Below are positions 1 to 64,000 of a DNA stretch of 64,000 nucleotides, one piece after another. How positions within the stretch are numbered: position 1 is the first letter of the stretch; the number at the start of each line of letters is the position of its first letter. The notes below the pieces were generated by a model, which saw only the letters and a list, made by a program, of their open reading frames with translations, was not told the DNA's origin and did not search any database. Location: positions 4,296 through 68,295 of the forward strand of contig NZ_JAPZSC010000058.1 of NCBI RefSeq assembly GCF_027531545.1. The letters run 5' to 3'. A program made the position numbers and the translations under genes. This DNA is from Silanimonas sp. Its GTDB lineage: Bacteria > Pseudomonadota > Gammaproteobacteria > Xanthomonadales > Xanthomonadaceae.

Positions 1-293
1 CCTTCCCACTTCGTCAGGCTGTCGCCTTCGAAGTGCACGGTGAAGATCTTGACCACGGCATCGTCGTGGCCGCGCTGCTCCGACGAGACGTAGTCCCAGC
101 GGTTCTGGCGGAACGGGTCGGCGACCGACGGCGAGCCGAGCAGGGCGAACACCTGGCGCTTGCTCATGCCGGTCGCGAGCTGCTCCACGTTCTTCTGTTC
201 GAGCAGGTTGCCCTGGAAGATCGGCTGGCGGTACAGGCAGCCCGAGAGCAGGAGAGGGGCGGCGACGGCCAGGGCGATGAGGATGCGGCGCAT
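1..293 (-). CDS. bamE: Outer membrane assembly lipoprotein BamE (SmpA/OmlA), runs off window start
   Basis: Manual translation MRRILIALAVAAPLLLSGCLYRQPIFQGN...GMSKRQVFALLGSPSVADPF...RWDY: lipobox LSGC and SmpA motifs; divergent from fur. Confidence 0.93.
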   Translation of the reverse strand, partial: MRRILIALAVAAPLLLSGCLYRQPIFQGNLLEQKNVEQLATGMSKRQVFALLGSPSVADPFRQNRWDYVSSEQRGHDDAVVKIFTVHFEGDSLTKWE

Positions 294-389
294 GGGAACT
301 CGGCGGGTCGGAAACCCCACGATGATACACTCCGGGCCGTCATGCGCCGCAGCCCCGGTGGCGCTGTTCAGGAGCCCGCGAGGATGCCG

Positions 390-797
390 ATGGAATCCAA
401 AGACCTGCGAAAAGTCGGCCTGAAGGTCACGATTCCCCGGATGCGCATCCTCGATATCCTCGAGAAGCAGCCGTCGGCGAAGCACATGACCGCCGAGGAC
501 ATCTACCGCGTGCTGCTCGACAAGGGCGACGACATCGGCCTCGCCACCGTGTACCGCGTGCTGACCCAGTTCGAAGCCGCCGGCCTCGTGCTGAAGCACA
601 ACTTCGAGGGCGGCCAGGCCGTCTACGAGCTCAACCTGGGCGAGCACCACGACCACATGGTCGATCTCGACACCGGCAAGGTGATCGAGTTCCACAGCGA
701 CGAGATCGAGGCCCTGCAGCACGCCATCGCGGCGAAGCACGGCTACGAGATCGAAGACCACGCATTGGTGCTGTACGTCCGCAAGAAGCGGAAGTAA
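390..797 (+). CDS. fur: Ferric uptake regulator
   Basis: MESKDLRKVGLKVTIPRMRIL...IGLATVYRVLTQFE...HHDHMV; start set at ATG 390 within the 33..797 ORF. Confidence 0.97.
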   Translation: MESKDLRKVGLKVTIPRMRILDILEKQPSAKHMTAEDIYRVLLDKGDDIGLATVYRVLTQFEAAGLVLKHNFEGGQAVYELNLGEHHDHMVDLDTGKVIEFHSDEIEALQHAIAAKHGYEIEDHALVLYVRKKRK

Positions 798-855
798 GCG
801 GCGCCTTCCGGGACGGCCGCAGGCGCGGCGACGACGCGCCGCCGCAGGCCCGGCC

Positions 856-2523
856 TCAGCCTTTCCTCGCTTTCTCCAGCATCTGCCTCGCGCTGGTGCG
901 CACGGCGGCGGTGATTTCGACGCCCCCCAGCATCCGCGCGATCTCCTCCACCCGCGCCGGCTCCTCGAGTTTCTCAGGCTGGCTGAAGGTCTCCTCGCCG
1001 CTCACCGATTTCGCCACGCGGTAGTGCGCGTGGCCCTGGGCGGCCACCTGCGGGAGATGGGTGACGCAGAGCACCTGCCTGCCGCCGCCGAGTTGGCGCA
1101 GTTTCTGCCCGACGATCTCGGCGACGGCGCCGCCGATGCCGGTATCCACCTCGTCGAAGACCATCGTCGGCGTGTCGTCGAGGCCGAGGGTCGCGACTTC
1201 GATGGCCAGCGCGATGCGCGCCAGCTCGCCGCCCGAAGCGACCTTCCGGAGCGGACGCGGCGGCTGGCCGGGGTTGGCGCTGACCAGAAGCTCGATTCGC
1301 TCCGCCCCCGTGGCGTTTGGACGCGGTTCCGGGTGCGTTTCGAAGGCGACCTCGAAGACGCCCCCGCCCATGCCGAGTTCCTGCATCAGTGCGGAGATCG
1401 CCGAGCCGAGGGCGGCGCCCTGCGTGCGTCGCGCCGCGGAAAGGGCGGATGCCGCTTCGCGCCAACGCCCAGCGGCTGACTCACGTTCGGCCTGCAGGGC
1501 CACCACGCGGCCCTCCGAGCCGCGTAGGGCCTCGAGCTCCACGCGCAGCGCTTCACGCCGTGCCTCGAGGTCGTGCAAAGGAGCGCGGTGCTTGCGGGCG
1601 AGGTCGTGCAGGCGGGAGAGCCGCTGCTCGCCCCGCTGCAGTTCGTCGGGGTCGAGATCGAGTCCGTCGCGGGCGGCCTCGAGCAAACCGGCGGCTTCCT
1701 GGAGTTGCAGCCGTGCGGATTCGGCCAGGGCCGCGGCCTCGGCGATGCGCGGCTCCTCTGGCGCCCATTTCGACAAGGCAGCCAGCGCCTGCCCGATGCC
1801 AGCAGCGGCGCCGTCGTCATCGCCGATCAGCAGCCCGGCGCGGTCGCAGGCCTGCACGAGGGCGCCTGCGTTTGCCGCGCGGCGGTGCTGGGCGAGCAGG
1901 GCGTCGATGTCGGCCGGTGCCAAGGACTCACGATCCAGCTCGTCGAGCTGGTGGCCGAGGTAATCGATGCGGTCGCCGACATCACCGCGCTCCTGCATCT
2001 GCGCCAGCTCGCGGTCGGCGGCCTGCCATTCGGCGGCGGCCTTCTGCACCGGCGCCAGCAGGGGCTGCAGGCGCCCGAAGGCGTCCAGCAGGCTCAACTG
2101 ACGGGAGCGATCGAGAAGCGCCTGATGCTCATGCTGGCCATGGATCTCGACCAGGCGGGCGCCGAGCGCCGCCAGTTGGCCGATGCTGACGGCGCGCCCG
2201 TTGATCCAGGCCTTCGAGCCGCCATCCGCCTTGACGACGCGGCGGAGCTGGCAGGCCCCCTCGTCGTCCAGCTCGTTCTCGGCCAGCCAGACGGCGGCAT
2301 CTGGCGCGTCGTCCAGCGTGAATTCGGCGGACAGCTCGGCGCGGGCGGCTCCGGCGCGCACCATGCCGGCGTCGGCCCGGGCGCCGGAGAGCCACAGCAG
2401 GGCGTCGACCAGCAGGGACTTGCCGGCGCCGGTTTCGCCGGAGATCACCGTCATGCCGGGGCCGAATCGCAGCTCGGCGGCGCGGACAACGGCGAAATCA
2501 CGGAGGGAGAGCAGCTTGAGCAT
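856..2523 (-). CDS. recN: DNA repair ATPase RecN
   Basis: Walker A ISGETGAGKS, signature ASGGELARIALA, VFDEVDTG, THLPQVAA; start MLKLLSLRDF at 2523. Confidence 0.96.
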   Translation of the reverse strand: MLKLLSLRDFAVVRAAELRFGPGMTVISGETGAGKSLLVDALLWLSGARADAGMVRAGAARAELSAEFTLDDAPDAAVWLAENELDDEGACQLRRVVKADGGSKAWINGRAVSIGQLAALGARLVEIHGQHEHQALLDRSRQLSLLDAFGRLQPLLAPVQKAAAEWQAADRELAQMQERGDVGDRIDYLGHQLDELDRESLAPADIDALLAQHRRAANAGALVQACDRAGLLIGDDDGAAAGIGQALAALSKWAPEEPRIAEAAALAESARLQLQEAAGLLEAARDGLDLDPDELQRGEQRLSRLHDLARKHRAPLHDLEARREALRVELEALRGSEGRVVALQAERESAAGRWREAASALSAARRTQGAALGSAISALMQELGMGGGVFEVAFETHPEPRPNATGAERIELLVSANPGQPPRPLRKVASGGELARIALAIEVATLGLDDTPTMVFDEVDTGIGGAVAEIVGQKLRQLGGGRQVLCVTHLPQVAAQGHAHYRVAKSVSGEETFSQPEKLEEPARVEEIARMLGGVEITAAVRTSARQMLEKARKG

Positions 2524-2646
2524 GGCGTCACGACGGAGAAAGGGGCGGGCAGGGGGATGCCCCGTGCCGGCGAGGGCGAACGCTAGCATCCGGCCATGGC
2601 AGCGCCAACGCTTGCCATCGGGGATTCACGGACTTATCTATGCGAC

Positions 2647-3696
2647 ATGTCGCCGTCCTCGCATCGCCTCGATCCCCGTGCCCGCCAGCTCCTGCGCTCG
2701 CTCGTGCACCAGTACATCGCCCATGGCGAGCCGGTGGGCTCGCGCACGCTGGCCAAGCAGTCCGGGCTCGACGTCAGCGCCGCGACCATCCGCAACATCA
2801 TGGCTGACCTCGAGGAACTGGGGCTGGTCGCCGCGCCGCACACGAGTGCGGGCCGCATTCCCACCTCGCACGGCTACCGGGTGTTCGTCGACAGCCTGAT
2901 CGAGCTGCCGCAGCCGGACGAGGGGCTGGTGCGCCAGTTGGCCCAGCAGCTGCCGCAGGGGCAGGGCACCCAGGGCCTGCTGGCAGGGGCCACCGAGTTG
3001 CTCTCGTCGATGAGCCACTCGGTCGGGGTGATCACGGTCCCGCAGCGGGCCGCCTTCGCTTTCCGCCACATCGAATTCGTGCCCATCGACGCCCAGCGCG
3101 TGCTGGTGGTCATCGTCTTCATGGACCACGAGGTGCAGAACCGCATCATCCAGACGCGCCGGCCCTACGCGCCGGACGAGCTGGAGCAGACCTCGAACTA
3201 CCTCAACCGGCACTACGCGGGGCGGGGCTGGGCCGACATCCGCGCCGCGCTGCTACGCGAACTGCAGGACGCGAAATCCGAACTGGAACGCACCCTAGCC
3301 GCCGCGGTCGAACTGTCCGAGCAGGTGCTTCCCGAGGGCGGCGATGACGTGCTGGTCGCCGGCCAGACCCGCCTGATGGGCAGCCCCGACATGGCCGATG
3401 TCGAGCGCCTGCGCGGCCTGTTCCACGCCTTCGCCCAAAAGCGCGAGATCCTCGGCCTGCTGGAGCGCTGTGCCCGGGCGCAGGGCGTGCGGATCTTCAT
3501 CGGTGAGGAAACCGGGCTGGCCCCGTTCGGCGGTTGCACGGTGGTCACGGCCCCGTACGCCGTGAACGGGCGGGTGCTCGGGGTGCTGGGGGTGATCGGC
3601 CCCACGCGGATGGCCTATGAGCAGGTGATCCCGATGGTTCAGGCCACGGCCCAACTGGTCGGACAGGCCTTGAAACCGTCGACGCCGGCCCCATAA
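2647..3696 (+). CDS. hrcA: Heat-inducible transcription repressor HrcA
   Basis: EPVGSRTL...SAATIRNIMADLEELG...PHTSAGRIPT; LGVIGPTRMAY; upstream of grpE. Confidence 0.96.
   Translation: MSPSSHRLDPRARQLLRSLVHQYIAHGEPVGSRTLAKQSGLDVSAATIRNIMADLEELGLVAAPHTSAGRIPTSHGYRVFVDSLIELPQPDEGLVRQLAQQLPQGQGTQGLLAGATELLSSMSHSVGVITVPQRAAFAFRHIEFVPIDAQRVLVVIVFMDHEVQNRIIQTRRPYAPDELEQTSNYLNRHYAGRGWADIRAALLRELQDAKSELERTLAAAVELSEQVLPEGGDDVLVAGQTRLMGSPDMADVERLRGLFHAFAQKREILGLLERCARAQGVRIFIGEETGLAPFGGCTVVTAPYAVNGRVLGVLGVIGPTRMAYEQVIPMVQATAQLVGQALKPSTPAP
3669..3694 (+). promoter_or_regulatory. Sigma-32 (RpoH) promoter for grpE inside the hrcA 3' end
   Basis: CTTGAA-N14-CCCCAT, matching the RpoH consensus. Confidence 0.8.
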
Positions 3697-3744
3697 CCGG
3701 GTCGAACGTCACCGAACTGCCGCCATTCGCGGCCTGGAAAACCC

Positions 3745-4281
3745 ATGAACCACGAGCACGAGCCGGCCGATCCGGCCGAGGCCCCGGAAGGCGCTGCGCC
3801 GGGCGAACACCTCTCCACGGATTCGCCGTTGGAGATCGAGAACGCCGAGCTGCGCATGGCGCTGGCCGAACTGCGCGAGCAGACGCTGCGCGAGCGTGCC
3901 GAGTTGGAGAACCAGCGCCGCCGCATGGCGCGCGAAGTGGAAAGCGCCCGCAAGTTCGCCAATGAGCGCCTGCTCGGCGATCTGTTGCCGGTGTTCGACA
4001 GCCTGCACGCCGGCCTCAAGGCCGCGGGTGCCGAAGCGCATCCGCTGAAGGAAGGCTTGGAGCTCACCCTGCGGCAGCTGATCAAGACCGCCAAGGACAA
4101 CGGCTTGGTCGAGCTCGACCCGAAGGGCGAGGTCTTCAATCCGGAATTCCACCAGGCCGTGACCCAGCTGCCGAGCCCGGGGGCCGCCCCCGGCACCGTG
4201 CTCGACGTGTTCCAGAAGGGCTACGTGCTCAACGAGCGATTGCTGCGCCCCGCGCTGGTCGTGGTCGTCGCCGACGCCTGA
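3745..4281 (+). CDS. grpE: Nucleotide exchange factor GrpE
   Basis: [39 protein letters not shown]. Confidence 0.97.
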
Positions 4282-4331
4282 CGGTTCCTTGAACAGCTCG
4301 CGCCACGCCGGCGCGTCGCGCGTGACGACGA

Positions 4332-4359
4332 CTTGAATCGGCGGCCTGCGCACCCATCT
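4332..4359 (+). promoter_or_regulatory. Sigma-32 promoter for dnaK
   Basis: CTTGAA-N14-ACCCATCT. Confidence 0.75.
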
Positions 4360-4417
4360 CGCAGACATCACTGAATCGGCGCCGCGCGCCGGACGAATCC
4401 AAGAACAGGAGACTCCC

Positions 4418-6334
4418 ATGGGCAAGATCATCGGCATCGACCTCGGCACCACCAACAGCTGCGTCGCCGTCATCGAAGGCGGCAACGTCAAGGTGATCGA
4501 GAACGCGGAGGGCGATCGCACCACGCCGTCCATCGTCGCGTTCACCAAGGACGGCGAGACCATCGTCGGCGCCTCGGCCAAGCGCCAGGCGGTCACCAAC
4601 CCGAAGAACACCTTTTACGCCGTCAAGCGCCTGATCGGCCGCCGCTTCACCGACGCCGAGGTCAAGAAGGACCTCGATCTCGTGCCGTACGGCATCTTCG
4701 CCCATGAGAACGGCGACGCCTGGGTGGCCACCGCCGACGGCAAGAAGATGGCGCCGCAGCAGATCTCGGCCGAAGTGCTCGGCAAGATGAAGAAGACCGC
4801 CGAGGCCTACCTGGGCGAGACGGTCACCGAGGCCGTGATCACCGTGCCGGCCTACTTCAACGACTCGCAGCGCCAGGCGACCAAGGACGCCGGCCGCATC
4901 GCGGGCCTCGAAGTGAAGCGCATCATCAACGAGCCGACCGCGGCCGCGCTGGCCTATGGCCTCGACAAGGGCGACACCAAGGACCGCAAGATCGCCGTGT
5001 ACGACCTCGGCGGCGGCACCTTCGACGTGTCGATCATCGAGATCGCCAACATCGACGGCGAGAAGCAGTTCGAAGTGCTGGCCACCAACGGCGACACCTT
5101 CCTCGGCGGTGAAGATTTCGACGCCCGCGTCATCGACTTCCTCGTCGAGGAGTTCAAGAAGGAGCAGGGCATCGACCTGCGCAAGGACCCGATGGCGCTC
5201 CAGCGCCTGAAGGACGCCGCCGAGCGCGCCAAGATCGAGCTCTCTTCGTCGCAGCAGACCGAGGTGAACCTGCCGTACGTCACGGCCGACGCCTCGGGCC
5301 CGAAGCACCTGAACATCAAGCTGACCCGCGCCAAGCTCGAAGCCCTGGTCGACGACCTCATCAAGAAGTCGATCGAGCCCTGCCGCATCGCGCTCAACGA
5401 CGCCGGCCTGCGCACCTCGGAGATCACCGACGTCATCCTCGTCGGTGGCATGACCCGCATGCCGAAGGTGCAGGCCGCCGTGGCCGAGTTCTTCGGCAAG
5501 GAGCCGCGCAAGGACGTGAACCCGGACGAGGCCGTCGCCGTCGGCGCCGCCATCCAGGGCGGCGTGCTGGGCGGTTCGGTGAAGGACGTGTTGCTGCTCG
5601 ACGTCACCCCGCTGTCGCTGGGCATCGAGACGCTCGGTGGCGTGATGACCAAGATCATCGAGAAGAACACCACCATCCCGACCCGCGCCTCGCAGGTCTT
5701 CAGCACCGCCGAGGACAACCAGAGCGCCGTCACCGTGCACGTGCTGCAGGGTGAGCGCGACCAGGCCCGCTTCAACAAGTCGCTGGCCCGCTTCGACCTC
5801 TCCGGCATCGACGCCGCCCCGCGCGGCATGCCGCAGGTGGAAGTGACCTTCGACATCGACGCCAACGGCATCCTGCACGTCTCGGCGAAGGACAAGAAGA
5901 CCGGCAAGGAACAGAAGATCGAGATCAAGGCCGGCTCGGGCCTGAGCGAGGAGGAGATCCAGCGCATGGTCGCGGACGCCGAGGCGAATCGCGAAGAAGA
6001 CAAGAAGTTCCAGGAGCTCGTGCAGGCCCGCAACCAGGCCGACGGCCTGATCCACCAGACCCGCACGGCCATCAAGGAACACGGCAGCAAGGTGCCGGGC
6101 GACCAGCTCGGCGCGATCGAGACCGCGCTGGCCGACCTCGAGACCGCCATGAAGGGCGACGACAAGGGCCAGATCGAAGCCAAGACCATGGCGCTGGCGC
6201 AGGCCGCGCAGTCGCTGCAGGCGGCCGCTTCGGCCGGCCCGGCGGATGCGGGTGAGTCCGGTGCGGGTGCCGCGGCGGGCAAGGCGGACGACGTGGTCGA
6301 CGCCGAGTTCACCGAGGTCAAGAAAGACAAGTAA
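4418..6334 (+). CDS. dnaK: Chaperone DnaK
   Basis: [28 protein letters not shown]-terminal DAEFTEVK. Confidence 0.99.
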
Positions 6335-6439
6335 GGCGTATCCCTCCGGGCTTTCGGCTCGGACGGACCAACGGGCCGCGTTCGACCGGATCAACCGGTC
6401 AACGCGGCGTCGTTCGTGGACACCAACAGCGGGTAGCGG

Positions 6440-7570
6440 ATGAGCAAACGGGACTACTACGAGGTGCTGGGCGTTTCGAAGGGCGCGTCGGAAGATGAGC
6501 TCAAGAAGGCGTACCGCCGGCTGGCGATGAAGCACCACCCCGACCGCAACCCCGGTGATGCGGCGGCTGAAGAGGCGTTCAAGGAGGCCAAGGAGGCCTA
6601 CGACGTCCTCTCCGACGCCAACAAGCGCCGCGCCTACGACCAGCACGGCCATGCCGCCTTCGAGCAAGGGATGGGCGGCGGTGGCGGCGGCCCGGGCGGC
6701 TATGCCGACATGGGCGACATCTTCGGCGACATCTTCGGGGACATCTTCGGCGGCGGGCGTCAGCGCGGCGGTCCGCGCCGCGGCTCGGACCTGCGTTACG
6801 TGATGGAGCTCGACCTCGAGGAGGCCGTCGCCGGCATCGAGAAGCGCATCGACGTGCCGACGATGGCGAACTGCGGTTCCTGTGAAGGCACGGGCGCCGA
6901 GGACAAGAAGACCGAGACCTGCGGCACCTGCCGCGGCATGGGCCAGGTGCGCATCCAGCGCGGCATCTTCCAGATGCAGCAGCCGTGCCCGACCTGCGGC
7001 GGCAGCGGAAAAATCATTCCGAAGCCCTGCAAGGTCTGCCACGGCACCGGCCGCGTGCGGCAGGAGAAGACGCTCTCGGTGAAGATCCCGGCGGGCGTCG
7101 ACACCGGCGACCGCATCCGTCTGCAGGGCGAGGGCGAAGTCGGCCAGCCCGGCGCGCCCAGCGGCGACCTCTACGTCGACGTGCAGGTACGTCCGCACTC
7201 GGTCTTCGAGCGCGACGGCGATGACCTGTATTGCGAGATCCCCATCCGCTTCTCGCAGGCTGCGCTCGGCGCGAGCATTGCCGTGCCCACCCTCGAGGGC
7301 GAAGTCGAGATCAAGGTTCCCGCCGAAACGCAGACCGGCAAGCTGTTCCGCCTTCGCGGCAAGGGCGTGCGCTCGGTGCGTTCGCGCCAGACCGGCGACC
7401 TGCATGCCCGCGTCGTCGTCGAAACGCCGGTGAACCTCACCGCACGACAGCGCGAGCTGCTCGAGGAGTTCGAGCAGACCTTCGAGGGCGAGGAGGCGGC
7501 GCGGCACTCGCCGAAGTCGAGCACCTTCTTCGATGGCGTGCGGGCCTTCTGGGACCGCATGACGGGCTGA
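6440..7570 (+). CDS. dnaJ: Chaperone DnaJ
   Basis: J domain with HPD, G/F region, four CxxCxGxG repeats. Confidence 0.99.
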
Positions 7571-7625
7571 GCCCCGTGCCCGCCTGCGTTGCAGGCGGCG
7601 CGCCACGGCGCGTAGCCTTGCGCGC

Positions 7626-8351
7626 ATGACGACCTCCATCGACCTGCTGGTCCACGGCGCTTCCGGCCGCATGGGCCAGCGCCTCCTCGCGCTGTCCGGC
7701 GAGTTCGCCCGTTTGCATCTGGTCGCCGCCGTCGCGCGCGGCACGGCTGGCCTCGTGGTGCCGGGAGGCGTGGCCATCCCGGCGATGCGGCTCGCCGAAG
7801 CGCCGGCGTTCCGCCTGCTGATCGACTTCAGCCTGCCCGAACCCTTCGACGTGGCCCTGGCCCTGGCGGTGCAGCGCCGCGCGGCCTTCGTCAGCGGCAC
7901 GACCGGCCTGTCGCTCGCTCAGCTGAAGGCTCTGGAGGCGGCGAGCCGGCAGATCCCGGTGCTGTGGTCGGCGAATTTCAGCCTCGGCGTGGCCGTGCTG
8001 TCCGACCTCGTCGAACGTGCGGCCCGCGCCCTGCCGGGCTGGGACCTCGACATCGTCGAAAGCCACCACGTGCACAAGAAGGACGCGCCCTCCGGCACGG
8101 CCTTGGCGCTCGGGGCGTCGGCCAAGGCGGGCGGTGCCGAGCCGCGCTACGCCAGCCTGCGTGCCGGCGACATCGTCGGCGAACACTGGCTGCAGTTCGC
8201 CGGGCAAGGGGAGCGGGTGGAACTGGCCCATCGGGCCACCTCGCGCGACATCTTCGCCCGCGGCGCCCTGGCCGTGGGCGAATGGCTGGCCGGGCAGCCG
8301 CCGGGCCAGTACACGATGCGCGATTGGGTCGCGGCCAAAGCCCGGGACTGA
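7626..8351 (+). CDS. dapB: 4-hydroxy-tetrahydrodipicolinate reductase
   Basis: HGASGRMG, LIDFS, GTTG, ESHHVHKKDAPSGTA, RAGDIVGEH. Confidence 0.95.
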   Translation: MTTSIDLLVHGASGRMGQRLLALSGEFARLHLVAAVARGTAGLVVPGGVAIPAMRLAEAPAFRLLIDFSLPEPFDVALALAVQRRAAFVSGTTGLSLAQLKALEAASRQIPVLWSANFSLGVAVLSDLVERAARALPGWDLDIVESHHVHKKDAPSGTALALGASAKAGGAEPRYASLRAGDIVGEHWLQFAGQGERVELAHRATSRDIFARGALAVGEWLAGQPPGQYTMRDWVAAKARD

Positions 8352-8534
8352 CGGGCCCGCGATTCGGCGCTTCGCTGAACGAGATGCGGGCGCCCAAGGC
8401 GGATTCCGCTGGCGTCACGCGGGCTTCGCGGCTAGAATTCCGGCTCGCCTGACTCCCCTCCCATGCGCCTGCCTTCGGCCGGTGCAAGGGAAGCGCACGC
8501 CGCGCGCGAGTCACCCCACCGTAAGGCGATCGAA

Positions 8535-9671
8535 GTGACCCAACCCGCCATCCTCGCGCTCGAAGACGGAACCGTGTTCGAGGGCGTTTCCGTCGGCGCG
8601 CCCGGCCTTTCCGTTGGTGAAGTGGTGTTCAACACCGCACTCACCGGTTACCAGGAAGTCCTGACCGACCCCTCCTACGCGCGGCAGATGGTCACCTTGA
8701 CCTACCCACACATCGGCAACACCGGGTTCACGCCGGAAGACGACGAGGCCGCCAAGGTCTGGTGCGCCGGCCTGATCGTCCGCGACGTGCCGCGCCGCCC
8801 AAGCAACTGGCGTTCTCGCGAGGCGCTGCCGGAATGGCTCACGAAGCGCGGCGTTGTTGCGATCGCCGGCATCGACACCCGCAAGCTGACGCGCCTGCTG
8901 CGCGAGCGCGGCGCCCAGAACGGCGCGCTGATGGCGGGTGACATCGACGCCGACAAGGCCATCGAGGCCGCCCGCAAGTTCCCGGGTCTGAAGAACCTCG
9001 ACCTCGCCCAGGTCGTCACCACCGACCGCACCCATGAGTGGACGGAAGGCTCGCTGGACCTCGACCGCGGCGGCTTCGCCAAGGCCGACGGCCGCTTCCA
9101 CGTCGTGGCCTACGACTTCGGTGTGAAGACCAACATCCTGCGCCTGCTCGCCGACCGCGGCTGCCGCCTCACCGTCGTGCCGGCCAAGACGCCGGCCGCC
9201 GATGTGCTGGCGATGAAGCCCGATGGCGTGTTCCTCTCCAACGGCCCCGGCGACCCGGCCCCCTGCGACTACGCCATCGCCGCGATCGTCGAGATCCTCA
9301 AGGCCAGCGTGCCGACCTTCGGCATCTGCCTCGGCCACCAGCTGCTGGCGCTGGCCAGCGGCGCGAAGACGCTGAAGATGAAGTTCGGCCACCACGGCGC
9401 GAACCACCCGGTGCAGGACCTCGACTCCGGCCGCGTGATGATCACCAGCCAGAACCACGGCTTCGCCGTCGACGAGGCCACGCTGCCCGCGACGCTGCGC
9501 GTCACGCACCGCTCGCTGTTCGACGGCAGCAACCAGGGCATCGCGCGCACCGACGTGCCCGCCTTCAGCTTCCAGGGCCATCCCGAAGCCAGCCCCGGCC
9601 CGCACGACGTGGCCGGTCTGTTCGACCGCTTCATCGGCCTGATGCAGGCCCACCCGCAGGGAGCCCGCTGA
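8535..9671 (+). CDS. carA: Carbamoyl-phosphate synthase small subunit
   Basis: [32 protein letters not shown]; GTG start inferred at 8535. Confidence 0.97.
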
Positions 9672-9672
9672 C

Positions 9673-12899
<3,227 letters not shown>

Positions 12900-12903
<4 letters not shown>

Positions 12904-13376
12904 GAGCCCCGCTGACGAGCAAGGGCGCGACGCGCCTGCGCGACGAGCTCGAGAAGCTGAAGACCGTCGATCGCCCGAAGATCATCGAGGCGATCGCCGA
13001 GGCCCGCGCCCACGGCGACCTCAAGGAAAACGCCGAGTACCACGCCGCGCGCGAGATGCAGGGCTTCGTCGAAGGCCGCATCAAGGAACTGGAGTACACG
13101 CTCTCGCACGCGCAGGTGATCGACATCGCCTCGCTCAACGCGGGCTCGCGCATCGTCTTCGGCGCGACGGTCGAGCTGGCCGACGTCGATACCGATGACA
13201 AGGTCACCTACACCATCGTTGGCGACCTCGAGAGCGACATCAAGCAGCGCCTGATCTCGATCTCCTCGCCAGTGGCGCGCGCCCTGATCGGCAAGCACGA
13301 AGGCGACACCGTCACCATCGAGGCGCCGGGCGGCCAGCGCGAGTTCGAGATCACCGGCGTCAGCTATATCCCCTGA
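12900..13376 (+). CDS. greA: Transcription elongation factor GreA
   Basis: [29 protein letters not shown]; ATGA overlap with carB. Confidence 0.97.
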
Positions 13377-13380
13377 CCCC

Positions 13381-14301
13381 GTGCTGACGCTGCTGCTTCC
13401 GGCTCGCCGGTACTTCGCCGGCCAGGGTCCATCGCCCGCTGTCGCGAAGGCCCTTGGGCGTGCGGCAACGAACGATGCCGAGGCGGGCGAACTCGCCCAG
13501 CTGCGTCGGCCCTTCCGCCTGCGTCCGGTGGGCCAATGGCCCAGCGCCGCCCTCATGGAGCGGCGCTTGAGGCACGAGGGCGACGTGCAGCCGTTCCAAT
13601 GGCTGCGTGCCGACCCCGTGTGGTTGCAGCCCGACCTCACCACGGCGCGGCTGATGGCCTGGGGAAACCTCGGGCTCACGGCGGAGGACGCCGCGGCGCT
13701 GATGGCACCGCTGAAGCCGCTGTTCGGCGATTTCGGTTACGTCTTCGAAGCCCGCGAAGCGGAGGCGTGGTCGGTGCAGTGCCCGCGCGAGACGCGCCTG
13801 CCGTCCTTTCCGCACCCGCTGGCGGCGCTCGGCGATGACGCCTTTCCTTACCTGCCTGAGGGCCCCGAGGCGCGTCGCTGGCGCAGCCTGATGGGCGAGG
13901 CGCAGGTGCTGATGCACCAGCATCCGGTCAATGCGGAGCGCGCTCGCCGCGGCCTGCCGCCGGCGAACAGCCTGTGGTTCTGGGGCGAAGGCGGTCTGCC
14001 CGACCAGGTCGAAGGCCCCCGAGGGCATGTCGCCACCGCCGATCCCGAACTGGCGGCGTATGCGCAGGCGGCCGGCGCCGCGGTGAGTGATCGCGTCGAT
14101 GCCACGAAACCCGGCCTGATCGACCTTCGTGCCGAGCGGCGCTGGTCGGTCATCGACGATCTGGTCGCTCTGGCGATGGCGTCGATGGGGCAGGGCGCCT
14201 TCGCCGCCCTGCGCCTCGATTTCGCTGACGGCCACTTGGTCACGCTTGAGCCGGCCCAGCGCTGGCGGTTCTGGAAGCCAGCCTTCAAGGGCTTCGCGTG
14301 A
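13381..14301 (+). CDS. rpfE: RpfE-like protein (phosphoglycerate-mutase-like conserved hypothetical)
   Basis: WLRADPV, WRSLMGEAQVLMHQHPVN...RGLPPANSLWFWG; sits between greA and recJ as rpfE does in Xanthomonas. Confidence 0.7.
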   Translation: MLTLLLPARRYFAGQGPSPAVAKALGRAATNDAEAGELAQLRRPFRLRPVGQWPSAALMERRLRHEGDVQPFQWLRADPVWLQPDLTTARLMAWGNLGLTAEDAAALMAPLKPLFGDFGYVFEAREAEAWSVQCPRETRLPSFPHPLAALGDDAFPYLPEGPEARRWRSLMGEAQVLMHQHPVNAERARRGLPPANSLWFWGEGGLPDQVEGPRGHVATADPELAAYAQAAGAAVSDRVDATKPGLIDLRAERRWSVIDDLVALAMASMGQGAFAALRLDFADGHLVTLEPAQRWRFWKPAFKGFA

Positions 14302-16016
14302 CGGCATCGCCGACCCTGCGCCGCCGCGCCGTCCCGGCCGTCGGCGACTGGCCGTCCCACGTGCCGCCGCTGCTGCAGCGGCTGTACGCCGCGCGGGGCA
14401 TCGCTTCCGCCGAACAGGCCGAACTGAAGCTGGCGAAGCTGTTGGCCCCGCAGCAGTTGGGCGGCATCGACGCCGCTGTCGATCTTCTGCATGGCGCGCT
14501 GCGTCGCGATGCCCACCTCGTCGTGGTCGGCGATTTCGACTGCGACGGCGCGACCGGCACGGCGGTGGCGGTGCGCGGCCTGCGCCTGCTCGGCGCGACG
14601 CGGGTGTCCTACCGCGTGCCGCACCGCATCGCCCACGGCTACGGCCTGTCGCCGGCCCTGGTCGAGGAGGAGCTGGCGCCGATCGCGCCGGACCTCGTCA
14701 TCACCGTCGACTCCGGCATCGCCTGCCTGCCCGGCGTGGCGGCGGCGAAGGCGCGCGGCTGGCAGGTGCTGGTGACCGACCACCATCTGCCGGGCGACGC
14801 CCTCCCGGCGGCGGATGCCATCGTCAATCCGAACCTGCGCGGTGACGGCTTCCCCAGCAAGGCGCTGGCCGGCGTCGGCGTGGTGTTCTACCTGCTGCTG
14901 GCGCTGCGCGCGCGGCTCCGCGAACGCGGTGAAGCCGGCGCAGACGCGGATCTTTCCAGCCTTCTCGACCTCGTGGCCGTTGGCACGGTGGCCGATCTCG
15001 TGCAGCTCGACGACAACAACCGCCTGCTGGTCGCCGCGGGCCTCAAGCGCCTGCGCGAAGGCCGCGGACAGCCGGGCGTGCTGGCCTTGGCCGAGGTCGC
15101 CCAGCGCCGTCTGCCGGTGCTGACGGCGACGGACATCGGGTTCGGGATCGGGCCGCGCATCAATGCCGCGGGCCGGCTCGAGGACATGACGCTCGGCATC
15201 GAGTGCCTGCTCACCGACGACGCCGAACGCGCGATGCAGCTCGCGAAGCAGCTCGACGCCATCAACGCCGAGCGCCGCGAGCTTCAGCAGCAGATGGTGG
15301 ACGATGCCGAAGCCGCGGCCCTGGCGCTGCCGCTGCCCGAGGGCGGGCATGATGCGTACTGCCTGCGCGACGAGAGCTGGCATCCCGGTGTGGTCGGTCT
15401 GGTGGCCTCGAAGCTCAAGGAAAAGCTGCACCGCCCGGTGATCGCCTTCGCGCCTGCCGATGCGGGTTCGACGACCCTGCGCGGCTCCGCCCGCTCCATT
15501 CCCGGCGTGCATGTGCGCGACGCGCTGGCGGATGTCGATGCTCTGCATCCCGGGCTCATCCTCCGCTATGGCGGCCACGCGATGGCGGCCGGCCTGAGCC
15601 TCGACGCCGCGAACTTCGACACGTTCCGTCACGCCTTCGAGGCTGCTGTGGCACGCCGGCTCACCGATGAGCTGCGCGAGGCCGAGCTGTGGTCCGACGG
15701 CGAGCTCGCGCCGCAGGAATTGAACCGGCCGACCGCGGAAGCGCTGCGCCTGGCCGGGCCGTGGGGGCAGGGCTTCCCCGAGCCGCTGTTCGACGGCGAG
15801 TTCGAAGTGCGCTCATGGAAAGTCCTGGCCGAGCGCCATCTCAAGTTCGAACTCGGCATGCCGGGCCGCCTCGGCCCGGTCAACGCCATCCACTTCGGGG
15901 GCGCCGCCCTCGGCGCACCGCCGGCTCGCGTGCGCCTGGCCTTTGGCCTCGACCTCGACGATTTCCGCGGTCGGCGCGACGTGCAGCTCCTCGTCCGGCA
16001 CTGGTGGGTGGCCTGA
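14298..16016 (+). CDS. recJ: ssDNA exonuclease RecJ
   Basis: GDFDCDG, TVDSG, TDHH, GGHAMAAG DHH-family motifs. Confidence 0.97.
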   Translation: MTASPTLRRRAVPAVGDWPSHVPPLLQRLYAARGIASAEQAELKLAKLLAPQQLGGIDAAVDLLHGALRRDAHLVVVGDFDCDGATGTAVAVRGLRLLGATRVSYRVPHRIAHGYGLSPALVEEELAPIAPDLVITVDSGIACLPGVAAAKARGWQVLVTDHHLPGDALPAADAIVNPNLRGDGFPSKALAGVGVVFYLLLALRARLRERGEAGADADLSSLLDLVAVGTVADLVQLDDNNRLLVAAGLKRLREGRGQPGVLALAEVAQRRLPVLTATDIGFGIGPRINAAGRLEDMTLGIECLLTDDAERAMQLAKQLDAINAERRELQQQMVDDAEAAALALPLPEGGHDAYCLRDESWHPGVVGLVASKLKEKLHRPVIAFAPADAGSTTLRGSARSIPGVHVRDALADVDALHPGLILRYGGHAMAAGLSLDAANFDTFRHAFEAAVARRLTDELREAELWSDGELAPQELNRPTAEALRLAGPWGQGFPEPLFDGEFEVRSWKVLAERHLKFELGMPGRLGPVNAIHFGGAALGAPPARVRLAFGLDLDDFRGRRDVQLLVRHWWVA

Positions 16017-16077
16017 GCCCGGGCTCGCCGCGCGGCCTGATAAACTCCGCGGTCTTTCACGAACACGAGAACGCGCC

Positions 16078-17203
16078 ATGGAGACCAATCCCGTGCGCCA
16101 GCGCATCGCCGACCTCAAGGGCCGGCTGGATGTGCTGAGGGGGTACCTTTGACTACGACCAGAAGGTCGAACGTCTAGAGGAAGTCAGCCGCGAGCTGGA
16201 AAGCCCGACGATCTGGAACGAGCCCGAGAAGGCGCAGGGCCTCGGCCGCGAGCGCGCGGCGCTCGAGAAGGTCGTGCATGGCCTGAAGACGCTCGACGAG
16301 GGCTTCACCGGCGCGCTCGAGCTGCTCGAACTCGCCGAGATGGAGAGCGACGAGGACACCTTCCACGCGGTCGTCGCCGATGTCGATGCCGCCCAGGTGC
16401 ACCTGGAGAAGCTCGAGTTCCAGCGGATGTTCAGCGGCAAGATGGATGCGGCGAGCGCGTTCGTCGACATCCAGGCCGGTGCCGGCGGCACCGAGGCGCA
16501 GGACTGGGCCGAGATCCTGCTGCGCATGTACCTGCGCTGGTGCGAATCGCGCGGCTGGAAGACCGAGCTGATGGAAGTCAGCGGCGGCGACGTGGCCGGC
16601 ATCAAGTCGGCGACGGTGCGCATCGAGGGCGACTACGCCTACGGCTGGCTCAAGACCGAGACGGGCGTGCACCGCCTCGTGCGCAAGTCGCCGTTCGACT
16701 CCGACAACCGCCGGCATACCAGCTTCACCTCGGTGTTCGTCTCGCCGGAAGTCGACGACAACATCGACATCACGATCAACCCCGCCGACCTCAAGACCGA
16801 CGTCTACCGCTCCTCGGGCGCCGGCGGCCAGCACGTGAACAAGACCGAATCGGCGGTGCGCATCACGCACGTGCCGACCGGCATCGTCGTGGCCTGCCAG
16901 AACGGCCGCAGCCAGCACCAGAACCGCGACACCGCGATGAAGATGCTCGCCGCGAAGCTGTACGAGCTCGAGATCCAGAAGCGCAACGCCGAGAAGGACG
17001 CCGTCGAGGCGACCAAGTCCGACATCGGCTGGGGCAGCCAGATCCGCAACTACGTGCTCGACCAGAGCCGCATCAAGGACCTGCGCACCGGCATCGAGCG
17101 TTCCGACACGCAGAAAGTGCTCGACGGCGACCTCGACGAATTCGTCGAGGCGAGCCTGAAGGCCGGCCTCGAGGTCGGCGCCAAACGGAGCGATGCGGCC
17201 TGA
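16078..17203 (+). CDS. prfB: Peptide chain release factor 2, with programmed +1 frameshift
   Basis: METNPV...LRGYL then CTT TGA C at 16147-16153; the +1 frame continues DYDQKVE... with SPF and GGQ motifs. Confidence 0.98.
16138..16153 (+). promoter_or_regulatory. prfB autoregulatory frameshift site
   Basis: Internal SD AGGGGG (16138-16143), 3-nt spacer, CTT-TGA-C. Confidence 0.95.
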
Positions 17204-17283
17204 CCGCATCGCCCTCGCGGCCCTCGGCGTTTGCCGACGCATTGCTTCCTTCCTGCACCCAACCTCATCCGCCTGACGCCCCC

Positions 17284-18816
<1,533 letters not shown>

Positions 18817-18840
18817 GACTCGTCGGGAAACGCAAGAAAA

Positions 18841-18921
18841 TGTGATATGCGCCACAGAAGTGTGGGGCGCCTCACGTTTTTTCACATCCGTTGACGAAGC
18901 TGGTGTGTGACGCAGTTCGCA
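18841..18921 (+). promoter_or_regulatory. Three CRP/Clp-like boxes upstream of the secreted protein gene
   Basis: TGTGA-TATGCG-CCACA (18841-18856), TGTGG-GGCGCC-TCACG (18861-18876), TGTGA-CGCAGT-TCGCA (18906-18921) versus consensus TGTGA-N6-TCACA. Confidence 0.6.
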
Positions 18922-18959
18922 CTGCTAGAGTCCAAGGCCTGCTGACTGCCTAGACGTGC

Positions 18960-21158
18960 ATGCCGACGACCGCCCGCGCCCCCGAGCGCCGTGTCCTGCC
19001 CGCCCGCCCGCGAGTGGCGTGGGCCGCCTCTTCCCTCCTCATCACCCTCGTTGCGACGGTTGCGGGCCCCCTTGCCGCCGCGGTGCAGACCGTCGCCGAC
19101 CGCTTCGTCGTCACCGAGAACTCGGCCGCGCTGAGCCTGCGGGTGCTCGCCAACGACCGCATTCCCGCGGCGGAGCTCGTGGATGGGACCCTGACCATAC
19201 TCCGCGCGCCGGTGCTGGGCTCCGCATCGATCAATGGCTCGGGTACGACGGGCACCGTGGCGGACGACGTTCTCGTCTACCAGCCGACCGCCGACCGCAG
19301 CGGCGAGGATTCACTGCGCTATCGGGTCTGTGGTGGCGGTGCCTGCGCCGAGGGCGAGGTCGCGATCGTCGTCCGTCCCATCGCCGAATCGATCACCCTA
19401 GCCGTGACCTCGGGCAGCGGCTACCAGGACCTCGGTGCGGCCAATGTCCGCGCCCTGCCATCGGCGCGTTTCGTCGCCAGCCCGCTGGTGGAGGCCCAGG
19501 TCTCGGAATACCCGCTCGCGGTCGACCCGACGCCATGGTTGCCCTTCGCTGGCAACGCGGAACTGTCGCTGCGGGTGCTGCCATCGGCGCCGACGGCCCG
19601 CGACTGGCGCGTGCTGGTCGATGCTCGCTCGCTCTCGTCCGGCAACGTCGACGTTTACCTCGGCATTGACAGCAATCGCGACGGGCGGGCCTCCGCGAAC
19701 GAACTGCGCTGTTCGGCCGGCATGTCGGCCACGGCGGAACGCTGCGAAATGGCCGTCACGGTGCCGAACTGCGGAAACGTGATGTATTGGATGCTGGTGG
19801 TGAACGCGGGCAGCGTCGCGCACACCGCACGCGTCGAGACCTTCGAGGTGCCGATGGATGCCGGTGACGGCAGTCTGGTCGCGACCGGGCCGGGCAACAT
19901 CGCCGCTCGTGCCGCGTTCCCGCTGCGCATGGGCTGGAACGCGCCCGGCCTTGCCGACACGCAGAGCCGCGTGGGCTACGTCTCCGTGCAGTCGGCGGCG
20001 GGCGTGACGGTCGGAAGCGTGCCGGTGCGCGTCAACCGTGCCGGCCGCGTCGAGAACGGGATCGCCTTGGCCAGCGGCGAAGAGCGGGCGTTCCGCCTGC
20101 CGGCGGGAGCCGCGCAGGATCGTCTCTTCATCGACGTCCCGGCGGGGGCGAGCAGTCTGTCCGTGACCGCGCGCGCCAGCGAAGGTGTCGACCTGTATCT
20201 GGCGCGCGTGCCGGCGCCCGTCGCTAACGTGGCCATTCCCACCATCGCCGCCGCACCGGCGCGCAGCGCCGCGAACGCTGCGTCGAGTGCGTCGGCCCCG
20301 ATGCAGACCCTGACGGTCAGCGGTGCTGCCCTGTCACCGGGACGCTGGTACATCGTCCCGACCAATCCTTCGGCGCGCATCGGCGAGGTCGCCGTGCGGG
20401 CCACGGTGGCTGGCACCGCACCGGTCGTGCGCCCGGGCGGCTACTTCAACACCGGTCGTCCGGGGCACGGCCTGTTCCTTTACCCCGCGGGTGCCGAGTG
20501 GGCGGGGCTTTGGTACACCTACCTGCAGGACGGCAGTTCGACCTGGTACTACCTGCAGGGACGGGCGCCGGGCGCGAACGGGCAGTGGCGCGGCACGGTC
20601 TATCGCAGCGCGTGGGACGGTTCACGCAACACGCTGTCCGCGGTCGGCGAAGCCGTGACCACGCCGACGGGCGCCGACGCCTTCACCTTCAGCTACCGCC
20701 TCGATGGGCAGGCGGGTAGCGAGGCCTTCTCCAGCTTCGGCCGCGGCTGCCCCAGCCTCAATGGCGCGCCGGTGAACGCCAGCGGCCACTGGTTCGATCC
20801 GGCGCGTGCAGGCACGGGCTACAGCGTGCAGATGTTCCCGAACTACGAGTTCTACGCCGCCTTCGTGTACGACGCCGCGGGCGTGCCGCGCTTCCTCACC
20901 GCGGAGCGCTCCGGTTTTGGCGGCGCGAGCGCCAGCGTGCCGCTTGAACAGCTCACCGGGTTCTGCCCGCTGTGCGCGCGGACCGCAGCCCCGACGCGTC
21001 GCGCGGCAGGAACGCTCCAACGCTCTTACGCTAGCGGGGGCCTGTCGATCATGACCGTCGACGCCACCTATGCGGCGGGCGTCAGCGGCCGTTGGAGTGG
21101 CACCGACAGCGTGCAGGCACTGGGTGGCAGCACGTCGCTGCAGGGCTGCACGCTCTGA
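18960..21158 (+). CDS. Secreted multidomain beta protein (Ig/cadherin-like, PPC-like and two C-terminal repeats), no catalytic domain recognised
   Basis: Signal-like N-terminus; VADRFVVTENS...LANDR...VLVYQP...GEDSLRYRVC (Ig/cadherin-like); FIDVPAGASSLSV...VDLYLAR (PPC-like); repeats GGYFNTGRPGHG / GHWFDPARAGTG. Confidence 0.75.
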   Translation: MPTTARAPERRVLPARPRVAWAASSLLITLVATVAGPLAAAVQTVADRFVVTENSAALSLRVLANDRIPAAELVDGTLTILRAPVLGSASINGSGTTGTVADDVLVYQPTADRSGEDSLRYRVCGGGACAEGEVAIVVRPIAESITLAVTSGSGYQDLGAANVRALPSARFVASPLVEAQVSEYPLAVDPTPWLPFAGNAELSLRVLPSAPTARDWRVLVDARSLSSGNVDVYLGIDSNRDGRASANELRCSAGMSATAERCEMAVTVPNCGNVMYWMLVVNAGSVAHTARVETFEVPMDAGDGSLVATGPGNIAARAAFPLRMGWNAPGLADTQSRVGYVSVQSAAGVTVGSVPVRVNRAGRVENGIALASGEERAFRLPAGAAQDRLFIDVPAGASSLSVTARASEGVDLYLARVPAPVANVAIPTIAAAPARSAANAASSASAPMQTLTVSGAALSPGRWYIVPTNPSARIGEVAVRATVAGTAPVVRPGGYFNTGRPGHGLFLYPAGAEWAGLWYTYLQDGSSTWYYLQGRAPGANGQWRGTVYRSAWDGSRNTLSAVGEAVTTPTGADAFTFSYRLDGQAGSEAFSSFGRGCPSLNGAPVNASGHWFDPARAGTGYSVQMFPNYEFYAAFVYDAAGVPRFLTAERSGFGGASASVPLEQLTGFCPLCARTAAPTRRAAGTLQRSYASGGLSIMTVDATYAAGVSGRWSGTDSVQALGGSTSLQGCTL

Positions 21159-21207
21159 CGGTCGAGGGGCACGGGGGCGCGCCGAGGCGCGCCCGGCGGG
21201 CTGGGGA

Positions 21208-22449
21208 TCAGCGCAGCCAGTGGCTGATCGGCGCAGGTCGGCCGAAGAGATAGCCCTGCGCGTGGTCGCAGCCGGCCTCGAGCACGGCGCCGAGCATCGC
21301 TTCCGTTTCCACGCCTTCGGCCACAGCCCGCATGTCGAGGCGGTGGGCCATGCCGGAGATCGCCTCCAGCAGTGCGCGCGTGCGCGGATTGGCGGCATCG
21401 GCGACGAAGCTCTGGTCGATCTTGAGGATGGCGGCCGGCAGGTGGCGCAGGTAGCCCAACGAGGAATAGCCCTGCCCGAAGTCGTCGATGGCGAGGCGCA
21501 CGCCCTCGGTGGCGAGGCGCTGCAGGGCGCTGGCGTTGCGTCCGACGTCGTGCAGCACGGCCGTCTCGGTCACCTCGATCATCAGGCTGTGCGGCGGCAG
21601 TTCCCAGATCGCCAGGGCGGCAAGGACCTGCTCGCAGAGTGCGGGATTGTCGAAAGCGCGGGCCGACAGGTTGATGGCGCAGTAGAGCTCCGGATGGCGG
21701 CGCTGCAGGGGCACGAACTCGCGCAGCGCGACCTGCAGCGTCCAGCGCGTGAGTTCCTCGGCGAGGCCGGCGTCCTCGGCCATGGGAATGAAGACCGAGG
21801 GTGCGACCTCGTTGCCATCGCCGCGGCGCCAGCGCGCGAGCGCTTCGTAGCCCACGACACGCTGCTCGGGCAGGGTGACGATGGGCTGGTAAACGAGGTC
21901 GAGCGCGTTGCGCGACAGCGCATCGCGGAGCTCGGTGACCATCGCGTCCTGGGTGTACTCGCGGGCGATGGCGATGGTTTCGCCCTCGCGCACCGCGTGC
22001 ACGACGGCGGCGCTCGCACGCTGCTGTAGCGAGGTCGGGGATTCCCCTGGTTCGGTGGCGAGCGCAGCCCCCACCGTCGGCATCAGGTGCAGGTGGCGGC
22101 CACCGGCCACGATCGGCGATTCCAGTTCACGAAGGATGCGCTGGGCCGCCAGCTCGGCGTGGCCGAGGCCGAGGAGTCGCGGCAGGAGCACGTAGAAATC
22201 GCCGTGTCCGCTGCGCAGCAGGTGGTCGCCCGGGCGGAGCGCGGCGACGATGCGGGCTTCGGCTTCGTCGAACGCCAATTCCGTCAGCGGCTGCCCGTGG
22301 GCGGCGGTCAGTGCCAGCCGCTGCCGGAAGTGAACCTGCAGCAGGGCGAGGCTGGCGTTCGGCGAGGCGGACTTGAGGAGCTGCGCCGCGGACGCTTCGT
22401 ACGCCGGCCAGCCCGCCGGGGTGTCAGAGGAAGAACTCGGCGAGATCAA
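21208..22449 (-). CDS. Degenerate-GGDEF + EAL c-di-GMP phosphodiesterase
   Basis: RSGHGDF replaces GGDEF; intact EALARW, AINLS, IEVTE, DDFGQGYSS, KID, AEGVE, QGY; TTG start with GGAG SD 9 nt upstream. Confidence 0.88.
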   Translation of the reverse strand: MISPSSSSDTPAGWPAYEASAAQLLKSASPNASLALLQVHFRQRLALTAAHGQPLTELAFDEAEARIVAALRPGDHLLRSGHGDFYVLLPRLLGLGHAELAAQRILRELESPIVAGGRHLHLMPTVGAALATEPGESPTSLQQRASAAVVHAVREGETIAIAREYTQDAMVTELRDALSRNALDLVYQPIVTLPEQRVVGYEALARWRRGDGNEVAPSVFIPMAEDAGLAEELTRWTLQVALREFVPLQRRHPELYCAINLSARAFDNPALCEQVLAALAIWELPPHSLMIEVTETAVLHDVGRNASALQRLATEGVRLAIDDFGQGYSSLGYLRHLPAAILKIDQSFVADAANPRTRALLEAISGMAHRLDMRAVAEGVETEAMLGAVLEAGCDHAQGYLFGRPAPISHWLR

Positions 22450-23653
22450 GACCGTAGGCTCCCGGCTGCAGCGCGCGGTGGATGGTGAGCCGCGGGCCGT
22501 CCGCCTCGGGCTGCTGCCAGAGGTCGACCTGTCGGAAGGCGGGGTTGAAGGTCTTGTCCGGGCGCGTCAGCACGGTGACCTTGGGCAGCAGCCGGCGCGC
22601 GCTGTTCTGCGCGGTGATGACGGCGACTTCGCCGCTGCTCAACTCGACCAGCGATCCGGTCGGGTATACGCCGATGCTTTGGCTGAACTGCTCGATCAGC
22701 TCGGCCTGGAACAGGCGGTCGCGTTCGCGATAAAGGGCCTGCAGCACGTGGTGGCGGGCGGACGCCGGCTGGTAGACGCGAGCGCTGCTCATTGCGTCGA
22801 AGCTGTCGACGATGCCGAGCATCCGCGCTTCGAGCGGGATCTCGAAACCGCGGCGCCCGGCGGGATAGCCGCTGCCATCGTGGCGTTCGTGGTGGTGGGC
22901 CACGGCGCTGCGGATAAGCGGCGTCGTGCCCGGCGTGCCGTCGAGCTGCGCGAGGCTGGCCTCGACATGGCGCTTCATCGCCTCGCGCTGTGCATCGGAG
23001 AGCGGCGCCGCATGGTTCACCGTGCCCTCGGGCAGGGAGCCCATGCCGAGATCCATCAGCATGCCCGCACTGGCGAGCTCGACCAGCACGCTGCCCGGGA
23101 AACCGAGCTGGCGGCCGAAGGCCGACATCAGCGCCGCACAGTTCACCGCGTGGCTGTAGGCGTAGGGGTCGCGCTCCTTCAGGCTGGCGAGCCAGAAGTA
23201 CGCGTCCGGATTGCGGATGACGCTGGCGACGACCGGTTCGACCGCGGTGCTGATCTCTTCGATCGACAGCTTGCGGCCCTCGCGCAGGTCGGCGGTCAGG
23301 CGCCGCGACAGTTTCTGCGCTTCGTTCGCCGCGAACTTGATGCGCGGGAGCTCTTCCTCGAGGCTGGCACTGATCCGGTACTGCGTCGGTGCGCCCACGT
23401 GGCGCAGGCCGCTGCCGCCGCCGCCCACGTCCAGGCTCATCAGCACGGCTTCCGGCGTGCCATCGACGCTGCGGATGCGGTCGATGAACACGTAGTCGGC
23501 GTGCTGGCGGACGGCAATGATGTCGTCCACGGTGCGAACCATCACGCCCTGCAGCGGGAACGCCGTGGTGTCCCACGAGCGACCCTCAAGCCGGCACACG
23601 AACATGCCGGGCTGCAGTTCGTTGACGTTGAGCCGAACCTCCTCGACAGCCAT
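22424..23653 (-). CDS. DUF3391-like + HD-GYP domain protein with degenerate HD (MD)
   Basis: ELQPGMFV N-terminus; HAVN...LMDLGM...HHERHDGSGYP...IVDSFDAM; no REC domain. Confidence 0.88.
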   Translation of the reverse strand: MAVEEVRLNVNELQPGMFVCRLEGRSWDTTAFPLQGVMVRTVDDIIAVRQHADYVFIDRIRSVDGTPEAVLMSLDVGGGGSGLRHVGAPTQYRISASLEEELPRIKFAANEAQKLSRRLTADLREGRKLSIEEISTAVEPVVASVIRNPDAYFWLASLKERDPYAYSHAVNCAALMSAFGRQLGFPGSVLVELASAGMLMDLGMGSLPEGTVNHAAPLSDAQREAMKRHVEASLAQLDGTPGTTPLIRSAVAHHHERHDGSGYPAGRRGFEIPLEARMLGIVDSFDAMSSARVYQPASARHHVLQALYRERDRLFQAELIEQFSQSIGVYPTGSLVELSSGEVAVITAQNSARRLLPKVTVLTRPDKTFNPAFRQVDLWQQPEADGPRLTIHRALQPGAYGLDLAEFFL

Positions 23654-23662
23654 CGCTTGGGG

Positions 23663-25348
<1,686 letters not shown>

Positions 25349-25508
25349 CGACAACACCCCTATCGCGTGGACCGCCCGACACGCCAGTGCGGCGCCGTAC
25401 GGAATTTCGAGTATTCGCTCGATTGCAGCACAGGGGGCGATATCGGGCAAGCCGCGAGCGCGCTGTTTCTTCGCTTCGTCGTGGCGAAAGGGGCGTGGTC
25501 TTCTCGCC

Positions 25509-25928
25509 GTGCTGACATGGCTCGTCCTCATGGCCCTCACCGGCTGCGCGGATCCGCCGGATGAGGCCGCGCTCCGGGCCCGGATCACCAGCCTGCAGGA
25601 GGCGGTCGAAGCCCGCGATTCGGGAGCCTTGCTGGAGGCCGTCGATCCGGAGTTCGGCGGGCCCGACGGCATGGACCGGGACGGCCTGCGCCGCTACGCG
25701 ACCTTGATGCTGCTGCGGCAGCAGAACGTCGGCGTCGCGATCGGGCCGGTCGACGTCGAACTCCGCGGCGACCGCGCCGCGGCCCGCTTCGATGCCGTCG
25801 TGACCGGCAGCAACCGCTTCGTTCCCGAGGGCGTCGAGGCCCGGCGGGTGGAGACGGTCTGGCGTTTGGAGGGAGATGACTGGGTGCTGGTGAGCGCTGA
25901 CTGGTCCAAGCCGGCCTTGGCGAAGTAG
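25509..25928 (+). CDS. NTF2/SnoaL-fold lipoprotein; start uncertain
   Basis: Lipobox LTGC; W[14 protein letters not shown] C-terminus typical of NTF2-like folds; ORF open from 25341. Confidence 0.7.
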
Positions 25929-25976
25929 CGCGCCCGCACGGCGCGGCATCACCGCCCATTGCGCCGCCGCAACGAG

Positions 25977-26040
25977 GAAGGCCGCCCGGAGGCGGCCTTC
26001 GGTGGATCAAGGAACGCCCGCGCGAACGCGGCGTTCCTTG
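25977..26040. terminator. Tandem hairpins between the convergent lipoprotein gene and acnA
   Basis: GAAGGCCGCC-CGGA-GGCGGCCTTC (25977-26000) and CAAGGAACGCCCGCG-CGAA-CGCGGCGTTCCTTG (26008-26040, one bulge). Confidence 0.65.
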
Positions 26041-26047
26041 GCTTCGA

Positions 26048-28729
<2,682 letters not shown>

Positions 28730-28837
28730 GGATGGCTCCAGGCTGGTGGTGCGGCGAGAGGGTCCGATCGCACCGCCTCACGGCGGGGCGCTGGCAGGCG
28801 TGAATTATGCCGGAAGCGATCCCGTTCCGGGGCGGCT

Positions 28838-29458
28838 TCAATCGAGCGGCGACAGCAACTGGTGGGCCGCCTCGGTCATGGCCCGGCGGCGGAGCAGGAA
28901 GTCCAACCGGCTGCCCCCCATCTGGCGCCAGAGCACCGCGGCGCGAAGACCGCAGAGAAGCAAGGCGCGGACTTCGGCCACGATCGGCGGCTGGCCGAGG
29001 TAGACCGGGTTGCCCTGCACCAGCACGCGCTGGCCGATCGGACTCACCTGCTCGGCATAGAGGTCGCCGAGCCGGTTGATCACCGTCGGGTGCATCGGGC
29101 CGAGGTGCTGGCGCTGCCGTTCGACATCGCGCAGCGTCGATTGGACGCGCTCGCCGGCGGTCGGGTGGCGCACGAAGCTGCGTTCCAGGGCGAGAAGGGT
29201 CAGGCCCATGCGGCCGACGGCGGGATCCTTCGGTCCATGCCCGAGCAGGGCGAGGAGCTCCCGAAGGCCGCGATCAAGGCCGCGGCCCAGCGTCTCGGTG
29301 CCGCCATAGATCGTCTCGGCGTCCTCGGCCTCGAAGCGGAACAGGCTGTCGAAAAGGACCGATTCCGGGTGCTGCTCGGTCTGGCCCAAGGAGGCCAACT
29401 GCTGGACGAGCTTCAGGGATTGCGCCAGAGCGGCGAGGGCGATGACGCGTTCGATCAT
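28838..29458 (-). CDS. hflD: High frequency lysogenization protein HflD
   Basis: [10 protein letters not shown]..., [30 protein letters not shown]; overlaps mnmA. Confidence 0.92.
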
Positions 29459-30609
29459 GGGGACGCTGGTGCGAAGAAGGGAGCGATGGGGGTGGCGACG
29501 GTGGCGCGGAGCGGGTCGAGCGGGGCATCGGTGGCGGCGATCACCGCGCCGCCCAAGCATTCCTCGCCACGGTAGAGCACCAGCGATTGGCCGGGCGTGA
29601 CGGCGCGCTGGGGTTCGTCGAAGTGGACGTCCACGCCCTGGTCGTCGCGGGGCAGGACGGTGCACGCCTGCGGCGGTTGGCGGTAGCGCACCTGCGCCTC
29701 GCAGCGCAGCGGGAACGTGGGCGGCTCGCCGGCGATCCAATGGAAGGCCTCGCTGCGCAGCGCCGAGGATTTCAGCAGCGGGGAGTCGCCCTGCTCGACG
29801 ACCAGCCGGTTGCGGGCCGCGTCCTTGCCGACCACGAACCAGGGCGCGTCGGGCCGGCCCCGGACGCCGCCGATCCGCAAGCCTTCGCGCTGCCCCAGGG
29901 TGTAGAACGCGATGCCGTCGTGGCGGCCAAGGACATCCCCCGAGGCATCGACGATCTCGCCGGGCGTGACCGCGATGTACTGGGCGAGGAATTCGCGGAA
30001 GTCGCGTTCGCCGATGAAGCAGATGCCCGTGCTGTCCTTCTTCTTCGCCGTCGCCAGGCCCAGCCGGGCGGCGATGGCCCGCACCTCGGTCTTCGGCAGC
30101 TCGCCCACGGGAAACAGCGTGCTCGCCAGCTGCGACTGACCCAGCTGGTGGAGGAAGTAGCTCTGGTCCTTCGAGGCGTCGACCCCGCGCAGCAGGCGCC
30201 AGCGCCCGTCGGCCTCGTCCACGCGGGCGTAGTGCCCGGTGGCGATTTTCTCCGCGCCCAGCGCCTTCGCCTCGTCGAGGAAGGTCTTGAACTTGATCTC
30301 GCGATTGCAGAGCACGTCGGGGTTCGGCGTGCGCCCGGCCCGGTACTCGGCGAGGAAGGTCTCGAAGACGCCGGACCAGTAATCGGCGGCGAAATTGCGC
30401 GCGATGAAGGGCAGGCCCAGCTGGCCGCAGACCTTCAGGGCGTCCCGGCGGTCGTCTTCGGCACGGCACTCGCCGCTGCCGTCCTCGTCCCAGTTCTGCA
30501 TGAACAGGCCGGCCAGGGACTCCCCGCGCTCGCGCAGCAGCCACGCCGCCACCGAGGAGTCGACACCGCCGGACATGCCGACGATGACGCGCGCCGAAAC
30601 GGCATTCAC
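29455..30609 (-). CDS. mnmA: tRNA 2-thiouridylase MnmA
   Basis: [45 protein letters not shown]. Confidence 0.98.
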
Positions 30610-30619
30610 CGCCGGCCCC

Positions 30620-31099
30620 TCACAGCGCCGCCACCGACTCCAGCGGCAACCGGCGGCCGTCGAGGGCGTCCTGCACCACGCGCCAGACCAGCGGGCTGCG
30701 GTGTTCGGCCTCGCGGGCGCGCAATTCGGAGGGCGTCAGCCAGTGCGCCTGCACGATGCCGGCATCGAGAGGGCGCTCCGGGTGGTGGGCCACGGGCTCC
30801 GCGGTGAAGGCGAGGCGGAGGTAGCTGCGGCCGCTCTCCGGCGCCTGCCATTGGTAAGCGCCAACGAACGCGGTCAGCCGCACCGTCCAGCCGGTTTCCT
30901 CCAGCGTCTCCCGGATCGCGGCGTCGACGATGGCCTCGTCCGGCTCGAGGTGGCCGGCCGGCTGGTTCAGCACCCGGCGGCCTCCGACCTCTTCCTCCAC
31001 GACCAAGAGGCGGCCATCACGGAAGACGACGGTCGCGACGGTCACATCGGGTTGCCAGAAGCGGCCTTGGCGATAGCTCAACGCGGACTCCGCGGCCAT
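30620..31099 (-). CDS. nudJ: NUDIX hydrolase (NudJ/YmfB-like)
   Basis: [12 protein letters not shown]...[11 protein letters not shown] Nudix box; RSPLV; upstream of mnmA. Confidence 0.88.
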
Positions 31100-31217
31100 G
31101 CGGCGGCCGGATCGGGGAAAGCCCGCATTGTGACGCCGGCATCCGGCAGCGTCCACGTTCGTGCGCCGCGCTTCCGGCCCTTGCCGTCGCGCTCCGAGCG
31201 CCTCATATACTGGCCCC

Positions 31218-31544
31218 ATGAGCCAACACGAACGCCCCGATTCCGAACATGAACGCGGCCTCGCCGTCGAGACGGCCAAGCCCGAACTGGAACGCCCATC
31301 GCTGTACCGGGTGGTCCTGTTGAACGATGACTACACCCCGATGGATTTCGTCGTCGAGGTGTTGCAGGTGTTCTTCGGCATGAACCGCGAGAAAGCCACC
31401 CAGGTGATGCTGCACGTGCACACGCGCGGCAAAGGTGTCTGCGGCGTCTACACACGCGAAGTGGCAGAAACGAAAGTGTCGCAGGTGAACGATTTTTCCC
31501 GGACGCACCAGCATCCGCTGATGTGCACGATGGAAAAGGCCTGA
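31218..31544 (+). CDS. clpS: Clp protease adaptor ClpS
   Basis: [17 protein letters not shown]...MLHVHTRG...HPLMCTME. Confidence 0.97.
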
Positions 31545-31557
31545 GCCGCCCCCATAT
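31530..31557 (+). promoter_or_regulatory. Candidate sigma-32 promoter for clpA
   Basis: ATGGAA-N14-CCCCATAT spanning the clpS stop codon. Confidence 0.5.
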
Positions 31558-31583
31558 CCGGGTCATTGCCCTGGAGGCCCCGA

Positions 31584-33869
<2,286 letters not shown>

Positions 33870-33895
33870 GGCCCGGACTTCCGGGTCTCGAAACG

Positions 33896-33923
33896 AAAAA
33901 CGGCAGCCGAGGCTGCCGTTTTT
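33896..33923. terminator. Bidirectional intrinsic terminator between clpA and infA
   Basis: AAAAACGGCAGC-CGAG-GCTGCCGTTTTT. Confidence 0.9.
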
Positions 33924-33947
33924 CTTGGCATGGAGCGCGCGCGGCGC

Positions 33948-34166
33948 TTACTTCATGCGGTAGGTGATACGACCCTTGGTGAGGTCGTAGGGCGTCATTT
34001 CGACCTTGACCTTGTCACCCGTCAGGATCCGGATGTAGTTCTTGCGCATGCGGCCCGAGATGTGAGCCGTGATGACGTGGCCGTTTTCGAGCTTCACGCG
34101 GAACATGGTGTTCGGCAGCGTTTCGGTCACGGTGCCTTCGAACTCGATGGAATCGTCTTTTGACAT
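33948..34166 (-). CDS. infA: Translation initiation factor IF-1
   Basis: [13 protein letters not shown]...LPNTMFRV...[14 protein letters not shown]; 72 aa. Confidence 0.98.
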
Positions 34167-34282
34167 GCAGCGGGCTTCTGGCCTTGGCGGTCTGGGGCGG
34201 GAAAGGGGGTGAATCGAAGGCGCGGAGTGTGCCACGCCGGGCCGGCGCTTGCAAAAATCCGGTTAAGCGGGTCGGGCGGGGT

Positions 34283-35008
34283 TCAGTCCGCCAGCTGGCG
34301 GGCCGGGTAGGGCGTGCCCGCCCAGTCGAGGCTCGGCGCGCCCGAGGCGGTGCGGGCGAGGAAGGTCGAGAGGAACCGCGCCCGGGGCCAGACCTCGCCG
34401 CCCATGAAGCGCAGGTGCGGGTTCTCGATCTGGGCGTCGAACAGCGGCCAGCCCAGCTCGCCGAGGCGTCGGCCGAGGGCCGCGAGCGCCATTTTCGAGC
34501 CGCCGCTCTCGAGGCTGACCATGCTCTCGGCGTGGAAACCGGTGCCGACAGACACGCCATACAGCCCGCCGACCAGCCGTTCACCGTCCCAGACCTCGAC
34601 GCTGTGCGCATGCCCGAGCCGGTGCAGCTGGCCGTAGGCACGCTGCATCGCTGGCGTGATCCAGGTGCCGTCCTGGCCGGGCCGGGGCGCGCTGGCGCAG
34701 GCGGCGATCACGCGATCGAAGGCGGTGTTGAACCGAACCTCCCATGGGCTGCGGCGCAGTTCGCGTCGGAAGCGCGTCGAAAGCCGCACGCCCTCGCTGC
34801 GGAACACGAGGCGCTCCGACGGCGACCACCACAGGATGGGCTGGCCCTCGCTGAACCACGGGAACATCCCGGCGGCATAGGCATTCACCAGTCGCACGGG
34901 TGACAGGTCGCCACCGATGCACACCAGGCCATCGGGATCGTCGAGGGCGAGTTCGGCGGGCGGGAAGGGCGAGGCGGGGTCGGGCCCCAGCAGCAGGGGG
35001 CGCGTCAT
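34283..35008 (-). CDS. aat: Leucyl/phenylalanyl-tRNA--protein transferase
   Basis: GGDLSP...AY..GMFPWF..ILWWSP, TWIT, HAHSVEVW, LVGGLYGV. Confidence 0.95.
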   Translation of the reverse strand: MTRPLLLGPDPASPFPPAELALDDPDGLVCIGGDLSPVRLVNAYAAGMFPWFSEGQPILWWSPSERLVFRSEGVRLSTRFRRELRRSPWEVRFNTAFDRVIAACASAPRPGQDGTWITPAMQRAYGQLHRLGHAHSVEVWDGERLVGGLYGVSVGTGFHAESMVSLESGGSKMALAALGRRLGELGWPLFDAQIENPHLRFMGGEVWPRARFLSTFLARTASGAPSLDWAGTPYPARQLAD

Positions 35009-36129
35009 GGCGAGCGGAAGGGCGAGTGCGCCGCCAGCGACTCGCGATAGCGCCGCGTGGCCTCGCGCTCGGCCGCGCACCAGCGCTTCAGCGCGTCATG
35101 GAAGCGTGGTTCGGCCAGCCAGTGCCGGCTGCGCGTGCGCGTGGGCAGGAAGCCGCGGGCGATTTTGTGTTCGCCTTGGGCGCCGGGCTCGAACCGGTCG
35201 AGCCCATGCTCGATGCAGTAGGCGATGCCCTGGTGGTAGCAAGCCTCGAAATGCAGGCCCGGCACATCGACCATGGCCCCCCAGTAGCGGCCGTAGAGCG
35301 TGTCGTCCGAGCGCAGGCACAGTGCGCCGGCGATCGCCTCGCCCTCGCGCTCGGCGAGGATCAGCACCACCGCATCGGGCAGGGCCTCGCACAGGTGCTG
35401 GAAGAAGGCCTCCGTCATCGCCGCGTGGTTCCACTTCTCGGCGAATGTCTGCACGTAGAAGCGGTGCATCGCGGCCATCGGTTCACCGCGGGCGGCTCGG
35501 CCGTCCAGCACGCGGAGGCGCACGCCGGCCTCGCACACCTTGCGGCGATCCGCCTTCAGGTTCTTGCGGCGCTTGTGGTCGAGGGCGCCGAGGAAGTCAT
35601 CGAAAGTGCGCCACGACGGATCGCGCGTCCAATGGAACTGCACGTCCTCGCGAGCGAGCCAGCTCGCGTCGAAGGCATCGAGATCGGCGGCATCGAGGAA
35701 ATTCGAGTGCAGCGAATGCAGGCCGAGCGCCGGTGCCGCCTCGCGCATGGCCTCCAGCAGCGTCCGCTTCGAACCATCGTCAACCGACAGCAGGCGCGGC
35801 CCGGTGACGGGTGAGTAGGGCACGCCGATCAGCCACTTCGGGTAGTAGTCGAGGCCGTACTGCGCGTAGGCGTTCGCCCAGGCGTGGTCGAACACGAACT
35901 CGCCGTGCGAGTTTCCTTTCGCGTAGGCCGGTGCGGCGGCGAGCAGGGCGTCGCCCTCCCACAATGCCGCGTGCAAAGGCGTCCAACCGTACTCGGGGTC
36001 GAGGCAGCCATGCGCCTCGAGCCCCGCGAGGAAGGCGTGTGAGGTGAACGGGTGGCCGCCGCGGTTCAGCGCGTCCCACGTCGATGCGGGGATCTCGTCG
36101 AGCCGGCGATGGAGGCGGAGCTCGGGCAT
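35005..36129 (-). CDS. GNAT/FemAB-like family protein
   Basis: SHGEFVFDHAWA, YYPKW, PYSPVTGPRL, LYGRYWG, LHFEACYHQGI, GAQGEHK..RGF; stop overlaps the aat start. Confidence 0.88.
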   Translation of the reverse strand: MPELRLHRRLDEIPASTWDALNRGGHPFTSHAFLAGLEAHGCLDPEYGWTPLHAALWEGDALLAAAPAYAKGNSHGEFVFDHAWANAYAQYGLDYYPKWLIGVPYSPVTGPRLLSVDDGSKRTLLEAMREAAPALGLHSLHSNFLDAADLDAFDASWLAREDVQFHWTRDPSWRTFDDFLGALDHKRRKNLKADRRKVCEAGVRLRVLDGRAARGEPMAAMHRFYVQTFAEKWNHAAMTEAFFQHLCEALPDAVVLILAEREGEAIAGALCLRSDDTLYGRYWGAMVDVPGLHFEACYHQGIAYCIEHGLDRFEPGAQGEHKIARGFLPTRTRSRHWLAEPRFHDALKRWCAAEREATRRYRESLAAHSPFRSP

Positions 36130-36146
36130 CGCCGGCCGCGCCGCGC

Positions 36147-37235
<1,089 letters not shown>

Positions 37236-37284
37236 TCATTCGTTCAACGCGCGCGTCCCGCGCCGCCCCCTGGAGCCCAGCACC

Positions 37285-38352
<1,068 letters not shown>

Positions 38353-38401
38353 GCCCCGCGCGCTACACTCCCTGCGGCAAGTTCGCGCAGGGAGTGGATG
38401 C

Positions 38402-40720
38402 GTGCTGATGCAGGGCGTGGAGGGCAGGGCACTGGACCGCAAACAGAAGCTGTGGCGCGAAGTGGCGCTGGTGGTTGCCGCGCCGGCCCTGCTTTACCTG
38501 TTCGCCAGCCTGGTCAGCTACTCCTCGGCCGATCCCGGCTGGTCCCGGACCGGCAGCGTGGCCGGCGAGATCCAGAATTTCGGCGGCCCCGCCGGCGCCT
38601 ACATCGCGGATTTCGCCTTCGGCCTGTTCGGCTGGATGGCCTACACCCTGCCCCTGATCCTCGGGGGCATCACTTGGGTGGCTCTGTTCGGGATGGACAG
38701 CGACGGCGACGGCCAGGTCGATCTCGGCCCGGCCCTGCGCCTCGTGGGCATCGTCGGCGTACTCGTCGCCGGCACCGGCCTCATGCAGCTCTGGTTCGGC
38801 GCGTCCTCGGCCTTGCCGACCACCTCCTCAGGGGGCGTGCTCGGCGAGCTGGTCGGCCGGTCCGTCACTGTCGTGTTCGGGTTGGCCGGCGGCCATCTGC
38901 TGCTGCTTGCACTGGTGCTGGTGTCGATCACGCTGGCCACGGGGATGTCGTGGTTCGCCGTGATGGAGTGGATCGGCGCCCGCATCCTCGGTCTGTTCGA
39001 GCGCGCCAAGGCCGGCCGCGAGCAGGCCGCGGAATGGCAGCGAACCCGCGTGATGCGCGAGGAACGCGAGGAAGTCCGCAAGGTCGAGACGCAGAAGCGT
39101 GCCAAGCGCGAGCCGGTCCACATCGAGGCCCCGGCCCCGGCCGTCGTGGAGAAGAGCGAGCGGGCCAAGCGCGAGCAGCAGATCCCGCTGTTCAACGCCG
39201 TGCCGGAAGGCGGCCTGCCGCCGCTTTCGCTCCTCGACGAGCCCAAGGTGCAGGAGCGCGGCTACAGCGAGGAAACGCTGGAAACGCTCTCGCGCCAGAT
39301 CGAATTCAAGCTCAAGGACTTCCGCATCGACGTGCAGGTGGTCGGCGCCTATCCGGGCCCGGTCATCACCCGCTTCGAGATGGAGCCGGCGCCCGGCGTC
39401 AAGGGCAGCCAGATCAATTCGCTCGACAAGGACATCGCCCGCGGTCTCTCGGTGAAGTCGGTGCGCGTGGTCGACGTGATCCCCGGCAAGTCGGTGGTCG
39501 GCCTCGAAATCCCGAACACCAAGCGCGAGATGATCTTCCTCTCGGAGATGCTGCGCTCGAAGGAGTACGACAAGTCGCCGAGCCCGCTTACGCTGGCGCT
39601 CGGCAAGGACATCGCTGGCCGGCCCACGGTGGCCGATCTCGCGCGCATGCCGCACCTGCTCGTCGCCGGCACCACCGGCTCGGGCAAGTCGGTGGCGGTC
39701 AACGCGATGGTGCTCTCGCTGCTCTACAAGGCCTCCGCCAAGGACGTGCGGATGCTGATGATCGACCCGAAGATGCTGGAGCTCTCGGTCTACCAGGGCA
39801 TCCCGCACCTGCTGGCGCCGGTCGTCACCGACATGAAGGAAGCGGCGAACGGCCTGCGCTGGTGCGTGGCCGAGATGGAGCGCCGCTACAAGCTGATGAG
39901 CGCCGTCGGCGTGCGCAACCTGGCGGGCTTCAACCGCAAGGTGAAGGACGCCCGCGACGCCGGCCAGCCGCTGATGGACCCGCTGTTCAAGCCGAACCCG
40001 GAGCTCGGCGAGCAGCCGCGCCCGTTGGAGGAGCTGCCCTACATCGTCGTCTTCATCGACGAATTCGCCGACATGATGATGATTGTCGGGAAGAAGGTCG
40101 AAGAACTCATCGCCCGTCTGGCGCAGAAAGCCCGCGCCGCCGGTATCCACCTGATCCTCGCCACCCAGCGCCCGTCGGTCGACGTCATCACCGGCCTGAT
40201 CAAGGCCAACATCCCGACCCGCATCGCGTTCCAGGTCAGCTCGAAGATCGACTCGCGCACGATCCTCGACCAGTCCGGCGCGGAAACGCTGCTCGGCCAC
40301 GGCGACATGCTCTACCTGCCGCCGGGCACGGCGCTGCCGGAGCGCGTGCACGGCGCCTTCGTCAGCGACGAGGAAGTGCATCGCGTCGTCGAGTTCCTGA
40401 AGCAGCATGGCGGTGGCGCGGATTACGTCGAGGGCGTGCTGGCCGAGGTGCAGACGCTGGGCGACGGCACCGTGGTCGGCGCCAGCGGCCTGCCGGAGGC
40501 CGCCAGCAGCGACGACAGCGAGAACGATCCGCTCTACGACCAGGCCGTTGTCTTCGTCACCGAGAGCCGAAAGGCCTCGATTTCGTCGGTGCAGCGGCGC
40601 CTGAAGATCGGCTACAACCGCGCCGCGCGCCTCGTCGAAGCCATGGAGCACGCCGGCATCGTCTCGCCGGCCGAGCACAACGGCGACCGCATGGTGATCG
40701 CGCCGCCTCCGCCGCGGTGA
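38402..40720 (+). CDS. ftsK: DNA translocase FtsK
   Basis: N-terminal TM domain; [30 protein letters not shown]; gamma domain [11 protein letters not shown]. Confidence 0.97.
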
Positions 40721-40784
40721 CGCCTCCGTTCAGTCGCGACGCCGGACACTTCCCGGCGTCCTTTCCGGCCCGAATCGCCTTCCG

Positions 40785-41450
40785 ATGACGACCCCGACCC
40801 TGTTCCGCACCGCCATCGTCGCCCTGATGCTTGCGCCCGCCCTGGCCGCGGCCAGCGCTGGGCGCGAGGCGATCACCCGCTTCTCCACCGACCTGCGCAG
40901 CCTCGATGGCCGCTTCGCGCAGCAGGTGTTCGACGCCAACGGCACCGCCACCGACCGCAGCGAAGGCCGCATCTCGCTGAAGGCGCCGCGCCAGTTCCGC
41001 TGGGAGTACCAGCAGCCGTACCCGCAGTTGATCGTCGCCGATGGCGACCACCTATGGCTGTACGACCCGGACCTCGAGCAGGTGACGGTGCGCGTGCAGA
41101 GCTACGAGGAGCAGTCGAGCCCGCTCGCCGCGCTGATCGATCCTGGCGAGCTCGATCGCCAATTCGTCGTGAGCGAAGGCGGGCGGTCTGAAGGTTTGAC
41201 ATGGGTCGATCTGAAGGCGCGCAAGCCGGAAGACTCGGCCGTGCAGGCGGCGAAGCTCGGCTTCAGCGCCGACGGCCTTGCGAGCATGGTGTTCGAGGAC
41301 CAGCTCGGCCAGCGCACCGAAGTGCGCTTCAGCCAGTGGAAGCGCAATGGCGCTCTGCCGGCCGACCTGTTCCGCTTCACCCCGCCCGAGGGCGTGGACG
41401 TGGTGGGCGAGACCCGCGACAGCGCCGAAGTGCGCCCGCTGCAGGAGTGA
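40785..41450 (+). CDS. lolA: Lipoprotein chaperone LolA
   Basis: Signal peptide; KAPRQFRWEY, IVADG..LWLYDPDLEQVT; position after ftsK. Confidence 0.95.
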   Translation: MTTPTLFRTAIVALMLAPALAAASAGREAITRFSTDLRSLDGRFAQQVFDANGTATDRSEGRISLKAPRQFRWEYQQPYPQLIVADGDHLWLYDPDLEQVTVRVQSYEEQSSPLAALIDPGELDRQFVVSEGGRSEGLTWVDLKARKPEDSAVQAAKLGFSADGLASMVFEDQLGQRTEVRFSQWKRNGALPADLFRFTPPEGVDVVGETRDSAEVRPLQE

Positions 41451-42766
41451 GCGCGCCGCTCGCCGAGCGCATGCGGCCGCGCGACCTCGACGAGGTCGTG
41501 GGCCAGCGCCGGCTGCTGGATCCGAAGGCGGCCCTGCGTCGCGCACTCGACGCTGGGCGCGTGCACTCGATGATCCTCTGGGGGCCGCCGGGCTGCGGCA
41601 AGACCACGCTCGCGCGCCTCGTCGCAGCGCAAAGCAGCGCGCGCTTCCATTCGATCTCGGCGGTGATGAGCGGCTTGCCCGAGGTGCGCAAGGTGCTCGC
41701 CGAGGCGGCCGAAGCCTTCGCGCGAGGCGAGCGCACGGTGCTGTTCGTCGACGAGGTGCACCGCTTCAACAAGACGCAGCAGGACGCCTTCCTGCCGCAC
41801 ATCGAGGCCGGCCATATCGTCTTCGTCGGTGCGACGACCGAGAACCCGAGCTTCGAACTGAACTCCGCGCTGCTTTCGCGCTGCCGCGTGCACGTGCTCG
41901 AAGCGGTATCCGCCGCGGACATCGCCGAGGCCCTCCACCGCGCGCTGCTCGACCCGGTGCGCGGCCTTGGCACGCTGGGCCTCGGCGTGGACGACGACAC
42001 CCTCGCCACCATTGCCCAGGCCGCGGACGGCGACGTGCGCCGGGCGCTGACCCTGCTGGAGATCGCCGCGGAGATCGCCGAGGGCGGACGCATCGACGCG
42101 GCCACGCTGTCGCAGGTGCTGGCCGATCGCACGCGCCGCTTCGACAAGCAGGGCGAGCAGTTCTACGACCAGATCTCCGCCCTGCACAAGTCCGTGCGCA
42201 GCTCCGACCCCGACGCGGCGATCTACTGGCTGGCCCGGATGCTCGATGGCGGCTGCGATCCGGCCTACCTCGCACGCCGGCTCACGCGCATGGCTGTCGA
42301 GGACATCGGCCTCGCCGATCCGCGTGCGCTCGACATGGCCATCGCCGCCTGGGAAACCTTCGACCGCCTCGGTGCGCCGGAAGGCGAACTGGCGCTGGCA
42401 CAACTCACGCTGTATCTCGCCAGCTGCGCCAAGAGCAACGCCGGCTACGTCGCGTGGAAGGCCGCCAAGGCCGACGTGGCGAAGCACGGCACGCTTGAGG
42501 TGCCGATGCCACTGCGCAATGCACCGACCGCGCTGATGAAGGGTCTGGGCTATGGGCAGGGCTACCAGTACGACCCGGACGTGGCCGGCGGCGTGGCCCT
42601 CGACCAGGTCTGCCTGCCAGAGGCACTCGAAGGGCGTGTGTACTACCAGCCGGTCGCCCGAGGGATGGAGATCAAGCTGAAAGAGAAGCTCGACAGCCTG
42701 CGCGAAGCGCGCGCGGCGGCCCGTGCCGGGCGTGGTGCGAAGGCGCGCGGGGGCGAGGGCGCATGA
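41447..42766 (+). CDS. rarA: Replication-associated recombination protein A
   Basis: PLAERMRP, WGPPGCGKTT, VDEVHRFNKTQQD, SALHKSVR; GTG start overlaps the lolA stop. Confidence 0.96.
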   Translation: MSAPLAERMRPRDLDEVVGQRRLLDPKAALRRALDAGRVHSMILWGPPGCGKTTLARLVAAQSSARFHSISAVMSGLPEVRKVLAEAAEAFARGERTVLFVDEVHRFNKTQQDAFLPHIEAGHIVFVGATTENPSFELNSALLSRCRVHVLEAVSAADIAEALHRALLDPVRGLGTLGLGVDDDTLATIAQAADGDVRRALTLLEIAAEIAEGGRIDAATLSQVLADRTRRFDKQGEQFYDQISALHKSVRSSDPDAAIYWLARMLDGGCDPAYLARRLTRMAVEDIGLADPRALDMAIAAWETFDRLGAPEGELALAQLTLYLASCAKSNAGYVAWKAAKADVAKHGTLEVPMPLRNAPTALMKGLGYGQGYQYDPDVAGGVALDQVCLPEALEGRVYYQPVARGMEIKLKEKLDSLREARAAARAGRGAKARGGEGA

Positions 42767-43170
42767 ACCCCACGCACCTCGCGCTGGCGATGCTGGGCGG
42801 CGCGCTGGGCGCCGGATTGCGCTACTGGCTGGGCGCCTCGCTGCTTCAGAAGTTCGGCGACGGCCTGCCTTGGGGCACCTTGGCCGCGAACCTTGGCGGC
42901 AGTTTCCTCGCCGGCCTGCTGTTCGCAGTGCTGGCAGGGCGCGGTTCGCTCGGTGATGCCCTGAGGGCCCTGCTGATCGTCGGGCTGATGGGTGGGCTCA
43001 CCACGTATTCGGCCCTGATGCTGGAACTGATGGCATTCCATCGCGGTGGCCATCCGGAGCGCGCGCTGGGCTACCTCGCCCTGACCTTGGCCGCGGGCTT
43101 GGCCCTCGTATGGCTGGGCCTGCGCCTTGGCGAGGCCCTTCGCGGCCCGATGCCCTCGTCGCTGGGCTGA
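42763..43170 (+). CDS. crcB: Fluoride channel Fluc/CrcB
   Basis: GGALGAGLRY, WGTLAAN, GLMGGLTTYS; four TM segments. Confidence 0.9.
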   Translation: MNPTHLALAMLGGALGAGLRYWLGASLLQKFGDGLPWGTLAANLGGSFLAGLLFAVLAGRGSLGDALRALLIVGLMGGLTTYSALMLELMAFHRGGHPERALGYLALTLAAGLALVWLGLRLGEALRGPMPSSLG

Positions 43171-43224
43171 CGGGTGTTGCGGGCGACGCCTGCCATGGCG
43201 TGGTGGCTGGGGCGCAAGCGATAA

Positions 43225-44532
<1,308 letters not shown>

Positions 44533-44542
44533 GCAATCCCCG

Positions 44543-45469
44543 ATGAGTAGCGGCGAACTCGACCTCAACGACCTGAAGCTGTTCGCCCTCGTCGTCGAGC
44601 ATGGCGGCTATGCCGCCGCCGAGCGCGCCTCCGGCGTGCCGAAGTCCCGGCTGTCGCGGCGCATCGCCCAGCTCGAGGAGGATTTCGGCGTCCGCCTGAT
44701 CCAGCGCTCGACGCGCAAGTTCGCGGTCACCGAGGTCGGCCAGAACGTCTTCAAGCACGCGCAGTCGATGCTGGCGCAAGCACAGGCCGCGCAGGAGGCG
44801 GTGCAGGTGCTCAGCGCCGAGCCGCGCGGCGTCGTGCGCGTGAGTTGCCCGGTCTCGCTGTCGCAGCGCCTGCTCTCGCGCGTGGTGCCGGGTTTCCTGA
44901 TCAAGCATCCGAAGGTGCGCCTGCAGGTGCACGTGGCGAACCGCCGCGTCGACGTGATCGAGGAAGGCTTCGACGTCGCCCTGCGCGTGCGCACCAAGCT
45001 GGATACCGACGGCGACCTCGCGATGCGCCGCTTCGGCGAATTCCGCGAGCTGCTGGTCGCCAGCCCGATCTACCTCGCCCGCCATGGCCGCCCCATCGAT
45101 CCGGAAGCCCTCGCGGACCACGTCACGCTGAGCATGAGCGAGGACGATGCGCGGCAGGTCTGGGAACTGCACGGCCCGAACGGCGAGACCCGCAAGGTCG
45201 AGATCAAGCCGCGCTTGATGGCGCTCGACTTCCCGCTGCTGCAGGAAGCCGCGATGGCCGGCATCGGCATCGCCCTGATGCCCGAGGCCGCCTGCGTCGA
45301 TGCCGTGCGCGCCGGGCGCCTCGAAGTGGTGATGCCGGCCTGGAGCCTGGAGCAGGGCATCTTCCACGCCGTGTTTCCCTCGCGACGCGGCCAGCTGCCG
45401 GCGGTGCGCGCCTTCATCGACCACATGGTCGAGGAGTTTCCGCGCCTGATGGGCGAGGCGAGGCTGTAA
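44543..45469 (+). CDS. LysR-family regulator (CrgA/DmlR-like)
   Basis: DLNDLKLF...AA...SRLSRRIAQLE...RLIQRSTRK; DVIEEGFDVALR. Confidence 0.93.
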   Translation: MSSGELDLNDLKLFALVVEHGGYAAAERASGVPKSRLSRRIAQLEEDFGVRLIQRSTRKFAVTEVGQNVFKHAQSMLAQAQAAQEAVQVLSAEPRGVVRVSCPVSLSQRLLSRVVPGFLIKHPKVRLQVHVANRRVDVIEEGFDVALRVRTKLDTDGDLAMRRFGEFRELLVASPIYLARHGRPIDPEALADHVTLSMSEDDARQVWELHGPNGETRKVEIKPRLMALDFPLLQEAAMAGIGIALMPEAACVDAVRAGRLEVVMPAWSLEQGIFHAVFPSRRGQLPAVRAFIDHMVEEFPRLMGEARL

Positions 45470-45520
45470 CGCAGGTTGCGGCTGCGGCCCAGGAAGGCCG
45501 CGGCTACAATGCCCGCACCC

Positions 45521-45610
45521 GGAGAGATGGCCGAGTGGTTTAAGGCAGCGGTCTTGAAAACCGCCGAAGGGTAAAACCTTCCGTGGGTTCGAATCCCACT
45601 CTCTCCGCCA
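45521..45610 (+). tRNA. tRNA-Ser, anticodon UGA
   Basis: Acceptor GGAGAGA/TCTCTCC plus G-CCA; anticodon arm GCGGT-CTTGAAA-ACCGC; long variable arm; GTTCGAAT T-loop. Confidence 0.98.
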
Positions 45611-45622
45611 CAAGAATAATAA

Positions 45623-45635
45623 AATCAATAACTTA
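45623..45635 (+). promoter_or_regulatory. IHF binding site
   Basis: AATCAA-TAAC-TTA, perfect WATCAANNNNTTR, 13 bp after the tRNA CCA. Confidence 0.75.
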
Positions 45636-45726
45636 ATTTGATCTTTCCGGTTGGCTTTGCCATAGCCTCTACCATCCCGGGATTGCTTGAAGATTGATGC
45701 CGGCGGGCGGCCCCAACTGTGGTCGC

Positions 45727-45753
45727 TTGTGAGCCCTTGTGAGCGATTGTGAG
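45727..45753 (+). repeat. Three direct heptamer repeats at 10-bp period
   Basis: TTGTGAG at 45727, 45737 and 45747. Confidence 0.9.
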
Positions 45754-45962
45754 GTTTGGAGAGGCGCGTGGGCCGGTAAGGAGGGTTGGCAGGGATAAAT
45801 GCATTTTTCACCCACAATCGGCGTAAGGCTCTGATTTGGAGGGCGTTATCTGTCAGCGATGCTTGAAGACGCTCAGCGTCGGCCGAGCCGCCAGGCCCCG
45901 CATCAAGTCCGTCTTGAACCACGTTGATCGCCCGTCTACGTCACTCGCAAGATCATTGCGTC

Positions 45963-46295
45963 ATGTACCAGCGTCTCGTCATCTTCGCGTGCCTGCTCGC
46001 CCTGATTCTGAGTCAGGTCGTGGCTTCGGCCGCGCCATTGGCGGAAATGACCTTGGAGGGCCTTGCCACCCCGGAAGCCCACTGCGCCGCGATGGCGGAG
46101 AACGTCGAGCAACCAGACGGCTCTACGTCTGAGCCTTGCACCTCGGCTTGCGAGGCGGCGTGCGCCGCCCCGGTTCTCGCGACCCTCACTAAGCCCAGGC
46201 TCACGTGCGGATCTCGCGCCGCACTCGTGGCTTCCAAACCAGCGGCCCTCGGCAGCCTCGCCAGTATCGTCGAACAGCGGCCTCCGATCGCCTAA
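45963..46295 (+). CDS. Small Cys-rich exported CopL/DUF2946-like leader protein ending RPPIA
   Basis: Hydrophobic N-terminus, CTSACEAAC, C-terminal EQRPPIA; no SD before ATG 45963. Confidence 0.65.
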   Translation: MYQRLVIFACLLALILSQVVASAAPLAEMTLEGLATPEAHCAAMAENVEQPDGSTSEPCTSACEAACAAPVLATLTKPRLTCGSRAALVASKPAALGSLASIVEQRPPIA

Positions 46296-46358
46296 CTCCA
46301 TTGGCCCCGCTGCGAACGCAGCGGCCCTGCCCTCCCGGGCTTCTGATGGAGTTTCTCG

Positions 46359-47021
46359 ATGTCTTTTTCTTTGCGGATGCTGGCCGTCACGGCCAGCGCC
46401 TTCTTCTGCGCGTCTGCAGCGCAGGCTCGGCCTGTCGGATACGCCGATGGGCACATGTTGATGGTTGATGCCAACGAAGACGTTCAGCAGGTGGCGTACA
46501 CGTACAGCCCCAGCTTCCGTTGGTCCGTATCGGGTGGTCATGCCCGGATGGAAAGCCTTGAGGGCGTCTCGGGGACCACGAGTGTGACTTTCGTGCGTGC
46601 TTCGAGGCTCCTGCAACGATGGAATCTGCCCAGCGCACAAGGCAACGCCTTCGTCTGGGCCGGCGTCGGCAACGCCCGATACGCGGGCCCCGCCGCCGGC
46701 CTTGGCAATGACGTCTGGCATGCCGGTCTCCAGCTCGACTTCGAGACGCGGCGGATCTATACAGCACTCGTTTCGGAGTACTTCGCCGCCGAAGGCTGGC
46801 ACCTCCGCAGTGACGTGGCGTCGTTTGGCGTCGCGCCGTATGAGCACGACATGGACCGAATGGCCACTTGGATCGTGCTGAAGGCGAAACGCACCTCGGG
46901 CATGCGGATGGACGAGGTCAATCGCGAGCTCGCCCTGCGGTTCTTCACCTCGACGTGGTGGATCGATGCCGGTATCGACCAAGACGGGCGTCCTGCCCTG
47001 AACCTGATGTTCAACTTCTAA
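46359..47021 (+). CDS. Uncharacterised exported protein, probable small outer-membrane beta-barrel
   Basis: Signal peptide ending AQA; alternating hydrophobic strands; C-terminal ALNLMFNF with terminal Phe. Confidence 0.65.
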   Translation: MSFSLRMLAVTASAFFCASAAQARPVGYADGHMLMVDANEDVQQVAYTYSPSFRWSVSGGHARMESLEGVSGTTSVTFVRASRLLQRWNLPSAQGNAFVWAGVGNARYAGPAAGLGNDVWHAGLQLDFETRRIYTALVSEYFAAEGWHLRSDVASFGVAPYEHDMDRMATWIVLKAKRTSGMRMDEVNRELALRFFTSTWWIDAGIDQDGRPALNLMFNF

Positions 47022-47048
47022 ATCCTTCCCAATCTTCTGGAGAATCCA

Positions 47049-47372
47049 ATGAAGCGTTTCGCACTGTCCCTGATGCTCACCATCGCCGCCGGCACCGCCT
47101 CCGCCACCACGCTGAAGATGGAGGTGAATGGTCTCGTCTGCGCCTTCTGCGCCAACGGAATCACGCAGGCATTCACGAAGAAGCCTGAAGTCGCGGCCGT
47201 CCATGTCAGTCTGGAAGACCGCCTCGTCGCCATCGGACTGAAGGAGGGGCAGGATCTTTCTGATGCGGCGGTGACCGAATCGCTGAAGGAGGCCGGCTAC
47301 ACCGTGGTCTCTATCGAGCGCACAGAGCAGTCGGTCGCGGACATCAAGGCCGAGGTCGAACGTGGCGGGTGA
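47049..47372 (+). CDS. Periplasmic HMA-domain protein (MerP-like)
   Basis: Signal peptide; GLVCAFC; VSLE...AGY HMA fold. Confidence 0.85.
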   Translation: MKRFALSLMLTIAAGTASATTLKMEVNGLVCAFCANGITQAFTKKPEVAAVHVSLEDRLVAIGLKEGQDLSDAAVTESLKEAGYTVVSIERTEQSVADIKAEVERGG

Positions 47373-47751
47373 GGCGCTGAGACCCCTGCGCACCACAGCG
47401 TGGGGCGCTACGGGCGCACTGTTGACCAGCATCGGAACACTGGTGTGCTGCGTGCTGCCCGCGGTCATGGTCAGCATCGGCGCGGGCGCCGCTCTGGCTG
47501 GCCTGGTTTCGGCCGCTCCCCAGCTGATCTGGCTGTCAGAGCAGAAAGAATGGGTGTTTGGCGCCGCAACCGCAGCACTCGCAGTTTCGGGCGCGCTGCT
47601 CTGGAATGCCCGGCGCCTGCCGTGTCCCGCGGATCGAGCGAAAGCCGAGGTGTGCGCAAGCCTTCGCCGCTGGTCCCATCGGATCTATGGCGCAGCAGTG
47701 GTCCTCACGCTGATCGGCGCCGTGTTCGCCTTCGGTCTGCCCTTGCTTTGA
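47362..47751 (+). CDS. MerT-like membrane metal transporter
   Basis: Three TM segments; TLVCCVLP in TM1; cytoplasmic CPADRAKAEVC; GTG start overlaps the previous stop. Confidence 0.8.
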   Translation: MAGEALRPLRTTAWGATGALLTSIGTLVCCVLPAVMVSIGAGAALAGLVSAAPQLIWLSEQKEWVFGAATAALAVSGALLWNARRLPCPADRAKAEVCASLRRWSHRIYGAAVVLTLIGAVFAFGLPLL

Positions 47752-47757
47752 CCCTGG

Positions 47758-47785
47758 GCCCCGGGGCGTTTCGCCCCGGGGCTTT
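47758..47785. terminator. Terminator hairpin between convergent merT-like and copZ
   Basis: GCCCCGGGGCG-TTT-CGCCCCGGGGC-TTT. Confidence 0.75.
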
Positions 47786-47801
47786 GGCGCATGATCCTCG
47801 T

Positions 47802-47996
47802 TCAATCAACGGTTCGGGCCTCGTACCCGGCGGCGCGTATCGCCTCGGCCAGAACGCGCGGGTCGGTATCGTCACTGCGGACCTCGCGCGTGGCGAGGTC
47901 GATGTCGATTTGATGGCCAGGAAGCGCCTTGTCGAACGCCGTCCGCAGCGTCTTGACGCAATGGCCGCAGGTCATTTGAGGGACATGGAAGCGCAT
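47802..47996 (-). CDS. copZ: Copper chaperone CopZ
   Basis: MRFHVPQMTCGHCV...IRAAGY, 64 aa; behind a CueR-type promoter. Confidence 0.85.
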   Translation of the reverse strand: MRFHVPQMTCGHCVKTLRTAFDKALPGHQIDIDLATREVRSDDTDPRVLAEAIRAAGYEARTVD

Positions 47997-48024
47997 GGTG
48001 AGGGCCTCTGGGTGGACTGAAAGC

Positions 48025-48055
48025 AGCGTGACCCTTCCCTTGGTGGGAAGGTCAA
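48025..48055 (-). promoter_or_regulatory. CueR-type promoter/operator for copZ
   Basis: Minus strand TTGACC-19 bp-CACGCT containing the dyad ACCTTCCC-N5-GGGAAGG. Confidence 0.85.
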
Positions 48056-48079
48056 GTTCGGCGGTCTTTGGGGGGGGGC

Positions 48080-48110
48080 TTGACCTTCCCATCATGGCAA
48101 GGCGGAGCCT
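48080..48110 (+). promoter_or_regulatory. CueR-type promoter/operator for copA-cueR
   Basis: TTGACC-19 bp-GAGCCT with the dyad ACCTTCCC-ATCAT-GGCAAGG. Confidence 0.8.
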
Positions 48111-48137
48111 AGGCTCCGACCGATGCGGAGAACGCCC

Positions 48138-50342
48138 ATGCCGAACGCTTTTTCGACTCCATCATCCCTGACCCTTGAGGTCGAGGGGATGACGTGTGCG
48201 TCCTGCGTGGGTCGTGTCGAATCCGCGCTCGCCAAAGTGCCTGGCGTAACCGAAGCCAGCGTAAACCTCGCAACGGATACCGCTCGTGTCGAGGGCACGA
48301 TTTCCGACGCGGAGGCGCTCTTGCGCGCTATCGAACGCGCTGGGTACACCGGTCGCGTCCGATCCGGGGTCGCCCCTCGGCCAGTGGACACGACCTCGTC
48401 GATGCTGCGTTGGCAATTGCTTGTCGCCAGCGCACTGACCTTGCCGCTGGTCGCGCCGATGCTGCTGATGCCCTTCGGCGTCCACGCCATGCTCCCCGGC
48501 GTCTGGCAGTGGGCGCTCGCCACACCCGTGCAGTTCTGGATCGGGGCGCGCTACTACCGCGGCGCCTGGTCAGCGGTTCGCTCCGGCAGCGCCAACATGG
48601 ACGTGCTGGTCGCGCTGGGCACCACGGCAGGTTATGGCTTGAGCGTCTGGCACCTGATCGATCCAAGAGCCGGATCGGGCGCGGCGCTCTACTTCGAAGC
48701 GTCGGCGGCGATCATCACTCTCGTGCTTCTGGGTAAATGGATGGAAGCTCGCGCGAAACGCGATGCGTCGGCCGCCATCCGGGCACTTCAGGACTTGCGA
48801 CCCGCATTGGCCTGCCTTGTGCAGGATGACGGCACCGAGGTGACGTGGCCGATCGAACGAGTACGTGCGGGTGATCGACTGGTGGTTCGGCCCGGTGAAC
48901 GCATTCCGGTCGATGGCGATCTCCTCGATGGGGAAACGCACGTCGACGAATCGATGCTGACGGGCGAGCCTTTGCCCGTCGTCAAGCTCGTCGGCGATCG
49001 GGTGACCGGCGGTTCGATAAACGGTGAAGGACGGCTGACCCTGGTGGCTCGGGCATCTGCAGCCGAGGGCACGCTCGCCCGAATCGTTCGTCTCGTCGAG
49101 GACGCCCAGCTTCGTAAGCCACCGATCCAGCGTTTGGTAGACCGGATCAGCGCCATCTTCGTGCCCGCCGTGGTGCTGATGGCTGTCGGAACTCTGATGG
49201 GCTGGGGCTTGGTCACCGGCGACTGGGAGCGTGCGCTGATCACCAGCGTGGCGGTGCTGGTGATCGCCTGTCCGTGCGCGTTGGGTCTGGCAACGCCTAC
49301 GGCGATCATGGCGGGCACCGGTCTGGCCGCCCGGGCAGGCATTTTGGTGCGCGACGCGGTGGCCTTGGAAGCAGCGCGCGATGTCCGCGTCGTCGCGTTC
49401 GACAAGACCGGCACCCTGACCGAAGGCCGCCCACGCTTGGCCGGCTTCTATCCGGCGGCCGGACCTCGCAGCGAGGCGCTGGCGCTCGCCGCAGCCGTGC
49501 AGCAGGGCAGCGAGCACCCGTTGGCGAAAGCGGTGGTCACGGCGGCGAAGGCCGAGGGGCTGGCCATTGGGAGCCCCGAGCAGGTGAAAGCCATCCCCGG
49601 CCGTGGCGTTGAGGCCGTGGTTGGCGGGGCGACGTACGCCCTGGGCAGCGGTCGGTGGATGGACGAGCTCGGCGTTGATCGCCAGCCCCTCATCGATGGC
49701 GCCGACGCGGCTGCGGCTCAGGGCATGAGCGTGTCGTGGTTGGCCGACGTCAGCGAAACAGAGCGTCGCCTTGTCGCGCTGATGGTGTTCGGCGATGCCC
49801 TTCGCCCGGAAGCCGTCGAGGCGATCGCGCTGCTGAAGGCCGACGGCATCCGCCCCGTGCTCGTCACGGGGGATCACGCCTTGGCAGCGGCCCACGTGGC
49901 GCAGGCGGTCGGCATCGCTGCCGAGGACGTGCATGCCGGCGTGCTGCCGGAAGGCAAAGCGACCGTGGTCGCGGACCTCGCCCGGCATGGCTCGGTCGCC
50001 ATGGTGGGCGACGGCATCAACGACGCGCCGGCGCTGGCCGCGGCGCGGGTCGGCATGGCGATGGGATCGGGCACCGACGTCGCCATGGAGACGGCGGGGA
50101 TCACCCTGATGCGCGGCGACCCGCGCCTGGTGACCGACGCGCTGGATTTGTCGCGACGCACGGTCCGCAAGATGCGCCAGAACCTGTTCTGGGCGTTCGT
50201 CTACAACGCCGTCGGCATTCCGTTGGCCGCCGCCGGCCTGCTCAATCCAATCGTGGCCGCCGCCGCAATGGCACTGTCTAGCGTCAGCGTGGTCGGCAAT
50301 ACACTACTGCTCAAGCGCTGGACCCCGAGGAGCGAACGATGA
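48138..50342 (+). CDS. copA: Cu(I)-exporting P1B-1 ATPase
   Basis: [31 protein letters not shown] and MALSS. Confidence 0.95.
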
Positions 50343-50782
50343 CGCGGCGAGCCGATCGACTCGTCCCCGTGCCGAGTGGACCCCACACCATCGGGGAGGC
50401 GGCGGCGGCGTCCGGCGTGTCGGCCAAGATGATCCGGCACTACGAGGCGATGGGGCTGATACCGGCCGCGGCGCGCACGGACAGCAACTACCGCCTCTAC
50501 GCGAACGCGGACGTGCATCGGCTCCGCTTCATCAAGCGCGCCCGGCTGCTGGGGTTCTCGATGAAGCAGATCGAGGTCCTGCTCGGGCTGTGGGCGGACC
50601 CAGGGCGCAGCAGTCGCGAGGTCAAGACCTTGGCCCTCGCGCACGCCGACGAGCTCGAGGCGCGAATCCGCGAGATGGCGGCGATGCGCGACACGCTGCT
50701 GGATTTGGCCCGGAACTGCCGCGGCGACAGCCGCCCGGACTGCCCAATCCTGGCCGACCTGGCTCAGCCGGGTGGCGCTTAA
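50339..50782 (+). CDS. cueR: Cu(I)-responsive MerR-family regulator CueR
   Basis: [18 protein letters not shown]...YRLY; C-terminal [12 protein letters not shown]; ATGA overlap with copA. Confidence 0.93.
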
Positions 50783-50807
50783 CGTATGCCGATGTAGACT
50801 TGGGCCC

Positions 50808-51224
50808 ATGTCACCCGTCCGCACCCTGCTGCACCTGCTCCTCGCTGTGATCCTCGTGATCAACGGCGTTGCTGGCGTGGCCATGGCGGCGGGCATGGCT
50901 GGCCACGGGGCACCTGCGGATGCTCCGGCGGCTCTGGCATCCGAAACCCATGGCGGCTGCCACGACAGCGTCGCCGCAGCCCCAGCAGAAGCGGCAGACC
51001 ATCACTCCAGTGCCGCCACCGACTGCTGCGAGGACGGGCGCTGCGCTTGCGCCTGCATCCACCACGGCACCGTCGTGCTGGCCTCCGTCCCGCCGGTGGT
51101 GGTGGTGGCCGTTTGGCCGCCGGTGGCGGCACTCGATGTGACCGCGGCGTCCAGCGCGCCGCGCTCCCCCGGCCTCCGACCACCGATCGCACCGATCCTC
51201 CTGAGCGGGCGCCAAGCCCGCTGA
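50808..51224 (+). CDS. copL: CopL-family metal-binding leader protein
   Basis: Signal-like N-terminus; GGCHD...DCCEDGRCACACIHH; LRPPI near the C-terminus; heads the copper operon. Confidence 0.75.
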   Translation: MSPVRTLLHLLLAVILVINGVAGVAMAAGMAGHGAPADAPAALASETHGGCHDSVAAAPAEAADHHSSAATDCCEDGRCACACIHHGTVVLASVPPVVVVAVWPPVAALDVTAASSAPRSPGLRPPIAPILLSGRQAR

Positions 51225-51291
51225 ACGCCCCTGCCTGTCGTCGGACAGGCGGATGACGCGGCTCTCTTGCCGCTGAGTTCCGGAGACCACC

Positions 51292-53079
51292 ATGAATCCT
51301 TTGTTTCGCCGCAGCGCTCTGGCTGTGGCTCTCGCCTCCCTTTTGGGGGGCTGCGCTTCCCTGTCCCCACGCCCTGATGACGCTCAGGTCAATCGCCTGC
51401 TGGAAGCGCGGGGCGCACCGGCCCTGACGAAAATGGCCGCCGACGAGCCGCTGATCGACCTTCGCGAACGCCTTGCCGCACCCATCGACCGGGATCGCGC
51501 CGTCGCCATTGCCTTGCTGCGCAGTCCGCGCATGCGCGAGGCCTATGCCCGCTTGGGTCTCGCCCGCGCCGAGGTGATCGAAGCCGTGGAAGTGGCGAAC
51601 CCCGGCGTGTCCTTTGCCCGGATGAATCTGAGCCCTAGCGCCGGGTACAACCAGACCGTGGGGGTATCGCTGCCGTTCGTCGACGTGCTGCTTCTGCCGG
51701 TTCGCACGCGCTGGGCCCGACAGCAGTACGAGCGTCACAGCATCGAAGTGGCGCAGGCTGTAATCGGCCTGACCGTTGAGGTGGAGGCGGCGTGGTATCG
51801 GGCCGTCGCGGCACAGCAGGTCGCTGACATGCGCTCCGCCGTCGCTGAGGGCGCGGACGCCACCGCCGAGCTGGCGCAGCGCTTCTATGACGCCGGCAAC
51901 ATCAGCGAGCTGCAGCTCAAGCGCGAGCAGGCGGTGGCGACCCAGTTCCGCATCGATGCCGCCCAAGCGCGTTCCGACGCGCTGCGTGAGCGCCTCGCGT
52001 TCGGCAACCTGCTGGGCTTGAGTGCCGCGGATGGCGAGTGGTCGCTGGCCGATCGTCTCCCGATGCCCGTCACCGCGGAGGACGACGCCGAGGCGCTGGT
52101 TCGACTGGCGGAATCGTCGAACCTCGAGCTGCAGGCCGCTCGACTGCAGGAAAGCCAGCTGCGGTCGGCGCTACGCACCACCCGCGCCACGCGCTGGTTC
52201 GGCGGGGTCGAGGCCGGGGCGGAGCGCGAAAAAGACGCCGACGGATCGCGGCTGACTGGCCCGACCCTGAGTCTGCAACTGCCGCTGTTCAACCAGGGCC
52301 AGGGCAAGCTCGCTCGGGCCGAGGCGCTGGTCGCGGAAGCCCGAGCCCGAGTGCAGCTCGCCGAGCTCAATGCCACGAACGCGGTGCGCACCGGATCGCG
52401 CGCGTTGGAGGAGCACCGCCAGATCGTCGCCCTGCATCGCAACGCGCTGATTCCGCAGCGCGAGCGCATCGTCGAACGCAGCCAGCAAGAGCAGAACTTC
52501 ATGCTGATCGGCGTGTTCGAGCTCGTGCAGGCGAAGGTCGATGAGTACGACGCCTACCAGAGCTACCTGGAAGCGGTACGCGACTACTGGCTGGCCCGCG
52601 TCGAGCTGATGCAGGCCGTGGGTCAACGACTGCCGAGCGACGCGGCAGCGAGCCAGCCCACGCCGAGCGTGCAGGACATCCTGACGCCGAAGGGCGGCAT
52701 GCCGGGCATGGATCACGGTGCGATGTCGGGCATGGATCACGGCGCCCACGCGCCCGCAGCGGCCACGACCTCGAAGGACGGCATGAAGGAAATGGAAGGC
52801 ATGGACCACAGCCAGCATGGCGAAACGGCGCCGCCGTCAGAAACCTCGATGGATGGCATGGACCACAGCGGTCATCCCCCTGCCGCGCCCGAGCCGGCTG
52901 CGACCCCCGGGGACGGCATGAAGGGGATGGAAGGCATGGACCACAGCGCCCACGGTGCGCCATCGGCCCCCGTGCCGCCGGAAGACAAAGCCGACGCCGC
53001 CCAACCTAAAAACGGCACGCCCGAAGACGACCACCACCAGCACGACCACCACGACGGTGGTCAGGGAGAAACGCCATGA
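51292..53079 (+). CDS. TolC-family outer membrane lipoprotein with Met/His-rich tail
   Basis: Lipobox LGGC; GPTLSLQLPLFNQGQG, YFQ-type helices; C-terminal GMDH repeats. Confidence 0.88.
   Translation: MNPLFRRSALAVALASLLGGCASLSPRPDDAQVNRLLEARGAPALTKMAADEPLIDLRERLAAPIDRDRAVAIALLRSPRMREAYARLGLARAEVIEAVEVANPGVSFARMNLSPSAGYNQTVGVSLPFVDVLLLPVRTRWARQQYERHSIEVAQAVIGLTVEVEAAWYRAVAAQQVADMRSAVAEGADATAELAQRFYDAGNISELQLKREQAVATQFRIDAAQARSDALRERLAFGNLLGLSAADGEWSLADRLPMPVTAEDDAEALVRLAESSNLELQAARLQESQLRSALRTTRATRWFGGVEAGAEREKDADGSRLTGPTLSLQLPLFNQGQGKLARAEALVAEARARVQLAELNATNAVRTGSRALEEHRQIVALHRNALIPQRERIVERSQQEQNFMLIGVFELVQAKVDEYDAYQSYLEAVRDYWLARVELMQAVGQRLPSDAAASQPTPSVQDILTPKGGMPGMDHGAMSGMDHGAHAPAAATTSKDGMKEMEGMDHSQHGETAPPSETSMDGMDHSGHPPAAPEPAATPGDGMKGMEGMDHSAHGAPSAPVPPEDKADAAQPKNGTPEDDHHQHDHHDGGQGETP
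52705..52955 (+). repeat. Five MDH-encoding repeats in the TolC tail
   Basis: GGCATGGATCACGG at 52705 and 52729; GACGGCATGAAGG...GAAGGCATGGACCACAGC at 52777 and 52912; GATGGCATGGACCACAGC at 52852. Confidence 0.85.
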
Positions 53080-54413
53080 GCACCATGTCCCGACGCGATC
53101 TGCTGCGCACCGCCGGTGTCGGCCTGGCCGGCGCGGCCGCCACCGGCCTTGTCGTTGCGCAGGACCATGCTGGCCACGCCGAACACGGGGCAACGCCTGC
53201 CGCTCCGATCGCGCCCGAGCGCCGCGGCGCCGGGCGCTCCGGCAAGGTCCGCACCTTGAACGGCTGGACGCTGCCTTACCGCATGAATGGCGGAGTCAAG
53301 GAGTTCCACCTCGTCGCGGAAGAGTTCGAACACGAGTTCGCGCCGGGCTCGAAGGCGATCTGCTGGGGCTACAACGGCAGCACGCCGGGCCCGACCATCG
53401 AAGCCGTCGAAGGCGATCGCGTGCGAATTTTCGTGACGAATCGACTGAAGGAGGCCACCACCATCCATTGGCATGGCCTGATCCTGCCGTCGGGCATGGA
53501 CGGCGTAGGCGGTCTTTCCCAGCCGCAGATCGGTCCGGGCGAGACCTACGTCTACGAGTTCACCCTGCAGCAGCACGGCACGCACATGTACCACCCGCAT
53601 GCCGATGAAATGGTGCAACTGGCCATGGGCATGATGGGGCTCTTCATCATCCATCCGAAGGGCGAGGACCCGGCGCCGGTCGACCGCGACTATGCCTTCC
53701 TGATCCACAACTTCGCACTGCATCCCGGCACGCGACGCCCGGACCCCGCGATCATGCAGGACTTCGACCTGTGGACCTTCAACTCGAAGGTGTTCCCGGC
53801 GATCGATTCGATCGTGGCGCGTACCGGCGAGCGCGTGCGGATTCGCATGGGCAATCTGAGCATGTGGAATCACCCGATCCACCTGCACGGCGTGCAGTTC
53901 CACGTCACGGGTGGCGATGGCGGGCGGTGGCCGCGTAACCAGTGGCGCTCGGAGGTGACTGAGATCATCGGCGTCGGCCAGATGCGCGACATCGAATTCA
54001 CTGCCGTACCGGGTGACTGGGCGTTCCACTGCCACATGTCGCATCACACGATGGGGCCGATGGGCCACGACATTCCGAACACGCTGGGCGTCAATCAGCG
54101 CGGGGTCGAAGAGCGCATCCGCAAGATGCTTCCTGGCTACATGGCCATGGGCGAGTTCGGCATGGCCGAGCACCAGAAGCACACCGACAGCGGCCACATG
54201 CAGGGACCGCCGAACACGCTGGCGATGATGGCCGGCAACGGTCCGTTCGGACCGCTGGAGATGGGCGGGATGTTCACTGTGGTGAAGGTTCGCGACGACC
54301 TGCGTCCGGGCGATTACAGCGACCCGGGCTGGTACCGGAACCCCGCCGGCACGGTGGCGCGAAAAGTCAGCGCTGACCCCAGCTTCGGCAACCCGCCGCG
54401 TCGTCCCCGCTAA
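53076..54413 (+). CDS. Tat-exported two-domain multicopper oxidase
   Basis: SRRDLL Tat motif; HWH, HPH, HPIHLH, HCHMSHHTMGPM. Confidence 0.92.
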   Translation: MSTMSRRDLLRTAGVGLAGAAATGLVVAQDHAGHAEHGATPAAPIAPERRGAGRSGKVRTLNGWTLPYRMNGGVKEFHLVAEEFEHEFAPGSKAICWGYNGSTPGPTIEAVEGDRVRIFVTNRLKEATTIHWHGLILPSGMDGVGGLSQPQIGPGETYVYEFTLQQHGTHMYHPHADEMVQLAMGMMGLFIIHPKGEDPAPVDRDYAFLIHNFALHPGTRRPDPAIMQDFDLWTFNSKVFPAIDSIVARTGERVRIRMGNLSMWNHPIHLHGVQFHVTGGDGGRWPRNQWRSEVTEIIGVGQMRDIEFTAVPGDWAFHCHMSHHTMGPMGHDIPNTLGVNQRGVEERIRKMLPGYMAMGEFGMAEHQKHTDSGHMQGPPNTLAMMAGNGPFGPLEMGGMFTVVKVRDDLRPGDYSDPGWYRNPAGTVARKVSADPSFGNPPRRPR

Positions 54414-54428
54414 GCCTTGGAGTCGAAC

Positions 54429-55148
54429 ATGAATTTCCTGAAATCCGCTTTGGTGATCGGCGGCGTCGGTCTGCTCGGCGCGACCGGCGTCATCTATTTC
54501 GGCGTCGTGCATCCCGGCGCTGATGAGCCGCATTCGGCGGCCGTGTATCGCCTGATCGAAACCGCTCGCGAGCGTGCCATCGCCGTTCGGGCGGACGACG
54601 TCGTCGTCCCTGCGCTGGTCGATGCCGAGCAAATCCGCCGCGGCGCGGGCAACTACGCCTCGATGTGCGTGGCCTGTCATCTCGCGCCCGGGGCGGCTGG
54701 CACCGAGTTGAGTCAGGGTCTCTATCCGGCGCCGCCGAACCTTTCGACGCAGGCCATCCGCTCCCCTGAGCACGCCTTCTGGGTGATCAAGCATGGGATC
54801 AAGGCCTCGGGCATGCCGGCCTGGGGCAAGAGCATGGACGACCCCTACATCTGGGACATGGTCGCGTTCCTGCAAGCGATGCCGACGATGGATGCGGCGG
54901 CCTACCGCGACCTCGTCGCGTCGAGCGACGGCCACTCGCACGGCGGCGGGGAATCAATGCCGCATCCGCACGGCAGTTCCAGCGGCGGCGATCACCACGG
55001 TGCCGTTGACGAGGGCAGCAGCGCGGCCGCCCACGATCACAGCAGTCATGACCACGGGGCGCATGACCACGGCGACGCGGCGGACAGCACCGAGGCCGCA
55101 CCGGCCGACCACCACGACGACCCCAACGCGCCGCCCCATGCCCACTGA
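54429..55148 (+). CDS. Monoheme cytochrome c with His-rich tail
   Basis: CVACH; GIKASGMPAWG distal Met; HSHGG...HDHSSHDHGAHDH tail. Confidence 0.88.
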   Translation: MNFLKSALVIGGVGLLGATGVIYFGVVHPGADEPHSAAVYRLIETARERAIAVRADDVVVPALVDAEQIRRGAGNYASMCVACHLAPGAAGTELSQGLYPAPPNLSTQAIRSPEHAFWVIKHGIKASGMPAWGKSMDDPYIWDMVAFLQAMPTMDAAAYRDLVASSDGHSHGGGESMPHPHGSSSGGDHHGAVDEGSSAAAHDHSSHDHGAHDHGDAADSTEAAPADHHDDPNAPPHAH

Positions 55149-55161
55149 CCGGAACACACGA

Positions 55162-55683
55162 ATGCACACCTTCACCCGATCCGCCGGCGTCCTCATGCTG
55201 GCCGCCGCCCCCATCCTTGCAACGGCGCACGAGAACGCGCCCCACGCGCCCGCCGCCTTGGCGACGGCGCGAGCGCAACACGTCGCGCCAGCGGCATCCA
55301 CCCCCGAGGCGACGGTGGAAGCCTTCGCGCAAGCGCTGCGTCGCGGCGACACCGCCACGCTCCGCTCCCTTCTGGCGCCCGACGTGCTGATTCTCGAGGG
55401 CGGCGGCGCGGAGCGCTCCGCCGAGGAGTACTTGGGCGGGCACGCCGTTTCCGATGCCGCGTTCCTGAAAGACGCGCACATCCAGCAGACGGCACGAACG
55501 GTCAAGACCGAGGGTAACCTCGCTTGGGTCGCCACCGAGAGCGAGCTGCACGTGGAGCGCGACGGCCAGCCGGTGACGCTGAGCAGTGCGGAGACGATGC
55601 TGCTGCAGAAGATCGACGGCGCCTGGCGCATCGTCCACATCCACTGGTCGTCGGCGCGACGCGCCCAGAAGGCGACGCCATGA
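55162..55683 (+). CDS. Exported NTF2/SnoaL-like (DUF4440-like) protein
   Basis: Signal peptide; VLILEGGGAERS...EYLGGHA..D; ETMLL..IDGAWRIVHIHWS. Confidence 0.8.
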   Translation: MHTFTRSAGVLMLAAAPILATAHENAPHAPAALATARAQHVAPAASTPEATVEAFAQALRRGDTATLRSLLAPDVLILEGGGAERSAEEYLGGHAVSDAAFLKDAHIQQTARTVKTEGNLAWVATESELHVERDGQPVTLSSAETMLLQKIDGAWRIVHIHWSSARRAQKATP

Positions 55684-56180
55684 GCCGCCTCCTGATTGCG
55701 CTGGTGCTCGGCGTCTCAGCCGCCGCCTCGGGGTGCAGTGTGGCCACGTCGACCGACAGCGCGCCACAGACGACCGAAGCGGCGCCGGCGGCGGCATCGC
55801 CGCTTCTGGTGGTGCACAAGAGCCCGACCTGCGGATGCTGCTCGCTGTGGGTCGACCACATGAAGCAGGCCGGCTTCCGCGCCGAGATCCAACTGTCGGA
55901 CAACGTCGAGCCGGTGAAACGCCGCGTCGGCGTTCCGGCGGGCTACGGCAGCTGCCACACGGCGGAAGTGGGCGGCTACTTCGTCGAGGGCCACGTGCCG
56001 GCCGAAGACGTGCAACGCCTGCTCAAGGAGCGACCGGACGCACTCGGGCTGACCGTACCCGGCATGCCGATGGGATCCCCGGGGATGGAAGTACCTTCCG
56101 GCGAAGTCCGGCCCTACACCGTGTTCCTCGTGCATCGGGACGGCTCCGTGTCGCCCTTCGCCGAGCACGGTCCGCGCTGA
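55680..56180 (+). CDS. copG: DUF411 / CopG-like periplasmic copper protein
   Basis: [32 protein letters not shown]. Confidence 0.88.
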
Positions 56181-56190
56181 GGAGAACGCC

Positions 56191-58386
56191 ATGGCGCACG
56201 CCCCCCACGCTCACCACCGGCACGCCGAGGCTGCCAATCCCACACCGTCGCCCGCCGCGGTCGGCGAGAGTGGCAGCGGGGGTGGGGCCTGGTACACCTG
56301 CCCGATGCACCCCGAGGTACGCCAGCTCGGCCCGGGGCACTGCCCGAAATGCGGCATGGCGCTTGAACCCGAGCTCCCGGGCGCGGATGACGATGCGGTC
56401 TCGCCCGAACTGGCCGACTTCACGCGCCGGTTCTGGTGGACGCTGCCGCTCACGGTGGGGGTCTTGGCCATCGCGATGGCCGGCCACCGCGTTCCCGGGT
56501 GGTCGCCGGCGGCGCGCACCTGGATCGAGTTGGTGCTGACGACGCCGGTGGTGCTGTGGGCGGGATGGCCGTTCTTCGCCCGCGGCTGGGTCTCGTTCCG
56601 CACGGGTCAGCTCAACATGTGGAGCCTGATCAGCGTCGGCGTCGCGGCCGCGTTCCTGTACAGCTTGGCGGCGACGCTCGCACCGGGAGTATTTCCGGCC
56701 AGCTTCGTCGAGCACGGCCGCGTCGGGGTGTACTACGAAGCCGCCGCAGTGATCGTTTCCCTGACACTGCTGGGGCAGCTGCTGGAACTGAGCGCCCGGT
56801 CGAAGACCTCGGCAGCCATCCGGGCCCTGCTGGACCTGGCCCCGAAGACCGCGCGTCGTCTGAAGGCCGACGGCGCGGATGAGGACGTCCCGATCAGCGA
56901 ACTGCACGTCGGCGATCGCGTCCGCGTCCGGCCCGGCGAGAAAGTCCCTACCGACGGCAAGGTGCTCGAAGGACGGTCGCACGTCGACGAGTCGATGCTG
57001 ACGGGCGAGCCGGTGCCGGTGGAGAAGTCGGCGGGCGATGCGGTGATCGGCGCCACGCAGAATGCGAACGGAGCGCTATTGGTCGAGGTGACCAAGGTCG
57101 GGGGCGACACGCTGCTCAGCCAGATCGTGCAATTGGTGGCGGCGGCGCAGCGGTCGAAGGCACCCCTGCAGCGCATGGCCGACGTTGTCGCCTACTGGTT
57201 CGTCCTCGCCGTGCTCGCGATCGCGGCGCTGACCCTGCTCGGCTGGGGCCTGTTCGGGCCGGCGCCGTCGTGGACCTACGGCGTGCTCAACGCGGTGTCG
57301 GTGCTCATCATCGCGTGCCCGTGTGCCCTCGGACTGGCCACGCCGATGTCGATCATGGTGGCCACCGGACGCGCAGCACGCTCCGGGGTGTTGTTTCGGG
57401 ACGCCGAGGCCATCGAGACGCTGCGCAGTGTCAGTGTGCTGGTCGTCGACAAGACCGGGACGCTGACGGCCGGGCGACCTGCGTTCAGTGCGGTACTGCC
57501 GACGCCAGATTTCACCCAAGACCAGATTTTGCGATGGGCGGCATCGCTCGATCTGGGTAGCGAACATCCGCTGGCGGCGGCCATCGTCGACGAGGCGCGG
57601 CGTCGCAACCTACCGCTCACCGCGGCCCAGGATTTCTCGTCCGATTCCGGCATCGGTGTCCGCGGCCGGGTGGACGGCCTCCACCTGATGCTCGGCAACG
57701 AAGCGCTGATGGCACGGGGCGCCGTTGGGCTCGGTGCCCTCGCGCCGTCCGCCGAGAGCTTGCGCAGCGCCGGCGCCAGCGTCATGCATCTGGCCGTTGA
57801 CGGGCAGCTGGCGGGATTGCTCGCGGTGAAGGACCCCATCAAATCGACCAGCCCCGAAGCCATCGCTGCGCTGCGCCGCGCCGGTATGCGCGTCGTAATG
57901 GCCACCGGAGACGGCCACGCGACGGCGAAAGCGGTGGCCCGTGCGTTGGGCATCGATGAGGTGCACGGCGAGGTTACGCCGGCCGACAAGCTGGCATTGG
58001 TCGAGCGCCTGCAGTCCACAGGGGCGAAAGTCGCGATGGCGGGCGACGGCATCAATGACGCGCCCGCATTGGCAAAGGCGGACGTGGGCATTGCGATGGG
58101 CACGGGGACAGACGTGGCGATGTCGAGCGCCAAAGTCACCTTGGTCAAGGGCGATTTGAAGGGCATCGCGATCGCCCGTCGAATCTCGGAGGAGACCGTG
58201 GCGAACATGAAACAGAACCTCGTGTTTGCCTTTGCCTACAACGCGGCCGGAGTGCCCGTGGCTGCCGGACTGCTGTACCTGTTCGGCGGCCCCCTGCTCA
58301 GCCCGATGGTCGCTGCGCTGGCGATGAGCCTCAGCTCGTTCTCCGTCGTCGTGAATGCACTCCGCTTGCGGAACGCCGCGTATTGA
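56191..58386 (+). CDS. Second Cu(I)/Ag(I) P1B-1 ATPase (CopF/SilP-like)
   Basis: YTCPMHP...CPKCGM N-terminal domain; [26 protein letters not shown]. Confidence 0.93.
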
Positions 58387-58451
58387 TTGCCGAGCCCGGT
58401 GGCGCTCCGACGCCGGGTCCGGTTCCCATATCCACGGAGCGGGAGAATCCC

Positions 58452-58748
58452 ATGTCATTTCTGCGTACGGCAGTGATAGCTCTCGGACTGGTCTTCGCCA
58501 GTCCGATCGTTGTGTCCAACAACCACTCGCACGCCAACCATCCGGCCCCGGCCGGCCAGGACCATGCCGCGATGGCCCCGGACTTCGCCAAGCTGGACAC
58601 CAACGGCGACGGCCAGCTCGAGAAGACCGAGCTGCCGAAAGATCATCCGATGGCCGCACACTTCGACATGATGGACAAGGACAAGGACGGCAAGGTCAGC
58701 AAGGCCGAGTTCGATGCCATGCACTCGCAAAGTTCTCGCGAAGCGTAA
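58452..58748 (+). CDS. Small exported EF-hand protein
   Basis: Signal peptide; DTNGDGQLEKTE and DKDKDGKVSKAE loops; His/Met residues. Confidence 0.8.
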   Translation: MSFLRTAVIALGLVFASPIVVSNNHSHANHPAPAGQDHAAMAPDFAKLDTNGDGQLEKTELPKDHPMAAHFDMMDKDKDGKVSKAEFDAMHSQSSREA

Positions 58749-58828
58749 CGATCTGCCGTCAGATCTTCTGTCCAATCAGGACAACGCCTCTGTCGCAGAC
58801 ATTCTGTTGCTCAATTTTGGAGAACGAA

Positions 58829-59215
58829 ATGCTCATTCCGCATCTTTCACGTATCGCTATCAGCGCGTTGATGGTGTCAAGTCTTCTAGCCCCTGCCTCG
58901 GTATGGGCCGCCGATCCAGAGGGCGAATCGCCCGGCGTGGCCCATACGTTCTTCATGCGAGGACAAATCCTCGATATCAAGGACGAAACCGTTGTTCTAT
59001 GCATCGGCAAATCGGATGGAGCGGTCGTTGGCCAGGAGCTCGACGTGATCCGTCACCGGCGAGTCAGCTCAGGGCCGAAGGGCCAGGGGCGCTTCGAACG
59101 AGAGACGATTGGACGAGTCCGCGTTACCGCCATCATTGACGATCATTACGCTGAAGGCGCCCTGCTCAGCGGCTCTGCGTCGGGAAACGACAGCGTCGAG
59201 CTGATCAGGGAATGA
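58829..59215 (+). CDS. Hypothetical exported protein, possible FlgT C-terminal-like beta fold
   Basis: SD GGAG; signal ending VWA; VVLCIGKSDGAVVGQELDVIR...IGRVRVT..IDDHYAEG. Confidence 0.6.
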   Translation: MLIPHLSRIAISALMVSSLLAPASVWAADPEGESPGVAHTFFMRGQILDIKDETVVLCIGKSDGAVVGQELDVIRHRRVSSGPKGQGRFERETIGRVRVTAIIDDHYAEGALLSGSASGNDSVELIRE

Positions 59216-59252
59216 TGGTGCTTGACCGCGGCGCGCCCTCAAGTCTCTGATG

Positions 59253-59287
59253 CCCCCCCCCAGCACGCTCCGCTTGCTGGGGGGGGG
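59253..59287. repeat. Perfect 13-bp inverted repeat with C9/G9 arms
   Basis: CCCCCCCCCAGCA-cgctccgct-TGCTGGGGGGGGG. Confidence 0.85.
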
Positions 59288-59388
59288 TTCCGACGGCGCA
59301 GACCTTCCCTCGCGAAGCGCCTATCGCAGCGAAACGCTTTCTTTGCCGTAGTTTACATCTCAGCCTTTTCACGCGTTGCAACATGACG

Positions 59389-59781
59389 GTGCTTTGTCAG
59401 CTTGTCCCTCAGGTGAGGAACGCGCCCCTCGGGCAGCAATGCGGGGTCGCGATCGGCCCGATCCAGCTCGGCAAGGTAGCGGGCGACGCTCTCCTCCAAC
59501 TGCTCCCGGCGCCCCCTGATCTTTCCGACCGTGTAGTTACGGTCGCGGCTGTTGACCGCTTTGAGCTTGCTGCCGTCGATGGCGACGACTGCGTGCGAAA
59601 AGACCTTCATCCTTCGGCACAGCGAAACGAAGCGGCTGCACACCGCGGTGATCGCGCCGCCGTTGTCCCTGCGGAAGTCAGCGATGGTTTTGAAGTCCGG
59701 TGCCAGTCGCCCGGTCAGCCAGATCAATTCGAGATTGCGCTGCGTTTCTCGCTCTAGGCGTCGGCTGGACTGGATTCGGTT
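59389..59781 (-). pseudogene. Internal fragment of an IS1182-family transposase
   Basis: NRIQSSRRLERETQRNLELIWLTGRLAPDFKTIADFRRDN...VAIDGSKLKAVN; both ends missing. Confidence 0.85.
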
Positions 59782-59924
59782 GGGTATCCGGAATCTGGTG
59801 TGGGTTCTGGCTCCTTGGGTCTTTGTAGCTATCACTTTCAAAGAATGGATTTTGGTGTTGGACGGCTGAGCGGATGCGCTAGAGTAAAAGTCGGATTTCA
59901 GTGTGGGTTCGCCCAAGGTGCTGA

Positions 59925-61265
59925 GTGACGGACTTTCTCCAGCTGCGAAGCCTGAAGACGCTTGAAATCCTGACCAGCGAGGACAGTTACGTCGTCAAGG
60001 CCGAAGGCGTCAATCAGTGGGTGACCTGCCCGCTGTGCAAGACCGGACGCCTGCATGGTCACGGCTCACAGGAACAGTCGTTTCAGGACACACCGACGCA
60101 CGGCAAACCCGTCGTGATCTTCATCCAGCGCCGTCGCTATCGCTGTACAAGCTGCACCAAGACCTTGTTTGAGCCTGTGGCGGACCTTGATGGAAAACGC
60201 CAAGCCACGGCGCGTCTGGTGCGTTATATCCGCGACCAGTCCTTCTCCAAGACCTTTGCGGCCCTTGCCCGGGAAGTAGCCGTGGACGAAAAGACGGTCC
60301 GCCACGTCTTCGACGATTTCATCGAGGAGGTCGAGGCCAAGACCCAGTTCCGGACGCCGCGGGTGCTGGGTATCGACGAGCTCAAGATCATCGGCCAGTA
60401 CCGGGCCATGATCACCAACGTCGAGCGCAAGACCGTGTTCGATATCCGCCCCAGCCGGGCCAAAGCCGAGTTGATGCCCTATTTCCGCGACCTGCGGGAC
60501 AAGGACTCGGTCGAGTGGGTGGCGATGGACATGTACCAGGTTTATCGGCAGGTGGTGCGCGCCACGCTGCCACAGGCCCGGATCGTGGTCGATCGATTCC
60601 ATATCCAGCGCATGGCGAACGACGCGCTGGAGAAGCTGCGCAAGCGCATTCGCAAGGATTTGTCCACCCGGCAGCGCCTCAAACTCAAGGACGAGCGGTT
60701 CCTGCTGCTCAAGCGGCAGCACGACCTGACAGGGAGAGATATGGACCGGATGCGGGAATGGTTCCAACAGTTCCCGCTCCTAAGCGAAGCCCACGCGCTC
60801 AAGGAAGGATTTCTGTCGATCTGGGATCAGAAGACCCGCCCAGCAGCAGAAGCCGCCTGCGCGAAGTGGCAGGCCAATATTCCGACCGAATTGGCGGCCA
60901 CGTTCAAGGACCTGACCACCGCCGTGCACAACTGGCACGACGAAATCTTCGCCTACTTCGAGCAGCCGATTACCAATGCCTATACTGAGTCAGTCAACCG
61001 AGTGGCCAAAGACATGAACCGCATGGGCAGGGGTTACAGCTTCGAGGTGCTTCGGGCGCGCATGCTCTACGACAAGAAGGCGCGCAAGGATGGCTCGGTT
61101 ATCGAAACCGTGTTGGTCGATGACGACGACCCAATGACCACGGACTTCGTGTTCCAGCGGATGACCACGGCGGCAACGCGCAAGAAGAAGATCACGCGCG
61201 TGGTCGAGTACGGCCCCTATCTCCCGACGCTGGCGCGGCTACTCGAAGAGGGGTATTTCGAATAG
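59925..61265 (+). CDS. ISL3-family transposase
   Basis: CPLC...RRRYRCTSC zinc finger; LGIDE, AMDM, DRFH, TNAYTESVN. Confidence 0.93.
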   Translation: MTDFLQLRSLKTLEILTSEDSYVVKAEGVNQWVTCPLCKTGRLHGHGSQEQSFQDTPTHGKPVVIFIQRRRYRCTSCTKTLFEPVADLDGKRQATARLVRYIRDQSFSKTFAALAREVAVDEKTVRHVFDDFIEEVEAKTQFRTPRVLGIDELKIIGQYRAMITNVERKTVFDIRPSRAKAELMPYFRDLRDKDSVEWVAMDMYQVYRQVVRATLPQARIVVDRFHIQRMANDALEKLRKRIRKDLSTRQRLKLKDERFLLLKRQHDLTGRDMDRMREWFQQFPLLSEAHALKEGFLSIWDQKTRPAAEAACAKWQANIPTELAATFKDLTTAVHNWHDEIFAYFEQPITNAYTESVNRVAKDMNRMGRGYSFEVLRARMLYDKKARKDGSVIETVLVDDDDPMTTDFVFQRMTTAATRKKKITRVVEYGPYLPTLARLLEEGYFE

Positions 61266-61347
61266 TCCTCAGCCCATTGTGCAAGAGGCGGCGCTTCAGC
61301 CTGAATTTGTGATTCAGCCGATGAAGCATAGGTAAGAGGCCCAGCCA

Positions 61348-63328
<1,981 letters not shown>

Positions 63329-63340
63329 GGCGATCTCCTT

Positions 63341-63691
63341 TCAGTAGAACAGGGGCATGAGGTAGGGGAACACGAGGGCGATCAGTACCAGGGCAGCGAC
63401 GATCCAGAAAATCACCTTGTAGGCCGTCCGTACCTGGGGCACGGCGCATGCGTCGTCCGGCGCGCAGGCGCGAGCCGGCCGGAAGATGCGACGCCACGCG
63501 AAGAACAGCGCCACGAGCGCCACGCCAATGAAGATCGGCCGGTACGGTTCCAGCGCGGTCAAGTTGCCGATCCAGGCGCCGGAGAAACCCAGCGTGATCA
63601 GCACCAGCGGACCGAGGCAGCAGGTCGAGGCGAGGATGGCGGCGAGGCCACCGGCGGCCAGTGCACCGCGGCCGTTGCTGGGGTCTGCCAT
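63341..63691 (-). CDS. merT: Mercury transporter
   Basis: LASTCCLGPL, LEPYRP, ACAPDDACA; 116 aa. Confidence 0.97.
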   Translation of the reverse strand: MADPSNGRGALAAGGLAAILASTCCLGPLVLITLGFSGAWIGNLTALEPYRPIFIGVALVALFFAWRRIFRPARACAPDDACAVPQVRTAYKVIFWIVAALVLIALVFPYLMPLFY

Positions 63692-63729
63692 GTGAGGGAT
63701 CTCCTTCCGAGACGTTGCGTGATGCGCTA

Positions 63730-63760
63730 AGGTTACTTCCGTAGTCAAGTACGGAGTCAA
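63730..63760 (-). promoter_or_regulatory. mer operator/promoter
   Basis: TTGACT-19 bp-TAACCT with the dyad TCCGTAC-TTGA-CTACGGA (one mismatch). Confidence 0.93.
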
Positions 63761-63765
63761 GCGCG

Positions 63766-64000
63766 ATGGTGAACGATCCACAAACACTGACCATCGGGGC
63801 TTTCGCCAAGGCCGCTGGGGTCAACGTGGAGACCATCCGGTTCTATCAGCGCAAGGGGTTATTGCCAGAACCAGGTCGGCCCGTCGGCAGTATTCGCCGC
63901 TACGGATCGGCGGACGTGGCGCGGGTGCGTTTCGTGAAATCCGCCCAGCGGCTGGGGTTCAACCTGGACGAAGTCGGCCAACTCCTACAGCTTGAGGACG
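63766..64000 (+). CDS. merR: Hg(II)-responsive regulator MerR (truncated by window end)
   Basis: Manual translation [36 protein letters not shown]...IRRY...[12 protein letters not shown]. Confidence 0.96.

Follow-up and report, generated by a model that had tools for sequence, protein, structure and literature searches.

In the 64,000 nt of Silanimonas sp. DNA analysed here (from here: the window), a short reading frame ahead of a barrel/MerP-like/MerT-like operon encodes a new, divergent member of the CopL-type leaders. Judged from sequence comparison, it belongs to the class formed by CopL, CutF and CruR and is no new kind of system. We consider it likely that this leader acts in cis, with a metal-tuned ribosome pause at an Arg-Pro-Pro (RPP) motif unmasking the barrel gene's Shine-Dalgarno (SD) sequence, as in CutF. 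CopL is a copper-resistance determinant in plant-associated Xanthomonadales. To our knowledge, two systems only, CruR and CutF, have been demonstrated to sense copper post-transcriptionally through nascent exported peptides. While the leader class is known, we refine here its spacer, the coupling between the anti-SD and the Pro-Pro (PP) codons, the codon bias at the motif and the leaderless starts.

The leader and the barrel gene are separated by an intergenic spacer of 63 nt (Table 1). Leader residues 2–23 are hydrophobic and are followed by an ASA-type cleavage site. When AlphaFold was run with the family alignment, a helix of residues 2–23 was the sole confident part of the model (pLDDT 93–94), with a pTM of 0.29. 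Both observations bear out the exported-type N-terminus that a preliminary description had seen, and beyond this signal helix the leader peptide is predicted to have no fold. Cys residues occur at positions 10, 41, 59, 63, 67 and 82, and the CxxxCxxxC cluster of the same description was found among them. The C-terminus reads Gln-Arg-Pro-Pro-Ile-Ala-TAA. The RPP motif had been placed four residues from the stop codon; it is indeed present, but two residues, Ile and Ala, lie between PP and the stop.

Table 1 Elements of the leader region and of the genes around it in the window
Feature	Positions	Strand	Basis or remark
Leader ORF	45963..46295	+	ATG 45963, TAA 46293–46295; 110 aa; coordinates take in the stop codon
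Alternative in-frame start of the leader ORF	TTG 45924	+	
Sec-type signal-peptide-like N-terminus of the leader, residues 1–23	45963..46031	+	AlphaFold helix, hydrophobicity
Leader Cys cluster C59-x3-C63-x3-C67, putative metal-binding site	46137..46163	+	Alignment
Arg-Pro-Pro codons CGG CCT CCG (R106 P107 P108), putative arrest site	46278..46286	+	
Closing helix, 5′ arm: Ile-Ala codons, stop, anti-SD CUCC (46296–46299)	46287..46304	+	Predicted fold
Inner hairpin 1, already seen in the preliminary description	46307..46324	+	Predicted fold
Inner hairpin 2, GCCC/GGGC	46329..46340	+	Predicted fold
Closing helix, 3′ arm: SD GGAG (46348–46351), ATG of the barrel gene (46359–46361)	46343..46361	+	Predicted fold
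Putative first regulated gene: 220-aa exported protein, C-terminal aromatic residue, outer-membrane-barrel-like	46359..47021	+	
Periplasmic HMA/MerP-like protein	47049..47372	+	
MerT-like membrane protein, CC motif in the first helix	47362..47751	+	NCBIfam matches, weak
Divergent CopZ-like gene	47802–48095	minus	P-type ATPase also follows the MerT-like gene
Second, canonical CopL	50808–51224	+	NF033807, 71.5 bits, HMM span 50823–51191; heads a TolC-like/multicopper-oxidase operon

The leader lacks an SD, as had been noted before: no match of at least 3 nt was found ahead of ATG 45963 or of TTG 45924. Its true start is ambiguous between these two positions, because the ATG of its nearest diverged relative (L020) aligns with TTG 45924. 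In two near-identical relatives, GTG replaces ATG 45963 and TTG 45924 is retained. Scans of the leader ORF against Pfam and NCBIfam gave no match (NCBIfam at E ≤ 1), and a search of 5.8 billion proteins returned two near-identical sequences and nothing else. A direct leader search of 151 family genomes yielded noise only. Since direct leader searches gave almost nothing, relatives were traced via the downstream barrel gene. Its 220-aa product, which has no Pfam match, has 420 relatives among the GTDB species genomes, mainly in Lysobacterales/Xanthomonadales and Nevskiales and some in Betaproteobacteria.

We retrieved 80 loci, each encoding a relative of the 220-aa protein, and in 73 of them, distributed over several orders, a same-strand upstream ORF has PP within its last 10 residues. 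Together with the window copy this gives 74 leaders, 57 of which were aligned. The C-terminus consists of RPPI plus one residue and the stop codon in 54/74 leaders; the other endings are RPPNA, RPPSV, NPPPIx, DPPPIG and EPPR(V)A, and RPPAxxxS in Nevskiales. Six different codons are used for the Arg of the motif, four for the first and four for the second Pro, and this synonymous variation argues that selection acts on the peptide. The spacer between the last Cys of the cluster and the first Pro of PP measures 36–43 residues in 62/74 leaders. It has 40 residues in the window copy, counted from C67 because C82 is a lineage-specific extra. Mean column identity in the 57-leader alignment is as low as 21% and the linker sequence is not conserved; conservation is confined to the hydrophobic N-terminus and a PCH-like motif, together with the Cys cluster and both prolines. 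In this alignment, C41 and C63 never vary and C59 hardly does. Of 73 family members, 68 contain a hydrophobic 12-mer with a score above 2.0.

Among three near-identical strains, the leader differs by 8 nonsynonymous and 4 synonymous codon changes, compared with 2 and 9, respectively, in the barrel gene. The signal core, the Cys cluster and RPPI are unchanged in these strains. The sole change in the 63-nt spacer was found in the close relative L018, where C46322T leaves a G-U pair in the hairpin in place of G-C. Few fixed motifs, drift elsewhere and a predicted lack of structure are, as far as alignment and model can tell, the signature of a sensory leader peptide and not of a folded protein.

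Of the seven exceptions among the 80 loci, four are betaproteobacterial leaders with PPL 10–11 residues before the stop. These (L048, L054, L069, L092) end in ...(S/A)PPLSI..CCFRI-stop or in ...APPLIVLFGRIRE-stop, with PP 10–11 residues from the stop codon, and precede the same barrel operon. Different leader families appear to have been joined to one and the same cargo. A paralogous leader/barrel/HMA/MerT-like operon (L017) exists in the window's own genome, on the minus strand of contig C63 at ~393.7–394.3 kb. Its barrel is 53% identical, and its leader has 134 aa and ends in LRPPIS-stop.

The NF033807 (CopL) HMM matched 44 of 57 syntenic orthologues of the window leader at E ≤ 0.1. The window leader itself gave no match to this HMM, for which the curated cut-off is 40 bits, and a six-frame search of the genome with NF033807 at E ≤ 10 recovered the second copy only (Table 1). 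In profile comparisons, the leader family matched the canonical CopL of the window with a probability of 97.8%, and the window ORF over its last 13 residues only, with a probability of 57%. Because the window copy has diverged too far for the HMM to recognise, we base its membership on synteny, on intermediates such as L020 and on the shared architecture.

CopL was carried by 65 of the 201 genomes sampled in the order. All 29 HMM-defined CopL sequences sampled there end in RPP plus two residues and the stop codon, and the spacer measures 38–43 aa in 27/29. The window leader has the same ending, with RPP 40 residues past the Cys cluster, is of exported type and comes first in its operon. Like CopL of Xanthomonas and Stenotrophomonas, it is a small exported Cys/His-rich ORF at the head of a copper operon. 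It differs from CopL in its CxxxCxxxC cluster, the CopL pattern being CC...C.C.C, and in heading a barrel/MerP-like/MerT-like operon, whereas CopL heads copA, which encodes a multicopper oxidase. In 15/27 canonical CopL loci the SD is predicted to pair with the RPP codons themselves, while the anti-SD of the window leader lies after the stop codon. According to work cited in PMC9973294, the genes downstream of Xanthomonas copL need it in cis in order to be induced by copper.

Membership in DUF2946 (PF11162), the family of CruR, was considered and rejected: none of 57 family members matched, and there was no match in the six-frame translated genome at E ≤ 0.001. In hhalign, the leader family compared with four DUF2946 proteins gave a probability of 0.5%, and the window leader family shares no sequence or profile similarity with CruR/DUF2946. 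The four DUF2946 proteins compared end in RAPP plus 2–6 residues. The motif rule for DUF2946/CruR is CXXC and, 45 ± 2 residues apart from it, RAPP three residues from the C-terminus, while the window leader has CxxxCxxxC and an RPP without Ala, two residues from the end, with a spacer of 40. The closest known relatives are CopL (NF033807) and, functionally, CutF, and not CruR/DUF2946.

At the RNA level, the segment 46278–46364 has a predicted folding energy of −37.3 kcal/mol (z = −4.13), and 0 of 200 shuffled sequences were as stable. The predicted structure is a three-way junction with two inner hairpins. In its main closing helix, 46294–46304 pairs with 46343–46353, the 5′ strand beginning within the stop codon, and in a short extension the Ile-Ala codons (46287–46290) pair with 46357–46360, overlapping the start codon of the barrel gene. 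Counted from the first nucleotide of the last Pro codon, the 5′ arm starts at +3 and CUCC is located at +12 to +15. The hairpin at 46307–46324, which had been described as preceding the next ribosome binding site, is present and predicted to form, but that site is masked by the enclosing helix and not by the hairpin. In this model the enclosing helix, which conceals both the SD and the start codon of the barrel gene, is the functional RNA element. The two inner GC-rich hairpins were seen again in most relatives. The hairpin 46307–46324 was also considered as a terminator and discarded; it has no U tract, and the terminator scan lists none there. An Rfam scan found tRNA and nothing else.

For the whole family, folds were predicted from the Arg codon to the next start codon (n = 73 loci). 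The SD is paired in 70 of the 73, always with a partner between the RPP codons and 20 nt past the stop: in 18 loci the partner lies in the RPP codons, in 17 in the tail codons and in 35 between the stop and stop+20. Partners at −6 to +20 nt of the last Pro codon were found in 68/73 loci, compared with 29% of dinucleotide shuffles; these statistics are based on minimum free energy, hence on predicted folds of GC-rich RNA, and related loci are not independent. In Nevskiales, where five residues follow PP, anti-SD helices of 9–11 bp are formed inside the extra codons, 4–8 nt past the start of the last Pro codon. This location inside the tail codons argues that the anti-SD tracks the prolines and not the stop codon. 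The complementarity of the two arms beyond the SD core exceeded that of permuted locus pairs, with 0 of 5000 and 21 of 10,000 permutations reaching the observed value. RNAduplex energies of matched and mismatched arms differed little (−13.9 vs −12.2 kcal/mol), as all arms share the SD/anti-SD core and are GC-rich; therefore, register-anchored and fold-based tests were used instead. No consensus structure emerged when the spacers were aligned with MAFFT and analysed with RNAalifold, as both the arm offsets and the lengths of the inner hairpins are variable.

The codons of the motif are biased. Among 54 distinct leaders, the Arg is encoded by CGA, AGA or AGG in 27, compared with 13% in the background, and the first Pro by CCT or CCA in 36, compared with 23% (the p-values for these biases ignore kinship among loci). 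No codon bias was found for the second Pro of the motif in the same 54 leaders. In the independent set of canonical CopL, the Arg codon is CGA in 13/29 and the first Pro codon CCT in 20/29. CCU followed by CCN spells CCUCC, an anti-SD, and dual coding therefore explains part of the bias. The RPP codons of the window copy contain such an anti-SD-like CCUCC. The excess of CCA falls outside dual coding and may be due to slow decoding or tRNA preference.

The missing SD is, as far as the comparison goes, a family trait: 49 of the 73 leaders have no SD-like match. A TAnnnT hexamer ends 5–9 nt before the ATG in 48 of 68 relatives, compared with ~0.5 per position elsewhere. From this placement it follows that most relatives probably have leaderless mRNAs, which would explain the missing SD in them. 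The window copy lacks both an SD and the −10 box usual in its relatives, and a sigma-70 consensus scan of 45450–46450 found no promoter. We noticed a TGGCAG-N-TGCA element at 45786–45804 that is conserved between the window and L020 and looks sigma-54-like by eye; its GG-to-GC spacing is one nucleotide too long for sigma-54. Upstream of the leader ATG in relatives (among them L039, L063, L067, L071, L077, L082, L087 and L091), a TTG −35-like hexamer can be seen in 15 cases, in 10 of which it stands 19–20 nt from the −10 box. In L039 a CCCTGGA...TCCGGGG dyad is placed between −35 and −10, as in MerR/CueR-type promoters. This suggests that transcriptional control has been added to translational control in those relatives.

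In the mechanism that we favour, the leader peptide would be synthesised and threaded into the Sec translocon by its signal sequence until peptide-bond formation becomes slow at Arg-Pro-Pro. At that point, the Cys cluster would lie 40 residues behind the peptidyl-transferase centre and be emerging from the exit tunnel at the translocon, and His40-Cys41, ~66 residues back, might already be outside the membrane. The pause would be prolonged by metal binding, by failed disulfide formation or by a failed pull by export. From general knowledge of footprints, a paused ribosome covers ~13–15 nt downstream. With the Pro108 codon (46284–46286) in the P site, this span would comprise the Ile-Ala-stop codons and CUCC at 46296–46299, that is, the 5′ strand of the SD-sequestering helix. 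For the duration of the pause, the SD would be free and a second ribosome could start on the barrel/MerP-like/MerT-like operon; without a pause, the leader would be completed, the ribosome would depart and the helix would re-form.

Stalling at RPP is inferred here from the comparison of leaders. The preliminary description had already proposed RPPI as a variant arrest motif through which metal binding or secretion may be coupled to operon expression; this is supported in that it agrees with every comparative test run, namely the conserved motif, the distance to the Cys cluster and the position of the anti-SD relative to the PP codons. The metal is most likely copper, judging from the neighbourhood: the operon belongs to a copper-resistance island that also holds copZ, genes for a P-type ATPase and a MerR-type regulator, and a multicopper-oxidase (MCO) operon headed by the second CopL. 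By analogy to CutF, the response would be on with metal.

Some points count against the pause reading. A ribosome that holds the last Pro codon in its P site would reach only the first few pairs of the anti-SD arm, and its full opening is an extrapolation from there. The helix would also be opened transiently by any ribosome reading to the stop. In addition, the window copy has no CopL HMM match, no SD and no −10 box.

Other readings were weighed as well. Coupling could be constitutive and free of sensing, any translation of the leader opening the helix, with RPP as a generic slow spot and the cysteines in another role. A ribosome terminating at 46293–46295 would span the entire 5′ arm, strong stalling is not seen with most RAPP-like sequences (PMC10987492), and the proline motif of CutF alone was no strong staller in a LepB fusion (PMC9973294). 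Left unexplained are the invariant Cys cluster, the 36–43-residue spacer and the signal peptide, and also that the anti-SD follows the PP codons and not the stop in longer tails. We regard such coupling as improbable, and a mechanism in the style of CruR as unlikely too, if a shade less so. In the latter, the ribosome stalled at RPP would shield the transcript from Rho, metal would relieve the stall, and Rho would terminate before the barrel gene, the operon being off with metal and the SD-masking helix secondary. CruR works in this way (PMC9426467), the region 46120–46357, from the 3′ half of the leader through the spacer, is C-rich and G-poor, like a rut site (C 0.40–0.42, G 0.26–0.28, C/G 1.45–1.65), and MerP/MerT-like proteins are importers in mer operons, for which a shut-off by excess metal would be sensible. 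However, the intergenic region with its 63 nt is short and strongly structured, the operon resides in the copper-resistance island described above, and Rho control needs no sequestration of the SD by the PP-adjacent segment, which is the feature conserved throughout the family. A CruR-like Rho mechanism may still act as an added layer upon SD unmasking.

We find it less credible still that the product is a free periplasmic metal-binding protein, a chaperone or a trans-acting regulator with RPPI serving protein-protein contact. The signal peptide and the Cys/His-rich mature part would suit such a role, as would the NCBIfam name 'CopL family metal-binding regulatory protein', but there is no predicted fold, the sequence drifts fast outside the motifs, the C-terminal motif is fixed relative to the RNA element and most relatives have no SD. 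Finally, many spurious ORFs overlap the region, and a frame with no SD, no family HMM match and two database homologues only might be a chance opening in GC-rich DNA and no gene. This view is refuted by the comparative data, with syntenic ORFs of the same architecture in 73/80 loci of several orders and synonymous variation at the motif codons, and we give it practically no chance.

The pause proposed to unmask the barrel gene has its nearest functional counterpart in CutF of Rhodobacter capsulatus (cutFOG). There, the Sec-exported nascent peptide binds copper via CxxxC and stalls at a C-terminal proline motif, and the stalled ribosome opens a stem-loop by which the next gene's SD is shielded (PMC9973294; bioRxiv 10.1101/2025.02.05.636593). 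The window leader resembles CutF in its Sec signal peptide, its putative CxxxC metal site, its C-terminal proline motif and a short spacer with a predicted structure shielding the SD of the next gene; CutF acts in cis, as proposed for the window leader. By the published rule, 'CutF-like' leaders have fewer than 150 aa, PP in the last 15 residues, an N-terminal signal peptide and a same-strand gene at most 1000 nt downstream (PMC9973294). The window leader has 110 aa, PP at 107–108, a 63-nt spacer and a signal peptide as judged by hydrophobicity and model; a stem-loop shielding the SD of the next gene is there in the predicted fold. In contrast to CutF, which has PPP, belongs to DUF2946 and targets a Tat-exported multicopper oxidase, the window leader carries RPPI. 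Moreover, stalling and its dependence on EF-P have been shown for CutF, while for the window leader stalling is proposed.

The preliminary description had taken CruR as its model and rightly called it a copper-responsive upstream ORF of DUF2946 with a C-terminal RAPP (PMC9426467). Like CruR (Bp2923) of Bordetella pertussis, the window leader is an upstream ORF with an export signal, a Cys motif and a conserved spacer (45 residues in CruR) to an R-x-P-P-type motif near the C-terminus, and it stands first in a copper-related operon with a gene for an outer-membrane protein (PMC9426467). Unlike it, CruR has CXXC, RAPP, three residues after the motif and 162 nt to the next gene, and it works by Rho-dependent termination with copper relieving the arrest and with a dispensable signal peptide (PMC9426467). 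There is also a likeness to SecM, ApdA and ApdP, exported monitoring substrates whose C-terminal arrest opens the next ribosome binding site, as proposed here, and which have an Arg just before the prolines (PMC10987492; PMC10951299). However, peptides of that type sense export force and regulate Sec/YidC genes, with the motifs RAPP, RAGP, RAPG and RGPP (PMC10987492; PMC10951299). The motifs for which ribosome arrest has been demonstrated are RAPP, RAGP, RAPG, RGPP and PPP, a list that lacks RPPI, and most RAPP-like sequences from ordinary proteins did not cause stalling (PMC10987492).

Tentatively, at somewhat less than even chance, we suggest that the CopL-type leaders, with no detectable homology to DUF2946, are an independent lineage of metal-sensing arrest peptides of a compact build. 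Most would have a leaderless mRNA, a Cys cluster ~41 residues (one exit-tunnel length) from RPP and an anti-SD either in the Pro-Pro codons (CCU CCN = CCUCC) or at the leading edge of the paused ribosome. If this is true, arrest site and RNA switch would coincide in a handful of nucleotides, which would also account in part for the strong bias in the Arg and first-Pro codons. The locus and its relatives represent a sharply defined design, with RPP plus two residues, a ~40-residue spacer, an anti-SD tied to PP and often a leaderless mRNA. One leader type is found on different cargo operons, encoding a multicopper oxidase, a TolC-like duct or a Mer-like envelope cassette. For annotation, a short 'hypothetical' ORF without SD such as this one is worth keeping, labelled as a regulatory leader.

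Several further observations concern the neighbourhood. The window lacks a fourth small gene that many relatives, L015 and L016 among them, have downstream of the MerT-like gene and whose Cys-rich cytoplasmic product carries a GDCCVFC motif. A tRNA-Ser(TGA) is located upstream of the leader at a distance of ~350 nt, and three TTGTGAG repeats with a 10-bp period come after it (45521–45610, 45727–45757); the metal island may be an element integrated at this tRNA-Ser(TGA). The second CopL lies 4.5 kb downstream of the leader in the same window. There, RPPIA is followed by 10 more codons and not by the stop, and an anti-SD-like UCCUCC starts 13 nt after the first nucleotide of the last Pro codon, which is the same geometry as in the window leader.

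Follow-up and report, generated by a model that had tools for sequence, protein, structure and literature searches.

CopL and Related Leader Proteins

CopL of the Xanthomonas copLAB genes has reportedly been studied by Voloudakis et al. 2005 and de Freitas et al. 2019.

A leader protein that is described in mechanistic terms is CutF of the Rhodobacter capsulatus cutFOG operon (Ozturk et al., mBio 2023; PMC9973294). In that report, CutF, with fewer than 150 amino acids, combines a Sec-type signal with a Cys motif and a Pro-rich motif at its C-terminus. CutF acts exclusively in cis, and both its translation and its export are needed; furthermore, a stem-loop shields the Shine-Dalgarno (SD) sequence of the next gene, and a copper-dependent, stalling-like delay was described. 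CopL appears as a labelled node (cluster 29) in the network of CutF-like proteins, in which outer-membrane efflux proteins (OEP) are the commonest downstream neighbours. Expression of the genes downstream of Xanthomonas copL depends on copL in cis and, because copL fails in trans like cutF, CopL and CutF were proposed to be isofunctional (PMC9973294). The preliminary description of the locus discussed here had regarded the mechanism of Xanthomonas copL as unresolved; this view does not stand, as the mechanism of CutF has been shown and CopL has been placed in the CutF-like network (PMC9973294).

A further well-worked example is the copper-sensing upstream open reading frame CruR (Bp2923, DUF2946) of Bordetella pertussis, which must be translated for the downstream gene to be expressed (Roy et al., mBio 2022; PMC9426467). 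As in CopL, the spacing between a Cys motif and a C-terminal motif is conserved in CruR, where it amounts to 45 residues (CXXC-RAPP). SecM, ApdA and ApdP resemble CopL in having an Arg-Pro motif at the C-terminus of a small exported protein and, as proposed for CopL, expose the SD of the next gene; however, their core is R-A/G-P-P or RAGP with a Pro in the A site, and the register of RPPI differs from this (PMC12992588). In addition, these proteins sense the status of protein export and not a metal.

The copL Locus of Silanimonas sp. and Its CueR Context

The window, i.e., the stretch of 64,000 nt from Silanimonas sp. to which all coordinates refer, contains the copper P-type ATPase gene copA (48123-50342, + strand), followed by cueR (50339-50782, + strand; TIGR02044 equivalog, 154.8 bits with a cut-off of 147.4), which is located directly upstream of copL (50808-51224, + strand). 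The next gene encodes a TolC-like OEP, an outer-membrane efflux lipoprotein (51292-53079, + strand; PF02321, E = 9e-28), and its stop overlaps by 4 nt with the gene for a TAT multicopper oxidase (53076-54413, + strand). Further downstream, the open reading frame list and profile matches place a cytochrome c, a SnoaL-like protein and a second P-type ATPase. Comparison of the flanks revealed that the order copL-OEP-multicopper oxidase-cytochrome c is kept in relatives. The spacer between copL and the OEP gene has a length of 67 nt, compared with 86 to 88 nt in relatives, and an OEP gene on the + strand after a 67-nt gap agrees with the CutF-like criterion on downstream gene and spacer. The OEP gene is most likely the regulated target of copL, whereas the target of CutF is directly a multicopper oxidase and the gene following Xanthomonas copL encodes the TAT multicopper oxidase CopA.

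It had been stated that no CueR box precedes the operon. This is correct for the approximately 100 nt immediately 5' of copL, but not at the scale of the operon: 25 nt separate the end of cueR (50782) from the ATG of copL, and two CueR-type operators are found as inverted repeats in the copZ/copA divergent promoter region (48033-48056 and 48079-48102). They follow the pattern TTGACCTTCCC-N5-GGnAAGG and read CCTTCCC-N5-GGGAAGG and CTTGACCTTCCCATCATGGCAAGG. With cueR adjoining copL on its 5' side and a pair of CueR boxes in front of copA-cueR, the copL operon is not free of a regulator, which corrects the idea that a copper regulator is missing from the copL-OEP operon. A consensus scan detected no terminator-like site between the cueR stop and copL, and read-through from the CueR-dependent promoter of copA-cueR probably extends into copL as well, which would constitute a second source of transcript. 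A plasmid search returned cueR as its sole match. The two operators have opposite orientation and are flanked by a minus-strand copZ-like gene on one side and by copA on the other; nine consecutive Gs (48070-48078) separate them. In some relatives (L038:3357-4000 and L040:1-463), the sequence 5' of copL resembles the 3' end of cueR without a called cueR gene, and may be a cueR remnant.

The CopL Protein

CopL of the window is a protein of 138 amino acids, which matches the CopL family profile NF033807 (CopL_fam) over model positions 1-129 with 71.8 bits (cut-off 40). A whole-genome profile search gave 71.5 bits and identified this protein as the sole copy above the cut-off in the genome. The open reading frame 50808-51224 is a genuine small leader gene of the known CopL/CutF-like family. 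For comparison, 12 relatives with protein identities between 42 and 97% were retrieved with their flanks, which together with the window copy form a clade set of 13 sequences; the wider family was represented by 89 proteins after clustering at 50%, and loci were compared in 30 CopL loci from genomes of the same order, with codon and SD counts made on 32 unique loci. A Pfam search of CopL (P0001) gave no match at E<=10, DUF2946 (PF11162) included, and two other CopL representatives likewise had no Pfam match at this threshold. Membership of CopL in the DUF2946/CruR family was rejected, as there is no PF11162 match and the motifs are CxCxC and RPPI instead of CXXC and RAPP.

The first approximately 27 residues of CopL are hydrophobic and are followed by AMA-AG (MSPVRTLLHLLLAVILVINGVAGVAMA-AG; 50808-50894, + strand). 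The Kyte-Doolittle mean over 19 residues reaches 2.45, and the core LL(R/H)LLL...L(V)xNG is kept in most family representatives. The N-terminus is thus signal-like, a candidate signal peptide judged from hydropathy alone. It precedes a Cys/His cluster of the metal-binding type (50958-51065, + strand), which had been noted before as a CC/CxCxC/HH cluster and which comprises C51, HH at residues 65-66 and 85-86, CC at residues 73-74 and CACAC at residues 79-83; within the window's clade, C51, C73 and the sequence DGRCACAC do not vary. The Cys motif of CopL, CC-x4-CxCxC with additional His pairs, differs from the CxxxC motif of CutF. With regard to the other CutF-like filters, CopL lies within the size limit (138 versus <150 amino acids), its spacer agrees with the spacer filter, and P125-P126, at positions 14 and 13 counted from the C-terminus, fall within the last 15 residues in which a PP is expected; however, this placement is borderline because of an extra C in the gene, described below. 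Past the Cys cluster and before RPPI, there is a second hydrophobic stretch (VVLASVPPVVVVAVWPPVAAL, Kyte-Doolittle value of about 1.9; residues 87-108, 51066-51131), which would occupy the ribosomal tunnel during decoding of RPP.

Spacing and Codons of the RPPI Motif

The arrest-like motif LRPPI, reported earlier at 51174-51188 (+ strand), is found there as residues 123-127, encoded by CTC CGA CCA CCG ATC. Alignment of the C-termini showed that RPP is C-terminal in 87 of the 89 family representatives, mostly as I/L-RPPI, and at each of the 30 CopL loci from the same order, a single residue separates RPPI from the stop. Among the 87 proteins with a C-terminal RPP, 63 have its Arg 40 residues after the last Cys and 14 have it 39 residues after (77/87 together); in the window, LRPPI is placed 40 residues after C83. 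From this fixed spacing, the Cys cluster would be located near the ribosomal exit while RPP is decoded. RPP is followed by two residues in 62 representatives and by five in 14, and the latter are the window's clade with the tail LRPPIAxIS. The RPPI tail also distinguishes CopL from CutF. RPPI does not conform to a RAPP-like core, as it reads L-R-P-P-I and not R-(A/G)-P-P or RAGP; since it differs from the RAPP and RGPP cores for which arrest was shown, arrest at RPPI is treated here as putative.

The motif is also constrained in its codons. The nucleotides encoding LRPPI are invariant in the window's clade. Across the 32 unique loci, the Arg of RPP is encoded by CGA in 23, compared with 4.3% of the Arg codons in neighbouring genes, and the first Pro by CCT or CCA in 31 (background 6.7% and 6.9%, respectively), while CCC or CCG is used for the second Pro; these counts overstate independence, as the loci are related, yet several genera and subfamilies are represented. 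At most canonical loci, the Pro-Pro codons CCU-CCN themselves form the CUCC partner of the downstream GGAG. By contrast, the Pro-Pro codons of the window's clade are CCA-CCS (CCA CCG in the window), and the CUCC segments are located directly beside them.

The window copy deviates from its relatives by an extra C at 51197/51198: it reads GATCCTCC, while all 12 relatives, including a MAG copy with 97% identity at the protein level, have GATCTCC. Because of the extra C, the ancestral TGA (51202-51204) is out of frame, and the stop is shifted seven codons downstream to the TGA at 51222-51224 in the 3' arm of hairpin 1 (see below). The window copy is thereby the lone outlier in tail length among the 89 representatives, with 12 residues after RPP; counted from RPPI, 11 residues precede the stop, compared with four in the window's clade and one in canonical Xanthomonas-type proteins. 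RPPI and both CUCC segments remain intact. The extra C reflects either an error in the sequence or a mutation of recent date, and the window copy may be impaired by it.

Hairpins and Predicted Masking of the OEP Shine-Dalgarno Sequence

Three hairpins are predicted upstream of the OEP SD (GGAG, 51282-51285, + strand; ATG at 51292), as had been noted. Hairpin 1 (51204-51222; 7 bp, -15.2 kcal/mol) overlaps with its 3' arm the displaced stop codon, hairpin 2 (9 bp, -17.3 kcal/mol) extends over 51231-51252 rather than 51233-51250, and hairpin 3 (5 bp, -10.6 kcal/mol) covers 51258-51273; all are on the + strand. The fold of the 141-nt region has a z-score of -3.28, and 1 of 200 shuffled sequences folds as well. 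All three hairpins are conserved in the 12 relatives, with variable loops and a few compensatory changes. The stem of hairpin 1 is almost invariant, while its loop varies. In hairpin 2, two pairs are altered in both arms with pairing retained, 100% of cells are paired, and in one relative (L053) its stem is swapped for GCCCGG/CCGGGC; the same relative has an A-U in place of a G-C pair in hairpin 3, in which 98% of cells are paired. CopL of the window shares with Xanthomonas CopL not only the NF033807 match, the RPPI tail and the Cys-to-RPP spacing, but also a multi-hairpin spacer before GGAG. Attenuation by an intrinsic terminator was considered and rejected, since none of the three hairpins is followed by a U-run. 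A consensus scan called no sigma-70 promoter or terminator in or around the copL-OEP spacer, and an Rfam scan of 50600-51500 gave a match at chance level only.

The properties of the spacer also bear on a CruR-type mechanism, according to which a stalled ribosome shields the transcript from Rho and a copper-dependent release terminates transcription before the OEP gene. CruR provides a precedent, as it is a leader that senses copper and its Cys motif is spaced by a conserved 45 residues from an arrest motif at the C-terminus (PMC9426467); arrest has been shown by toeprinting (PMC12992588). However, CruR has the motifs RAPP and CXXC and a spacer of 162 nt with Rho-dependent termination, compared with the 67 nt (86-88 nt in relatives) found here, which are filled with three strong G+C hairpins and in which C (25) barely exceeds G (21), making a poor rut site. 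Furthermore, CruR acts independently of the signal peptide, and copper relieves its arrest and represses an import gene, whereas detoxification genes downstream of copL should be induced by copper, and CopL lacks a DUF2946 match. Rho/rut-dependent termination was discarded as the main mechanism in view of the short and structured spacer, which is not rich in C, and the CruR-type reading is regarded as highly improbable.

The SD of the OEP gene is predicted to pair with the end of the copL coding region, for which two partners exist. Segment A (CUCCG, 51174-51178, + strand) pairs with CGGAG (51281-51285) in the minimum free energy fold of the window sequence, whereas segment B (GAUCCUCC, 51194-51201, + strand; GAUCUCC in relatives), which contains the extra C, pairs with GGAGAUC according to RNAalifold on 10 clade sequences. 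The latter analysis gave a four-helix junction, in which GAUCUCC/GGAGAUC encloses the three hairpins and GAUCUCC corresponds to the two sense codons directly preceding the ancestral stop. Pairing in the clade consensus amounts to 97.9% of cells, compared with 35 to 53% in controls with slid partners; the middle hairpin contains two compensatory pairs, and the observed covariation score was reached by 5 of 500 shuffles. When closer copies and a Rubrivivax copy were added, the consensus flipped to CUCCG, located in the Leu-Arg codons, and a third compensatory pair appeared in hairpin 3; segment A is also the closing helix picked by RNAalifold on 13 clade sequences. Which segment is paired with the SD in RNAalifold hence depends on the sequence set. 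The closing helix itself shows no covariation, because both of its arms are invariant, being constrained by coding or by SD function. CopL thereby differs from CutF, for which one stem-loop has been described, in having three hairpins and two alternative anti-SD segments in its coding end.

Two anti-SD segments flanking the RPPI codons are present in every clade member, and the two fall within the approximately 28 nt that a ribosome with its P site on the second Pro occupies. The predicted probability that the OEP SD of the window is unpaired is 0.01 in the free RNA and 0.73 with a footprint on RPP, compared with 0.00 with a footprint on the displaced stop. The effect is weak in the wider family, in which a footprint on RPP raises the mean accessibility of the SD only from 0.12 to 0.26. 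The SD downstream of copL has a median unpaired probability of 0.06 at the 32 loci, compared with 0.27 for 400 SD-led genes of this genome, and values below 0.1 were found at 19 of the 32 loci and for 18% of the background genes. In a duplex-rank test, the 3' end of copL did not consistently come out as the best partner of the SD: the median fraction of 30-nt windows forming a better duplex is 0.25, and many CUCC-like partners exist in the G+C-rich sequence.

The synonymous-codon constraint at RPP and the placement of the anti-SD segments favour a role at the level of ribosome and RNA over one in which CopL acts in trans as a metal-binding regulator or chaperone and the hairpins serve mRNA stability or processing. 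A trans-acting CopL would be in keeping with the NCBIfam family name, "metal-binding regulatory protein", and with several papers that call copL a transcriptional activator (PMC10312155), and removal of the stem-loop in cutFOG also altered mRNA stability. However, trans complementation failed for Xanthomonas copL and for cutF, as described in the CutF report (PMC9973294), and exported CutF is quickly degraded. A function in trans is therefore considered very unlikely.

A Candidate Leaderless Start of copL

A -10 box just before an ATG that lacks an SD is the classical signature of a leaderless mRNA. The preliminary description had proposed such a start for copL, and this idea has gained strong support from the comparison of loci. 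The -10-like hexamer TAGACT (50795-50800, + strand), a candidate leaderless copL promoter, is located 7 nt before the ATG at 50808, and GGAG, GAGG and AGGA are absent upstream of this ATG. TAGACT (TAGAAT in L050) is found 6 to 7 nt 5' of an SD-less ATG in all 13 clade sequences, although the nucleotides between box and ATG vary, and it is kept where the upstream gene is not cueR but, e.g., a thioredoxin gene (L045, L050). The pattern TAnnnT occurs 6 to 10 nt before an SD-less ATG at 24 of 30 family loci, or 24 of the 25 with an assignable ATG start, whereas such a placement is seen for 0.2% of the SD-led genes and 1.4% of any long open ATG in the genome. Xanthomonas-type loci (L004-L009) differ from the window in lacking an ATG-adjacent -10 box; they have a probable GTG start and a TATGCT approximately 30 nt upstream. 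In L043 (811-816), the TAG of TAGACT doubles as the stop codon of a longer cueR of 155 amino acids.

Judged from these sequence features, the -10 box in front of copL probably drives transcription of a leaderless mRNA. It is also conceivable that copL is not leaderless but an internal gene of a copA-cueR-copL transcript controlled solely by CueR, and that TAGACT is kept for another reason. The 25-nt gap between cueR and copL without a terminator would suit such a transcript, and so would the use of the TAG as cueR stop codon in L043. In addition, no convincing -35 element was found upstream of TAGACT, the candidate GTGGCG having 3 of 6 matches, and the sigma-70 consensus scan missed TAGACT because of this weak -35. 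On the other hand, the box stays 6 to 7 nt from the ATG despite the variable intervening nucleotides, it is present without cueR at L045 and L050 and recurs in unrelated copL subfamilies with other upstream genes, and an SD-less internal ATG would otherwise be poor at initiation. We therefore regard an exclusively internal copL as rather unlikely and retain a leaderless mRNA from the -10 box as the preferred start.

A Putative Mechanism of OEP Expression

With moderate confidence, copL is considered a cis-acting leader gene of the CopL/CutF-like type, which heads an OEP-multicopper oxidase-cytochrome c operon and whose translation unmasks the ribosome binding site of the OEP gene. A leaderless copL mRNA would be produced from its own -10 box, in addition to read-through from the copA-cueR promoter. 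The OEP SD of free mRNA would be paired with one of the two CUCC segments, thereby closing the three-hairpin junction. Translation of copL would give rise to a nascent peptide bearing the hydrophobic, signal-like N-terminus and the Cys/His cluster, and RPPI would be decoded by means of the rare codons CGA CCA exactly 40 residues past the last Cys. A ribosome dwelling on RPP might then cover both CUCC segments, so that the SD is set free and the OEP gene is translated, and translation of the oxidase could follow via the 4-nt stop/start overlap. CutF is described as operating in just this manner (PMC9973294). By analogy with CutF, binding of copper to the emerging Cys cluster may lengthen the dwell at RPP, in which case copper would act in the inducing direction.

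A simpler reading would be plain translational coupling, with CopL as an exported or membrane-bound metal-binding protein and copper control exerted only via CueR at the upstream promoter. Sequestration of the SD by the 3' end of the upstream reading frame would suffice for coupling, cueR and two CueR operators are present upstream with no terminator before copL, and the Pro-rich tail of CutF by itself gave no arrest (PMC9973294). Coupling leaves unexplained, however, why the RPPI tail is near-universal, why Cys and RPP are spaced by 39 to 40 residues and why the motif is encoded by rare codons; furthermore, L045 and L050 retain the whole design without an adjacent cueR. Plain coupling is thus judged unlikely, and translation of copL up to RPP as the unmasking event remains the favoured reading.

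The notion that CopL-type genes are cis translational attenuators, put forward in the preliminary description, accordingly fits the RPPI tail, the Cys-to-RPP spacing, the sequestered SD and the anti-SD segments in the ribosome footprint, but it has already been published; copL is a well-documented further example and not a new principle. CopL in front of an OEP gene represents a supported example of the proposed nascent-peptide sensing of metals in the commonest CutF-like setting. Neither the leaderless signature nor the constraint on synonymous codons nor the dual placement of anti-SD segments is mentioned in the accessible parts of the CutF and CruR papers, and the first two, the codon constraint as a rare-codon bias, set CopL apart from CutF as described there (PMC9973294). 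The leaderless signature, the rare RPP codons and an anti-SD at the putative pause site provide family-wide handles on Xanthomonas-type copper resistance.

It is tempting to speculate, though with some doubt, that CopL is a codon-dependent, position-sensing variant of CutF with a leaderless mRNA, an arrest site fixed at the nucleotide level (CGA-CCW-CCS-AUC) by codons that are rare in these G+C-rich genomes, and an anti-SD on or beside this site. As the mRNA would be leaderless, the first ribosome would load at the 5' end and trail the polymerase, and with the anti-SD at the RPP codons, the SD would be freed only by a ribosome held at RPP and not by a terminating one. If such a variant exists, synonymous changes at RPP would break regulation.

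The First RPPI Leader of the Island

The same plan of leader, RPPI and hairpin had been described as occurring twice in the island, which agrees with the present analysis. The first RPPI leader (45963-46295) ends in QRPPIA and a stop (CAG CGG CCT CCG ATC GCC TAA), and it has no match to NF033807 or any Pfam family. The SD of its next gene (GGAG, 46348-46351) is predicted to pair with AACUCCAU, at and just past the stop codon. This pairing encloses a hairpin (46307-46324) and a short stem of 4 bp, and the fold has a z-score of -2.41.
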